A stretch of DNA of 63,047 nt, the filler included, from Basidiobolus ranarum (taxonomy: Eukaryota): NCBI GenBank assembly GCA_040143965.1. It is 47 parts of 47 records of this genome, joined end to end, with 100 filler letters (N's around TTAATTAATTAA, not from the genome) between each part and the next. Parts side by side here need not be neighbours in the genome. Positions count along the whole stretch, not along the records: positions 20,205 to 21,449 come from JASJQH010012713.1; 46 more parts are not named here. One strand, given 5' to 3'. Positions 1 through 63,047 of the stretch are shown one piece after another. Every line of letters starts with the position of its first letter. Position 1 is the first letter of the stretch. A program made the position numbers and the translations under genes. The notes beneath the pieces were generated by a model. The model ran no database searches. It was not told the DNA's origin and saw nothing but the letters and a program-made list of their open reading frames with translations.

Positions 1-113
1 AAGGAGCCCATTTGGGCGAGGATGATAGAGAGGCCGCAAGCTTTAAGGAGACTAGTTTTGCCGCAGGAGTTCATGGAGTAGAGGATAATACCGTCTTGGT
101 TGTTGGTACCACA
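1..113 (-). CDS. MutS-family ATPase Walker-A fragment (MutS7-like)
   Basis: Minus frame reads CGTNNQDGIILYSMNSCGKTSLLKACGLSIILAQMGS and runs off the contig; matches the MutS N-x-x-GK[ST]...IILAQxG motif. Confidence 0.7.
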
Positions 114-489
114 CTACCAACAAACCCCCAAAATACTTCAACACTTGGAGTGGCATTTAGAGTAAGAGTTTGAGTATGTGTTTTGTGCAAGCTATTTCTA
201 TACATATAATAACTAGTTGTAATGCGTGAGACTACCTTGCTATATATAATATACTGGATAACTGATAATATGCTCAAGTTGAACTCGGTGAGAAAATACT
301 TTAGAACAATTTGTTAGCAGTCAGAGCTAGTGCGTTTTTATTTACAGTAAATGTTGAGTGATTTTTTCCATTCTAGACAAATTGCCCCCCTACCTAACTA
401 AAAACCTCCCACTGTTATTCACTACTACTTCAATGAACAAAGATACTCTATTTCCATCCCAGAAAACATAAACTATTTTTTTTTCAGAG

Positions 490-777
490 CTAGAAGAATT
501 GGTGGTTTTCATTTATTGATTTATTGAGTATTCAGTTGACATTTATAGTTTTGTCAAGATATAAACATACTAACGTGTAGAATATGTTAAGGAAGGTCCC
601 AGAAACATGTGTGCAATGTTTGGGGCTTCTAGCACAAGTTATCAAAATCTATATATCTGAGAACTTCTAAGTAAACTCCTCATGAGAATAATGGGTAATA
701 TCTTAGTGAAATATAAGATAGCTAAGTACTAAGCTCTATATGACTATATAGGTGTTTAGGCAATGCTAATTTCAACA
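490..777 (-). mobile_element. Copia LTR family A, partial
   Basis: Reverse complement of TGTTGAAATTAGCATTGCCTAAACACC... seen at 8202, 22683, 25849. Confidence 0.85.
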
Positions 778-1075
778 TGATATACACCCATGTGGACCCC
801 TATAAGATCGCTTTCTCCCAGCAAAGTACAATATACTATGTGTACAAATTATTTACTAATCTCTGTTCTTTCAACTGATAGAAGGATTTTGAACGTGTTT
901 AAAAGAAAACATTCATTGGGGTGAATTGAAATGAAATAATCGTGAAAATGGTCATAATTACATTATCCTACAATTGGTTAAGTGGTTTAAAAAAATCGAT
1001 TTCAAACATACGGATATATGTGATATTATATCACTGGTAAATTCCTCTAAGCGAACTAGTCACCAGAAAAAAACC

Positions 1076-1250
1076 ATGGACTCTTTCGCGTTGCCAGCTC
1101 CCAAGCAAAAGCCAGGAAAGTCGGCCGATTTGGAAGGTAAAAAACCCAAGGAGGAGGCCACTGAATTTAAAATACCATCGTCGATAGAACCCTCAGGTAA
1201 GTTTCCCATTGTAACTTCTGAAGGTTCTGATTTTATTGACTTTCAGCTTT
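1076..1250 (+). CDS. 5' end of an unidentified gene (exon 1076-1196, intron 1197-1246)
   Basis: ATG in AAACCATGG context, MDSFALPAPKQKPGK..., GTAAGT donor and TTTCAG acceptor. Confidence 0.6.
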
Positions 1251-1350
1251 NNNNNNNNNNNNNNNNNNNNNNNNNNNNNNNNNNNNNNNNNNNNTTAATT
1301 AATTAANNNNNNNNNNNNNNNNNNNNNNNNNNNNNNNNNNNNNNNNNNNN
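1251..1350. other. Artificial contig linker N44-TTAATTAATTAA-N44 (first of 46, about every 1.34 kb)
   Basis: Identical 100-nt block with stops in all six frames; contig lengths between linkers decrease steadily. Confidence 0.99.
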
Positions 1351-1909
1351 GATGCAAATGGGTGTTTAAAGTTAAACAGCAAGCTGATGGATCTGTAGAA
1401 AGATGTAAAGCCAGACTTGTGGCTAAAGGATACTCTCAAATAGAAGGAGTGGACTACAATGAAGCATTTGCTCCTGTAGTAAAGTTTAATTCCATCAGAA
1501 CTGTACTAGCTGTAGTAGCAAAACACAGCTTAAAAATCCATCAAATGGATGCTAAAACTGCTTTTTTGAATGGGGACTTGAAAGAGCTTGTATTTGTGGA
1601 TCAACTTGATGGTTTTGTGGATCCTGAGCACCCTGAGAATGCGTGTAAGCCACAAAATTAACTTTATGGACTCAAACAATCAGCCTGGGTCTGGTACAAT
1701 AAGATAGACACATACTTGGAATCACTTGATTTCCAAAAGAGTATGGCGGATTTTGGGATCCACTTGAAGACAGTTAAGGAGAGTAAGGTGATACTTGCCT
1801 TATATGTAGATGATCTGATAATAGCTACCAATAAGGATGAAGCTCTCAGGAACACCAAAAGAGATCTATCAGTCCAATTCAAGATGACCAATTTAGGTGA
1901 ACTTACATA
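1351..1909 (+). mobile_element. Ty1/copia RT fragment, degenerate
   Basis: KARLVAKGYSQ, QMDAKTAFLNG, LYVDDLII. Confidence 0.95.
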
Positions 1910-2599
1910 CCCTAACAGAAATTTGAGGATGGTTATTGTAGGAAATTGTCACAATTTTAATCCATTTAGGATTGACTGTTTACTTACCATCATAAATATG
2001 TCAAGTTAGATTTGATTTTAATCAATTTTTTCAGTTTCAGGAGTGAAATTTTTAGGTCTTGCAAAATAGTTGCACTTGATTGGTTACAATCTCAGTGAAC
2101 TATGGATCAACACATGTGCAAAAAAGGTTACTCAAATTTTACACAATTACCACTTGAATGCTAATTTGTCATCTTCAAAAGCCCTAATCTCTTTGATATA
2201 TTCTCCTAAATATCTTTATAGAGTTTTTCATACCCAAGGTTTAGCTCATATGCAACAGGAGTTTGTATTAATATCTTCATCAAAGCCCACCATGCTATCA
2301 ACATTGCTGAATCAACATTCTTCCAGCTATCTGGCGGATACCCTGCAATATTGTGCCACTCTGTATTAAGTTCTTCCCAGATATCTGCATGGTCAACACC
2401 AGACTGAATGTCAAGCTGAATGTTCTTCTTCTGAAGCCACTTTCTGCATACTTGCACTGTGTTTTTCCCTTCATACTTTTGAAAATACTCCTCAAGCACT
2501 TTGACTATTTTTGTATGTCCTTGTAGTGTGACACTACTGAGGGTGCTTTGCAATGTTTGTGCGGCTTTTTGCTTGCCTTGATGGACTAATTTCAACACT
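1910..2599. mobile_element. CMC/EnSpm-type transposon left end with 3' part of a minus-strand accessory ORF
   Basis: Starts CCCTAACAGAAATTTGAGG and interrupts copia RT; same end at 5918, 25800, 26548, 44598, 45845. Confidence 0.8.
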
Positions 2600-2699
2600 N
2601 NNNNNNNNNNNNNNNNNNNNNNNNNNNNNNNNNNNNNNNNNNNTTAATTAATTAANNNNNNNNNNNNNNNNNNNNNNNNNNNNNNNNNNNNNNNNNNNN

Positions 2700-3317
2700 T
2701 CCTCTTGCTAAATAAGATATTAATTCGATTACTACTAGTAAAGGTACTAAACCTAAAGGAGTTCCTGCTGGTATGAAGTAGCTAAAGAATGCTAATTTAT
2801 GTCTTTGTAGACCTAAAATAGTTACTCCTATTAAAATAGCTATACTAAAACTAAATGTTAATGCCATATGAGAAGTAGGAGTAAAGCTATAAGGAACCAT
2901 TCCTAATAAATTTGAGAATAGAATAAAGTTAAATAAAGCAAATATAAATGGTAAGTATTGCTCATTTACTGGACCGTTTCCTATTTGATCTCTTACTAAT
3001 GAATGTACTGAGCTATAAGCTGATTCTTGAAAGATTGAGCTTTTACTTGCTAATACTTTTCTTTGGCTAGCAGTAAAATAAGCTATAGCTAAAAAGATTG
3101 AACTTGCTATAATTATTTGTAAACCTATGTTAGTTATTACCGATATCTCTGAAGATAATCCAAAGATAGGTGCAGATATTGTTAATAAATCGTAAATTTC
3201 AAATTGCTCTAATGGATTTAAAATGGGTGCACTCACCGGTGCGATATTCATGGGGCTTCCGAAGGCTACGCTTGGAAATAAAGGGGCCATCATAGAAGAA
3301 TGTAGGTTCAATTGCAT
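2700..3317 (-). CDS. atp6: Mitochondrial-type ATP synthase subunit a, 3'-truncated
   Basis: NPLEQF, NLLGMVPYSFTPTSH, PAGTPLGLVPLLVVIELISYLAR; AT-rich codons; exact start uncertain. Confidence 0.95.
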
Positions 3318-3374
3318 TTTTAGGTTTGGTTGCGGGGCAACTTTCGTTAATTAACTTTCCTTTTTTTATTCTTG

Positions 3375-3948
3375 ATTGGGTGGTGTGCCGGCCCCCCTGC
3401 TTGGGGGGCCCCCGCAGCCCGTGCTTCGCCGGACTAGGGCCCCCGGGGGCCCCTTCGCCCAACCCCCCCCCCAAAGGGGGGGGCGGGGGGGGGGTGGGCC
3501 CCCCCCCGGGGGGCCCCCCCCCCCCCCCGAGCAGTGCTTCGCAGGGGAGAGTGACTTTAAAAAACGCCTACCCGCCGAAGGGGGTCCCCTCTTTTCTCTT
3601 TAAATGCCAATGGTGCGCTATCCGATCCCCGGCTTTACCTGACTGCCCGGGGGAGGAGGGGGGCCTTTCCCCCCTCCGTAAGAGCCCCACACCCGCCCCC
3701 CCCCCTGCCCCCCCCCCTCCGGGGAAGCCCTGGATGGGTGCCCCCACCTCCCCCCTAATCCCTACGGACTCCAAAGGGGAAGCACGGGGGGGGGGGCGGG
3801 TGTGGCCCCTCCCCGATCCCTTCCCCCCCCCGACCCGTTTGCCCTTTTACCCCCAACGCCCCCCCTTCAAGGGGGGGGGCGTTGCCCGGGGAAGGATCAG
3901 GGTCGGGGGCCCCCCCCCCGAAGGGCGGGGGGGGGGCCGACGGGGCGT
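3375..3948. repeat. GC-cluster / hairpin-element array upstream of atp6
   Basis: Paired G and C runs, e.g. palindrome AGGGCCCCCGGGGGCCCT at 3436-3453; recurrent CTTCG/CGAAG. Confidence 0.75.
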
Positions 3949-4048
3949 NNNNNNNNNNNNNNNNNNNNNNNNNNNNNNNNNNNNNNNNNNNNTTAATTAA
4001 TTAANNNNNNNNNNNNNNNNNNNNNNNNNNNNNNNNNNNNNNNNNNNN

Positions 4049-5006
4049 ATTTGAATCCAAGAACATCTGATTCAAGCCATTTTTGGTCATGTTAAGATTT
4101 GTCTCCATTGGGATAGATACTGGATTACATTCTTCTGTTTTGAATTTCTCTAGTATTTCTAGGATATACTTAGAGTGGTTTAAAGTTATTGTTTTGGTAG
4201 TTCTATTTTTCTTAATTTGGATTCCAAGACAGTATGTCAGTTCACCTAGTTCAGTCATTTTGAATTTGGCACATAAGCTGGATTTGGTTTTCTCCAAAGG
4301 CTTCAAGTCATTGGTTGCTATATTAAGGTCATCTACATATAAGGTTAATAAAACTGGGTTTGTCTTATCTGGCCTGAAGTAGATACTATAGTCAGTATTA
4401 CTCTTTTGGAATTTGAGTGTTTCTAAAAAACATCTATCTTGCTATTCCAAGCTCTTGGAGATTGTTTTAAGCAATAGAGTTTTCACAAGAGTCTGCAAAC
4501 TTTTTCAGGGTCTTCTGGGACCACAAATCCATCTGGCTGGTCCATATAGATCTTCTCAGCAAGCTCACTATTCAAAAAGGCAGTTTTAACACCTATTTGA
4601 TTTATAATAAACTGATATTTAGCTGAAATTGCTAAATCAATCTAATTGTATTAAGCTTTGCTACAGAAGCAAAAGTTTCTGTATAATCTATTACTGGTGT
4701 TTGGGAATAGCCTTTGGCTACTAGTCTAGCCTTGTGCCTTTCTATATTGCCATCAGAGTTGTATTTAACTTTAAACACCCATTGCAGCCAAAGGATTTTC
4801 TATCATCAGGTTAGTTGGTTAAAATCCAAGTTTGATTATCAATCAAAGCCTGGTACTCATCAGCCATTGCAGATGTCCAAAATTTCATGTGAAGGCCATT
4901 TAGGGCCTCTTTTACAGTCAGGGATTCATGTATTTGAGCTGTGCAGGCATAGGTCTGCTTTTGGTACTCATTGATATAGTAATCAGGGCTATTTCTGATT
5001 TGATTT
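4049..5006 (-). mobile_element. Ty1/copia RT fragment
   Basis: LYVDDL, KFKMTELGELTYCLGIQI, KARLVAKGY on minus strand. Confidence 0.9.
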
Positions 5007-5297
5007 TGTTGGATAATTAATCTTTAATCAACTTCTTAGTTAACTTTAGATATGATACATATATAAGAAACAGAAAGCAACGTATCTATAGCCCCTATAT
5101 TCTAAATAGGTATATCTCTATATCTATATAACAAGTATGTCTTATTACCCCCACTTATCTATTATGTTTTATTACACAAACTCCTCAATATCTCAAACAA
5201 TTGATTTACTTTTCTACTATATAAGGCACCATATACTCTTAAGAATAAACTAACTAAAACACACTATCATAAGTTGCTTCTAATACTCAAAGTCTAC
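5007..5297 (+). mobile_element. Copia LTR family B
   Basis: TGTTGGATAATTAATCTTT..., same as the LTR after the PPT at 62823. Confidence 0.85.
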
Positions 5298-5397
5298 NNN
5301 NNNNNNNNNNNNNNNNNNNNNNNNNNNNNNNNNNNNNNNNNTTAATTAATTAANNNNNNNNNNNNNNNNNNNNNNNNNNNNNNNNNNNNNNNNNNNN

Positions 5398-5811
5398 GCA
5401 TATTGATGTTGTTGAGTTATATCTGATCAGTCAAGTATGTGCATATGTTGAGACTAAACAAAACAAGATTCTTATATTTTTAAATTCTCATTATGGCTGG
5501 AATACAAAGCCTAAAATAACTAAATAAAGGCATGCATATTAATTCAAATTCCTACAGCAGTAAACCCAGTAATTTGCCATTTGAAACTGATATTATGCAA
5601 AAATTGGTGGAAATGAATAACATTTGCCAAATATGTGAGTCAATGATTTAACATGTATGAATACCACTGTAACACCATCAAGAAGCCACCATCACACCAT
5701 CATAATCCCTGGTAGAATGCAAGCCACCAATATTTTGACAGTTCTCTGACAGTTTTGTGATTTAGAAGGGTGGATCCAATCCAGATCAAATTGATTTTAT
5801 TTTTGTTAGGG
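5398..5811 (+). mobile_element. CMC transposon right end (transposase 3' end plus TIR)
   Basis: Ends ATTTTTGTTAGGG; homologous to 43157-43916 and to 46197 onward. Confidence 0.8.
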
Positions 5812-5917
5812 TCTGTGGCAAGCAACAGTTGCTAATCACTGTGGTGAAAGTGTAAGAAAACTAATAAACACCTGGTTGCTAAGATTGGAGTGAACTCTTC
5901 ACTCCTCAATAATCAAA

Positions 5918-6354
5918 CTCTAACAGAAATTTGAGGATTGTAATCATAGGAAAACCATCACAATTTTAATCCATTTGGGATTGACTGTTTACTTACCTTC
6001 ACAAAATTATCAAGTTACTTTTGATTTTCATCAATTTTTTTAGTTGCAGGAGTGAAATTTCAAGATCTCACAAAATAGTTGCACATAATTGGCTACAATC
6101 TTAGAGAACTATGGATCAACACATGTGCAAAAAACATAACTCAAATTTTACACAATTAACACTTGTGCACTAATTTGTCACCTTCAAAATCTCTAGTCTC
6201 TTTGATATATTCTCTTGAATATATTTGTAGAGTTCTTCATACCCAATGTTTAGCTCAGACCCAACACAAGTTTGTATCAATATCTCCATCAAAGCCCACC
6301 ATTGTACTAATGTTGCTTCACCAACATTCTTCCAGCTTGTTGGTGGATACCCTG
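5918..6354. mobile_element. CMC transposon left end
   Basis: CTCTAACAGAAATTTGAGG..., homologous to 1910 onward. Confidence 0.8.
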
Positions 6355-6645
6355 TGTCAGAATAAGGAACTGAACAAGGACTGGGAACAATGACAAGAGC
6401 CTAGTAGGCAGGAGAGTACTTGGGTGTAGACCACAAGATGAGACTGGACAAGAAAGCTACTTTGGCAAGAATCTTTATTGATAACTGGCGCTGATCAGAC
6501 TGAGGTCTGATCAAGGAATACATGGGGCTTATAAAGATATTGCAAGGTGAAACATAATATACTAAATAGGGAATATACTGTGGCAAGTTTGAGAGTTGGG
6601 GTGTTAGGGACTACAAGGACCAATACAAAGAGGGATGATGTAAGG
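6355..6645 (-). mobile_element. Chromovirus (gypsy) LTR family D inserted in CMC
   Basis: TGTCAGAATAAGGAACTG... matches the LTR at 35160-35679. Confidence 0.8.
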
Positions 6646-6744
6646 NNNNNNNNNNNNNNNNNNNNNNNNNNNNNNNNNNNNNNNNNNNNTTAATTAATTA
6701 ANNNNNNNNNNNNNNNNNNNNNNNNNNNNNNNNNNNNNNNNNNN

Positions 6745-7992
6745 NTCCATATAGACCTTCTCTGTAAGCTCACCATTCAAAAAAGCTGTTTTAGCATCCA
6801 TTTGATGTTTAGTAAACTAATATTTAGCTGAAATTGCCAAAATCAATCCAATTGAGTTAGACTGGGCTACAGGAGCAAAAGTTTCTGTATAATCTATTCC
6901 TGGTGTGTGGAATAGCCTTTGGCTACTAATCTAGCCTTGTATCTTTCTAGAATGCCATCAGAGTTGTATTTAACTTTGAACACCCATTGGCAGCCAATTG
7001 ATTTTCTATCATCAAGTAAGTTGGTTAAAATCCAAGTTTGATTTGCAATGAAAGCCTGGTACTCATCTGCCATTGCAGATCTCCAAAACTTCATGTGAGG
7101 GCCATTCCAGGCCTGTTTTACAGTCTGGGGTTCATGTATTTGAGCTGTGCAGGCATGGGCCCAATTTTGGGACTCATTGATATAGTAATCAGGGCTTTTT
7201 CTGATCCAATTTGATCTCCTAGTTTGGGATAAAGGTACTTCAACTTCTGTCATTATATTGGGCACTTCAGTTAGTAAAATATTGGTTGAAGGGTCCACAG
7301 GAATGCTATTTTCTTCATGTGTTGGTTTGAATCAATTTGAGTGATTGGATCAGGAGAAAATTGATTTTTGTCATCATCTGAGATCATTTTGTGTGAAAAC
7401 CTTTCATTTTCATTAAACAAAACATCCCTGGACTTGATTAACTTCAAATTCTTGATATCACAGAGTCTGTAGGCCTTAGTTTGAGTACAATAACCCAGAA
7501 ATATGCAATTCTTACTTTTTGGATCAAATTTAGACCAATTTTTGATCATAATTTTGACATAAGCAATGCATCCAAAGATCCTCAAATGTTTATATCAGGT
7601 TTAACTCCAAACCAAGCTTGATATGGTGTACAGTAAGAAAGACTTTTAGTAAAACTCCTATTCTTCAGATATACGGCTGTAGCAACAGATTTGACTCAAA
7701 AATTATGAGATAAATTTTGTGCATTTATCATAGATCTTGCCATCTCTATTATAGTCCTGTTAGCTCTTTCAGCAACTCCATTTCGTTGAGATGAACAGGG
7801 GGCAGTAGTTTCTTGCTTAATTCCATGAACTTTGCAAAAGTGCTTAAATAGTTTTGAGTTATATTCTCCAACATTATCAGTGCATATTTTCTTGATTTTA
7901 GTTCCAATTTCAGTCTCCACAAGTGTTTTAAAATCTCTAAAGATAGAGAGAGCTTCTTCTTTTTTTTCCATAGAGTAGACCGAAGTGTTTGG
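6745..7992 (-). mobile_element. Ty1/copia integrase-RT fragment
   Basis: NGVAERANRT, RIFGCIAY, KARLVAKGY; frameshifted. Confidence 0.95.
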
Positions 7993-8092
7993 NNNNNNNN
8001 NNNNNNNNNNNNNNNNNNNNNNNNNNNNNNNNNNNNTTAATTAATTAANNNNNNNNNNNNNNNNNNNNNNNNNNNNNNNNNNNNNNNNNNNN

Positions 8093-8898
8093 CAGAAGAT
8101 ATGATTACTGATATATTAACCAAACCATTAGCTAGACAGAAATTTGAGAAATTTAGACCTTTAATAGGATTAGTTTATGTGACTATTTAGTTGAGGGAGA
8201 GTGATGAAATTAGCATTGCCTAAACACTTATATAGTCATTTATAGCTTAGTACTTAGTTATCTTACAATTCACTAAGATATTATCAATTATCCTCAATTG
8301 GAATTTACTTGAAATATTTGTACCAACTTAGAAGTTCTCAGATATAGATTTTTAAAACTTGTGCTAGAAGCCCCAAACTTGGCACACATGCTCCTGGGAC
8401 CTTCCTTAACACATTCTACATGCTAGTTTGTTTTCATCTTGACAAAACTATAAATGTCAACTTTCTACTCAATAAATCAATAAGTGAAAACCACCAATTC
8501 CTCTAATTCCCCAACCACTTCCAACAGGCTCCCAAATACTTTAACAATTTCCACCTAATATGTATTGTCTAAGCACTTGTACAATCATACATAGCTTAGT
8601 ATTCAGTTATCCCTTATTTTACTAAGATATCACCCTTTTTTCTCAATTGGAATTGTTTAGGAATATATTTACCAACTTAGAAGTGATCAGATGTATAAAT
8701 TTTTCAAACTAGTGCTAGAAGCCTCCAACTTTGCACCCATGTTCCTGGGACCTCCCATAATACATTCTATACCTTAGCTAGTATACATCATGGCACAACT
8801 ATAAATGTCAACTTTCATCTCAACAAATCAATAAGTGACAAACACCAATTTTGTTACTCTCCAAGTCACTTCCTACAGGCTCCCAAAGTACTTTAACA
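8093..8898 (+). mobile_element. Copia RNase H end, PPT, LTR A (8202-8546) and a second tandem LTR A (to 8898)
   Basis: DILTKPLARQKFEKFR, PPT TTGAGGGAGAG, both LTR copies end TACTTTAACA. Confidence 0.85.
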
Positions 8899-9127
8899 AT
8901 ATCTACTTCTCAAATTTCTGGAACATTTCTCTCCTCTGAATAATTCATTAGAACCAATAATCAAATTTAGAAAATTAAAATAAAAATGCAGCTACAAGCA
9001 AAAGAGCTTTGGGACACTATTACAGGAGAAGAAAATAAAACAAAACTGTGCAAAATCCAAGTTTTACCCTAGGCTAAAAAGAACAAAGTGTCTTTATCAC
9101 ACTGTATCTTAAATTAAAGGCAAGTTG

Positions 9128-9207
9128 TGTTGGATAATTAATCTTTATTCAATATCTTAGTTAACTTTAGTTATGATACATATACCAGAAGTAGAAAGCA
9201 ATGTATC
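9128..9207 (+). mobile_element. LTR B 5' part, interrupted by LTR E
   Basis: TGTTGGATAATTAATC...GCAATGTATC. Confidence 0.8.
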
Positions 9208-9339
9208 TGTTGAAAGTCTGGTGACTTGCGGTACAAGCAGTAATTCCCAAAGAGGAAAATATGGAGTATGGTGACTGCATCTGAACACAAAGTCTAAGGC
9301 TAATCAGTTGCTTGTATAGCTGAAATGCCAAAGTACCAT
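9208..9339 (+). mobile_element. LTR family E, 5' part (cut by contig end)
   Basis: TGTTGAAAGTCTGGTGACTTG..., near-identical to 21025 onward. Confidence 0.9.
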
Positions 9340-9439
9340 NNNNNNNNNNNNNNNNNNNNNNNNNNNNNNNNNNNNNNNNNNNNTTAATTAATTAANNNNN
9401 NNNNNNNNNNNNNNNNNNNNNNNNNNNNNNNNNNNNNNN

Positions 9440-10575
9440 GTGCTTGACAGTTATTGCTTCTTCAACCATGGTAGAAGCTTCATCTCTTTTGACTGGCCGT
9501 GACCGTGGTTGCATGGCAGTACGTGTTGGAGCAAGTTGTCTACCTTGTGGTTTGTGTTTGGCAGTTCTTGCCTCTTCAACCACGGTAGAAGCTTCATCTC
9601 TTTTGACTGGCCATGGCCGGGATCACATGGCAGTATGTGTTGGAGTGAGTCTTCTACCTTGTGGTTGTGTTCTGTGGTTCTTGCTTCTTCAACCATAGTG
9701 GAAGCTTCATCTCTTTTGACTGGCCATTGCCATGGTTGCATTCCAGTACATGTTGGAGCAAGTTGTATACCTTGAGGCTTGTGTTTGGCAGTTCTTGCCT
9801 CTTCAACCACGGTAGAAGCTTCATCTCTTTTGACTGGCTGCCATGATTTCTGTTGCATGGCAGAATGCATTGGAGCATATTGTCTACCTCAAGGTTTGTG
9901 TTTGACTGTTGTGGCTTCTTCAAGCTCAGTAAGAGCTTCACTATCTCTTGCAAACACTTGTTGTCTTGGTCTTGTGAGGGTACGCATAGTAGTGGATTGC
10001 TGTCTTAGTAGATTGCTCTCAGGTGTCAGATCTTCATCCAACAAAGTGGAAGGTTCAATAATTCTTGCGGTTGGCCTTTGTTGCTGTTGCGTGGTTGTAT
10101 GTGTTAAACCGCTCCTTGGAGCTGACTCTTCTCCAGATGTAAAAAGCTCACTGGTTGGTTTGGTTGAATCAGGTAAATTGCGCACTACAATGCATGAATA
10201 TGCAGGCCATCCTCTTTCTGGTTCTTCATTGACTGCTTGCTCTTCATCAAAAACGGGAGAAACATCACGGACTCTTCCAAGCTGGCATTGCTGTCAATGA
10301 GTACTACTAGCTGATGAACCAACTTTTTGGGCTCTTGCCCTTGTTGAAGGTGTTACCTCAATTCTAGTGGTGAGTTGTGTAGATTCTTCTTGTGAAATAG
10401 ATACCTCATCAGGAGTCTCTTTGATTTGGAGTGATCTAGTACATCTCTGCAATGGTCTAGATGGCTCCAATTTGCCTTCACAAATATCTTCTGATTCAAT
10501 AAATTGTCTTGCTTTTCTCTTTACACCTCTGTTGATTACTCTTGCCATAGTGTCCAGAAATGTTGTTTTGAACTC
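9440..10575 (-). repeat. Multicopy coding-like sequence with about 114-bp (38-aa) tandem repeats, degenerate
   Basis: Anchor GTAGAAGCTT-like at 9471, 9585, 9698, 9812, 9929; homologous to 13479-14330. Confidence 0.85.
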
Positions 10576-10686
10576 CTTATTGACCAGCTTCTGAACGACT
10601 TATTGAATGCTGAGAAGTATGCTGAAAGACGTGGTGCTGCCTATGGCTTAGCGGGTGCCGTTAAGGGATGTGGTATCGCATCTATC
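10570..10686 (+). CDS. GCN1: GCN1 HEAT-repeat fragment
   Basis: LLNAEKYAERRGAAYGLAGAVKGCGI matches the conserved GCN1 motif ER(R/K)GAAYGLAGxVKG. Confidence 0.8.
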
Positions 10687-10786
10687 NNNNNNNNNNNNNN
10701 NNNNNNNNNNNNNNNNNNNNNNNNNNNNNNTTAATTAATTAANNNNNNNNNNNNNNNNNNNNNNNNNNNNNNNNNNNNNNNNNNNN

Positions 10787-12032
10787 ACTAAGGAGTGATA
10801 ATGGTGGAGAATACTGCTCTAAAGACTTTACTAGTTTTTGCTCTAAACATGGAATTAAGCAACAAACTACTGTACCTTATACTCCACAGCAAAATGGGGT
10901 TGCATAACGTGCTAATAGGGCCATAGTGGAGATGGCAAGATCAATGTTACATGATCAAAAGTTAGATTACCAATATTGGTAACCTGATGGATTTGTTGAC
11001 CCAAAACATCCTGATAAGGTCAGGAAATTGCAAAAATCACTCTATGGACTCAAGCAAGCACCCAGGGCATGGTACAACAAGATAGATACTTATTTGGAAT
11101 CTCTGGAATTCTAAAAATGCACAGCAGATCACAGTATTTACATCAAAACAACCAGAAATAGGATGCTTATCTTGGCACTATAAGTGGATGACTTAGTCAT
11201 AGCCACAAATTCTCTAGAAGCACTTAATCTGACAAAAAGCAGCTTATCAAACCAATTTCAGATGACTGATATGGGTGAATTAAGTTATTTTCTTGGAATC
11301 CAAATCAAGAGAGATAAGCCCAATCAGAACATCATGCTGAATCAGTCTAGATACATCCTAGACATCCTAAAACACTTTGACATGGATAATAGCAAGCCTG
11401 TAACAACACCAATGGATCCCAATGGGAAACTAATTAAAATTTCATCTGCTTTGGCTCAAAATGAATCAAATCAAAGCCAGGAGTTTGCTTATCAATCCAT
11501 GGTTGGTGGTTTGACATATAAAATGGTTGGAACACATCCAGACATTGCTGTGGCAGTGGGAATGGTCAGCCAAATACCTCAAAAATTCAGGATCTGAGCA
11601 CAAAACAGCAGTAAAATATATATCTTGGTATTTGAGAGGAACTGTAGATCTAGTTCTGGAACACTCTGCCACTCCTGATGCATAAAATTTTGAAGGCTAC
11701 AGTGATGCAGACTGGGAAAGAAACCTTGATGATTGAAGATCAACAGCTGGATACACTTTTCTCTATGGTAATGGAGCCATAACTTAGAATAGTAAGAAGC
11801 AACCAACCATAGCACTTTCCACTACAGAAGCAGAGTATATGGCTACCTCTGCTACTACACAAGAAGCTATGTGGTTAACAAAGTTATTTACAGACTTAGG
11901 ATACGTGCAAAAATGTGCCATTACTGTATTTGAAGATAATCAAAGTTGTATTTCATTAGCTGAAAACCTTACATTTCATGCTAGAACAAAACATATGGAT
12001 ATTCGGCATCATTTTGTTAGAGAAGCAATGAA
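10787..12032 (+). mobile_element. Ty1/copia IN-RT-RNase H with internal deletion
   Basis: PYTPQQNG jumps to RT; ALSTTEAEY, FHARTKHMDIRHHF. Confidence 0.95.
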
Positions 12033-12132
12033 NNNNNNNNNNNNNNNNNNNNNNNNNNNNNNNNNNNNNNNNNNNNTTAATTAATTAANNNNNNNNNNNN
12101 NNNNNNNNNNNNNNNNNNNNNNNNNNNNNNNN

Positions 12133-12490
12133 ATAACCTGATAAAAGTGTTTAGGGGATTTGAAAGTGTTTTGGACAAGATTGGGATTTGTGAATTGGAC
12201 ATTTAAGTTTTATTGATTTGAATATGTCCTATTTATAGTTTAATACAAAAATAGGACTATTGGACATGCTTAGATCATAACAATCATGGCTGTTAAGCAT
12301 TAGTGAAAATTTGAGATGATTTGGAGAAGTTTTGAGAACATGGTGAAAATTGGTAAAAGTGACCTTATTGATATTTATATCAACTAGAGCTATAAACACA
12401 TATTTTAAATGACAGAATTGAGTGCTAAGTAATCAGGATATTAATAAACTAACTACTAAATAATGAGTTGCTATTTACCTAATTTCAACA
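12133..12490 (-). mobile_element. Copia LTR family F (12139-12490) followed by start of PBS GGTTAT
   Basis: TGTTGAAATT...CTTTTATCA on minus strand; second copy at 32299-32581. Confidence 0.75.
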
Positions 12491-12522
12491 GTGCACTGTG
12501 TTAAGGAGACTCCAGAGTATAT

Positions 12523-13378
12523 TATTGAAGTTTATTGTCTTTACAATATTTGTTATCTCTATCTTTATGCACCCAACTAATTCATATATAACATACAAGT
12601 TAGTTAACATTACTTAGTCAAATACCACTTAACTGCAAATTGGAACATATACTGTATATATATGTGAATAATGTGAGAATTAGCAATTCCTTATTGAAAT
12701 TTCAAACTCATCCAAATTGCCCCAAAGATAGCTCACTTTACTCCAACAGATGTTCTAAACATAACCCCAGTGTTGGTTTTCTGTATTTCTACCCAAATGT
12801 TTAAATGTTTTATTTCTGGACAATAGTAATTATCTCACAAAGCTATACACCACTCCACTTTTCTAAAGTTCCTCCAAACAGCCCATATTTTCCCAATTGG
12901 TTATGAGCCCTGTGTTCTAACCTTTACAGAATGACAGAAACCACTACCACCACTTTTACTAACTCTAGTGTTGAAAAGCCTGATGGAGAAAATTACAATT
13001 TCTGGAAGTTCAAGATGAAAATTATGCTGGAAGACATGGAGCTTTGGAATGTAGTCTCTGGGGATGAAAACAAACCTTCAGACCCTTCTTTTTGGAAGTT
13101 TATAAGGAAATAGATTAGAAGACCTTTAATGACATTTGACAAAGCTTGAAAGATTCACAACTTGTGCATACTCAATATGCAAAGACTTCCCATTAAGCTT
13201 GGACTACATAAGAAGAGTGTTATGAAGCAACAAGCCTTGCTAATAGACTCTTTCTCACACAAAAATACTTCAATATAAAGATGGAAAAGTCTGAAAGCAT
13301 GGTTACTCATATTGCAAATGTGTGATCTTTGGCAAAACAACTGGAAAATATTGGTGCAACTTTACAGGAAGAAGATGT
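12523..13378 (+). mobile_element. Copia family C 5' LTR, PBS TGGTTATGAGCCC (12898-12910) and gag pseudogene from 12931
   Basis: Copia-type PBS; gag EKPDGENYNFWKFKM, homologous to 16616-17414. Confidence 0.9.
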
Positions 13379-13478
13379 NNNNNNNNNNNNNNNNNNNNNN
13401 NNNNNNNNNNNNNNNNNNNNNNTTAATTAATTAANNNNNNNNNNNNNNNNNNNNNNNNNNNNNNNNNNNNNNNNNNNN

Positions 13479-14724
13479 ATGTGTTGGAGCAAGTCGTATA
13501 CCTTGAGGTTTGCGTTTGGCAGTTCTTGCCTCTTCAACCACGGTAGAAGCTTCATCACTTTTGGCTGGGTGCCGTGACCTCTGTTTCATGGCGGAACGTG
13601 TCAAAGCATATTGTCTACCTTGAGGTTCATGTTCAACTATTGTGGCTTCTTCAAGCTCAGTAAGAGCTTTACTATCTCTCTCAAACACCTGTTGTCTTGG
13701 TCTTGTGGGGGTACATGTTGTAACAGATTGCTGTCTTAGTAGATTGCTCTCAGGTGTCAGATCTTCATCCAACAAAGTGGAAGGTTCAATAATTCTTGCG
13801 GTTGGCCTTTGTTGCTGTTGCGCAGTTGTACGTATTAAACCAGTATGTCTTTCTGGTGGCACGCTCCTTGGAGCTGACTCTTCTCCAGATGTAAAAAGCT
13901 CACTGGTTGGTTTGGTTGAATCAGGTAAATTGTGCGCTACAATGCATGAGAATGTGGGCTGTCCTCTTTCTGGTTCTTCATCAACTGCTTGCTCTTCATC
14001 AAAAACGGGAGAAACATCACGGACTCTTCCAAGCTGGCATTGCTGTCAATGTGTACTACTAGCTGATGAACCAACTTGTTGGGCTCTTGCCCTTGTTGGA
14101 GGTGTTACCTCAATTCTAGTGGTGAGTTGTGTAGATTCTTCTTGTGAAATAGATACCTTGTTGGGAGTCTCTTTGATTGGGGTGATCTAGTATGTCTCTG
14201 CCCCAGTCTAGGCTGCTCCAATTTGCCTTTGGGAATATCTTCTGATTCAATAAATTGTCTTGCTTTTCTCTTTACACCTCTGTTGATTACTCTTGCCATA
14301 GTGTCCTGAAATGTTGTTTTGAACTCTGCAACCTCCATCAACAGTTGCTGCAAAGTCTCATTGAGCAGTGGTAGATATCTATTTAGAACATCTTTTGTCT
14401 CTAAAGTTGAGGCCGCAATGGTCACTTCCAGTCCATACAAGCAAAAACACAATTGGAATTGTGTCTTTGCGGACTCAAAATTAAAATTCCTATTTCTCAA
14501 TTCACGCTTTCTATCCTCATGAGTCTTATTGTATATTTTCTTGCAGACTTCTGAAGGCATGAAGATATAGTATTCTCTCCAAAGCAGAGTTAAAAGTTGC
14601 TTCCACTTTTGTCTAATGCCCCCTTCCCCAGCTTCTGTCAAGTTTATCAATAACTCCCATATATCCAAGCAAGAATTCAAAGTGGATACGTGGGCATCAG
14701 TAAATTCATTAGGAATGTGCTGCT
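13479..14724 (-). repeat. Second copy of the 38-aa-repeat ORF family, including its upstream helical region
   Basis: High identity to 9760-10575; 191-aa open stretch 14105-14680. Confidence 0.8.
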
Positions 14725-14824
14725 NNNNNNNNNNNNNNNNNNNNNNNNNNNNNNNNNNNNNNNNNNNNTTAATTAATTAANNNNNNNNNNNNNNNNNNNN
14801 NNNNNNNNNNNNNNNNNNNNNNNN

Positions 14825-16069
14825 TTCTAAGCCTGAAACAAGCTGATTTTGGATTATTTAAGTCAATTTTTATTTCCCAACATGGCCTAATCTTTTATGC
14901 CATGTTTCATGGCTTATTTCCCTAGTTTTGGAAATGTTGTGTCCTAGAGAAAAGTGGGTAAAAAGTCTTGAACTTTACTGAACCAAGGAAACAGTTAAGT
15001 GCAGAATTTAAGAACTATTTAGCAAGATATAACAGCAGAGCAGATCTAACTAATATATGTCCTGGCAATAGTGGTGGGTTGCTATGCTATGGTAGAGAGT
15101 AGATTTGCCAGGCAGATAGGCTTGGAGTGCTGTAGGTGCTAGTGAATACTAGACCTGGATGGAAATGAGGAGGAATATTGAATTAGTTAGGGCACACTGA
15201 GAAATGTTGAGATCCTATATTTGTTGAGACACACACTAAACCAAAAGGTTCAGTTAACTTTATTTCTACTTTTTGATAGCAAAGTGAATTAGTCAGCACC
15301 AAGAAATTAGATGACTAAATCCAATAAAAGACAATGTGATATGATGGATAGATAGATAGATAAGTGAGTCATGCATCAACTGAAGTCTTGGCAGTGAAAG
15401 ATCATTGGTTATGAATCTTCTGATTTATATTGACTTATGTCAACGCAGATGACTCAGAGGTTAATACTGATTAGATAATGATCATGTGATTGGTCTGATG
15501 ATCTTACAGAAAGGATAGCAGAATAGATAGTTAGTCATGTGATAGGTCACATGATTGAGTCACTGGATAAGGTCAGGTGACTAGTTAGCTATGATGATAA
15601 ACTAAGAAGATATTTAAGCAAGTTGTATAGATATGGCTTAAGTTAAATAACTTTGTATGTTGATGCACAATATCATTCCCTCCCTGCATGAAGACTATTC
15701 TTAGCAGGCAATCCTCAATATTTACTATATTGATCAATGATACAGATATCATCAAAGTGGCTGTAAGGCTCCCAAGTATTGTATTTGGCAGTGTAACCTT
15801 TCCACTTCATTAGGTTAAGGCAGTTGGGTTCTTCATCATTGTGATCAACTATGGCTTCTACTTCATATGATTCTGTAGATATAGGATCTTGTGAAATAAG
15901 TTTGAGGGAAGTTAATGGAAAGTTCTTGGGTAGTAAGGCTCTGGTGTTATCTTGAAGTCATAAGATCCTCCAGTGGCTCTTCTGATAATCTTGAAGGGAC
16001 CTTCATACTTGGGATCAAGTTTGGATTGGCAGATGGGATCTAAAGTCATGACAAAAGAACCTTCAGGAA
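14825..16069 (-). mobile_element. Ty3/gypsy 3' end (IN tail, chromodomain, PPT 15673-15687, long LTR)
   Basis: KLDPKYEGPF, YEVEAIVDH...KWKGY...NTWEP, PPT AGGGAGGGAATGA. Confidence 0.8.
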
Positions 16070-16169
16070 NNNNNNNNNNNNNNNNNNNNNNNNNNNNNNN
16101 NNNNNNNNNNNNNTTAATTAATTAANNNNNNNNNNNNNNNNNNNNNNNNNNNNNNNNNNNNNNNNNNNN

Positions 16170-17414
16170 CATATTTTCAGCCCCTAGATCATCCAATCTC
16201 CTATGCCAGATTTTCCAGTCTATCTCTTCAGCTGTGGCAGTATTAACTTGATCATACATTGGCCTAATGTAATGAAGTTTATACAAGTTATTTTGCTTAG
16301 CTCCAGAAGCTATGTAATTCCCTTTTTGATCCCTGATTGTACAGCCATTTTGATCAAATTAAAGCTATATCTGAGGGATATAGCTTTACTCATTGATAAC
16401 AAATTTTTTGCTATCCCATGCACATGAAGCATGTTTTTCAGTGTCAAATACATGTCCCCAGAGATGTGACAAAGATCTACTTCAATTTCTCCCACTTCCA
16501 GAGCTTCTAGTGGCCAGTCATCTCCCATATAAACCTTCTTGTTTTTGTCAGTTTTGAGTGTCTTAAACCAGTTTTTTTGCTTAGAGAAATGTTGAGAGGC
16601 TCCAGAATCAATATACTACATCCTAAATTCTTGTTCAGAGGTCACTGATAGGGCAGAAATGAATAAAACTTCCTCTTTGGTTGAAGCCTGATTTGCTTGT
16701 TCTGACTTCTCATTTTTGTTGTAATTTCTTGATTTGCAATCTTTTATCTGGTGTCCTGGTTTGTTACAACCATAGCATAAACCTGGTTTCCTTCTTTTGT
16801 AACCTTTGTACTTGCCAAAGCTATGTTTTCCAGCTCCAAAAAGAGCCACTTCCTCAGATTCTTTTTTGAAATTCTTACTTCTGAGGTGTTGATCCATTAG
16901 CCTTGCTACCACAAACTCTAAAGACAACTTGTCAGATCTTGCTTCCAAAGCTGTTACCAAGTTTGAATACTGTTCTGGTAGACTACTAAGAAGAGTCATA
17001 ATGACATCTTCTTCCTGTAAAGTTGCACCAATATTTTCCAGTTGTTTTGCCAAAGATCTCACATTTGCAATATGAGTAACCATGCTTTCAGACTTTTCCA
17101 TCTTTATATTGAAGAATTTTTGTCTGAGAAAGAGTCTATTAGCAAGACTCTTTGCTTCATAACATTCTTCCAATATAGTCCAAGCTTGATGGGAAGTCTT
17201 TGCATATTGAATATTCACAAGTTGTGAATCCTTCAAACTTTGACAAATGACATTAAAGGCCTTCTTGTCTCTTTTCTTGTAAGCTTCCAATAAAGAAGGG
17301 TCAGAAGGTTCCTTTTCATCTCCAGAGACTACATCCCAAAGCTCCCTGTCTTCCAGCATGATTTGCATCTTGAACTTCCAGAAATTGTAATTTTCTCCAT
17401 CAAGCTTTTCAACA
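16170..17414 (-). mobile_element. Copia family C gag-protease
   Basis: 250-aa open gag, zinc knuckle CYGCNKPGHQIKDC, IDSGAS. Confidence 0.95.
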
Positions 17415-17514
17415 NNNNNNNNNNNNNNNNNNNNNNNNNNNNNNNNNNNNNNNNNNNNTTAATTAATTAANNNNNNNNNNNNNNNNNNNNNNNNNNNNNN
17501 NNNNNNNNNNNNNN

Positions 17515-18454
17515 TACCAAAGAGGAAGTTTTATTCATTTCTGCCCTATCAGTTACCTCTGAACAAGACTGTAGGTTGTGGTATATTGATTCTGGAGCCT
17601 CTCAACAGTACTCTAATTAAAAAAACTGGTTTAAGACACTCAAAACTGACATAAACAAGAAGGTTTATATGGTGGATGACTGGCCACTAGAAGCTCTGGG
17701 AGTGGGAGAAATTGAAGTGGATCTTGGGGATATCTGTGGAGACATGTGTTTGACACTGAAAATGTGCTATATATGCATGGGATAGCAAAAAATTTGTTAT
17801 CAGTGAGTAAAGCAACATTTGAGGGATATAGCTTTAATTTTGATGAAAATGGCTACACATTCAGGGATCAAAAAGGGAATTATGTAGCTTCAGGTGCTAA
17901 GCTAAATAACATGTATAAACTTGATTATTTTAGGCCAATATATGGACAAGTTAATACTGCCACAGCTGAAGAGATAGCCTGGATAATCTGGCAAAGGAGA
18001 TTGGGTCATCTAGGAGCTGAAAATTTGAGAAATTCAATTAAAAACAAGATGGTTTTGGGACTAAATTTTGTAATTCCACCAGATCTGGAGCTATGTGAAG
18101 GTTGCCAATATGCTAGGTAACACAGACAGCCATTTGTGGGCCCTGGAATGAGCAAAATTGATCAAAATTTGGGCCTGATACATGCAGATCTGTGTGGCCC
18201 AATGCAGACAAAGTACTTAGGCTGAAATAGGTATTTTATGTCCTTTATTGATGATGAGACAAAGTATACTTAAGTGTACTTTCTGGTCAGTAAGGATGAC
18301 ACCTTCAATACCTTGAAGAAGTTCAAAGCAATGGTGGAGACTGAAACAGGTCTAAAGATTAAGATTATCCATACTAAGAATGGAGGGGAACATACCTCAA
18401 AACTATTCTCTAACTTCTGCTCAACACATGGGATAAAACAACAGACTACAGTGA
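17515..18454 (+). mobile_element. Copia family C protease-integrase
   Basis: WYIDSGAS, WQRRLGH, CEGC, DLCGP. Confidence 0.95.
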
Positions 18455-18759
18455 TGTTGAAGTTTATTGTGTTTATCATATTTATTATCTCTATCTTTAT
18501 ACACCTAACTATTTCATATATCACATATAAGTTAGTTAACATTACTTAGTCAAATATCACTTAGCTGAAAATTGGAACATATATTATATATATATGTGAA
18601 TAATGTGAGAATTAGCAATTCCATATTGGAAATTTCAAACTCGTCCAAATTGCCCCAAAAATAGCTCATTTTACTCCCACAGATGTTCTGAACACAACCC
18701 CAGTGTTAGTTTTCTGTATTTCCACCAAAAAGTATAAATGTTTAATTTCTGGACAATAA
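18455..18759 (+). mobile_element. LTR C inserted in copia integrase
   Basis: TGTTGAAGTTTATTG... Confidence 0.9.
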
Positions 18760-18860
18760 NNNNNNNNNNNNNNNNNNNNNNNNNNNNNNNNNNNNNNNNN
18801 NNNTTAATTAATTAANNNNNNNNNNNNNNNNNNNNNNNNNNNNNNNNNNNNNNNNNNNNT

Positions 18861-19025
18861 GCTGAAGTTTTGTGGTCCGACATCAAGCTTGAGGATGGCA
18901 CTTACCGCAAGACTGGTGATGTATTCCCTCGTATTCATGAACAAAGAGCTCGTTTGGTTGATCGTGGTATTGATGCCGAGCCTATGCAACCTTTGTGGTG
19001 CGCTCGTCATCCTCGCAACTGTTAG
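18861..19025 (+). CDS. GH20 beta-N-acetylhexosaminidase, C-terminus
   Basis: AEVLWS...PRIHEQRARLVDRGIDAEPMQPLWCARHPRNC*; frame absent from the ORF track. Confidence 0.9.
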   Translation, partial: AEVLWSDIKLEDGTYRKTGDVFPRIHEQRARLVDRGIDAEPMQPLWCARHPRNC

Positions 19026-19998
19026 ACATCAGATATTCTACCCATGATTTTACATGTACTTCCAATTGCATGCATAGGATAGTACTTTTATTGTCGTTAC
19101 CTTTTAATTCATACCTTCTCTTTCCTTACATTACCCTCTGTAGAGATTCTATAGGATAGAAGTCTACATCGGAGTGGTATATTCTGTGTGTTGAAAATCC
19201 AGCTAATAATAAACTTAGTTATCAACTACTTCATTCCATTAACAATCTCAGCAATGATTTCTATATTCCTTCATTATGCTATAAATCTACATAAATATCT
19301 TGCACAATTAAACATAGCAAGTTGTAGGCATCGAAGAGCTTTATTTCCATTAAACTTAGGAATACAAGCTCATAAAATATGTTCGGAAAATTTATTAGGT
19401 AATTAATACCCGAGAAGATACTTGCGATACCAAATATTAATTTGAAAGAGAAAGTTCTACACTAGATCGTTTTTCCAACTTACAGTCAGTATTAATCCAC
19501 TCCATGAATATTTCCATTCGAGAACTTGTAAATAACGATATTTACGAAACGTGAGTTAGATTGAGAAGGAAAGTTCTTTACTCGATTTCTTTTTCTAACT
19601 TGTGGCCAGTCTGAATCCACTCACTGAGTTACCTAAAAGTGCAACAATCGGTGCATTTACAGTAGCGGCTCTGACTTATTCTAGGTTGAATTTGACCAAG
19701 TTTATATGCCACATGATTATACCATTAACGTGCTTTCAAGCGAATGTGGTGGGGACTGTATATGGTGGTAATATTAGCACTCAGAGCTAAATCTGATGAA
19801 AACAGTTTTCTCCGATTTCCAAAAATAACCATATTAGTTACTACCCCTCATAATTCGCTCCTGTTTAGTTTTGTATACATAATCTTGACCTGTTGGGATT
19901 CTAGCTCATTTTCTGAAAGCATATAAATAGAGTCTCTATAACTAGGTCCAAATTCAGATATTCCTCTCTCAGAAACCAACTAAACACTTTCCCATTCA

Positions 19999-20104
19999 AT
20001 GGTCGCTATCAAGCTTCTCGCTACCGTATCACTTCTTGCCGCTTCATCTATGGCTTGGGTTTGGCCCTTGCCCGAGAAGATGGAAATTGGTGAGAGTGTC
20101 TTGA
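19999..20104 (+). CDS. GH20 beta-N-acetylhexosaminidase, N-terminus
   Basis: Signal peptide MVAIKLLATVSLLAASSMA then WVWPLPEKMEIG; TATAAA at about 19922. Confidence 0.8.
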
Positions 20105-21024
20105 NNNNNNNNNNNNNNNNNNNNNNNNNNNNNNNNNNNNNNNNNNNNTTAATTAATTAANNNNNNNNNNNNNNNNNNNNNNNNNNNNNNNNNNNNNNNN
20201 NNNNAAGGAGAACAAACTATCATTTGATAATCTGGAATCAAGCAGCTATGTGAGTAGTGAAACATTAGGCAACACTGGAAATGCACAAATTTATACCAGA
20301 AATCCTGATAATTACTCTGAGTGTACTGAAAATTTGGAAACAGCTTCTGGAAATCAGCATTTTATCTCTGCCAATGAAGAATATGGTAGTCAGAAAAAGG
20401 ATATTTTTCCAGCCAATGAGGAATCAGGAAGTTGGGCTCAGAAACATGCTAATAATTTTTCACCAATGATGTACCAAAGATATATCCTACTCTCAATATG
20501 GCTGATATTGGATACAATCAACTATTGGAAGTATGTAATTAACAACAAAATTCAGGCAATCAGGTCTCAGAAATCCTATCAAGTGGAAATTAGAAACATC
20601 CTGTAAGTGAAATATCTGAACATTCTACCAAGGACTTTGGATGTCTCAAATCAAAGCATGAAATCAACAGATTAAATTCAGAAAATAGATGGAATATATC
20701 TGTACATATAGCATTTTCTGAACCAGAAAATTTGACACAAGCTCTGAAATCTGATGATGCAACAGAATGGAGAAAAGCCACTGATGATGAATTTCACTCC
20801 CTAATCAAGAATAACACATGGATCCTTGTGGACTTATCTATTGGAAGAAAAAATATTGATAATCAATGGATGCTGAAACTGAAAATTAACTTCAATGGAT
20901 CTAATAACCAGTGCAAAGCAAGATTAGTAGTTAAAGACTATGCTCAAAAATATGGCATTGACTATTATGAAACATTTTCTCTGATTGCTAAGTTTACCTT
21001 AATCAGAGCAATCCTAGCTATTGC

Positions 21025-21306
21025 TGTTGAAAGTCTGGTGACTTGTGGTACAAGCAGTAATTCCCAAAGAGGAAAATATGGAGTATGGTTAATACATCTG
21101 AGCACAAAGTCTAAGGCCAATCAGTTGCTTGTATCACTGAAATGCCAAAGTACCATTCATTGACAGACTAGGTTAAGGTTCCCTAGCAATATAGGCATAG
21201 TATACAAGGACTGGTAGCTCAGTGGTTAGAGCACCTTGCTAGAGTGAAGGAGGCCCCAGGTTCAAATCCTGGCAAGACCAATATTTCTCCCTAAATAATT
21301 TCAATA
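21025..21306 (+). mobile_element. Solo LTR family E (282 bp) with TSD ATTGC
   Basis: TGTTGAAA...TTTCAATA, flanked by ATTGC at 21020-21024 and 21307-21311. Confidence 0.92.
21208..21280 (+). ncRNA. tRNA-derived sequence inside LTR E (pseudo-tRNA with Pol III A and B boxes)
   Basis: 73-nt cloverleaf spacing; D stem GCTC/GAGC and T stem CCAGG/CCTGG perfect; A box TAGCTCAGTGG, B box GGTTCAAATCC; two acceptor-stem mismatches. Confidence 0.9.
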
Positions 21307-21549
21307 ATTGCTACCCACCAAGGAATGCTGATTTAACAAATTGGATGTCAAGACAGCATTTCTTAATGGAGAAATTGATGAACATATATACATGGATCAA
21401 CCAGAGAGATATATTGCAAAAGGATAAAAACATCAAGTATGCAAGCTATNNNNNNNNNNNNNNNNNNNNNNNNNNNNNNNNNNNNNNNNNNNNTTAATTA
21501 ATTAANNNNNNNNNNNNNNNNNNNNNNNNNNNNNNNNNNNNNNNNNNNN

Positions 21550-22040
21550 GTATCTATAGCCCCTATATTCTAAATAGGAATATCTCTATATCTATATAAT
21601 AAGTATGTCTTATTACCCCCACTTATCTATTATATCTTATTACACAAACTCCTGAATATCCCAAACAACTGATTTACTTTTCTACTATATAAGTCATCAT
21701 ATACTCTTAAGAATAAAGTAACTAAAACACACTATCATAAGTTGCTTCTGATACACAAAGTCTACCCCCATTTTGTCAAGATCCTCCAACAGTTTTGTCA
21801 AGATGTTAGCAAACTAATGTGTAGAATGTGCTAAAGAAGGTCCCAGGAACATGTGTGCAAAGTTTGGGGCTTCTAGTATAAGTTTGAAAAATTTATATAT
21901 CTGAGAACTTCTAAGTTGGTGTTAATATTTTAAGTAGATTTCAATTGAGAAATATGGATAATATCTTAGTGAATTATAAGATAACCAAGTACTAAGCTAT
22001 ATATGACTAAATAGGTGCTTAGGCAATGCTAATTTCCACA
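21550..22040. mobile_element. LTR B 3' part (to 21791) nested in a reverse LTR A
   Basis: ...GATCCTCCAACA then reverse complement of LTR A. Confidence 0.85.
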
Positions 22041-22682
22041 ACATTTGTAGTGCACATTGAACTATCTACCACCAACATAGCCTCTATAAAATCAAAGGCA
22101 ATGCATAAAGGCATATTTCCAGTAATGCACAGATCAAAAGTTTGTATGTTTTTGAAATTATAGAGAGTTCTGTTATGCATGTTGCTTCTATTTGTATAAT
22201 CCAGAATACTGTACTCACAAATACATCAAACTTAATACAACCTTTTATATTTGTAGCACCATTGTGCTGTGCAGGCAATATAGCCCAAAAGTTTATTTTA
22301 ATGACTATTTTGCTGTTTTGTACTTAAATATACATATATAAAGCATAGTGCTAGTGATATGTCAATATTTATAAAACATGAGTAGTCAACTATTTGTATA
22401 AAACTTTTTATCAAGACATTCAATATTTCTAGATTTATAACTTAATTATGTTCTCTTTGATATTCACTTTCTTCTTTATTTACTTTTGTACTCTTCATAA
22501 AGTTCTTCCAAATGCTACAAATCCATAATATTAATCTAGTTTTCTCTTTACTCTCAACAGTATACAAAAGATATTCTTAATAAGTAATTTGCAAAATATC
22601 AAGCTAAAAAAGCAGCAAGTCCACTTATGCTAATACTAAAATATTTAAATGCTTTTATAGATGAAGGAGAACATCTTCACTT

Positions 22683-22793
22683 TGTTGAAATTAGCATTGC
22701 CTAAACACCTATATAGTCATATATAGCTTAGTACTTAGTTATCTTATAACTCACTAAGATATTATCAATTATTCTCAATCGGAATTTACTTAG
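22683..22793 (+). mobile_element. LTR A 5' part
   Basis: TGTTGAAATTAGCATTGCC. Confidence 0.85.
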
Positions 22794-22893
22794 NNNNNNN
22801 NNNNNNNNNNNNNNNNNNNNNNNNNNNNNNNNNNNNNTTAATTAATTAANNNNNNNNNNNNNNNNNNNNNNNNNNNNNNNNNNNNNNNNNNNN

Positions 22894-23250
22894 GCACAGA
22901 GTGGAGCAAGACATGCGTTAGTGGAGGTGTGAGTGATCTTCTTTGTCTTGGGATCGTACGAGGAGACCAACAATGTACAAGCACCTATAATTCCAGCAAA
23001 GTAGAATGAAAATCAACATTCAAGAAAATCCAGTGAGTATTGGATCTTATTGTAGTTTCGGAATACTTGTGAATTCCAAATCACCCCTGTACTTACCGCA
23101 ACCGCCCTCTCCACATCCAAGTTTTGTTCCTGTGAGACCGGTACCACGGAGGTACTGGAGAAGTGTCATTTCTGGGTCAGGGTTTTGCAAAGCAACACGA
23201 GTACCATTAACGTAAAATGTCAAGGTGTTGGAATAGCTCTGAACAGACAT
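22894..23250 (-). CDS. xdh: Xanthine dehydrogenase N-terminus (exon 23250-23097, intron 23096-22985, exon 22984-22894)
   Basis: [29 protein letters not shown]...NACLAPLC 2Fe-2S motif restored by GT-AG splicing. Confidence 0.95.
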
Positions 23251-23880
23251 TTTCAATATAAAATGATTGATCTGCGAAATAGATATAGTATGCTTAATTT
23301 ACAAGAATCAGAGGAATTGGTACTAAGCTGTTGCTTGAGAGTGATGTCGTCCCTAGCTCGTAATTTATACTAAATGCCGGACAACACTCTCCAGTAGATT
23401 GAATTCTGGTAAAGATTAGATCTACTATTTCTGCACTATCAGTGAAATATTTCAGATCTAAACGGCACTATTCTTACCCTTGAATAACCATACCTGAGAA
23501 TACTCATAGAGATAGTCTCGTGTTAACTTTATCACAAGGTGATAGTTTTCCGAGTGGTTCCAGTGAGTGGTTCCAACTATATATATGCACACAATACAAC
23601 TGGATTTTTCAGTTTCACAATTGTATTTGGTCGCACTTAAATTCAATTAATTCTACTTATTGATCGATTCATATCAACAAAGCGATTAAAGAATCCGGCA
23701 TTGATTTCGGCAATCTTTCATCTAATTGAATAGCGGGGAAATCCGAGTTTAATGGATAATTTATATTCTAAATGAGCGATAATAGGACAGTGTTTAGAGT
23801 TCTAAAGGATACGATACAAAATATCCATCATTCATAAGCGACTTGAATAAATATTTGTTCATAAAACTTTCCTAATTGAA

Positions 23881-24137
23881 TCACCGAAGGTTGATATTGT
23901 AACAGAAAACGCATGAACGTCCATCGCTTTCAGTCCAGTGACACTGAAAACCATCCCCATTGGTTAGTGCCTCGAGAAATCTTGTCCTTTCAGTGTTCAA
24001 TACACTTAGACCTTGTTCCCAAGCCAATGAGCTAAGCCCTTCGTCACAAGGCTGTATACTTTGTAAACTAGGGTTGCAGATACAGTAGGCACAACATATC
24101 TCAGAGGTGTACTGAGTGCACTGAACATTCGACTTGG
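23881..24137 (-). CDS. Possible 3' end of an unidentified Cys-rich gene
   Basis: Frame open from contig end: KSNVQC...CCAYCIC...FQCHWTESDGRSCVFCYNINLR*. Confidence 0.45.
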
Positions 24138-24237
24138 NNNNNNNNNNNNNNNNNNNNNNNNNNNNNNNNNNNNNNNNNNNNTTAATTAATTAANNNNNNN
24201 NNNNNNNNNNNNNNNNNNNNNNNNNNNNNNNNNNNNN

Positions 24238-25481
24238 TAAACTTTTTTAGTATATCTGGGATATACTTAGACTAGTTTAAAGTTATTGTTTTGGTAGTTC
24301 TATCTATCTTAACTTGAATTCCAAGATAATATGTCAGTTCACCAAGATCAGGGATTTTGAATTTGGCAAATAAGCTGAATTTGGTTTTCTCTAAAGTCTT
24401 CAAGTCATTAGTTACAGTAATAATGTCATGTACATACAAGGCTAGTGAAGCTGGGTTTGTCTTAACTGGCCTGAAGAAGAAAATATAGTCAGCATTACTC
24501 TTTTGGAATTTGAGTGTTTGCAAAACAGCATCTATCTTGCTCTTCCAAGCTCTTGGAGATTGTTTAAAGCCACTGATTGTTTTGCAGACTGTGCAAACTT
24601 TTTTGCGGTTTTCTGGATGACCAAATCCATCTGGCTGGCCTATATATATCTTCTCAACAAGCTTGCCATTCAAAATATAAGTTTTTCATCCATTTGAAGT
24701 ATCATAAGCTGATATATAGCAGAATTTGCTAAAATCAATCTAATTGAATTAAACTTTGCTTCAGGAGCAAAAGTTTCTGTATAATCTATTCCTGGTGTTT
24801 GAGAATAGCCTTTGGCCATTAGTCTAGCTTTGTACCTTTCTATATTGCCTTTAGGGTTATATTCAACTTTAGAGACCCATTGGCAGCCAATTGATTTTCC
24901 ATTGTCAGGTAAGTTGGTTGAAATCCAAATTTGATTATCAACCAAAGCCTTGTACCCATCAGCCATTTCAGATCTCCAAATTTTGTGCAAGGGCCATTTA
25001 GGACCTCTTTTAAAGTCTGGGGTTCATGTAATTGAGCTGTACAGGCATAGGCCCAATTTTGGGACTTGTTGATATAGTAATCAGAGCTATTTCTGATCTG
25101 ATCTGATCTCATTGTTTGGGATAAAGGTACTACAACTTCTGGTACTATCTTAGGCACTTCAGTAGACAAAGTTTTGGTTGATGGGTCCACAGGAATGCTA
25201 ATTTTGTCATTTTTTTGGTATACATCAGTTTGAATGATTGGATCCGGAGAAAACTGGACTTGTTCTCTGTGATAGTGCCAGATTGTGCTGTATATTTCAT
25301 ATTGGATAAATTATTCTAAAATTTATGCGGCACAATTTGGCACTATCCAGCACCCTCTGGCATAATCAATTTCAATCACACTTACTCTAATATATTGATC
25401 CAAGGTCCAATAAATCCTGGCACAATGGAACAAGTCCAGTGAGCTTTGTTGTCATCTGAGGTCGTTAGGGTAGAAGATTTT
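24238..25481 (-). mobile_element. Ty1/copia RT fragment with MITE insertion
   Basis: KARLMAKGYSQTPGIDYTETFAP; homologous to 6745-7400. Confidence 0.9.
25256..25437. mobile_element. 182-bp MITE, TIR GGACTTGTTC
   Basis: GGACTTGTTC...GAACAAGTCC, flanks ACT/AGT; second copy at 50113-50294. Confidence 0.85.
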
Positions 25482-25581
25482 NNNNNNNNNNNNNNNNNNN
25501 NNNNNNNNNNNNNNNNNNNNNNNNNTTAATTAATTAANNNNNNNNNNNNNNNNNNNNNNNNNNNNNNNNNNNNNNNNNNNN

Positions 25582-26825
25582 CGTTTTTTGCACATGTGTT
25601 GATCCATAGTTCTCTGAGATTTTAGCCAATCATTTGCAACTATTTTGCAAGATCTTGAAATTTCACTCCTGAAACTGAAAAAATTGATTAAAGTCAAATC
25701 TAACTTGATGATTTTATGATGGTAAGTAAATGGTCAATCCCAAATGGATTAAAATTGTAACGGTTTTCCTATGATAACAATCCTCAAATTTCTGTTAGGG
25801 AAGACCTTTATTGTGATTAGTTTATATGGCTATTTGGTTGAGAGACAGTGTTGAAATTAGCATTGCCTGAGCACCTATATAGTCATATATAGCTTAGCAC
25901 TGTGTTATCTTACAATTCACTAAGATATCATCTGTTATTCACAATTGGAATCTACTTGGAATTTTTTACCAACTCAGAAGTTCTCAGAAATATAGATTTT
26001 TCAAAGTTGTGCTAGAAGCCCCAAATTTACACACATGTTCCTGGGACCTTCCTTAGCACATTCTACATGTTTGCTTGATTACATCTTGACAAAACTATGG
26101 ATGTCAACTTTCTACTCTTTCTTTCAACCAGTGAAACCACCAATTGCTCTAGTTTGACAAACCACTTCCAATAGGCTCACAAATACTTAAATAATTTGAA
26201 GAAATAGAGAAAATGGTATTTTCACTTGTTGACCTATTGAGTAGAGAGTTGACATTTATAGTTTTATTAATATGTGGACAATGTTACATGTCAAATTTTC
26301 AAGGGAAGGTCCCAGGAACATTTATGCAAAGTTTGTGGCTTTAGCACAAGTTTGAAAAATCTGTGTCTCTGAGAACTTCTAAGTAGGCAAAAATATTCTA
26401 CATAAATATTCCAATTGAGAATAATGGAAAACATCTTAGTCAAATATTAGATTACTACGTACCAAGCTATATATGACTATACAAGTGTTTAGGCAAAGCT
26501 AACTTCAACACTCTCCCTCAACTAAATGGTCACAGAAACTAAACCTACCCTAACAGAAATTTGAGGATTGCTATTGTAGGAAAACCATCAAAATTGTAAT
26601 CCATTTGGGATTGACCATTTAATTACCATCAGAAAATTGTACCAAAACAGAAATTTGAGGATTGTTATTGTAGGAAAACCATCACAACTTTAATCCATTT
26701 GGGATTGACTATTTACTTACTGTCATAATATTGTCAAGTTAGAGTTGCTTTTAATCAATTTTTTCAGTTTCAGGAATGAAATTTCAAGATCTTGCAAAAT
26801 AGTTGCACATGATTGGCTAAAATCT
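25582..26825. mobile_element. CMC left end (to 25800), two inverted copia-A 3' ends with LTRs (25849-26193 +, 26196-26510 -), CMC left end from 26548 with its first ~95 bp duplicated
   Basis: Homology to LTR A, its PPT and the CCCTAACAG end. Confidence 0.8.
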
Positions 26826-26925
26826 NNNNNNNNNNNNNNNNNNNNNNNNNNNNNNNNNNNNNNNNNNNNTTAATTAATTAANNNNNNNNNNNNNNNNNNN
26901 NNNNNNNNNNNNNNNNNNNNNNNNN

Positions 26926-28169
26926 TAACAAAACCATTGTCTTCTTCTTCAACTTCTGATATACTACCATCAGTACTGGAATAACCAAGGTCAACATCTA
27001 GCAGCAATTCCTCAAAGTTGTCTGGACTTACTGGTTCAACCAAAGTTGCATTTTGACCTACATCATTCTGGTCATATAACTGTGGTAACTCCATGGTATC
27101 TTGACTTTTGGCAGTGTTACCAAAACTTTGAGGCAAACTACAGTCAGTGGACTCAATAGGCAAAACTAAAGTCAATTTAGTGCACTTATTACTGTTGTTA
27201 TACACCAGGCTTTGTGCAGCTGGTGGCTTTGTACAGTGACCGTGCTTGTGATTATTTTTTCTATGAAGCCTCCGGCTTTCATAGCACAAGAATTTGCGAC
27301 AATAATAGCAGGGCTTCTTTAAACGTTTGTGTTGCGGCATGAGAAGGATATTGTAGAAAAAAGAACACCTCCCACGTAAGGGTGGTATTTTAGGTATAGC
27401 CCATCAATATCATCAGCTGATTCTGAGATGGTGTCACAGATGAGTCATCAGGGGAATTACAAGATTATTCCGGTAATGGGTGGCAATTTTGGTATATTAA
27501 AAGCTGTTTCTAAGCAATTTCATTACACCAAATTTACCATCTGAAAATCTCAATGCCATTCAATAAGCGTTCAAAATCTAAGTCAAAACTGCTTGCAAGC
27601 CAAAGCCTGCTGGCACAAAAGGAAAAAAACTAGCAAGAAACAAGGACTTAATTGATGAGCAGTCTAGCAATCCACTATCCACTTTCGAAGGCATTAACAT
27701 ACCTGAAACCAACTCAATTAATGATGAAGCATTAATCAATTTACCGGATGTGTTCCTTTCCAGCAATAGTTCAAGTGAAGAGATTGTAATCCCCCAGTTA
27801 CGTAGTAAATCAATAGTTGAGCAAAGTTCAACTCAAACATTGTTAAGACCATCAACTTCCAAAATGGCTACTTTACCCACTATTGAACAACCCTCTGTAG
27901 AAATTTTGGATAGAATTATTACAATAAGGGAATTGCAGGCAGAACACCATAATGATTTGTATGCAATCATAAGTAAAAACTATGAAGTTGCTATGCAGGC
28001 CAAGACAAGCAATAATGCCGCAATATTGCAATTAATGCAGCATTTGGAAGCAACTTTTCAACAGTTAGAGAGTCACTCAACAAATGATACAAGACCTTCA
28101 GAATGCTGTACTTGAGCTACAGCAACATGCTGCTCCCTCCATCCATTCTGATATGGGATTTCAGTCAAT
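26926..28169. mobile_element. Divergent ORF pair (minus ORF from 27340, plus ORF from about 27553), probable centre of the CMC element
   Basis: MPQHKRLKKPCYYC also at 34985-35159 and 43930-44070; plus ORF also at 29613-30855; link to CMC is inferred. Confidence 0.6.
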
Positions 28170-28458
28170 NNNNNNNNNNNNNNNNNNNNNNNNNNNNNNN
28201 NNNNNNNNNNNNNTTAATTAATTAANNNNNNNNNNNNNNNNNNNNNNNNNNNNNNNNNNNNNNNNNNNNGCCTATGTTCTCCAGCTAATTGTTATCCTCT
28301 TTTTCTATCTTATTATAAAGACTTATTTTTCTAGTTCTCATAGTATGCTTAAAGATTAAAACTCTCCAGCTTACTAAAGAAGTTTTCATGTTGTGTTGTA
28401 TTTTGGTGATTTTTTCTATTATTCTATATTACTTACCCATATATTACTATCCCCTTTC

Positions 28459-29512
28459 TGTTCAAGTACTTGAGAGCCTCTTGGAATTGGTTTGGAGAAT
28501 TAGAGAAATTGGTGGTTTTCACTTATTGACTCATTGGGCTCAGAGTTGACATTGATAGTATTGTAAAGATACAAGTAAACTACTGTATAGAATGTTGCAA
28601 AGAAGGTTCCAGCAAAATGGTGTAAAGTTTGGGGCTTCCAGTACATGCATGAAAAGTGTATATATCTGAGAGCTTCTTGGTAGGTGTCATTATTCTGAGT
28701 TAATTGCCATGGGGAATATTGGTGATATTTAATGAATCGTAAGATAACTAAATACTAAGCTATATATGACTATATAGGTGCTTAGGCAATGCTGAACTCA
28801 ACACGCTACCTCAACTAAAAAGTCATATAAACTAATACCCAGTATGGTCTAAATATCTGAAATTTCTGTCTACTTAATTGTTTGTTTAATATATCAGCAA
28901 TCATATATTTAGTAGAACAATAAGTTAAGTCAAAACACTTATTCACTAGAGTATCTCTGATGAATTGATGTCTAATATCTATATGTTTGCTTCTATCATG
29001 GAACATGGGATCTGTAACTAATTTGAGACAAGTTTGACTATCTTGAAGTGTTGTAGTAGGTTAATTTTGAGAATAGCCTAAATGTGTCAGGAGCTTTCTT
29101 AACCATATGGCTTCTTTTGCTGCTTCAGAGTCAGCCATGTATTCTGCTATTGTTGTTGAAAGTGGTACAATAGTTTTTTCTTTGACCTTCAAGAAATAGC
29201 TCCTTCACAGCAAAGAAATAAGTATCCTATTGTGGATCTCATGTCTTCAATATCTCTTCCTTAATCTGCATTGACTGTCCCATAAGTTCAAAACTACATC
29301 CAGAAATTGTGTATTTAAGCAACAATTCATTGAACCCCTCAAATATTAGAAGATCTGCCTAACTGCTATGATTTGATCTGATCCGTAATTTTGAAGATGT
29401 TGGTATGTAATTCCCACAGAATATGATATGCAACATCTGCCCATATTCCAAATATTAAATACATCAAACTAACAAACATAAATTGATGAGAAAACCTGTG
29501 GCTTATATTTGA
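28459..29512 (-). mobile_element. Copia RNase H end, PPT and LTR A (28459-28803)
   Basis: FHDRSKHIDIRHQF, MIADILNKQL. Confidence 0.9.
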
Positions 29513-29612
29513 NNNNNNNNNNNNNNNNNNNNNNNNNNNNNNNNNNNNNNNNNNNNTTAATTAATTAANNNNNNNNNNNNNNNNNNNNNNNNNNNNNNNN
29601 NNNNNNNNNNNN

Positions 29613-30855
29613 TTTTGGTTTATTATAAGTTATTACTCAACAATTTCATTATGCCAAGTTTGCCATTGGAAAAGCTCAATGCAATTCAAAAAGCTTTCAA
29701 AATCTAGGTCAAAATTGGCTTCCAAGCCAAAGCCTGCTGGCAAAAAGGAAAAACACCAGCAAGAACAGAGGACTTAATTGATGAGCAGTCTGGCAATCCA
29801 CTATCCACTTTGGAAGGCATTAACATGCCAGAAACTAACTCATGTAATGATGAAGCTTTAATCAATTTACCCAATGTGTTCCTTTCCAGCAGTAGTGCAA
29901 GTGAACTGATTGTAATCCCCTGATTATGAAGTAAATCAATAGTTGATCAAAGTCCAACCAAAACACTGTCAATACCATCAACTTCCAGAATGCCTACTTT
30001 GCCCACTATTGAACAACCCTCTGTAGAAAATTTGGATAGAATTATTACTACAAGGGAATCACAGACTGAACACTGTGATAATTAGTATGCAATCATAATT
30101 AAAAGCCACAAAGCTGATATACAGGCCATGACAAGCAATAATGCCACAATATCACAATTAATGCAGCATTTAGAAGCAACTAGTCAACAGTTAGAGAGTC
30201 ACTCAACAATGATACAAGACCTTCAGAATGCTTTACTTGAGCTACAGCAACATGCTGCACCCTTCATGCATTCACATATGGGACTTCAGCCAAACCCACG
30301 CCATACATATGAATGTTGCCGTGACAATCTAGCAGAGCAGAATATGTGTTGGACCTTTAAGCCTACACAACAACCCAAAATTGCTTGCACACATGAAAGT
30401 AGAAACCATATAGGAAAACTGGCAAACCAAAAGGTTCTGAATGTCAGAGCTGACATCACTTGCTCTGATGATGAGTGGTTTAACATATTGGAAACTGTGC
30501 AGAATCTTTCTCAAAATTGCCTGGATTTGATCCAATCATGGAAAAACCAAAAACCAGGTTTTACTCCAAAGGTTCTTGACTTATTTCATGTGGCTTATCC
30601 TGGGTTTTTGCAAGCAAATGGTAATTGGGCTAGTATAGGCCTATTGATGAAGCATCTCAGAAATGTACACAATTATCAACTTGGAAAAGAAAAAAAAGCA
30701 GCTAAAGAAGTACTGAATGAGCAGACAGTTAGTAAACTCAAGGGAAAAGCAACGGAGCCAGGAAGTTAAGGCTCTACTGTTGCACTTATCAAATTCTTCA
30801 CACCATTACCAAGATCTGCATTTCCAGAGTCAGATATACTGGCAAAAAAGCGTAA
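29613..30855 (+). mobile_element. Accessory ORF of the repeated element (coiled coil plus W..Q...YP.F...NWA region), degenerate
   Basis: Homologous to 27480-28169; 213-aa open stretch 30128-30769. Confidence 0.6.
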
Positions 30856-30955
30856 NNNNNNNNNNNNNNNNNNNNNNNNNNNNNNNNNNNNNNNNNNNNT
30901 TAATTAATTAANNNNNNNNNNNNNNNNNNNNNNNNNNNNNNNNNNNNNNNNNNNN

Positions 30956-31378
30956 GTAAAGCGTAGTGAAGACGATGATGGTGATGAAGATGATGATGAC
31001 AACGACGATGAAGGTGACGATGAGGGAGACGACGACGACGATGATGATGATGAGGGCAACGACGATGAAGATGATGAGGGTGACGACGATGAAGATGATG
31101 AAGGCGACGACGATGAAGATGATAAGGGCGATGACAATGAAGATGATGATGAGGGCGACGATGATGATCATAGTAATGGTGACCATGCAGATAAAGGTTC
31201 CCCTCAACCAAAGAGCTCAGATGAGTCAAAAGTTCCTGGTCCTCAATCTGGTGCCCCCGCTAGTGATGTTAAAAGCACACTCACCTCTAAAGCGAGTGAA
31301 GGAGTCTCAAAAGGGCCTAAATCAGACCAAACCAAAGGTCATAGCCTAAGAAGACGGTTCCTACTTAGAGGTTTCTAG
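30956..31378 (+). CDS. C-terminus of an Asp/Glu-rich protein
   Basis: 141-codon open frame VKRSEDDDGDEDDD...SLRRRFLLRGF*. Confidence 0.7.
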   Translation, partial: VKRSEDDDGDEDDDDNDDEGDDEGDDDDDDDDEGNDDEDDEGDDDEDDEGDDDEDDKGDDNEDDDEGDDDDHSNGDHADKGSPQPKSSDESKVPGPQSGAPASDVKSTLTSKASEGVSKGPKSDQTKGHSLRRRFLLRGF

Positions 31379-32298
31379 ATGATGAAAGTTTCATAGTTAC
31401 AAAAAGCATGGGAAGACTTTGGTATGTACTGGATACTATACGCAATGTGCAAGTTCAAGTCAAAGAACCAGATAGTTGTTAATAAAGATGAAAATTTCTT
31501 GCCTGCAATTGCATTACTTATGACAGATGGAATATTTACATCGTTTACTGACTTGCTTTCCAACTTGAAAGACGAAAACAAAGCCATTTCAGTACCACTT
31601 TGTATTAGTCTACAGCCGACAGTGAAGTTGTAAGACGTACTTATTTGAAGAGGTCACAAGTACTCCTCAAGTTCTTTGCACAACTTAATTGGATGTGTTA
31701 ATAACTGGAGACAAACATAAGTTAAAAATACTTGTGCAAAAGTATTAACGAAAACTTTGAACATCAAAAATTGATTTTATTAAAGAGTTTGTCACAGAAT
31801 AAGCAGTATGTTTTATAGTTAGCTGTATGAGATCGATAAGACACTATAAGATAAGCAATTAACCTTCATAGTTTTTGGCAAATTTTGAAGCTCGATGCTT
31901 TTAGTTATGGTGAAACAAATGATTTTTCTGATTCGAGATGTCGAAAAACTGTCATTGCTCATAATAGATCGTGCCAAGTCCAGATCGAAAATGGGTTACT
32001 GGGTTGAAAAAATCTTGATGAGTACTCCTACGAAATGATTTAGCTCGGCTGCTGCTGGTTTATCAGCTCGATCCTCTTATCACTCCCATGTGTAGTACTG
32101 TTCCCAAATCAATAATAACACTTTGTTTCAAATAAATAAGTATCCAACCCTTATGAATGAGATAATATAATACATGGTCCAATTACAACTATAAATAANN
32201 NNNNNNNNNNNNNNNNNNNNNNNNNNNNNNNNNNNNNNNNNNTTAATTAATTAANNNNNNNNNNNNNNNNNNNNNNNNNNNNNNNNNNNNNNNNNNNN

Positions 32299-33541
32299 TC
32301 AATTCTGTTATTCAAAAACGTGTGTTTATTGCTCTAATTGATAGAAATATCAATTAGATCACTTTTACCAATTTTCACTATTTTCTCAAAACTTCTCCAA
32401 ATCACCTCACATTTTCACCCATGCTTAACAGGCATGTTTGTTATGATTTAAGCACGTCTAGTAGTCCTATTTCATAGTAAACTATAAATAGGACATATTC
32501 AATTCTATAAAACTTAAGCATCCAATTCACATATCCAAATCTTGTGCAAAACACTTCCAAATCCCCTAAACACTTTTATCATATACAACCCCCACAAATT
32601 TCCATTTTGGTTGGGGGGGTTAATTGGAATTCCAGAAATTAGGCAATTTTTGATCATTTTGCTCAAATAATCAAATCCAACATGGCCAAATCTCCTATGC
32701 CATAATTGGATAGTTTCTTCATTGGAATAACTTATATTGACATATAAACCTCTTGGATTATATGCAAGTTTGTTTAAGTTCTGATCCTTTTCTTGCAAAG
32801 CAAAATAATTCCCATTTTGATCAGTGATGGTGCATCCTGACTTATAAAAATTGAATTTAGCCCTTCTGAGGGTGCCTTACATACAGATATTAGATACTTG
32901 GCAATATTTGGAACATGTAGTACCTCCATAAAAGTATATACTTTCTCTTCAGAAGCTCCAGTTAATTTGACTTGAATAGTTCCTATTCCAATAGCATCCA
33001 ATGTGTGGTCATCTCCCATGAAAACCTTTCTAATTGGGATTTCCTCATGATTCACAAACCAATGTGTTTCATTTGTGAAATGTTGCAAGGCTCCAGAATC
33101 AATATACCATGTCTGAGAATCCTTGTTGGTATTCATAGATAGAGCAGATATGAACAAGTGATCTTCTGTTGTAACCACATTTCCAGATTCAGTATGTTAT
33201 TCTTCTTTAGCAATTCTTTCAAAGCAAACTTTGCTTAAATGGCCAGTTCTTTTACAGTAATCACAGAATGTGTTACTTTTCTTCTTAAAGTGCTTTTGAC
33301 CTTTATAGGAAGGTTTCCCATAGCCTATTAAAGCATTTTCTTCATTCTTTTGGTTGGATCCTGATTTGCATAAATCTTCATCCATAAGTCTGCCAAATAT
33401 ATTATTTAAGGTCAAATTTTCAGTTCTTGATTCTAGAGCCATTACTAGCCTCTGAAACTTGTGTGGCAGGCTATTCAGGATGGTAACTATGATATCTGGA
33501 TCAATAGTAGGTACTCCAATGCATTCCATTTCATCCACTAG
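32299..33541. mobile_element. LTR F 3' part (to 32581) inserted in minus-strand copia gag-protease
   Basis: CDYCKRTGHLSKVC, WYIDSGA, LWHRRFGH. Confidence 0.9.
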
Positions 33542-33641
33542 NNNNNNNNNNNNNNNNNNNNNNNNNNNNNNNNNNNNNNNNNNNNTTAATTAATTAANNN
33601 NNNNNNNNNNNNNNNNNNNNNNNNNNNNNNNNNNNNNNNNN

Positions 33642-34884
33642 ACAAGGGTCAAAACCTGCATCAACTTATGCTGCAGAATTCCGCCTTCTTGTCTGTGATC
33701 TCAATTGGGGAGAATCTGCCCTGATCAACCAATTCCAATATGGACTCCAAGAGAATATTAAAGATCTTTTACTCACTATGGCTGACCCAGTGACCTTGAC
33801 TGATGCTGTCCACTAGGCAGTTAAATGCAACAACCAGTTGTTTGAAAGACAACAACAAAGAAATATGACTCCTTTCTTCTCTCCTTCATTATCTACTTTC
33901 AGACCCCCCTTCCATCCAGCACAAAATACCGCTCAAGCTGATGATCCAATGAAATTTAATGGAACTTGCTTCTGAAAGCTTAGCCCTGAGGAGAAATGTC
34001 AACACCAACAAGAGAATCTTTGCCTCTATTGTACAGCTCCTGGACATGTAGCAAGAACCTGTCCAAGCAAGAATCCTGGATTCAAAATCAATAATATGCA
34101 AGTACAAGAGGACTCTTCCCAACCCTTGGAAAACTTCAATGCCCAGCTGCAATAATGGGCATGCAGTTGGGCAAACCATCTTCAAAAGTTTACCTTCACT
34201 ATACATTGCAATCTCTGCAGCCATATGAATCATTAAAGCTGCCCATTACACTCCTGCTACCAAATTCCAAGTCAATAAAAAAAACTGCACTTCTTAATTC
34301 AGGTGCTTCCTCCTGTTTTATTGACTCTGTCTTTGTAAAAGCCCACTCTATCCCAACAATCAAGAAATCTAGTCCAGTCCTTGTAGAAGTAATTGATGGA
34401 AGACTGCTATCATCAGATGCTGTAACACATGAGACAATCTTTATGACACTCATGTCCACTGCTCATCAAGAAAAAATAGCCTTTAATATCATTTCTTCAC
34501 CTCAGCACCCAGTCATCCTAGGTATCTCATGGCTCATGCAGCACAACCCAGTAATCATTTGGGAGAAGATGATTATGACATTCAGGCAAACTACGCCTCC
34601 TAGTCCATATTTGCCAACCTGCAAAGGATCCAACTCATCACCAGCCCAACTCCTAAAAACATCTATAGAGCCAACATCCATTGACAGTATTGCTGAAGAG
34701 CTGAAAGCAACAAAACCTGTGGGTCATAAGCTCCCACCCAAATACCAAGCCTTTGCTGATGTCTTTGACAAGGAGAAATCTGATATACTCCCAGCTCACC
34801 ACCCATATGATTGCCCTATAGATCTACAAGAAGGAAAACAACCACCATTTGGGCCTATATATAGGCTGACCCAGCCAGAACTCA
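33642..34884 (+). mobile_element. Ty3/gypsy gag-protease-start of RT
   Basis: CLYCTAPGHVARTC, ALLNSGAS, LPAHHPYDCPIDL. Confidence 0.95.
34128..34180 (+). promoter_or_regulatory. -1 ribosomal frameshift signal
   Basis: G GAA AAC in gag frame, 6-nt spacer, 11-bp stem 34141-34151/34162-34172; pol open in the -1 frame. Confidence 0.8.
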
Positions 34885-35159
34885 NNNNNNNNNNNNNNNN
34901 NNNNNNNNNNNNNNNNNNNNNNNNNNNNTTAATTAATTAANNNNNNNNNNNNNNNNNNNNNNNNNNNNNNNNNNNNNNNNNNNNAGTTTGACCAAGTTTG
35001 CATTTCTACCTATATCATTCTGGTCATATAACTGTGATACCTCCATGGTATCTTGACTTTTGGCAGTGTTACCAAAACTTTTAGGCAAAGCACAGCCAGT
35101 GGACTCAGTGGGCAAAACTCAAGTTGATTTTGTGCACTTGTTACTGTTTATATTCATCA

Positions 35160-36227
35160 TGTCACAATAAGGAACTGGACAAGGACTGGAACCAATGACA
35201 AGAGGCTAGAAGGCAGGAGAGTACTTGGGTGTAGACCACAAGACTGGACAAGGAAGATACTTTGGCAAGAATCTTTATTGACACCTGGTGTTGATAAGAC
35301 TGAGGTTGGATAAAGGAATATATGGGGCTTATATAGATATTGCAAGGTGAAACATAATATACTGAATAGGGAATATATTGCAGCAAGTTTGAGAGTTGGG
35401 GTATTAAGGATGACAACAACTAATACAAAGAGGGATGATGTAAGGATGATCAGGTGACCGTCCATGGAAGGTCTTGGCGGAAATACACTATGTGTGAGAT
35501 GACATGATTGGTTGGGTTTCATGGAATGTTCCAAAGAACATGACTTCCATATAAGGTAATCTGGATAAACTAACACCAGATTGCCAAGAAGGGATGGCAC
35601 AGCATATATGATGTCATAATCTAATAATAGAAGAGTTCTATTGGCAGTGGATCAGTATGCCAAGATCAGAATCATGATAGTATCCCCTTCTTTAGTGATG
35701 GCTTCCAGACATCAGAGGGCCAGGTTTATCTGGGTAGGCTTCATGAAACTCCTGGCAAAGTTCCTTGGAATTGGAAAGATTTATTGCTGATGCCCATGAT
35801 TGTTCATTTGTTGATTATCCCTTCCAGTCCACCAAATATTGCAATTTATATTGATAAATTCTGGAATCTAGAATTTTGCTAACTTCATATTCAGGGTGTT
35901 CTTCCACTTGGATTGTTGAGGGTGGGTCAATGGATCTGCCCTGGAAGGTGTTTCTTGCATGTAGCTCTAAGAGAGACACATGGAGTACATTGTAGACTTT
36001 GAAATGGGCTTGGAGTTCAAGGCGCAAGGCTACTGAATTGATTTGCTTAATAATATCAAAAGTCCCTAGTCTTTTATGATCAAGTTTATCACAAGGTCTA
36101 GCGGTTTTGATATTTATCCGGAGTAGCCAAACATAATCTCCTGGCTTGAGATCTGGACTTGGCTTTCTTTTCTTATCAGCAAAGTTCTTGTATTGGGATT
36201 GAGCATGCTCCAACTCAGATATTAATT
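35160..36227 (-). mobile_element. Chromovirus 3' end: IN tail, chromodomain, PPT and LTR D (35160-35679)
   Basis: KLDHKRLG, YEVSKILDSR...YLVDWKG, PPT AAAGAAGGGGATAC. Confidence 0.9.
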
Positions 36228-36327
36228 NNNNNNNNNNNNNNNNNNNNNNNNNNNNNNNNNNNNNNNNNNNNTTAATTAATTAANNNNNNNNNNNNNNNNN
36301 NNNNNNNNNNNNNNNNNNNNNNNNNNN

Positions 36328-37569
36328 GATTTTCATTAAACAAAACATCCCTGGACTTGATTAACTTGGAAATTTTGGTATCATAGAGTCTGTAGACCTT
36401 AGTTTGAGTACAATAACCCAGAAATATGCATTTCTTACCTTTTGGATCAAGATTTGACCAATTTTTGGTCATAATTTTGACATAAGCAATGCATCCAAAG
36501 ATCCTCAAATGTTTTAAATCAGGTTTAACTCCAAAACAAGCTTGATCAGGTGTAGGGTTAGACAGACTTCTACTAAAACTCCTATTCTTCAGATATACAG
36601 CTGTGGCAACAGATTCTGCCCAAAAGTTTTGAGATAAATTTAGTGCATTTATCATAGATCTGGCCATTTCTATTGTGGTCCTGTTAGCTCTTTCAGCAAC
36701 TCCATTTTGTTGAGATTAATAGGGTGCAGTAGCTTCTTGCTTAATTGCATGAACTTTACAAAAGTGCTGAAATAGTGTTGAAGTATATTCTCCACCATTA
36801 TCAGTATGTATTTTCTTGATTTTAGTTCCAGTTTCAGTCTCCACAAGTATCATAAAATCTCTCAAGATAGAAAGAGCTTTTTCTTTTCTCTACATAAAGT
36901 AGACCCAATTGTATCTTGTACAATCATTAATAAATGTGATTAAATACCTTTTTCCACCTAAAGATAAATTTTGCATAGGTCCACACAAATCTGAATGAAT
37001 TAGATCTAATTTTTGACAGATTTGATCAAGCCAGAGCTCTAAAACGGTTGCCTGGCTTGTTTTCCATATGTACAACCCCCACAAAATTCCATTTTGGTTG
37101 GGGGGTTAATTGAATTCCTAAAATTAGGCAATTTTTGATCAATTTGCTCAAAAAATCAAATCCAACATGGCCAAATCTCTTATGCCACAATTGAATAGTT
37201 TGTTGATTGGAAAAACTCATATTTATACATAAACCTCTTGGATTATATGTGAGTTTGTATAAGTTCCTAGCTTTTTCTCCCAAAGTTTATAATTCCATTT
37301 TGATCAGTGATGATGCATCCTGACTAATCAAAATTGAATTTTAGCCCTTCTGAGGTGGCCTTGCATACAGATATTAAATTCTTGTCAATATCTGGAACAT
37401 GTGGTACATCCTTAAAAGTATATACTTTCTCTTCAGAAGCTCCAGTAACATGGACTTCAATTGTTCCCATTCCAAAACCACCCAATGTGCGGTCATCTCC
37501 CATGAAAACCTTTCTAATTGGGATTTCTTAATATTCCAAAAGCCAATGCTTTTCATTTGTGAAATCTTG
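36328..37569 (-). mobile_element. Ty1/copia protease-integrase
   Basis: LWHKRFGH, HSDLCGP, FWAESVATAVYLKNR. Confidence 0.95.
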
Positions 37570-37669
37570 NNNNNNNNNNNNNNNNNNNNNNNNNNNNNNN
37601 NNNNNNNNNNNNNTTAATTAATTAANNNNNNNNNNNNNNNNNNNNNNNNNNNNNNNNNNNNNNNNNNNN

Positions 37670-38649
37670 GCTGTAAGCCTAAGATTATATTGCTAAAGCG
37701 GATCAGATGGAACAACAGCTTCCCATTAGGCACCATGCGCTTACTATTCAACAACATTCCAATACTACTTACTCAGCTATATTGTGGAAAATTCAATATG
37801 AAAGAGCCAATCAGGATAGGATTGTAGTTTGAATCAATTGGGAAAATGCTTGAAAACATCAAGATACTATCATATTTTACCAGGACTCCCATCAATATCC
37901 ACTCATCTAGGCATTTATTCAAATGAAAAGACTAGAAGTATTGGATTTGTATATATTCAAGTGGAATGTTGAAACAATTTCTGCCTGATAAGTATCGGTA
38001 TAATATATTCTCATGGCATCAACTCACATTTGCAGATATCAGGCAGATACAGCAACTATGCAGAGATTTTGTCAATGGATATGAAAAACTTTATTTCAGG
38101 TTTAAAAAAGATAGACTGAATCTATGCCAGTATTCAATACATTCCCTGCTACATCTTTCACAACGCTTAGAGATTATAGGCCCTTGCTATACATTCTGGG
38201 AATTCCCAATGGAGTGCACCTGCGGTGAAATGATGCTCCATGTCAAATTGTCAGCATTACCATATGCTAATCAGATTAACAGTGTGTCTGCTAAATCAGT
38301 GATGGATGTAATGCAATGGGTTAAGGAGACTTCAGAGTATCTTAACCTGCCTACAAAGGGCTCTTTTCAATGTGCTCATGGGTTTTTGCATTGTTTGAGC
38401 ACAATAACACCTACAAAGCCCAATCCATGGACACAGAGTAAGTACCTCTATAATTAGACTAATTTGCTTGTGTGATAATCTGATGGTATTTTTAGGAAAG
38501 CTGCAAGACAGACTTCTTGGTAAGATAGATCAAGATATGCAGTATTATTGTTTTAGCCATGGGGTAAACTATTCCAGCAATAACATATCTACTTGTTACC
38601 AGACATTTGTTGACTGTAAGTTGAGGATATATTGGCAGAATTCTTTATT
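37670..38649 (+). mobile_element. CMC/EnSpm-type transposase, C-terminal half, degenerate
   Basis: IHSLLHL...GPCYTFWEFPME resembles the CACTA HxLxH / WxFPxER region. Confidence 0.8.
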
Positions 38650-38911
38650 AGACTTGTTCCATATTATTGAGCCAGATCAGGCCAGCTAAAAAGTGTGCCA
38701 GCACAAATTGGCATGATTGGGTGCTATCCGGCACGATGTTATTTACCATTTTGGAAACAGTTTGTTTTACTTATGTGGTATGTTTAAGAAAAGTACTTTG
38801 AGACATTATTGCACATTCAAAAGATGATGAAAGCTTTATTCATAGTGTCTTAAGTCTAGAGCTCTCAATGGATATCTTTGAGTATGGATGTATTGAGAAT
38901 TAATCAAGATT
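38650..38911. mobile_element. Longer relative of the GGACTTGTTC MITE inserted in CMC
   Basis: Begins AGACTTGTTCCAT where CMC homology stops; GTGCC/GGCAC motifs. Confidence 0.5.
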
Positions 38912-39011
38912 NNNNNNNNNNNNNNNNNNNNNNNNNNNNNNNNNNNNNNNNNNNNTTAATTAATTAANNNNNNNNNNNNNNNNNNNNNNNNNNNNNNNNN
39001 NNNNNNNNNNN

Positions 39012-39788
39012 TGGAGAAATTCGGGGTTTCGAGTTGGCTCATAAAAAATACGGTCGCATCTCATGAGACAAGTTGTTTCAACCGGTGATTCGACTATCTC
39101 GTAATGGTTTCAATATGTTATCAAAGGATCAAGGACCTCTAAGATGGCATAACATTTCAGACACAAGAACTTTTCAAGTTGAATGACGGCATAACATTTC
39201 AGACACAAGAACTTTTCCAGTTGAATATTTCCAACCAAGCTACCAGCATAAAAATACCCCAGGTACCATACATTTATTGACCATGGATAAAGAAGGTGGA
39301 GCAGTGGCTTTGATCACCACTATCAATCTTGAATTTGGATCTAAAGTTATGGATCATGAAACAGGTATTGTTTTCAATAATGACATGGATGATTTCTCAT
39401 CACCTGGATTGGTGAATGTATTTGGGTTCCTTCCATCACCAGACAATTTTATCCAACCTGGTAAACGTCCACTCTTATCCATGTCACCAGCATAGTAGAG
39501 ACCAACGGGTATCCATCTTTAGCAGTGGGTGCTTGTGGTGGTAGTTACATAACAATAGCAAGCATCCAAGCCATTCTCAATATATGCGATTTGGCTGGAA
39601 GTGTCAATAAAGCAATTGCTGTACCTTGTGCTCATCATCAGCTAATGCCGGATGAAGTGACTGTAGAGCCACAATATGTTGAACATTGCATTGAATCTTT
39701 GGAAGCACTTGGACACAACGTTACCAGATTAGCTACCACACAATGTGTTGTTCAAGCAGTTTCCAGACTACCAAGTGGATATTTCTAG
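39012..39788 (+). pseudogene. Gamma-glutamyltranspeptidase pseudogene
   Basis: AHKKYG, GTTHL...TTINLEFGS, NNDMDDFS, PGKRPLLSMSP; stop, frameshift, large deletion. Confidence 0.85.
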
Positions 39789-40073
39789 ATTACTTGTCAA
39801 TTAATGCAAACAAATAAATAAGCCTTGGGCTCTGTAGTATTTTCTCCTCTGTTTGGTATTTTACTTTGTAACTTTCTTCACCAATGTCCTGGATCCTTTC
39901 TTTCCTTAATTGCTGAAAATATACAGATATCCAATTCTTTTCTTAGGCAAGAGACTGCCAGTTTTGAGAGATTATGGTCAGAGAATGGCTTGAGCTTTCC
40001 ATAGCTGGTTTTATTCAACTTTGCTGAAAATATCTGTTTGTTGAACTAAATTGCCACTCAGGTGCCATGCAAC

Positions 40074-40253
40074 TGTTACAATATTTGGGAGCCTGTTGGA
40101 AGTGGTTTGGAGAATTAGAGATATTGGTGATTTTCACTAATTAATTTACTGAGTAGAGAGTTGACATTGATAGTTTCCCTAACAAAAATTAAATTGACTT
40201 GATCCAGATTGGATTGACCCTTCCAGATTGCAAAACCATTAGAGAACCATGAT
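40074..40253. mobile_element. LTR A end interrupted by CMC right end (from 40177)
   Basis: CCCTAACAAAAAT follows LTR A sequence. Confidence 0.75.
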
Positions 40254-40353
40254 NNNNNNNNNNNNNNNNNNNNNNNNNNNNNNNNNNNNNNNNNNNNTTA
40301 ATTAATTAANNNNNNNNNNNNNNNNNNNNNNNNNNNNNNNNNNNNNNNNNNNN

Positions 40354-41595
40354 CCATCAAAATCCCTGGCAGAATGCAAGCCAACAATATTGTGACGGTT
40401 CTCTGACGGTTTTGCTATTTCGGAGGGTGGATCCGATCCGGATCAAATCGATTTTATTTTTGTTTGGGAATATGACTATTTAGTTGAGGGATAGTGTGAA
40501 ATTAGCAGTGCTAAAACACCTATGCAGTCATATATAGCTTAGTATTTAGCTATTGGATATTTTACTAAGATATTACACATAATAGAACAATTCTACCAAC
40601 TTAGAAGTTCTCAGCTATATAGACTTGTCAAACTTGTGCTAGAAGCCCCATACATTGCACACATGGTCCAGAACCATCCTTAAAACATTCTACACATTAG
40701 TTTGTTTACATTATGACAAAACCATAAATGTCCACTTTTTTCTCAATAAGGCAATAAGTAAAACCATCAACTTCTCCATTTTTCCAAACCACTTCTAACT
40801 GGTTCCCAAATTTTTCAACAAGACTTTGCCATGTTGCATTTCATTTTTTGAGCAAAATATTCACAAATTGGCTAATTTTGGAAATTCAAATTGACCCCCC
40901 CACCAAAACAGAAATTTTGTGAGGGTTACATATATGGAGAGCAAGCCAGGTAGGCATTCAAGAGCTCTGCAGAGAACAAAATGTAGTTTTGGCTTGCATA
41001 CTATTTTCCCACTTTGTTGTAATGGCATTATAATGGTTTTGCACCCATTCTCTTATGGAAACTCTCCCAGAATTTTTTTCCTACCATTTTCATATGGTAT
41101 ACCTACCCCTATATTTGTGTTTTCTCTGGTTTTCCTGTGGCATTCATACCAATATTTTCATATGGTCTGGTTTAAGAAAATCTGTGAAAAATTAGATCTA
41201 ATTCAGTTATATTTGTGAGGACCTATCCTAAATTTATCTATAGGTAGAAAAAGATATATAGGCAGATGGTTGATGATTATACAAGATATGCTTGTATCTA
41301 CTTCCTGGAAAGAAAAGATGTAGCTCTCTCAATCAAACAGGGATTTTGAAGCACTTGTGGATGTTGAAGTTTATTGTCTTTATCATATTTGTTATCTCTA
41401 TCTTTATACACCTAACTATTTCATATATCACATATAAGTTAGTTAACATTACTTAATCAAATATCACTTAGCTGAAAATCAGAGCATATATTATATATAT
41501 ATGTGAATTATGTGAGAATTAGCAATTACATATTGGAAATTTCAAACTCGTCCAAATTGCCCCAAAGATAGCTCATTTTACTCCCACAGATGTTC
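40354..41595 (+). mobile_element. CMC right end (to 40468), copia-A PPT and LTR A (40495-40820), degenerate integrase, LTR C (from 41362)
   Basis: Homology to other copies in the window. Confidence 0.8.
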
Positions 41596-41696
41596 NNNNN
41601 NNNNNNNNNNNNNNNNNNNNNNNNNNNNNNNNNNNNNNNTTAATTAATTAANNNNNNNNNNNNNNNNNNNNNNNNNNNNNNNNNNNNNNNNNNNNT

Positions 41697-41846
41697 GAGA
41701 CTGAGAAGCTCTACGATATGGAGGAGAGCTCCATGGATGTCCAAGGAGGATTCAGTCCTGAGGACTCTGAAGGCTTCATTAAGATCCAAAGCATTCGTCT
41801 CAAGAAGTTCGGACAATCAGTCGCTCGTAACGGAGGCAAATTCTAA
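41697..41846 (+). CDS. ARG1: Argininosuccinate synthase, C-terminus
   Basis: EKLYDMEESSMDVQGGFSPEDSEGFIKIQSIRLKKFG...*. Confidence 0.9.
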   Translation, partial: ETEKLYDMEESSMDVQGGFSPEDSEGFIKIQSIRLKKFGQSVARNGGKF

Positions 41847-42679
41847 GGCAAGCAATAGCATAACATGTATAGACTAGTTTTTATGTATTTTACCCTGTTT
41901 CATTTGATTGCATTGATTAAATAAACATTTATTATCAAAAACGAATCCTATTGAAGTATCTTTAGAAATATGAAAGGTATATCGTTTTAAGTACTATAGA
42001 TTGGTCGCGTGTTTTCCTACATCTCGAAATAACACTAAGCTAAGGCTAAAAAGTACACTTTCTCATACAAATAGCTTTGCGCATTCAAGTATTCCTGGTG
42101 TAGGGGTTTTGAAAATATAGATTTGGTCACTTACGTACTCAACATCAAGTATCTCAGATCAGTCGATCACGTTTACATTGGTCTTTCCATTAAATGATAA
42201 GATTAGTACCAATTGTGAGTCCGTTTGTATACATGCCACTAACCCTGCTCCACCCCTACCATTATGGCCAATGAGCGGCTATTCGTAATCAATTATTCCC
42301 ATCAAAAAGACACAATCTGCAATATTACTGGCAAACCTTCTTATTATAGAAAGAGTAGGTATTAACAGCAAACATGTGCAAAAGAAATTGGATCTTGAAT
42401 TCCTTTTATGGATTTTGGTGCAATGGCATACCACATGTTATCATGCCTTTACGAGCTTCAGGGGAATATGCCCCAAAAATGCTTGCAGTATATCTTTTTA
42501 AAGTACAATCTATTAAGTACAACAAATAAAAACCGAATGCAATATTGTCATAGATATGAATGGCAATGTCATCAACTATTAAAATTGACTGTGGGAAAAC
42601 ATTCACTTGCCTAGTATAAAAACTACATGTGACGGCGGAGATCAAACAAAATTAAAAATATTTTACTATCTATTCAAAA

Positions 42680-42937
42680 ATGTCTCAAGGAAAAGTCCTC
42701 TTAGCATACTCCGGTGGTCTTGATACCTCCTGCATTCTCGTTTGGCTCATCGAGCAAGGATACGAAGTCCTTGCTTACCTTGCCAACGTCGGCCAAGAAG
42801 AAGACTTCGACGCTGCCCGTGAAAAGGCTCTCAAGATTGGTGCCTCCAAGGTATTCATCGAAGACTTGAGACGTGAGTTTGTTGAAGAACTCATCTTCCC
42901 TGCTGTCCAAGCCAACACTATCTACGAAGGAGTGTAC
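42680..42937 (+). CDS. ARG1: Argininosuccinate synthase, N-terminus
   Basis: [23 protein letters not shown] at about 42615. Confidence 0.97.
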
Positions 42938-43037
42938 NNNNNNNNNNNNNNNNNNNNNNNNNNNNNNNNNNNNNNNNNNNNTTAATTAATTAANNNNNNN
43001 NNNNNNNNNNNNNNNNNNNNNNNNNNNNNNNNNNNNN

Positions 43038-44279
43038 AAAGTATCTTCCTTGTCCAGTCTTGTCTTTTCTTGTCTTGTGGTCTACACCCAAGTACTCTCC
43101 TGCCTTCTAGCCGCTTGTTGTTGTTCCCAGCCCGTGTCCAGTTCCTTATTGTGACACAGAGTAAGTACCTCTATAATCTGGACTACTTTGTTTGTGTGAT
43201 AATCTGACAGTATATTTAGGAAAGCTGCAACATAGACTTCTTGGTGATATAGATCAAGTTACACAGTGTTATTGTTTTAGCAATGGGGTAATCTATTCAA
43301 GCAATGACACATTGGCTTGTGGCAGGACATTTGTAGACTGCAAGTTGGGAACATATTGGCTGAATTCTTTACGGAAATTTGCCAAAATCCAAGAGCTTAT
43401 TCTCATTGTGAATGGTAATAAGAGTCAGCTATTTGCCAAGTGTTAGTACTATTCTAAATCTTGGATGTTTAGCAATTTTTCCACCATTAATTTGCTGGTA
43501 AAGCATTTGATGTTGTTCAGTTATGTCTAATCAGTCAAGTGTGAGCATATGTAGAGCCTAAACATGACAAGATTCTGGTAGATTTTGATTCTCATAATGG
43601 CTGGAATAGAAAGCCTAAAATATCTAAATAATGGCATGCATATTAATTTGAATTCCTACAGCAGTAAATCCAGTCACTTGCCATTTGAAAATTAGATTTT
43701 TGCAAAAATTGCCGGAAATTGAATAATGCATGCTAAATTTGAGGATCTATATTTCAAAATGTATGAATACCAGCAAAATACCATTAAGAGACTGCCATCA
43801 CACCATCAAAATCCCTAGCAGAATGCAAGCCACCAACATTGTGACAGTTCTCTGATAGTTTTGCTATTTTGGAGGGTAGATCAGGTCCAGATCAAATCTA
43901 TTTTTTTTTGTTAGGAATTACTATTGATATTCACCAGGCTTTGTGCAGCTTGTGGCTTTGTACAGTGACCATGCTTGTGATTATTTCTTCTATCAAGCGT
44001 CTAGCTTTCATAGCACAAGAATTTGTGACAATAATAGCTGGGCTTCTTTAAATGCTTGTGTTGCGGCATGAAAAGGATATTGTGGAAACAAGAACACCTT
44101 CTACTTTAGGGTGATATTTTAGGTATAGCCCATCAATATCATCAGCTGATTCTGAGACAGTCTCTCAGAAGAGTCATCAGGGGATTTACAAGATATCACT
44201 GGAAATGGAGAGCAATTTTGGTTTATTATAAGCTATTTCTAGGCAATTTTATTACACCAAGTTTACCATCTGAAAATTT
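43038..44279. mobile_element. LTR D end (to 43156), CMC transposase 3' end and right TIR (to about 43916), then the MPQH-ORF region
   Basis: ...CCTTATTGTGACA; FAKIQELILIVNG; TTTTTGTTAGG. Confidence 0.8.
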
Positions 44280-44379
44280 NNNNNNNNNNNNNNNNNNNNN
44301 NNNNNNNNNNNNNNNNNNNNNNNTTAATTAATTAANNNNNNNNNNNNNNNNNNNNNNNNNNNNNNNNNNNNNNNNNNNN

Positions 44380-45621
44380 AATTTTTTGCACATGTGTTGA
44401 TCCATAGTTCTCTGAGATTTTAGCAAATCATGCGCAACTATTTTGCAAGATCTTGAAATTTCACTCCTGAAACTGAAAAAATTGATTAAAATCAAATCTA
44501 ACTTGACAATTTTATAATGGTAAGTAAATGGTCAATCCCAAATGGATTAAAATTGTGACAGTTCTCCTACAATAACAATCCTCGAATTTCTGTTAGGGTG
44601 ATGTACTATCTAGGATCCAAGATACAATATATAGAGCTACCAAAACAATAACTTTAAACCGGTCTAAATATATCCTAGATATACTCAAGAAGTTTAAAAT
44701 GGAGGAATGAAATTCAGTATCTACCCCAATGAAGACAAATCTGAACTTGACCAAAAATGGCTTAAATCAGATATTTTGCATTCAAATGAAGGCCAGAAAT
44801 TTCTATATCATTCTATAGTTGGTAGTTTGATGTAAATCATGATCGGAGCCTGGCAAGATATTGCATATTCTTTGGGAGTTATGTACCAATATCTTCAAAT
44901 TTACGCATCTGATCAAATCATGGCAGTTAAGTGGATTTTCAGATATATGACAAGCACTGTGTATCTGTACTTAAAAGACACATATTCTAAATCAAACTTT
45001 GATCTGATACAATATTCAGATGAAAATAGGGGAAGTGATATTGAGCATAGGAGATCTGCTACTGGATACTTATTTATATGCTGTAATGAAGCTATTTCTT
45101 GGATTTTAAAGCAACAACCTATCATAGCACTTCAACAACAGAAGAAGAATACATGGCTGCCTGTGAAGCAATAAAAGAAGCAATATGGTTAAGAAAACTC
45201 TCAATAATTTGGGTTATTCTCAAAATTCACCAACTACAATATTTCAACATACTCAAAGTTGTTTCAAGTTATCTTAAAATCTCATGTTTCATAATAGAAG
45301 CAAACATATAGATATTGAGCATCACTTTATGAGAGAGACTGTCAAGAATAAGTTTATTGCCTTAACTTCATCCCTAACAAGAATAAAATCAATTTGATCT
45401 GGATCTGATCCACCCCCCAAAATAGCAAAACCATCAGAGAACCATCACAATATTGGTGGCTTGCATTCTCCCAGGGATTTTGATGGTGTAATGGCTGTTT
45501 CTTGATGGTATTTTGATGCTATTCATACATGTTAAAATATTGATCCTCAAATTTGGCATGCATTATTCACTATCCAGCTACTTTTGCAATAAAATAATTT
45601 TTGAATGGCAAATTACTGGGT
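44380..45621. mobile_element. CMC left end (to 44598), copia RT-RNase H, CMC right end (from 45372)
   Basis: TIRs TGTTAGGG and CCCTAACA; STTEEEYMA. Confidence 0.85.
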
Positions 45622-45721
45622 NNNNNNNNNNNNNNNNNNNNNNNNNNNNNNNNNNNNNNNNNNNNTTAATTAATTAANNNNNNNNNNNNNNNNNNNNNNN
45701 NNNNNNNNNNNNNNNNNNNNN

Positions 45722-46962
45722 GAAAAAATTGATTAAAATCAAATCTAACTTGACGTTTTTATGACGGTAAGTAAACGGTTAACCCCAAATGGATTAAAAT
45801 TGTGACGGTTTTCCTACGATAACAATCCTCAAGTTTCTGTTAGGGTATAATGGAAGGGAATATGCCTCAAAACTCTTCTCTAACTTCAGCTCAACACATG
45901 GGATAAAACAGCAGACTACAGTGCCATATTATTTACTGAAAAATGGGGTGGCAGCATGTGCAAACAGATCAATAATGGCAAAGGCAAGATCAATGCTTCA
46001 TGATGGAGATTTACAAAAACAGTTCTGGGCTGAATTGGTTGCAACTGCAGTATATATTAGGAATAGATGTCCTTCTAGGTCTCTATTGGCTATGATACAT
46101 TATCAAGCTTGGTTTGGAAGTAAACCTGATGTGGCTAACCTCAGAGTATTTGGAAGTACTGTGTATGCAATGATTCCAGACCAGAAGAGATCAAAACCCT
46201 AACAAAAATAAAATCAATTTGATCCGGATTGGATCCACCCTCCAAAATAGCAAAACCGTCAGAGAACTGTCACAATATTGCTGGCTTGCATTCTGCCGGG
46301 GATTTTGATGGTGTGATGGAGGGTTCTTGATGGTATCTTAATGGTATTCATACATGTTAAAATATTGATCCTCAAATTTGGCATGCGTCATTCAATATGC
46401 AGCAATTTTTGCAAAAATATAATTTTTGAATGGCAAATTACTGGGTTTACTGCTGTAGGAATTCGAATTAATGTCCATGCCTTTATTTAGATATTGTAGG
46501 CCTTGTATTCCAGCAATAATGAGAATTAAAAAATTCAAGAATCTTGTAGTGTTTAGTCACTACATATCCACATATTTGACTGATTAGACATAACTCAACA
46601 ACATCATTATGCTTTACCAGCAAACTAATGGTGCAAAAATTGCTAAACATCTGAAGATTACCCCATGGCTAAAACAATAATACCTCATATCTCCATCTAT
46701 CTCACCAAGAAGTCTGTCTTGCAGCTTTCCTAAAAATACCTTTAGATTATCACACAAGCAAATTAGTCCAATTATAAAGGTACTTACTCTGTGTCCATGG
46801 ATTGGGCTTTGTTGCTGTAATTGTGCTCAAACAATGCAAAAACCCATGAGCACATTGAAAAGAGCCCTTTGTTAGCAGGTTAATATACTCTGGAGTCTCC
46901 TTAACCCATTGCATTACATCCATCACTGATTTTGCTGATACATTGTTAATCAGATTAGCATA
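45722..46962. mobile_element. CMC left end (to 45845), copia integrase, CMC right end (from 46197)
   Basis: TIRs as above; FWAELVATAVYIRNR. Confidence 0.85.
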
Positions 46963-47063
46963 NNNNNNNNNNNNNNNNNNNNNNNNNNNNNNNNNNNNNN
47001 NNNNNNTTAATTAATTAANNNNNNNNNNNNNNNNNNNNNNNNNNNNNNNNNNNNNNNNNNNNC

Positions 47064-47195
47064 ATCTCTCTCCAACATGACATCCAACCCAGCACCATCC
47101 AAGCTGCTGCTGGCATCCTTGACACCGTGATCAAATCTGGATTCAAGATCACTACTGTTGCTGATTGCCTCGGTGATTCCGGCCTCTATCATTAA
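47064..47195 (+). CDS. CE4 polysaccharide (chitin) deacetylase, C-terminus
   Basis: ISLQHDIQPST...GFKITTVADCLG...*. Confidence 0.85.
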   Translation: MSLQHDIQPSTIQAAAGILDTVIKSGFKITTVADCLGDSGLYH

Positions 47196-47870
47196 TTTGC
47201 ATAATACTCCTGCCTACCAATATCATAGTTTAATACATTTATATGTAGCCTTATTACCTAATTAATTTAATTGATGCAAATTTCGATAAACAAAAGTTCA
47301 ATTAACATTTTGCAATCATGTATAATTTGGAGTGAGTTTAGAATATGATTGTGCTATGCGAAAGGTGAAATACGATAGGAATACGTATTCGATTAATACT
47401 GACTATGGAAGCTTCTATACAGCATCATAGAAACTGTTGAGGAATGGGATTGGTAAACTGATTTATCTAAATATATGTTCACTGCATGTCAAGAATTAAG
47501 AAAGACATGTTATTGGACACACGAGCCACACGCAACGAACAATTCAGTTTTTCCAGGTGAAAATATGAACACAGAAAATTTGAAATATTATTAAACTTTA
47601 CTTTGAATAGTAATTTAGTGCAGTTTATTGTTAGTTAAGGATCATGATTTCAACATGGTATCGCACACTTGTTGCACAGTTTAAAAATAGAACTGCAAAA
47701 ATGGTTCATTTTTCAATGTGCACAATTACGATACGGAACCAGGCAAGTCCTGTGTAACATTAGCGGGAAGTGAATGCTGTAATGTGCATGATCATGAGCA
47801 TTAGTCTGATTTTGAAATATATAAAGTTGAAGGAGCGAAGGAAGTTATACTATATTCATTCGAGGTAGCG

Positions 47871-48303
47871 ATGTATTTCTCTAAAACCGTGCTTCTCTCC
47901 ATTACCCTTTTCCTCCAGGTCACAGTCATTCAAGCCCGTATCTCTAAGGATGACAGATGTGGCGTGATCAAGGGAGAGAAGGTTACTTGCCCCAATGGAG
48001 AGTGCTGCTCTTCATATGGATGGTATGTTTCTTACTTCCCTCTTGTGGATCATGACCAATTATGAATAGCATCCCGCTAACTTTATTTTACTCAACTTTA
48101 GGTGTGGAACCAGCAAGGATCACTGTGTTGCCAATTGCCAATTCCAATGCAAGACTCCCAAGCCAACTACTATTAAACCTACCCTCACTGTCAAGCCTAC
48201 TAGTTCTGCAAAACCCAGTGCAACCACCTCGGTTGTCCCCAGTCCCACTAATATCATCACTTCACCCGATGGTTCATGTGGCTTGAAGAACGGTGTTTTA
48301 GTT
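47871..48303 (+). CDS. Secreted CBM18 chitin-binding protein, N-terminus (intron 48023-48101)
   Basis: Signal peptide, RCG...CPNGECCSSYGW|CGTSKDHC, P/T linker, second SPDGSCG; GTATGT donor, GCTAAC branch point. Confidence 0.9.
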
Positions 48304-48403
48304 NNNNNNNNNNNNNNNNNNNNNNNNNNNNNNNNNNNNNNNNNNNNTTAATTAATTAANNNNNNNNNNNNNNNNNNNNNNNNNNNNNNNNNNNNNNNNN
48401 NNN

Positions 48404-49644
48404 GATGCACTATCACAGATCAGAATAATACCAAATTAGCTACTGGGATCAAAACTCAAAACTTATACAAGCTAGAAATCAACAAATTGCATTCTGATCA
48501 TGCAAACTTGGCCAAAGCTAGTGAAAATAGTTGTCAAACATGGCATCAAAGATTAGGCCATATTGGGGCACAAAAACTGATCCAAATGATCCAAAATCAG
48601 CTTGTTTTGGGCTTGGAAATTGGAAATATCACTAAATTGGATCTGTGTGAAGGTTGCATAGGTAGAAAACATCACAGACAGCCGTTTTCAAGCTCTGGAG
48701 AGATCAAAGCCACTCAGAATCTTTCCCTGATTCATTCTGCCCTATGTGGGCCCATGAAAAACATCTCACTGGGTGGGAAAAGGTACTTTATGACCTTTAT
48801 TGATGACAGTACAAGATATATTTAGGTATTCTTTCTCAATTCAAAATCTAAAGCCTTAGCTATGTTCAAGCACTACAAAGCAGTGGTAGAGAAAGAATCA
48901 GCACAAAAAATAAGGGTACTAAGGAGCAATAATGGTGGAAAATACTGCCATAAAGACTTTGCTAGTTTTTGCTCTAAACATGGAATTAAGCAACAAACTC
49001 CTGTACCTTATACTCCACAGCAAAATGGAGTTGCAGAACATGCTTAGTAACCTTATTTTTTGTGCAGATTCTTTCTCTACCATTGCTTTGTAGTGGTTGA
49101 ATGTACCTAAGGCTGGTCTCTTGCAATACTTGCAGATGATTAATTTCTGATCTTTTGGAATTACCACATAGGCAATCATTTCAGACCAGAAGAGATCAAA
49201 TTTGTACCAAAAAAGCCAGAAATGTCTTTTTTTGGGATATTGTGATGGAACAAAAGGGTACAGACTATGTGGCACCAAAAATAAGAGGTTAATCAAGTCA
49301 AGTGATGTGGAATTTGCTGAAGAAGAAAAACTTACAATCAAAATAATCCAGGATCTAGAAAAACAACCAAAAATTGATGAATATTCTTCTTTCTCTCACC
49401 AGATCCTTACCAGTGAGAAACACATTGAAAGTTCTTCACCTGCAGTCTTCCCAACCAAGCCTGAGGTAGTTTTATTGCCAAAGTTGGTACCAGAAAATGT
49501 AGTGCCAATTTCCCATCTTAGGAGATCTCATCAGATGAGATCTCCACCTGATTACTACTCTCACACTAGCCAAAAGGAGCCTAGTGCTGATTTAGCCTTT
49601 TCTGATGAACCCAAATCAGTACAGGAGGCTATGGAGGGTCCCAA
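48404..49644 (+). mobile_element. Ty1/copia integrase with internal inversion/deletion
   Basis: [25 protein letters not shown]. Confidence 0.9.
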
Positions 49645-49744
49645 NNNNNNNNNNNNNNNNNNNNNNNNNNNNNNNNNNNNNNNNNNNNTTAATTAATTAA
49701 NNNNNNNNNNNNNNNNNNNNNNNNNNNNNNNNNNNNNNNNNNNN

Positions 49745-50985
49745 TGAAAAGAGCCCTTTGTTGGCAGGTTAATATACTCTGGAGTCTCCTTAACCCATTG
49801 CATTACATCCATCACTGATTTTGCTGATACATTGTTGATCAGATTAGCATATGGTAATACTGACGATTTCACATGGAGCATCATTTCACCGCAGGTGCGC
49901 TCCATTGGGAACTCCCAGAATGTATAGCAAGGGCCTATAATCTCAAAGCATTGCAAAAAATGCAGCAGGGAATGTATTGAATACCAGCATAGATTCAGTC
50001 TATCTTCTTAAAACCAGTAATAAAGTTGATCATATCCAATTACAACATGTTTGCACAGTTGCTGTATCTGCCGGAGATCTGCCAGTGTGAGTTGATGCCG
50101 TAAGAATATATTGGACTTGTTCCATTGTGCCAGGATTTATTGGACCTTGGATCAATATATTAGAGTAAATGTGATTGAAATTGATTATGCCAGAGGGTGA
50201 TGGATAGTGCCAAATTGTGCCGCATAAATTTTAGAATACTTTATCCAATATGATATATACAGCACAATCTGGCACTATCACAGAGAACAATTCCATTAAC
50301 AATATCCACAAACAACTCCCAATGTTGCCAATACTTATCTGGCAGAAATCTTTTCAAAATTCCACTTGAATATATACAAATCCAATACTTCCAGTCTTTG
50401 AATTTGAATAAATGCCTAGATGAGTGGATATTGATGGGAGTCCCAGTAAAATATGATGGTATCTTGACATTTTCAAGCATTTTCCTAATCAATTCAAACT
50501 TTGATCCTATCTCAAATGGCTCATTCATATGGAATTTTCCACTGTATAGCTGAGTAAGTAGTGTCGGAATGTTGTTTAATAGTAAGTCCATGGTGCCTAA
50601 TGGGAAGCTCTGGCTCCAGCTGATCCCCTTTAGCAATATAATCTTAGGCTAACGGCTAATACCAAGTTTGATGTAAGACTGACTATTTGGTGAATTGATA
50701 TCAGCAATCATGTTGAAATCTGACCGGGCTCTTGACTGTAAAATCATGGAGTTTCTGTTGTATTTGGATAGTAGTAATGTGTATGCCTGTTAGAGTAAAC
50801 TCCATTGATTTGAAAACATCTACAGCAAGACAGTGCATTGTGCCCGTGAAAACCTCCAAGTTTGCTGATGGCAGGAGTGTCACCAATACATACAACAATA
50901 TTAGCTTTAATAAAATATTCACCCATCTGTACCCCATTAGATAACCGTTCAAGTTCCAGAATCAGAGGCTCCAAGAAGATATCTA
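49745..50985 (-). mobile_element. CMC transposase core with MITE insertion
   Basis: GDTPAISKLGGFHGHNALSCCRC, FWEFPMERTCG. Confidence 0.85.
50113..50294. mobile_element. 182-bp MITE with 3-bp TSD ATT
   Basis: Removing it restores the transposase frame DIVN|IFLRHQ. Confidence 0.9.
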
Positions 50986-51189
50986 NNNNNNNNNNNNNNN
51001 NNNNNNNNNNNNNNNNNNNNNNNNNNNNNTTAATTAATTAANNNNNNNNNNNNNNNNNNNNNNNNNNNNNNNNNNNNNNNNNNNNCCCTCCCTTCGAATG
51101 TGAAAGTAGGTTGAAAGCCATTCACAAACAACTTAAATAATAGGGTATTGTATTATGGGGAATAGAATTTGTTCCGTATAAAGAACAAA

Positions 51190-52326
51190 TCTGAAGGCCC
51201 ACCTATTAGCTTAAACACATATCCAGTTCTGGACTTATGGTCTTCTGTATTGTTAGCCCAGTCTACATCAGAATATCCTTCCAAAATAAGTGACATTTTA
51301 TACTGCTTACAGAGTTAAATTTCATGATATATTGTTCCTTTCAGATAGTGTATTATCTGTTTCATAGCTATCCAATATTCCATTGCAGGATTTTCCATAT
51401 TTTTGCTTACTATGCTTATTACTGTAGCAATATCAGGCCTAGCACTAAAAGAGGAAATGAACATTGTATACTTTTAGCAACCTCTAAATCAGGAAATGAC
51501 TCTGCTGATGTATAGATTCTGGACTCTGGTGCAAGCAATCATATGTATCACAATAGAAACATAATGCATGACTATAAGGAAATACAATCTCTGGACATTA
51601 TGGTAACTGGAAGAAACAAACTGGTTGCATATGGAATGGGAAAGGTCACACTTGACTTAAAAATAAGTAAAACCCAAAGTGTAATGGTAACCTTGGAAGA
51701 TGTCTTACATATTCCATCATTTATAACAAATCTGTTTTCAATTGAAGCAATTGAAAAGAAACATTATGATGTCAAATTCAGCCAAGAAAAGCAACCATGT
51801 GCAAATTGAAGGACTTGATAGTAGCAACTGGAACAGGAATTGGAATCTAATTTTTTCAGTTTCAGGAGTGAAATTTCAAGATCATGCAAAATGGTTACAC
51901 ATGATTGGCTACAATCTCAGAGAACTGTGAATCAACACATGTGTGAAAAACATAACTCAAATTTTACACATTTACCACTTGATTACTAATTTGTCACCTT
52001 TAAAATTCTTAGTTTCTTTGATATATTCTCCTGAATAGTTTTATGGAGTTCTTAATACCCAAGGTTTAGCTCATATCCAACATGAGTTTATATCAATATC
52101 TCCATCAAAGCCCATCATTGTATTAACATTGCTGAATCAATATTCCTCCAGCTATCTGGTGGATACCCTGCAATATTGTGCCACTCTGTATTAAGTTCTT
52201 CCCAGATATCTGCACAGTCAACACCAGACTGAATGTCAAGTTGAATGTTTTTCTGAAGCCACTTTCTGCATACTTGCACTATATTTTTCCCTTCATACTT
52301 TTGAAAATACTCCTCAAGCACTTTTA
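51190..52326. mobile_element. Mosaic: copia RT/RNase H (-), copia protease (+), truncated CMC left region (from about 51848)
   Basis: Homology to 62160-62420, ILDSGASNH, and 2020-2500. Confidence 0.75.
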
Positions 52327-52426
52327 NNNNNNNNNNNNNNNNNNNNNNNNNNNNNNNNNNNNNNNNNNNNTTAATTAATTAANNNNNNNNNNNNNNNNNN
52401 NNNNNNNNNNNNNNNNNNNNNNNNNN

Positions 52427-52529
52427 CGAACAAATCTTTAACTGAAAGGGTGAGAACATCAGAGCCCTCCTCGGGGAGAGAGGTAAAATGCTCACTGTAT
52501 GGAATCTGGTCACCTTTTTGGATAGTCAT
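52427..52529 (-). CDS. Prx5/AHP1-type peroxiredoxin, N-terminus
   Basis: MTIQKGDQIP...LSVKDLF; TATAAA at about 52565. Confidence 0.75.
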
Positions 52530-53379
52530 GTTGAATACGGTTTCATTAGCGCTACGCCCCCTTTATATTTCGAACATAATGATGGCTCTAGTTATCTCAT
52601 TGCAACATTAATAATGTTACAACAGTCAATTAACTAATTAGTAGCCCATTCAACTGATTTAGAAGTCACCTTTCAAAAACGAATATCTCTCTATTTTAGC
52701 ACCATTAATTTCTCTATTACTAAGCACTTTGTAAGTGCGCTATTTGAATAAAATAGAATTACAGCCCATAACTCTTAGCCCATAGCCCAGATCGTATCGA
52801 TTTCAAATCACAACAAATGGATTACTAAGGTTATTTCTGAATTCCAAATTTGGAATATATCTATATACATCTCTACTTACATAATATTCCCTGGTATCTC
52901 TTATTCTGTTACCCAGTTGAGATACTTTTGGACATAAAATTAAACCATCATCTCGGTCATCCTGACTGCGCACTTACTCTTGTATTGAAAATGAAAGAAT
53001 TGAGCGTCAATGATTCATATTTAGATGACAGAAGTGAGATGTAGACTTATTCCCGTACATCGTGACTAAATAATTCTTTATCAATTTAGCGTATATATTG
53101 ATAGGTTAGTTGCTTAATGGAGAGAGTTAAGGTATCTAAATCCTCACATAGCAGTATGATGTTAACAATAAATGATATATGAAAATCGTCTACTATAGTT
53201 GAACATAATATACTTCTATTTGATTTAGTATTTCTTGTATTATACAACTTTCAATACGGATTCCATAAAATCTTAAATAGGCCCGAAAAACTGAGTGCTA
53301 GATGCTGATAGCATCCCATTAGTGATATTTATTAATGTAATCTATACGCAATATATATGTTATATATACGCAAATCTAT

Positions 53380-53667
53380 CTAAACGCCTAATTCTTCAAG
53401 ATCTTTAAGCATATGATTGGGACCAGAGATTTTGTAGCTTGATGGTCCAGGTTCCTCGATGTTGAGAACTTTGACAACTCCATCATCGACATACATACTG
53501 TATCGCAAGGATCTCACTCCCAATCCAGGCATTACCTGAGTCAATCCAATCCTTTTGTGGAATGAGCAGTCACCATCAGATATAACCTCTACTTTATCCT
53601 TGATGTCATAGTTTTGTGACCAAGCGCGCATCACAAATGGATCATTTACAGCGGTACAGTAGATGGC
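53380..53667 (-). CDS. Prx5/AHP1-type peroxiredoxin, C-terminus
   Basis: AVNDPFVMRAW, ISDG, LGVRSLRYSMYVDDGVVKVLNIE. Confidence 0.92.
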   Translation of the reverse strand, partial: AIYCTAVNDPFVMRAWSQNYDIKDKVEVISDGDCSFHKRIGLTQVMPGLGVRSLRYSMYVDDGVVKVLNIEEPGPSSYKISGPNHMLKDLEELGV

Positions 53668-53767
53668 NNNNNNNNNNNNNNNNNNNNNNNNNNNNNNNNN
53701 NNNNNNNNNNNTTAATTAATTAANNNNNNNNNNNNNNNNNNNNNNNNNNNNNNNNNNNNNNNNNNNN

Positions 53768-55008
53768 TGCATGCCTTTATTTAGATATTTTAGGCTTTGT
53801 ATACCAGCCATAATGAGAATCAAAAAATACAAGAATCTTGTTATGTTTAGTCTCTACATATGCACATACTTGACTTATCAGACATAACTCAACAACATGA
53901 ATATGCTTTACCAGCATACTAACAGTGGAAAAATTGCTAAACATCTCAAGTTTTGAATAGCACTAACACTTGGCAAATAGCTGACTCTTGTTACCATTCA
54001 CAATGAGAATGAGCTCTTGGATTTTGGCAAATTTCTGTAAAGAATTCAGCCAAAATATCCCTGACTTGCAGTCAACAAATGTCCTGCAACAAGTAGATGT
54101 GCCATTGCTTGAATAGATTACCCCATGGCTAAAACAATAATACTGCATATCTCTATCTATCTCACCAAGAAGTCTATCTTGCAGCTTTCCTGGAAATACT
54201 ATCAGATTATCACACAAACAAATTAGTCCAATTATAGAGGTACTTACTCTGTGTCCGTGGATTGGGCTTTGTTGCCATTATTATGCTCAAACAATGCAAT
54301 CACCCATGAGCACATTGAAAAGAGCCCTTTGTTGAAAGGTTAATATACTCTGGAGTCTCCTTAATCCATTGCATTACATCCATCACTGATTTTATATTGG
54401 GAAAATATGGGCTGTTTGGAGGAACTTTAGAAAAGTGAAGTTGTGAATAGCTTTTTGAGATAATGATTTATTGACCAGAAATAAAGCATCTATACATTTT
54501 GGTGGAAATACCAAAAACTAACATTGGGGTTGTGCTCAAGACATCTGTGGGAGTAAAATGCGCTATCTTTGGGGCAATTTGGACAAGTTTGAAATTTCCA
54601 ATATGGAATTGCTAATTCTCACATTATTCACATATATATATAATATATGTTCCAATTTGCAGTTAAGTGATATTTGACTAAGTAATGTAAACTAACTTAT
54701 ATGTGATATATGAAATAGTTAGGTGTATAAAGATTAAGATAACAAATAGGATAAAGACAATAAACTTCAACATTTTACTGATACATAGTTAATCAGATTA
54801 GCATATGGTAATACTGACAATTTCACATGGAGCATCATTTCACCACAGGCATGCTCCATTGGGAACTCACAGAATGTATAGCAAGGGCCTATAATCTCTA
54901 ATCATTGTGAAAGATGCAGCAGGGAATGTATTGAATACTGGCATAGATTCAGTCTATCTTCTTTAAACCTGTACAAAAGTTTTTCATATCCAAATACAGA
55001 ATCTTCAT
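53768..55008 (-). mobile_element. CMC transposase 3' half containing solo LTR C
   Basis: Homologous to 38050-38650. Confidence 0.85.
54395..54772 (-). mobile_element. Solo LTR C (378 bp), TSD TTTTA, termini TGTTG...CAATA
   Basis: TTTTA at 54390-54394 and 54773-54777. Confidence 0.92.
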
Positions 55009-56155
55009 NNNNNNNNNNNNNNNNNNNNNNNNNNNNNNNNNNNNNNNNNNNNTTAATTAATTAANNNNNNNNNNNNNNNNNNNNNNNNNNNNNNNNNNNN
55101 NNNNNNNNGATAAATTTGACTTAAAAGTGGAAGTTGTTCGAATGTACTTGTGTAGTTCAATGAAATGTCAGATGTGACTATGAATTGATTGTTGAATTGA
55201 CAGATGGAGAATTGGACTGGTTTTATACTAAAATGATCGTTAGCAAACCAGTAAGAATGCTACTGAATTTCAGATAATTACTGAATTACTGATCATTACC
55301 AATTAAAGTACTTTTGGACTTCTTTTTGCGGAAGGTCACGTAATTTCAAATTAGCTACAATGGGTTGAGACCAAGTAATGATTGATTTGTTCAGTAAGAA
55401 TAGATCCATATATGTTAGTTCATTCATTCGCCCCTTGTTGTATCCTATAGTTTATGAAGCCTAGTAACAAGGATTTTGATGGATGTTTCTCCAATTCATC
55501 AATAAGTCCTGCAGCTATCCTGGTGTATGTTTTGCTATGACGTCATATTCACTAGAATTATCTTAGCTATGATCCAGGAGTTATATATAGAATTCGCACC
55601 TTACAAAAACTTCGTAGATATGTTTGTTGAATTGAAACCACCAACCAATCAACCAAACCTACTCACGTTCAGCGATGAAACAAGCACTAGAGTAACGGCC
55701 ATTTCATCCTGGTTACTTTCCCAATATACTCAATACAATATACAGCTCCTCTAAATTACCTTCAAAAGCAGCTTAGTACCCAAGCACCCCGATCAGTGCA
55801 CTAATCGGGTAACTCCTGAGCATGGTACTCTAAGAATAATTCTATAATTAAATGGAAATTGACATCCAGTGAATTGTTATCTTTATATGAATCATTGAGG
55901 GCCGGCCAGATGCCATTAACTAAACCAAGTTACGCTGAATAGGCAACAAGAGGCCATGCTTGAATATCCTGGGAAACCATTATATGTTATGATAGTATAG
56001 GCATGTATAAATTATTGAATGATTATATTAATCTCATAGTATGATTAGTATATATTGGAATAACAATGGTGAATTTTATTGATTTCTTTATGAATTTATA
56101 TTGCGGATCATGCATGTGCAAAGTTTAACAGCCTTTTAGAAATAATTGAGCCCGA

Positions 56156-56349
56156 TTATTCTTGGGTATTACCACTGTCAGCCCAATCACAAGCAATATT
56201 ATTTCCCTCGATACTTTTACATACTGTTCCTGGAGCACAGCTACTTGGGGTCCATTTACCGAAGACACACCATTTGAATTCGGGTGAGCTATCACCAACA
56301 CATTGGTATTGTCCTTCCTCACACTCTCCAGATCCTTCGGTAGGAGCTG
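56156..56349 (-). CDS. C-terminal CBM19-type chitin-binding domain (chitinase-like protein)
   Basis: CEEGQYQC...FKWCVFGKW...CAPGTVC...CDW...*; frame absent from the ORF track. Confidence 0.8.
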
Positions 56350-57530
56350 NNNNNNNNNNNNNNNNNNNNNNNNNNNNNNNNNNNNNNNNNNNNTTAATTA
56401 ATTAANNNNNNNNNNNNNNNNNNNNNNNNNNNNNNNNNNNNNNNNNNNNTTATTTGAACCCACGTATTCTGATATATATATATGGTGGTACTTCCGCTTG
56501 CTATGCCTGTGGTGATTACCTTCTAAGCTCCAGCTTTAAGTCAAAATAAGATTAATATGTAGCCAACTATATTTCTTGTGCTTTAGTAACATCAAAATGT
56601 GAGGTAAGGAAGGGAGGAAGTGCATGCACCGTTTGCTGTAATCTTTGTGAAACAAGTTGGACATGCATACTTCAGTGATTGAATTCACTTCATTTCGTAT
56701 TAGTAACTTTTGCGTCGTAACTAAAATTGCGCCAAGTTCAAATGAAGTATGCTCCCCGCGTGAATGTCTCACTACAGAATGTAAGCATTACCCTATACGT
56801 ATGCTACAAGGCTTTCTAATCCGTGGCTCTAAGGTCCCAACAACCAGCACACGGTGTCTCTGGGTTTCTTGGCTCCACATAAAACTTCAGTCGACTGACT
56901 AACCTGTGGGCCACCAGTCTGCGAGTTGTAGTTAACTAGTTACTCTATGATGGGTTTCTATGGTGGAATACTGTTTGCAGCTGTTGTGCACCATTTAATG
57001 CTCACTAATCCAATGAATCAGTCATCAAGTGTAATGTAATAGTTAGCACATTTATATATTATTGGTGATACGTTTATTGCGTTTTGCTGAAATGGTTTAT
57101 CCTCGAGTCTCACAAGTATTAAATACACTCGGGCATCATTACAGATCATCTAGTATGGGTTTTGGACACGCAGATTGTAATTATTTATCTTCAGCCTTGT
57201 GTACCTCACATAGGGGAATGAAAATCACTAACCGGTGCATGCTTTATATAGATATACTAGCAAATGCTGAGGCATTCCAAATAAAGGGCCATTTAGGATC
57301 CTTAGACCCATCCTTGATTTACTTCGCAATGCAGTATATTTCTGTGATTGTAGGGACAGTGTTATGCAGCACTGATGATGTGCAAAGGGGCAACAATTGT
57401 GAGTTTAGCATTTCAATAATGGGCAAGAGCATGGTGTGATAGAGAATAATAGTGGAGTCTTGTACACCACAGTTAGAGGTGTGATTAGTGGCAATACCTG
57501 AAGTAGTGAGTATGCCACTCGGTAGTAATT

Positions 57531-57689
57531 ATGACTGCATCTGAACACAAAGTCTAAGGCCAATCAGTTGCTTGTAAAGCTGAAATGCCAAAGTACCATC
57601 CATTGACAGACTAGGTTAGGTTCCCTAGCAAAATAGCCATATCATAAAAGGACTGGTAGCTCAGTGGTTAGAGCACCTTGCTAGAGTGA
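57531..57689 (+). mobile_element. LTR E-related copy with tRNA-like cassette from 57650 (cut by contig end)
   Basis: Matches about 21088-21247; the 40 visible nt of the cassette are identical. Confidence 0.9.
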
Positions 57690-57789
57690 NNNNNNNNNNN
57701 NNNNNNNNNNNNNNNNNNNNNNNNNNNNNNNNNTTAATTAATTAANNNNNNNNNNNNNNNNNNNNNNNNNNNNNNNNNNNNNNNNNNNN

Positions 57790-59029
57790 TTATCATATTT
57801 ATTATCTCTATCTTTATACACCTAACTATTTCATATATCACATATAAGTTAGTTAACATTACTTAGTCAAATATCACTTAGCTGAAAATCGGAACATATT
57901 ATATATATATATGCAAATAATGTGAGAATTAGCAATTCCATATTGGAAATTTCAAACTCATCCAAATTGCCCCAAAAATAGCTTATTTTACTCCCACAGA
58001 TGTTCTGAGCACAACCCCAGTGTTAGTTTTCTGTATTTCCACCAAAATGTATAAAAGCTTTATTTCTGTACAATAATTAATTATCTCACAAAGCTATTCA
58101 CAACTTGACTTTTCTGAAGTTCATCCAAACAGCCCATATTTTCCCAATAGTCCAATCTTTCCTTGGACTTGCAAGCTTTTACTAACACTTTATCAGAAGC
58201 TATTCCAAAATACCTGCTCCATTAACAAACCCTACCAAGAAAGAACTATCATTTGACTGGAACCAATCTTGCCAACAAGCATTTGTAACTTTAAAGAATG
58301 CTTTTACCTCAGCACCAATCCTGGCACACCCAAGCTAGATAAGCCATTACTTGCTGAAACTGATGCATCTGACTTTGCTCTGGGAGCAGTATGGTGTTGA
58401 CAGCTTACTGCACCCTGTTGCCTTTTACTCTAGAAAGTTCTCTGCAGCAAAAATCCACTAGGACATCAATGACAAGGAACTGTTAGCAATTATTGCTGCA
58501 TTTAAAAAATGGCAACAATACTTGGATAGAGCAAATCACACAATTACAGTCTATTGGGATCATAAGAATCTTCAGTATTTTAGTACAACCAAAGTTCATA
58601 ACTGCCAGTGAGCAAGATGGTCATTATTTCTTGCCTGTTTTGATTTTGTGATTATATATTGACCAGGTAGCCAGCAAGAAAAACCTGACACCTTATCACA
58701 TAGAGCAGAATATCAGCCCAAAGAAGGGGATGAGACCTTTGGCCAATGTAATACTTCCTTACTGAAACCCCACCAATTTCAAATTAATACACCTGCTCTT
58801 TCTCTGCCTAGTTCAAGCACATTCAATGAAGACATCTGCAAACTTCAATATGAAGACTCATTGGTAGTATCAATCAAAAAAGCCAACAATACACCCAAAG
58901 GCCTCTCAAGCTTGCACATGTACCACCATTTCTCTATCATCAATGATCTCTTGTTTTATAAGAAGCACCTTTACATTCCAGACCACTCTTCCAGACCCAA
59001 AATCATGCAGGATAGACATGACTCACCAC
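57790..59029 (+). mobile_element. LTR C (to 58149) inserted in gypsy RT-RNase H
   Basis: VQSFLGLA, ETDASDFALGAV, DKELLAII. Confidence 0.9.
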
Positions 59030-59367
59030 NNNNNNNNNNNNNNNNNNNNNNNNNNNNNNNNNNNNNNNNNNNNTTAATTAATTAANNNNNNNNNNNNNNN
59101 NNNNNNNNNNNNNNNNNNNNNNNNNNNNNCCTGTAGTATTGCTTTCTTATTTTTAATCAACGCTTTTCACCAGCTGATCAATAGTATTATTTTGAAGCAC
59201 TTGTTTCATTTGCGTACCACTAACTTGAATATTTCATCACATTGCGGAAATCCGAAATCCGAAACACTAAAATCTCATTAAAGGAATGGCCTATTTATTT
59301 AAAGTGACAAGATATCAAAGATAATATATAAGATATTAAATACAGATAATGTTTGGTTAATGCATTG

Positions 59368-60369
59368 TCATCCATTATCATCATCTGAACTAGAATAGAT
59401 AATCCTACGCTTGAGGCGTGTGGGAATGATTCTTCCTATAGGGTCGATATTGTCATTACGTCGACTATTTGGCGATGATACGGTGGTTTCTAATGGCCCA
59501 TAATGAAGAACATTTCTCTGATAATGTTCGATTGCATTAGCGGATAGGGTCTCTTGAGTTTCAGGTGCGTATATCTGTCTAGCAGTATGGGGGTGGTGAT
59601 TCATAGCCGCGGCATACTCAGCAACCAACCCAGATGCTATTCCATAACTAGCACACCAACGACGAAACATTCTTTGATCAAATACGCGTTTAGACTTGGA
59701 AAATACTTCTTTCATAGCAGTTATGAATAATTTCCCGGTTCTCTGCGGATCGATTCCATCCCTCCCATTTAAACTAGTAAAAAAATAAGGATGGGCTTGA
59801 TATACCCAGGCTGGACGAAGCATACTAATCCAATAAACAATATACTTGGTTAGCTCACTTGGCATAGGTAAGTAGTTCCCCCCTGGGCGTTTGTCTTCGT
59901 TTAGGTTGAGTATAAATATATCTTCTTTTGGATCATACATTACGTTTCGCTCACCAGAAAGTCTGGTGTCTTTCAATGCATGCTGTTGTGATGAATACAA
60001 TAACATGAACGCTAGTGGCTTGCATCTTCTACTGGGGGCAGATATTCGTATTGCTGTATATAATAGGCGTTGATACCTTTCAGACAGTTTTCGAAGAAAC
60101 TTTAATGGCTTTTCACACTGATAAGTGGCGCTGAGGTGCTTGGTTAATTCACTCACTGGAGGTGTTATGAAACTCCACTTGCCTAAGGCGTTTTGCTGCT
60201 GATAATTATAACTTTCGTTTTCGATAAGTTCGTAAGTCAGGCTCTTTGAAGGTAAAACAGCTTCCAATATTTTCTGCATGTGCTGTAGTAATCCGGAAAA
60301 TAGCTCACTCACTTCCTGAACTGTTGGCTCCACTTCGACAGGTTTACATTCAATTCGTGTTCGTTCTCT
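59368..60369 (-). CDS. Tyrosine-recombinase-like protein, 5'-truncated, intronless
   Basis: 333 open codons; APSRR...EDKR...LRP...YFF..LNG...RMFRR...AAAMNHHPHTARQIY gives R-K-xxxR-H-Y order. Confidence 0.75.
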   Translation of the reverse strand, partial: RERTRIECKPVEVEPTVQEVSELFSGLLQHMQKILEAVLPSKSLTYELIENESYNYQQQNALGKWSFITPPVSELTKHLSATYQCEKPLKFLRKLSERYQRLLYTAIRISAPSRRCKPLAFMLLYSSQQHALKDTRLSGERNVMYDPKEDIFILNLNEDKRPGGNYLPMPSELTKYIVYWISMLRPAWVYQAHPYFFTSLNGRDGIDPQRTGKLFITAMKEVFSKSKRVFDQRMFRRWCASYGIASGLVAEYAAAMNHHPHTARQIYAPETQETLSANAIEHYQRNVLHYGPLETTVSSPNSRRNDNIDPIGRIIPTRLKRRIIYSSSDDDNG

Positions 60370-60469
60370 NNNNNNNNNNNNNNNNNNNNNNNNNNNNNNN
60401 NNNNNNNNNNNNNTTAATTAATTAANNNNNNNNNNNNNNNNNNNNNNNNNNNNNNNNNNNNNNNNNNNN

Positions 60470-61708
60470 AATGGCAGGAGTGTCACCAATACATACAATG
60501 ATATCAGCTTTAATAAAATATTCACCCATCTGAACCCCATTAGATAACCATTCAAATTTGGCAATCAAAGGTTCCAAGATGTTATCTATAAGTACTGGTG
60601 ATTTAGGTCCAGATATGATAGATACTATCAGAATATTAGGACTCTTACACTGTTCAGAAGGAGAAAGATTCAAGTGAATTAAAATTATTGGCCAGCAAGC
60701 CTTTCCAATGGTAAATTTACTTAATAAGAAGCCATCCAGAGCCAATGCAAACACATGATCATGTATGTTCTCAAAGAAACCATGACTTTTCAGATTCTGG
60801 TAGTGATATCTATCATGTACATTAGTAATACCATTATCCTTAAGGTGAGTAAGTTAGTATTGGATAAATGATCTACATTTGCGTGATTTCATCAAAACTT
60901 TAAGATGGAGAATCAATGAAATGTAAGCCAAATCCCAAACAAAAATAATACAATTTGATATGGATTGGATCCACCCTCCAAAACAGCAAAACCATCAGAG
61001 AACCATCACAATATTGGTGGCTTGCATTCTGCCAGGGATTTTGATGGTGTGACGGCAGTTTCTTGATGGTATTTAGATAGTATTTATACATGTTAAAATA
61101 TGATTCCTCAAAATTGGCATGCATTATTCAATATCCAGCAATTTTTGCAAAAATCTAATTTTTGAATTACAAATTATTGGGTTTACTGCTGTAGAAATTT
61201 GAATTAATATGAATGCCTGTATCAAGATATTTTAGGCTTTCTATTCTAGCCATAATGCGAATCAAAAAATACCAGAATCTCACTGTGTTTAGTCTCTGCA
61301 TATGCACAGACTTGACTGCTCATACATAACTCAACAACATCAATATGCTTTACCAGCAAACTAAAGGTAGAAAAATTGATAAACATCTGAAATCTTGAAT
61401 TGCACTGACACTTGGCAAATAGCTGACTCATGCTACTGTTCACAATGAGAATAAGCTCTTAAATTTTGGAAATTTCTGTAATGAATTCAGCCAATATATC
61501 CCTGACTTGAAGTCAACAAATATCCTGCCACAAATAGATGTGTCATTGCTTGAATAGATTACCCCATGGCTAATACAACAATACTATTGGGAAACTATGG
61601 GCTGTTTGGAGGAACTTTAGAAAAGTGGAGTTGTGAATAGCTTTGTGAGAAAATTATTTATTGTCCAGAAATAAAGCATTTATACATTTGGTGGAAATAC
61701 AGAAAACT
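60470..61708 (-). mobile_element. CMC transposase (Tnp2-like domain) interrupted by a second CMC right end (60934-61584), then LTR C (from 61585)
   Basis: LALDGF...CWPIILIHLNLSP...ISGPK...LEPLI. Confidence 0.85.
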
Positions 61709-61808
61709 NNNNNNNNNNNNNNNNNNNNNNNNNNNNNNNNNNNNNNNNNNNNTTAATTAATTAANNNNNNNNNNNNNNNNNNNNNNNNNNNNNNNNNNNN
61801 NNNNNNNN

Positions 61809-63047
61809 TTAATTGCTCTCATGTTGATGATATCATAATAGTTAGTAATTGCTCAAATCTGATGAAACAAACTAAAACCTGGCTATCTACCAAGTTTGAT
61901 ATGCAAGATCTTGGATCACTAGCATATTGTCTTGGAATGCAGATACATCAAAATTCCACTATTGGAACACTCCATATTATACAAGAAAAATATATTGGAG
62001 ATGTTTTAAAAAGATTTAATATGTCAGAATGTAAAACATCTTTAAATCCACTGTGTATGCTGAAACTCACTAAGGATATGGAACCAAAGACCTCTGAAGA
62101 TATTGAAATCATGGAACATATTTCTTACTGTAGTGCAGTTGGAAGTCTCATATATGTAACAACTGGTACTAGGCCTGATATTGCTACAGCAATAAGTATA
62201 GTAAGCATGTATATAGAGAATCCTGCAATGGAACATTGAATAGCTGTGAAACAGATAATATGCTATCTGAAAGGAACAATATATCATGGAATTCAATTTA
62301 GTAAGCAGTACAACATGTCACTTATTTTGGGAGGATATGCTGATGCAGACTGGCCTAATGATACCAAAGACCATAAGTCCAGAACTGGATATGTGTTCAA
62401 GCTAGCAGGTGGGCCAATAAGCTGGATTAGTAAGAAACAACAAACAGTTGCATTATCAACTACAGAAGCAGAATATATGGCAAGCTCTATGGCTGTTCAA
62501 GAAGCTATATGGCTAAGGAGTTATCTCAAGGAACTAGGATATGATCAAGTTAATCCTACCCCAATATATCAAGATAATATTAATTGTATTCAGATCACCA
62601 AAAATCCTGAGCATCACTCAAGGATGAAGCATATTGACATAAGACATCATTTTATACAAGAGAAATTCAAGACAAAGAAGTGAACTTTATTTATTGTATT
62701 ACTGAAAACATGCTTGCAGATATACTAACAAAACCACTTAAAACTTCAAGCTTTGAGAAGTTAAGAGCAGGCATAGGCATTAGTGAATATAAGCACAATG
62801 CTGAACAAGAATTAAGGGAAGGTGTTGGATAATTAATCTTTATTCAAAATCTTAGTTGACTTTAGTTATGATACATATATCAGAAACAGAAAGGAATGTA
62901 TCTATAGTCCCTATATTCTAAATAGGAATATCTCTGTATCTATATAACAAGTATGTCTTATTACCCCCACTTATCTATTATATCTTATTACACAAACTCC
63001 TGAATATCTCAAACAATTGATTTACTTTTCTACTATATAAATCACCA
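61809..63047 (+). mobile_element. Copia RT-RNase H, PPT and LTR B (from 62823)
   Basis: GYADADW, VALSTTEAEY, KHIDIRHHF, PPT TTAAGGGAAGG. Confidence 0.95.

Follow-up and report, generated by a model that had tools for sequence, protein, structure and literature searches.

Cassandra is a plant-only TRIM that carries a copy of the 5S rRNA gene in each of its LTRs (Kalendar et al. 2008, as cited in PMC10886601). Ajax, as described in the main text of the latter paper, is likewise a TRIM; the 5S rRNA sequence that it carries is partial, and it is known from two nemertean worms (PMC10886601). A third group, named Helenus by Kojima 2024 (PMC10886601), comprises TRIMs with tRNA-derived sequence in their LTRs. 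According to the main text of that paper, Helenus is found as 113 families in the Pucciniales, and also in Agaricus, Coprinopsis and Amylostereum, in animals including bivalves, and in Selaginella (PMC10886601). The structure given there is that of two LTRs around a short PBS-PPT internal part, the whole being less than ~1-1.3 kb and without coding capacity, with LTRs of up to 323 bp (PMC10886601). The fungal elements are described as making 5-bp duplications and as occurring frequently as solo LTRs, with copia as their likely mobiliser (PMC10886601). Their boxes conserve TRGCY/YGG (A) and GGTTC (B), and a credible tRNA is usually not encoded (PMC10886601, section 3.5). In rust genomes, hundreds of predicted tRNA genes are shown in the main text to be Helenus LTRs, and most of the inflated predictions of 'tRNA-Ser-AGA', 'tRNA-Thr-AGT' and the like are attributed to Helenus (PMC10886601). 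The same text proposes an age of ~130 million years for the Helenus of the Pucciniales, and Kojima states that Pol III transcription of Helenus is unvalidated in general (PMC10886601).

Basidiobolus is placed in a phylum of its own, the Basidiobolomycota (NCBI taxonomy). Its lineage diverged early among fungi and is distant from those rusts and mushrooms that are known to host Helenus. Here, we describe a 282-bp element at 21025-21306 of a stretch of Basidiobolus DNA of 63,047 bases, the whole of which we refer to as the window. The element is a mobile, multi-copy unit that was inserted into a copia reverse transcriptase (RT) with a 5-bp duplication, and within it lies a tRNA-derived sequence whose A and B boxes are intact. 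We propose, with a probability of roughly 60%, that a Helenus-like family in Basidiobolus, presumably of TRIMs with a tRNA-derived Pol III promoter ('TRIMp3'), left 21025-21306 as a solo LTR.

Results

Composition of the window

The window consists of ~47 separate contigs of ~1.25 kb each, which become progressively shorter along its length. The contigs are joined by spacers of the form N44-TTAATTAATTAA-N44, visible as 92 N-blocks of 44 bases that are paired around the linker. The spacers are not bridged by sequence, and past the spacer at 9339 we found nothing related to the remaining part of the LTR that is cut there. Given this lack of continuity, we treated each piece as a separate short contig. 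All evidence at the level of the family, meaning the copies and their sharing of the cassette, is drawn from the window alone, of which ~59 kb is readable.

The G+C content of the window is 36%, and fragments of copia and gypsy elements are abundant throughout. The window also contains a peroxiredoxin fragment (53380-53667, minus strand) that is identical at 94/95 residues to 'peroxiredoxin type-2 [Basidiobolus ranarum]' and 87% identical to a B. meristosporus protein, the next matches being to Glomeromycotina at 54-62%. The closest named relatives of a mitochondrial ATP6 fragment belong to the Conidiobolus group, at only 53-55%. A rust host, which the transposon content had suggested, was rejected on the peroxiredoxin match, and the ATP6 result agrees with this.

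A 282-bp element interrupts a copia reverse transcriptase

The complete copy of the element, hereafter copy B, occupies 282 bp of the plus strand (21025..21306) within a match to the RVT_2 family. Its first bases are TGTTGAAAGT and its last bases are AATTTCAATA. The termini, TGTTGAAA and TTTCAATA, are inverted repeats at 7/8 positions, and the similarity fades beyond them (9/14 by eye). The 3' end is TA, as compared with the canonical CA, and copy B is the single copy that shows this end. On either side stands the 5-bp sequence ATTGC, at 21020..21024 on the left and 21307..21311 on the right (both plus strand), and the two match perfectly. The base that follows the TSD, a T, is shared too, which makes the element boundary ambiguous by 1 bp.

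The sequence that received the insertion is a decayed copia RT (20672..21449, plus strand). The translation of 20594-21022 matched positions 1-70 of the Pfam RVT_2 profile (E 3.7e-13), and the match ends at the insertion. A tblastn search whose query was an RT on a different contig gave one match that runs to 21031 and a second that begins at 21338. Only after removal of 282+5 bases is the copia RT colinear across the joint, with the frame unchanged. The rejoined sequence ...AILAIA|THQGMLI*Q then aligns residue by residue with ...TVLAVV|AKHSLKIHQ of an intact RT. Because colinearity is restored by removing exactly these bases, we conclude that the 5-bp duplication is real and is not a chance match at boundaries picked by eye. 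The duplication could be checked in one of the three copies that we found, copy B, where it is 5 bp. The RT also has a separate 1-base frameshift ~26 nt past the joint, as well as stop codons downstream of it, and thus the receiving copia was dead at the time of insertion or has died since. The original prediction, made from the sequence alone, had called both a 282-bp element with a perfect ATTGC duplication and a copia RT split by it, and both calls hold.

The element contains a tRNA-like cassette with intact A and B boxes

Near its 3' end, copy B contains a tRNA-like sequence of 73 nt (21208..21280, plus strand), which corresponds to positions 184-256 of the 282-bp element. ARAGORN called this sequence as tRNA-Ser(aga), and the Rfam tRNA model RF00005 scored it at 52.9 bits against a threshold of 29 (E 1.5e-08). 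The LTR part 5' of the cassette is 183 bp long (21025..21207, plus strand), would be U3 under the LTR replication scheme, and ends in AT-rich, TATA-like bases directly upstream of the tRNA-like start. The part 3' of the cassette is 26 bp long (21281..21306, plus strand) and has neither an A-rich tail nor a run of at least four Ts. A regex scan identified an A box, TAGCTCAGTGG (21215..21225, plus strand), that fits TRGCY...YGG, and a B box, GGTTCAAATCC (21259..21269, plus strand), that contains GGTTC. The boxes are standard and correctly spaced, and 21208-21280 is the sole A+B box cassette and holds the sole B-box match in the window. In the Infernal alignment, the D and T stems are fully paired, two pairs of the acceptor stem are non-standard, and so is one pair of the anticodon stem. 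These analyses recovered the 73-nt tRNA-shaped sequence as it had been predicted, with intact boxes and D and T stems and with mismatches in the acceptor and anticodon stems.

The minimum-energy fold of the tRNA-like part is not a cloverleaf, and 129 of 200 shuffled sequences were at least as stable (z +0.52). Serine tRNAs have a long variable arm. The tRNA-like part has AGA at the anticodon position, yet it has no long variable arm. With its broken stem pairs, the mismatch between AGA and a short arm, and a fold at the level of shuffled sequence, the tRNA-like part is not a working tRNA. The combination of intact boxes with broken stems and a mismatched identity indicates that the features read by Pol III factors were kept, while those needed by a tRNA were lost.

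Runs of at least four Ts are absent from the whole 282 bases and from the 143 bases after the element, and no Pol III terminator that would set the R region is visible there. We considered this absence as a sign of selection and rejected the idea, as it is not significant: by our own estimate, about one such run is expected in 282 bases with this base composition. The window holds no free-standing copy of the cassette and no tRNA match other than the copies of the element.

Two further copies share the LTR

We searched the window for copies by BLAST and with a profile built from the copies (nhmmer). The element is present in three copies in the ~59 kb of readable sequence, and in the profile search the rest of the window was at noise level. 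The two copies other than copy B had been predicted at 9208 and 57531, and the searches placed them at 9208-9339 and ~57532-57689.

Copy A (9208..9339, plus strand) covers LTR positions 1-132, with 124/132 identical bases (94%), and breaks off where its contig ends. The insertion site is a copia LTR, and the duplication expected there is GTATC. In two paralogous copia LTRs (62823.. and 5007..), the sequence continues without a break across the site of copy A (...AATGTATC|T...). This second, independent insertion thus fixes the 5' end of the element, TGTTG. The copia LTR that hosts copy A begins with TGTTGG right after a purine tract (62808-22) and appears to end with ...CCAACA in a third contig, as read at a repeat boundary defined by BLAST. 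By their bases, the ends of the element, TGTTG...CAATA, look like the TGTTGG...CCAACA of this copia LTR from the same window, apart from a T in place of the last C in the one copy that shows the 3' end. A purine-rich run before copy A was examined as a candidate PPT and discarded, as the flank belongs to the host copia LTR, which the two uninterrupted paralogues also contain.

Copy C (57532..57689, plus strand) covers LTR positions ~65-221 by the profile; by BLAST, 57538-57689 matches positions 71-223 at 93% identity. It is truncated at the 5' side, where the first ~64 bases are missing, and at the 3' side it is cut by the contig end. The ~1.1 kb upstream is unique within the window and contains no ORF of interest and nothing recognisable. 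We also considered copy C as a 3' LTR, with ATTTCAATA at 57411-19 as the end of a 5' LTR before a PBS, and rejected this arrangement on finding no LTR similarity upstream of ~57530 by BLAST or profile. Similarity between the flanks of copies A and C was likewise dismissed, being at noise level only. No copy with two LTRs, and no PBS, PPT or internal region, was seen in the ~1.25-kb contigs of the window (nhmmer for copies). Outside the window, a degenerate tRNA-like pattern and an LTR-specific pattern gave 0 matches in viral and metagenome contig collections, and a phage collection had no match to the element.

The cassette was found in 2/2 copies that reach its region, whole in copy B and as its first 38 nt in copy C, copy A being cut before it; this is a very small sample. 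Over these 38 nt, copy C is identical to copy B (38/38), as compared with 105/119 identical bases in the LTR upstream of the cassette (one-sided Fisher p 0.017, for two copies only). This comparison of two copies hints that the cassette is the better-kept part of the LTR.

Discussion

Identity of the element

The 5-bp TSD, the short inverted ends of TG type, a 5' end that is fixed at two insertions, the lack of a tail and a promoter that lies 183 bp inside the unit together are the hallmark of an LTR that was inserted by an integrase, rather than that of a SINE or a MITE. Read as a complete non-autonomous DNA transposon (MITE), the element would have 8-bp imperfect TIRs and a 5-bp duplication; it is MITE-sized at 282 bp, and TGTTGAAA and TTTCAATA do match as inverted repeats at 7/8 positions. 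The inversion extends over only ~8 bp and then fades, however, and TG-type ends with a 5-bp duplication are the signature of an integrase, with such ends also present on a copia LTR of the same genome. To our knowledge, few DNA transposon superfamilies make 5-bp duplications, and these have different ends, which counts further against what we regard as an improbable reading. A slightly better case, though still an unlikely one, can be made for the cassette as a separate tRNA-derived SINE that landed in an older LTR. A recent landing would make it an independent SINE; an old one would correspond to the origin route that has been proposed for Helenus, since insertion of a SINE2 into a TRIM LTR is put forward as the birth of Helenus in the main text of Kojima 2024 (PMC10886601). 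A 6-bp repeat, TCCCTA, does flank the tRNA-like part, at 28 nt on its 5' side and 8 nt on its 3' side, but no more than chance is needed to explain it, since a shared 6-mer occurred in 1435 of 2000 shuffles, and the insert that it delimits begins 22 nt before the tRNA-like part, whereas a SINE would begin at its head. There is also no A-rich or simple-repeat tail after the cassette and no free-standing copy of it within the window, and the 119 nt upstream recur in copy C together with the cassette. The original prediction had named a TSD or tail belonging to the cassette itself as evidence that would speak against it; we found no A-rich tail, and the sole flanking repeat is the chance-level TCCCTA. 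Moreover, with the promoter 183 bp inside the unit, transcription of the SINE type could not pass the upstream 183 bases on to new copies. An LTR could carry them because, in the standard scheme of reverse transcription, U3 is rebuilt from the 3' LTR. Least probable of all, and by our assessment very close to discounted, is the reading of 21208-21280 as a true tRNA gene, or as a simple tRNA pseudogene, that happens to sit in repeated DNA. Such a gene would account for the Rfam score above the gathering threshold and for the ARAGORN call, but not for three broken stem pairs, an AGA anticodon unfit for a short variable arm, or a fold that is not a cloverleaf, and the sequence sits inside a bounded insertion with its own TSD and recurs with the same upstream LTR sequence.

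A more serious competitor, which we nevertheless consider a good deal less probable than a Helenus-like family, is that 21025-21306 is the solo LTR of an autonomous gag-pol element of copia or gypsy type. Such an element would be transcribed by Pol II, and the cassette would be a passenger, an accessory Pol III unit or an insulator. All of the evidence for an LTR fits this reading equally well, copia and gypsy fragments abound in the window, and the bases just upstream of the cassette are AT-rich and TATA-like. In addition, according to the main text of Kojima 2024, 'not a few' LTRs in Repbase have tRNA-like pieces, and only those with TRIM structure were named Helenus (PMC10886601). Against an autonomous element, 0/3 copies adjoin a coding sequence of their own: copy B is solo, copy A lies in the LTR of another element, and copy C follows ~1.1 kb without an ORF of interest. 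The A and B boxes are also without defect, the tRNA-like part seems, from the two copies compared, to be better preserved than the LTR around it, and there is no T run that would stop Pol III inside the LTR. We prefer the Helenus-like family, at the probability given above.

A model for transcription and mobilisation

If the element belongs to a Helenus-like family, the full element would have two such LTRs around a short PBS-PPT core. TFIIIC would bind the A and B boxes of the 5' LTR, and Pol III would start a few bases upstream of 21208, so that the cassette would serve as a promoter rather than as a working tRNA. The transcript would run through the remainder of the LTR, the PBS, the short core and the PPT into the 3' LTR. 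The absence of T runs from the 282 bases, though not significant, is compatible with such read-through by Pol III. All bases before the transcription start would behave as U3 and would be regenerated from the 3' LTR. Proteins of copia type would package, reverse-transcribe and integrate the RNA of the element in trans, and recombination between the two LTRs would then have left the solo LTR that we observe. Solo LTRs may each keep working as small Pol III units or as sites for TFIIIC, a speculation in line with the discussion in the main text of Kojima 2024 (PMC10886601).

Implications for fungal genomes

The original prediction was borne out in part. The TSD, the TG-type ends, the sharp 5' end at two insertions, the cassette in 2/2 copies and the fungal host all agree with its reading of the element as an LTR from a fungus in which a tRNA-derived Pol III cassette is built in. 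Its further proposal, of a probably non-autonomous element with the cassette as internal promoter or chromatin barrier, is a reasonable one and corresponds to a published class. Its claim of novelty, that such a family is not known from fungi, did not stand, as Helenus had been published with 113 families in rusts in the text of Kojima 2024 (PMC10886601). The kind of element is thus already described, mainly from rust fungi, and only the host lineage may be new. The main text of that paper contains no mention of Basidiobolus, Zoopagomycota, Mucoromycota or Entomophthor-, and the fungi of its Table 1 are Basidiomycota only (PMC10886601). Literature searches, judged by titles and abstracts, yielded no report of such an element in Basidiobolus.

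At the annotation level, elements of this kind inflate tRNA predictions, and both ARAGORN and Rfam call the present one. Flagging the family would clean the tRNA annotation of Basidiobolus genomes. If the element is what we propose, its solo LTRs would scatter A/B-box sites that bind TFIIIC through a repeat-rich genome. If a Helenus-like family exists in a fungus that does not belong to the Basidiomycota, the known host range of Pol III-driven LTR elements would become wider. A second lineage of fungi would then be at hand for asking whether such elements have a single origin or several, and which copia lineages act as their mobilisers. We suggest tentatively, at a little short of even odds, that Basidiobolus hosts a tRNA-promoter TRIM family of its own that was active until recently. 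Either LTRs with Pol III promoters would then be far older in fungi than ~130 million years, or they would have originated again independently through capture of a tRNA or a SINE head into a copia-dependent LTR. The Cassandra concept was reportedly published in 2008. No new kind of mechanism is added here, the concept having already been published for Cassandra and, as far as the main text shows, for Helenus and Ajax (2024, PMC10886601).

Comparison with known systems

By analogy, the element would resemble SINE2 in using tRNA-derived A and B boxes as an internal Pol III promoter. A SINE2, however, has a 5' tRNA head, a LINE-type tail and a variable TSD, whereas the Basidiobolus element has its cassette 183 bp from the 5' end, lacks a tail and has a TSD of 5 bp. 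Compared with a functional tRNA, which has a paired cloverleaf and a fitting anticodon, 21208-21280 has neither.

Like Cassandra, the element, presumably also a short one when complete, has in its LTR a copy of a small-RNA gene whose Pol III promoter is internal. In Cassandra, as cited in PMC10886601, transcription starts inside the LTR, and we propose the same for the Basidiobolus element. The two differ in that Cassandra has 5S, with a type 1 promoter, whereas the Basidiobolus element has a tRNA, with a type 2 promoter. Cassandra is also described, in the same text, as having a conserved Pol III terminator in its 5S part and an R region of 18 bp (PMC10886601), whereas no terminator is visible in the Basidiobolus element. 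With Ajax, a TRIM, the element shares a piece of a Pol III promoter in the LTR and a 5-bp duplication, but the piece is 5S rRNA in Ajax and tRNA-derived here. The original prediction had named Ajax as tRNA-bearing LTRs from molluscs, which was mistaken, since the main text gives Ajax as 5S-bearing and from nemerteans, and the tRNA-bearing group as Helenus (PMC10886601).

It is Helenus that the element resembles most closely, a likeness at the level of the published description, and one seen in single LTRs. Published fungal Helenus, in the main text and Table 1 of Kojima 2024, comes from Basidiomycota (PMC10886601), whereas the host here is Basidiobolus (Basidiobolomycota). Like Helenus, the element has in its LTR a tRNA-derived stretch with TRGCY..YGG and GGTTC, this tRNA is nonfunctional and gives a call of the 'tRNA-Ser-AGA' type, and the tRNA-like part is common to the family, in 2/2 copies. 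As in fungal Helenus, the TSD is 5 bp long, in the one copy that shows it, and the ends are short, inverted and of the TG..CA type, with TA at the 3' end. The element occurs as a solo LTR, and its 282 bp are within the reported range of lengths. Its ends are copia-like and its genome is rich in copia, as in fungal Helenus with a copia helper. Taken together, all testable features of this element fit the description of Helenus.

Composition of the window

The whole window consists of about 47 short contigs of about 1.25 kb each, chained by falling length. The joints between contigs are N44-TTAATTAATTAA-N44 spacers, for example at 9340-9439 and 57690-57789, and adjacency of neighbours across a spacer is without meaning. 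A repeat search of the window returned a family, D1, whose 109 "copies" are the spacers themselves.

Transposable elements

A copia LTR family of approximately 320 bp was found at 5007-5297, 62823-63047, 21550-21792 and 9128-9207. Its start, TGTTGGATAATT, lies immediately 3' of a purine tract (62808-22), with an RNase H-like ORF (62240-62683) upstream of both. The family contains a TATA-like CTATATAAG, and its 3' end appears to be ...CCAACA. One member is the insertion site of copy A, the second copy of the tRNA-bearing LTR.

We also detected a Transposase_21 (tnp2-type) fragment (60422-60805, minus strand) and two related-looking ORFs (37936-38457, plus strand; 50241-50648, minus strand). The two ORFs had no match in Pfam and share the motif KYWICIYSSG.LK.FLPDKY. 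All three look like pieces of a large DNA transposon family.

Other repeats and gene fragments

The repeat search identified tandem units of approximately 114 nt (family D8) at 9450-9955 and 13431-14190. These units sit within long ORFs on both strands, and another contig carries further copies of these ORFs that are 88-95% identical (D14, D16). We consider this a minisatellite-like repeated region that is possibly coding. A long coding-like, Asp/Glu-rich repeat with GAT/GAC/GAA-rich units of 9-15 nt each was observed at 30955-31188.

An 84-nt near-perfect hairpin is present at 25267-25350. Compared with plant microRNA families, it scored below threshold (mir-5429, 42.7 bits; gathering score, 80). 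The hairpin is probably not a microRNA but a small palindromic repeat or a MITE.

A peroxiredoxin fragment with a Redoxin domain (53380-53667, minus strand) matches a protein listed under Basidiobolus ranarum at 94/95 positions, which establishes the genus of the host. A G+C-rich stretch (3199-4000), which translates into long Pro/Gly runs on both strands, adjoins a fragment of subunit a of the mitochondrial ATP synthase (2652-3350, minus strand). A "tRNA-Phe(aaa)" called by ARAGORN at 3438-3517 was without Rfam support. The best named relatives of the subunit a fragment are from Conidiobolus-group species, at 53-55%.

Follow-up and report, generated by a model that had tools for sequence, protein, structure and literature searches.

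Few mobile elements of eukaryotes encode tyrosine recombinases: Cryptons, DIRS/Ngaro elements, Starships and, among viruses, those with integrases of this type. They are detected mainly by means of a handful of profiles. CryptonF elements have short (about 6-bp) direct repeats at their termini, and Crypton DNA transposons in general were reportedly described by Goodwin et al. in 2003. Cryptons occur in eukaryotes, including fungi, and encode a single large protein in which the recombinase is the only recognisable enzymatic part, with no reverse transcriptase. They are low-copy and dispersed, and are presumed to be excised as circles and reintegrated at specific sites. The sections of Kojima & Jurka 2011 (PMC3212892) used here divide Cryptons into the groups CryptonF, CryptonS, CryptonA, and CryptonI, and place a GCR1_C DNA-binding domain after the recombinase of CryptonF. 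A DUF3504 (PF12012) domain characterizes CryptonA and Glomhopper in an excerpt of PMC13465315. Starship Captain recombinases, which carry a DUF3435 domain in the quoted portion of PMC10104507, are large, DNA-element-encoded fungal tyrosine recombinases with weak similarity to classical ones, and an extract of 10.1101/2024.08.30.610507 describes Starships from Pezizomycotina. In DIRS and Ngaro elements, a recombinase detectable with PF00589 is located alongside RT/RNase H, according to the relevant passage of PMC3783388.

The locus described here is part of a 63,047-nucleotide stretch of Basidiobolus ranarum DNA (the window), which is composed of 47 unrelated contigs of 1239–1250 bp each (~1.24 kb) joined by 46 linkers with the structure N44-TTAATTAATTAA-N44. 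One contig contains an ORF that is probably the C-terminal part of a tyrosine recombinase that cuts DNA, has diverged strongly, and belongs to a little-known mobile element. The features of the locus are:

59130..60369, no strand: contig bearing the ORF, 1240 bp, bordered by artificial linkers at 59030–59129 and 60370–60469
59371..60369, minus strand: ORF, C-terminal 333 codons of a protein of ~830–846 amino acids, 5' end cut by the contig edge
59368..59370, minus strand: TGA, the natural stop codon; the relative P0005 has its C-terminus at the corresponding position and shares the acidic tail
59494..60111, minus strand: putative catalytic domain of tyrosine-recombinase fold, residues ~87–292, delimited by Atlas alignments to PF00589 clusters

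The reading frame stays open for 333 codons up to the TGA, as an earlier note on this DNA had reported. It is the longest ORF on all 47 contigs, the runner-up having 265 codons, and the chance of 333 stop-free codons, calculated from the base composition of the contig, is ~1e-10. The earlier note had also called the ORF intact, which does not hold for its 5' end. The ORF runs off the contig, of which 60369 is the last base, and is therefore 5'-truncated and without physical neighbours in the window. Homology to the longer relatives P0003, P0004, P0005, and P0006 begins at codons 1–3, thus ~500 N-terminal residues are missing, and the first in-frame ATG (60277–60279) is not the true start. None of the other contigs of the window carries the missing 5' part of the gene. 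The ORF constitutes the last 40% of a ~840-residue protein. Its description as intronless applies to the visible part, which is colinear with P0005 and P0006 except for small indels, and extends no further.

The ORF is not decayed: its natural stop is conserved with P0005, with which it shares the tail RRI[IV]Y..S[DE]DD in the family alignment, and the CpG observed/expected ratio of the contig is 0.89, with 37 CpG within the ORF. The retention of CpG noticed earlier is borne out by the comparison with the 27 of 47 contigs with ratios below 0.15, which have a pooled ratio of 0.05. Nine other contigs with ratios of at least 0.5 have a pooled ratio of 0.66, and the contig with the ORF is the only one of the 47 with a ratio near 0.9. 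It has no DNA in common with the other 46 contigs, among which there are 126 repeat pairs. Eight further ORFs of the window had no exact counterpart in the protein collection. The claim that the ORF is unlike the surrounding transposons started from a mistaken premise, the window being a concatenation of separate contigs; arguments based on neighbours are therefore invalid in it.

Among 1.84 billion representative proteins, relatives of the ORF were detectable only in Basidiobolus meristosporus, as six gene models (P0002 to P0007) that form two subfamilies. Searching the representatives with phmmer and the ORF yielded two matches, and word-indexed searches returned B. meristosporus proteins only, with identities to the ORF of 68–70% (P0002), 56% over 78% of the query (P0004), and 51–52% (P0003). 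A cluster look-up added P0007 and two full-length proteins, P0005 (846 amino acids, 61% identical to the ORF across the aligned part) and P0006 (828 amino acids). P0003 and P0004 are 87% identical to each other, and P0002 and P0004 54%. In B. meristosporus CBS 931.73, the gene models carry the locus tags K493DRAFT_309012, K493DRAFT_297313, K493DRAFT_309533, K493DRAFT_295033, K493DRAFT_295579, and K493DRAFT_304833, and are placed on six scaffolds that all differ in length (up to 345 kb). Near-identical copies are located on different scaffolds, truncated copies have 142, 189, and 497 amino acids, and one model of 737 amino acids lacks the tail with the residues corresponding to H258 and Y267 of the ORF.

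The family was not found in any other fungus among the 1.84 billion representatives. Scans for relatives gave pattern matches of which none was confirmed in IMG/VR contigs (0 of 6 and 0 of 259 in two scans), JGI metagenomes (0 of 88), or 185,579 prokaryote genomes (0 of 175), and the single tblastn match in 50,697 phage records was located on a primase (E = 7). The literature searched on Basidiobolus together with tyrosine recombinase or Crypton provided no published description of the family. As judged by sequence similarity, this is a small family so far known only from B. meristosporus and the organism of the window, both of a single, enigmatic lineage of fungi. The uniqueness of the contig in the window and its exceptional CpG ratio might indicate that it originates from a contaminant rather than from the assembled organism. 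However, its GC content of 0.39 matches that of the other CpG-retaining contigs (0.388), its sole relatives are from large nuclear scaffolds of a fungus, and no bacterial, archaeal, viral, or metagenomic relative appeared in the searches of representative proteins, IMG/VR, JGI, and prokaryote genomes, which makes contamination extremely improbable.

A tyrosine-recombinase fold of the ORF product is suggested by a third-party model from the ESM Atlas (pTM 0.66, pLDDT 0.63). Its 30 nearest structures belong to eight family sets, five of which are PF00589 clusters and three of which have no family. The PF00589 clusters align over 177–193 residues with TM values of 0.47–0.54 by query and 0.47–0.72 by target, and the alignments cover query residues 87–290 and 31–292. 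The named structural neighbours are of the type of XerC/XerD, Cre, and FimB/E. The language-model feature score in the Atlas is 0.96, and PF00589 clusters represent 11 of the 30 feature matches, with 171–173 shared features; the feature clusters nearest to the ORF are unnamed and eukaryotic (Haptophyta, Chlorophyta). AlphaFold2 predictions of the whole ORF from a four-sequence alignment (pLDDT 44.8) and of residues 60–295 from three sequences (pLDDT 40.3) were unusable. The order of secondary-structure elements in the putative domain comes from these low-confidence models. Since both models were too poor, Foldseek and VIA-align gave nothing meaningful; the best Foldseek match in the PDB was translin, with an E-value of 0.25, and none reached 0.001.

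The sequence and profile tests for a recombinase were negative. At E ≤ 10, Pfam identified a recombinase family in none of the six members searched (the ORF and P0002 to P0006), with PF00589, DUF3504, and DUF3435 each matching 0 of 6, and neither GCR1_C nor any other domain was matched. With the same threshold, NCBIfam gave a relevant family in 0 of 3 family members and PHROGs in 0 of 1 (the ORF). A sequence search of the PDB with the ORF found no recombinase, and profile searches of the PDB with two family alignments returned nothing beyond a universal stress protein (E = 2.1) and one design construct (E = 0.5). Six reference recombinases (XerD, XerC, FimB, FimE, Cre, and lambda Int) were used for direct comparison. 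Their hhalign probabilities were 4.5% and 1.0%, in a register different from that described below, and an HMM built from the six scored 0.9 bits, a value equalled by 11 of 500 shuffles. Pairwise alignments reached z-scores of 3.0–3.9 for four of the six; FimB (z = 1.0) and lambda Int (z = −0.3) gave no significant alignment, and the alignments to XerC, FimE, and Cre set the C-terminal residues of the ORF in another register.

Conservation in the family and the spacing of residues in XerD point to the following candidate active site:

59962..59964, minus strand: R136 (..DTRLSGE), candidate first catalytic arginine, invariant in the ORF, P0004, P0005, and P0006
59890..59892, minus strand: K160 (EDKRPGG), candidate beta-hairpin lysine (general acid), invariant in all five covering sequences
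59668–59670, minus strand: position 234, in place of the HxxR histidine, M in the ORF, E in P0002 and P0005, D in P0004 and P0006
59659..59661, minus strand: R237 (F[R/C/Q]RWC), candidate second catalytic arginine, supported by family conservation
59596..59598, minus strand: H258 (AAMNHHP), candidate third-box histidine, invariant in the ORF, P0002, P0005, and P0006
59569..59571, minus strand: Y267 (TARQIYAP), candidate nucleophilic tyrosine, invariant in the ORF, P0002, P0005, and P0006

R136, K160, R237, H258, and Y267 are invariant wherever a relative covers them, and their spacing of 24/77/21/9 is close to the 24/75/23/9 of XerD. The R136–Y267 span of 131 residues equals that from R148 to Y279 in XerD, and the R136–K160 distance of 24 residues equals that from R148 to K172. 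K160 is predicted to be positioned between strands 151–156 and 166–170 in the low-confidence AlphaFold model. An unconstrained global alignment to XerD (z = 3.0) places H258 on H270 and Y267 on Y279, and the other three residues within 1–3 positions of their counterparts. The block with H258 and Y267, AMNHHPHTARQIY, aligns without gaps to LGHSDLSTTQIY of XerD, and the local motif QIY at the tyrosine is common to the family and XerC/D.

All residue strings quoted in the earlier note are present in the ORF, and its assignments of the lysine in EDKR, of RMFRR in the place of HxxR but without the histidine, of MNH, and of ARQIY hold up. The arginine that it selected in PSRR is probably the wrong one: R114 and R115 are also invariant, but are 45–46 residues away from K160, and the tight spacing selects R136. 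The order of the residues, which had been put forward as evidence, is by itself not beyond chance, as 1914 of 2000 shuffled versions of the ORF protein contain a loosely spaced R..K..R..H..Y order. An alternative register obtained with hhalign and MAFFT, in which HTAR would be the HxxR box and Y290 the nucleophile, was rejected. Y290 is replaced by R in P0005 and by S in P0006, and P0005 has Y at the position of H281; H258 and Y267, by contrast, do not vary.

The frequency of the loose order, together with the negative sequence and profile tests and the unusable AlphaFold models, is what would be expected of a lineage-specific orphan protein that is not a recombinase and matches the motifs by chance. 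We consider this explanation rather unlikely. A pattern with the XerD spacing ± 2, in a test devised post hoc, matches the ORF exactly once and is seen in just 39 of 2000 shuffles; the residues that it picks are the five invariant ones of the family. Furthermore, the structure and feature neighbours in the Atlas are consistently PF00589, and the gap-free alignment of the histidine–tyrosine block to XerD also argues against chance. The tyrosine-recombinase-like identity proposed in the earlier note is thus moderately supported by the modeled fold and by the invariant R-K-R-H-Y residues, and stands against the outcome of every sequence and profile test.

The histidine of the HxxR box, part of the R-H-R-Y tetrad, is absent from all family members that cover it, and the protein could be inactive. 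This loss would also suit a domesticated host gene family of recombinase origin that is not a mobile element, and Crypton-derived host genes are known from the cited sections of PMC3212892. The CpG ratio resembles that of the nine CpG-retaining contigs rather than that of the depleted repeats, no other contig of the window shares DNA with this one, and the intact frame leads to a conserved C-terminus; CpG retention and uniqueness are equally compatible with a host gene and with a young element. However, the tyrosine and the four other candidate catalytic residues do not vary, whereas that paper states that domesticated DUF3504 genes have mostly lost their catalytic residues. The near-identical and truncated copies across B. 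meristosporus scaffolds and the absence of the family from all other fungi among the representatives also speak against domestication, which we regard as unlikely.

The family falls outside the named Crypton, Starship, DIRS/Ngaro, and DUF3504 families. It shares with Cryptons the fungal host, the large protein whose only recognisable enzymatic part would be the recombinase, the lack of a reverse transcriptase, and a low-copy, dispersed distribution. Unlike Cryptons, it has no detectable similarity to any recombinase profile and lacks the R-H-R-Y histidine. CryptonF is further distinguished by GCR1_C, which is missing from the family protein, the chain of which ends 66 residues past Y267, and CryptonA and Glomhopper by DUF3504. 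Starship Captains are comparable in being large, divergent fungal recombinases, but the family lacks DUF3435, and the 1240-bp contig contains neither cargo nor element structure. XerC/XerD, Cre, and FimB/E differ from the family in matching PF00589, in the hhalign comparison (1–4.5%), and in the HxxR histidine, which is replaced by M, E, or D; the family proteins are, in addition, eukaryotic, restricted to one fungal lineage, and ~840 amino acids long, with a variable N-terminus of ~330 residues. DIRS- or Ngaro-type retrotransposons occur in early-diverging fungi, according to parts of PMC3783388 and PMC10386755, and the ORF might be the recombinase of such an element. However, PF00589, reported in the former to detect DIRS and Ngaro recombinases, does not match the family, the full-length relatives are stand-alone proteins of 828–846 amino acids with no RT/RNase H domain in Pfam, and there is no RT ORF on the contig. 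This origin is very unlikely.

The earlier note had placed the ORF closer to viral recombinases, and P0004 offers a weak lead towards reading it as an integrase from an endogenous dsDNA virus, such as a polinton-like virus or a virophage. In the Atlas, the feature cluster nearest to P0004 (score 0.95) is unnamed and 71% viral, with Preplasmiviricota the commonest group; the cluster has no common family, and thus resembles the family in its poor Pfam coverage. Algal polinton-like viruses often carry a tyrosine recombinase, as stated in the consulted portion of PMC12220804. However, P0004 and the cluster have 145 features in common, fewer than the 170 usual for same-family matches, so that the similarity serves as a lead only. 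None of the IMG/VR and JGI pattern matches was confirmed as a relative, and the protein (830–846 amino acids), with its long N-terminal extension, is twice as long as polinton-like virus and Sputnik-type virophage recombinases, the viral cluster representative having 356 amino acids. A viral origin is therefore quite unlikely in our assessment, and its specific form, a polinton- or virophage-like dsDNA virus with a histidine-less R-K-R-H-Y integrase in the terrestrial, non-zoosporic Basidiobolus lineage, is highly doubtful. If true, it would be the first trace of such a virus in this region of the fungal tree and would found a new clade of recombinases.

We favor the reading that the ORF belongs to a ~840-residue tyrosine recombinase encoded by a Crypton-like, low-copy DNA element not described before, with a probability of about one half. 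Six gene models on six B. meristosporus scaffolds, in two subfamilies and with truncated copies, lead us to infer a mobile-element recombinase, although the copies could stem from segmental duplication or polyploidy instead of transposition. The suggestion of an undescribed element made in the earlier note is thus upheld by the dispersed copies in B. meristosporus, and by nothing within the window itself. The full protein would begin with ~330 poorly conserved, basic or low-complexity residues, followed by a conserved helical region, a long linker, and a C-terminal catalytic domain with the tyrosine-recombinase/type IB topoisomerase fold. In the putative active site, R136 and R237 would hold the scissile phosphate, K160 on the beta-hairpin would function as the general acid, H258 would assist, and Y267 would attack the DNA, yielding a 3'-phosphotyrosyl intermediate. 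The element may move by the circular excision and site-specific reintegration proposed for Cryptons. The family escapes all of the profiles by which such elements are mainly detected and lacks the HxxR histidine, yet retains the five other candidate catalytic residues. If mobile, it would represent a new branch of eukaryotic recombinase elements, which profile-based surveys would undercount.

Downstream of the ORF, the contig includes a short flank:

59130..59367, minus strand: 3' flank, 238 bp, with no notable ORF and no repeat common with other contigs

The flank contains two AATAAA/ATTAAA motifs, 69 and 211 nt past the stop codon. Elsewhere in the window, one of the nine other CpG-retaining contigs bears an ORF with a Redoxin domain, and that contig therefore looks genic.

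The window is a pseudo-molecule, in which unrelated short contigs are chained by a six-frame stop linker. The motif TTAATTAA occurs 93 times in the window, compared with 4.5 expected occurrences, with a period of approximately 1340–1349 bp, and inspection of the sequence placed each occurrence at the centre of an N44-TTAATTAATTAA-N44 block. Splitting at the 46 linker blocks yields 47 pieces of 1239–1250 bp, sorted by decreasing length. Therefore, no part of the window physically neighbours another, and findings argued from adjacent sequence need re-reading. The features around the recombinase-like ORF are:

59030–59129: linker, N44-TTAATTAATTAA-N44
59130–60369: ORF-bearing contig, 1240 bp
59368–59370, minus strand: TGA stop codon
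59371–60369, minus strand: ORF
60277–60279, minus strand: first in-frame ATG
60370–60469: linker, N44-TTAATTAATTAA-N44

The frame is open from the final base of the contig to the TGA, which corresponds to 333 codons; 16 extra "codons" in the ORF listing are Ns of the linker and were left out of this count. The ORF is the longest in all 47 contigs (the second longest has 265 codons), and the chance of 333 stop-free codons, calculated from the contig composition, is approximately 1e-10. The first ATG would give a 303-aa protein, and is not the start, because homology to longer relatives begins at codons 1–3. The ORF is real and was truncated at its 5' end by the assembly; its earlier description as intact has to be abandoned, and it is no frame of at least 333 codons that includes a start. 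The C-terminus coincides with the end of the relative P0005, and the tail RRI[I/V]Y..S[D/E]DD is common to both in the alignment, so the stop is the natural one. Judged from its relatives, the full protein would have about 830–846 aa, of which the window carries the final 40%.

A phmmer search of 1.84 billion representative proteins gave two matches to the ORF, and no member of the family outside Basidiobolus meristosporus. Word-indexed searches returned only the ORF itself and three hypothetical proteins of B. meristosporus CBS 931.73, and a cluster look-up added three further relatives from this species. Scans of IMG/VR contigs, JGI metagenome contigs, and 185,579 prokaryote genomes provided no relative. 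The six B. meristosporus proteins are:

P0005: 846 aa, 61% identity to the ORF over the aligned part
P0002: 142 aa, 68–70% identity to the ORF, same 90% cluster as P0005
P0006: 828 aa, same 90% cluster as P0004
P0004: 737 aa, 56% identity to the ORF, K493DRAFT_309533
P0003: 497 aa, partial
P0007: 189 aa, partial

They carry six locus tags, are located on scaffolds of six different lengths, from 13.8 to 345 kb, and form two subfamilies (P0002 and P0004 are 54% identical, P0003 and P0004 87%).

The earlier note took the occurrence of residues in tyrosine recombinase order as evidence. The bare order R..K..R..H..Y with free spacing is uninformative, because it is present in 1914 of 2000 shuffles. 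With the spacing of the reference recombinase XerD ±2, a criterion picked post hoc, once the sequence was known, the ORF contains exactly one match, from R136 to Y267, and 39 of 2000 shuffles contain any. The candidate catalytic residues, numbered from ORF codon 1, are:

R136: in DTRLSGE
K160: in EDKRPGG
R237: in FRRWC
H258: in AMNHHP
Y267: in ARQIYAP, candidate catalytic tyrosine

The intervals between them are 24, 77, 21, and 9 residues, compared to 24, 75, 23, and 9 in XerD, and the span from arginine to tyrosine is 131 in both. All five residues are unchanged in the family members that cover them. P0004 leaves the family alignment past the equivalent of residue 251, for its final 25 residues, and is thus devoid of H258 and Y267; P0006 retains both. 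Either this copy has decayed or the gene model of P0004 is wrong. The lysine, RMFRR, MNH, and ARQIY assignments proposed previously were therefore correct. The PSRR arginines, proposed as catalytic, are conserved, but lie 45–46 residues from K160, and by their position probably represent a non-catalytic arginine preceding the first box. Position 234, three residues before R237, where a histidine is expected, is occupied by M, E, or D in the family, which therefore lacks one member of the classical R-H-R-Y tetrad.

Unconstrained global alignment to XerD pairs H258 with H270 and Y267 with Y279, and the other three positions are off by 1–3 residues (z 3.0). In the FimB alignment, all five positions fall within 0–3 residues, with a z of only 1.0, whereas that of FimE is exact at R136 and K160 and has its C-terminal half in a different register. 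XerC and Cre each take a different register, and lambda Int fails to align to the ORF (z -0.3). MAFFT and hhalign preferred a register with HTAR as the HxxR box and Y290 as the tyrosine. It was rejected because Y290 (R in P0005, S in P0006) and H281 (Y in P0005) vary in the relatives, whereas H258 and Y267 never do.

No recombinase family was found at E<=10 in Pfam (six family members searched), NCBIfam (three), or PHROGs (one), nor was a recombinase found in the PDB by sequence or profile search. Comparison of the ORF family with an alignment of XerD, XerC, FimB, FimE, Cre, and lambda Int by hhalign gave probabilities of 4.5% and 1.0%, and an HMM of these six references scored the ORF at 0.9 bits, a value equalled or exceeded by 11 of 500 shuffles. 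Two AlphaFold2 models, from alignments of just 3–4 sequences, reached pLDDT values of 44.8 and 40.3, and the Foldseek and VIA-align searches are meaningless because the first model was so poor. The ESM Atlas's own model of the 303-aa version has a pTM of 0.66 and a pLDDT of 0.63. Its 30 nearest structures gave eight family sets, five of them clusters of the recombinase family PF00589 (177–193 residues aligned, TM 0.47–0.54 by query and 0.47–0.72 by target) and three unnamed eukaryotic clusters. The best language-model feature score was 0.96, a level that, according to the tool, shuffled proteins attain about once in 100; among the best 30 matches, 11 were PF00589 clusters and 19 unnamed. By the tool's own reckoning, the structure and feature searches constitute one source and provide leads. 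The proposed likeness to tyrosine recombinases thus has the Atlas neighbours and residue conservation in its favour and every profile method against it. We consider it probable, from third-party modelling and residue conservation and without support from profile methods, that the ORF has a recombinase fold, and unlikely that it is not a recombinase.

GCR1_C, described after the recombinase of CryptonF (PMC3212892), DUF3504, given as the mark of CryptonA/Glomhopper (PMC13465315), and DUF3435, given as that of Starship Captains (PMC10104507), were not found in the ORF family using Pfam. DIRS and Ngaro recombinases are reportedly detected by PF00589 (PMC3783388), which Pfam did not find in the family, and neither reverse transcriptase nor RNase H was found in the full-length relatives; a retroelement is very unlikely. 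By these Pfam results, the ORF protein is without the marks of named eukaryotic recombinase families.

A viral integrase, which the earlier note raised, is quite improbable, and viral origin is a lead. The nearest feature cluster of P0004 is unnamed and 71% viral (Preplasmiviricota, score 0.95), but just 145 features are common to P0004 and this cluster. The nearest clusters of the ORF itself are unnamed haptophyte and chlorophyte ones, and polinton-like viruses of algae are described as often encoding such recombinases (PMC12220804). Two IMG/VR scans confirmed no relative.

In B. meristosporus, each of the two diverged subfamilies has near-identical members on different scaffolds, and truncated or tail-less copies occur alongside full-length ones with the complete catalytic set. 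This copy pattern and the absence of the family elsewhere suggest a mobile element; we only infer mobility, because duplication or polyploidy could imitate the pattern. It is improbable that the copies represent a domesticated host family. Most likely, with a probability of roughly 0.5, the ORF belongs to the recombinase gene of a Crypton-like DNA element, undescribed and low in copy number, in a fungus related to Basidiobolus.

The ORF, which holds 37 CpG, had been described as retaining CpG, unlike the surrounding transposons. The compositional part stands, since its contig has a CpG o/e of 0.89 compared to the pooled 0.05 of the depleted contigs; the neighbourhood does not, as the joined contigs are unrelated. 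CpG o/e is below 0.15 in 27 of the 47 contigs, and their pooled value, with TpG and CpA each at about 1.3, is the signature of methyl-cytosine deamination. Examples are:

4049–5297: CpG-depleted contig
12133–13378: CpG-depleted contig
61809–63047: CpG-depleted contig

Pfam matches on low-CpG contigs, where there are any, are fragments of Copia gag, Copia RT, or Tnp2 transposase (several contigs), and this extreme depletion resembles the outcome of cytosine methylation and deamination acting over a long time on repeats only. Ten contigs, that of the ORF included, have a CpG o/e of at least 0.5. The nine others have a pooled o/e of 0.66 and a GC content of 0.388, and the ORF contig has a GC content of 0.39; a contaminant is most unlikely. 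Among the remaining 46 contigs there are 126 pairwise repeat matches, whereas the ORF contig has none.

A Redoxin-domain ORF fragment (53383–53667, minus strand, E 1.4e-9), on a CpG-retaining contig with an o/e of 0.74, exemplifies the genic compartment. The next contig after that of the ORF starts with an unrelated Tnp2-type transposase fragment (60470–60853, minus strand, Transposase_21, E 6.5e-10). Contig 2700–3948 has a GC content of 0.52, compared to 0.29–0.44 elsewhere in the window, a CpG o/e of 0.55, and a 217-codon ORF (3296–3946, plus strand) with no Pfam match, and could have a foreign origin or represent a special compartment. The sole Rfam match in the window, a tRNA (21208–21280, plus strand, 52.9 bits), lies shortly after a Copia RT-bearing ORF (20594–21160) on a contig with a CpG o/e of 0.0. 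Contigs 9440–10686 and 13479–14724 (GC 0.42–0.44) are 89% identical across 846 bp and each contain one ORF of 174–205 codons that Pfam does not recognise, pointing to an unclassified family of repeats.
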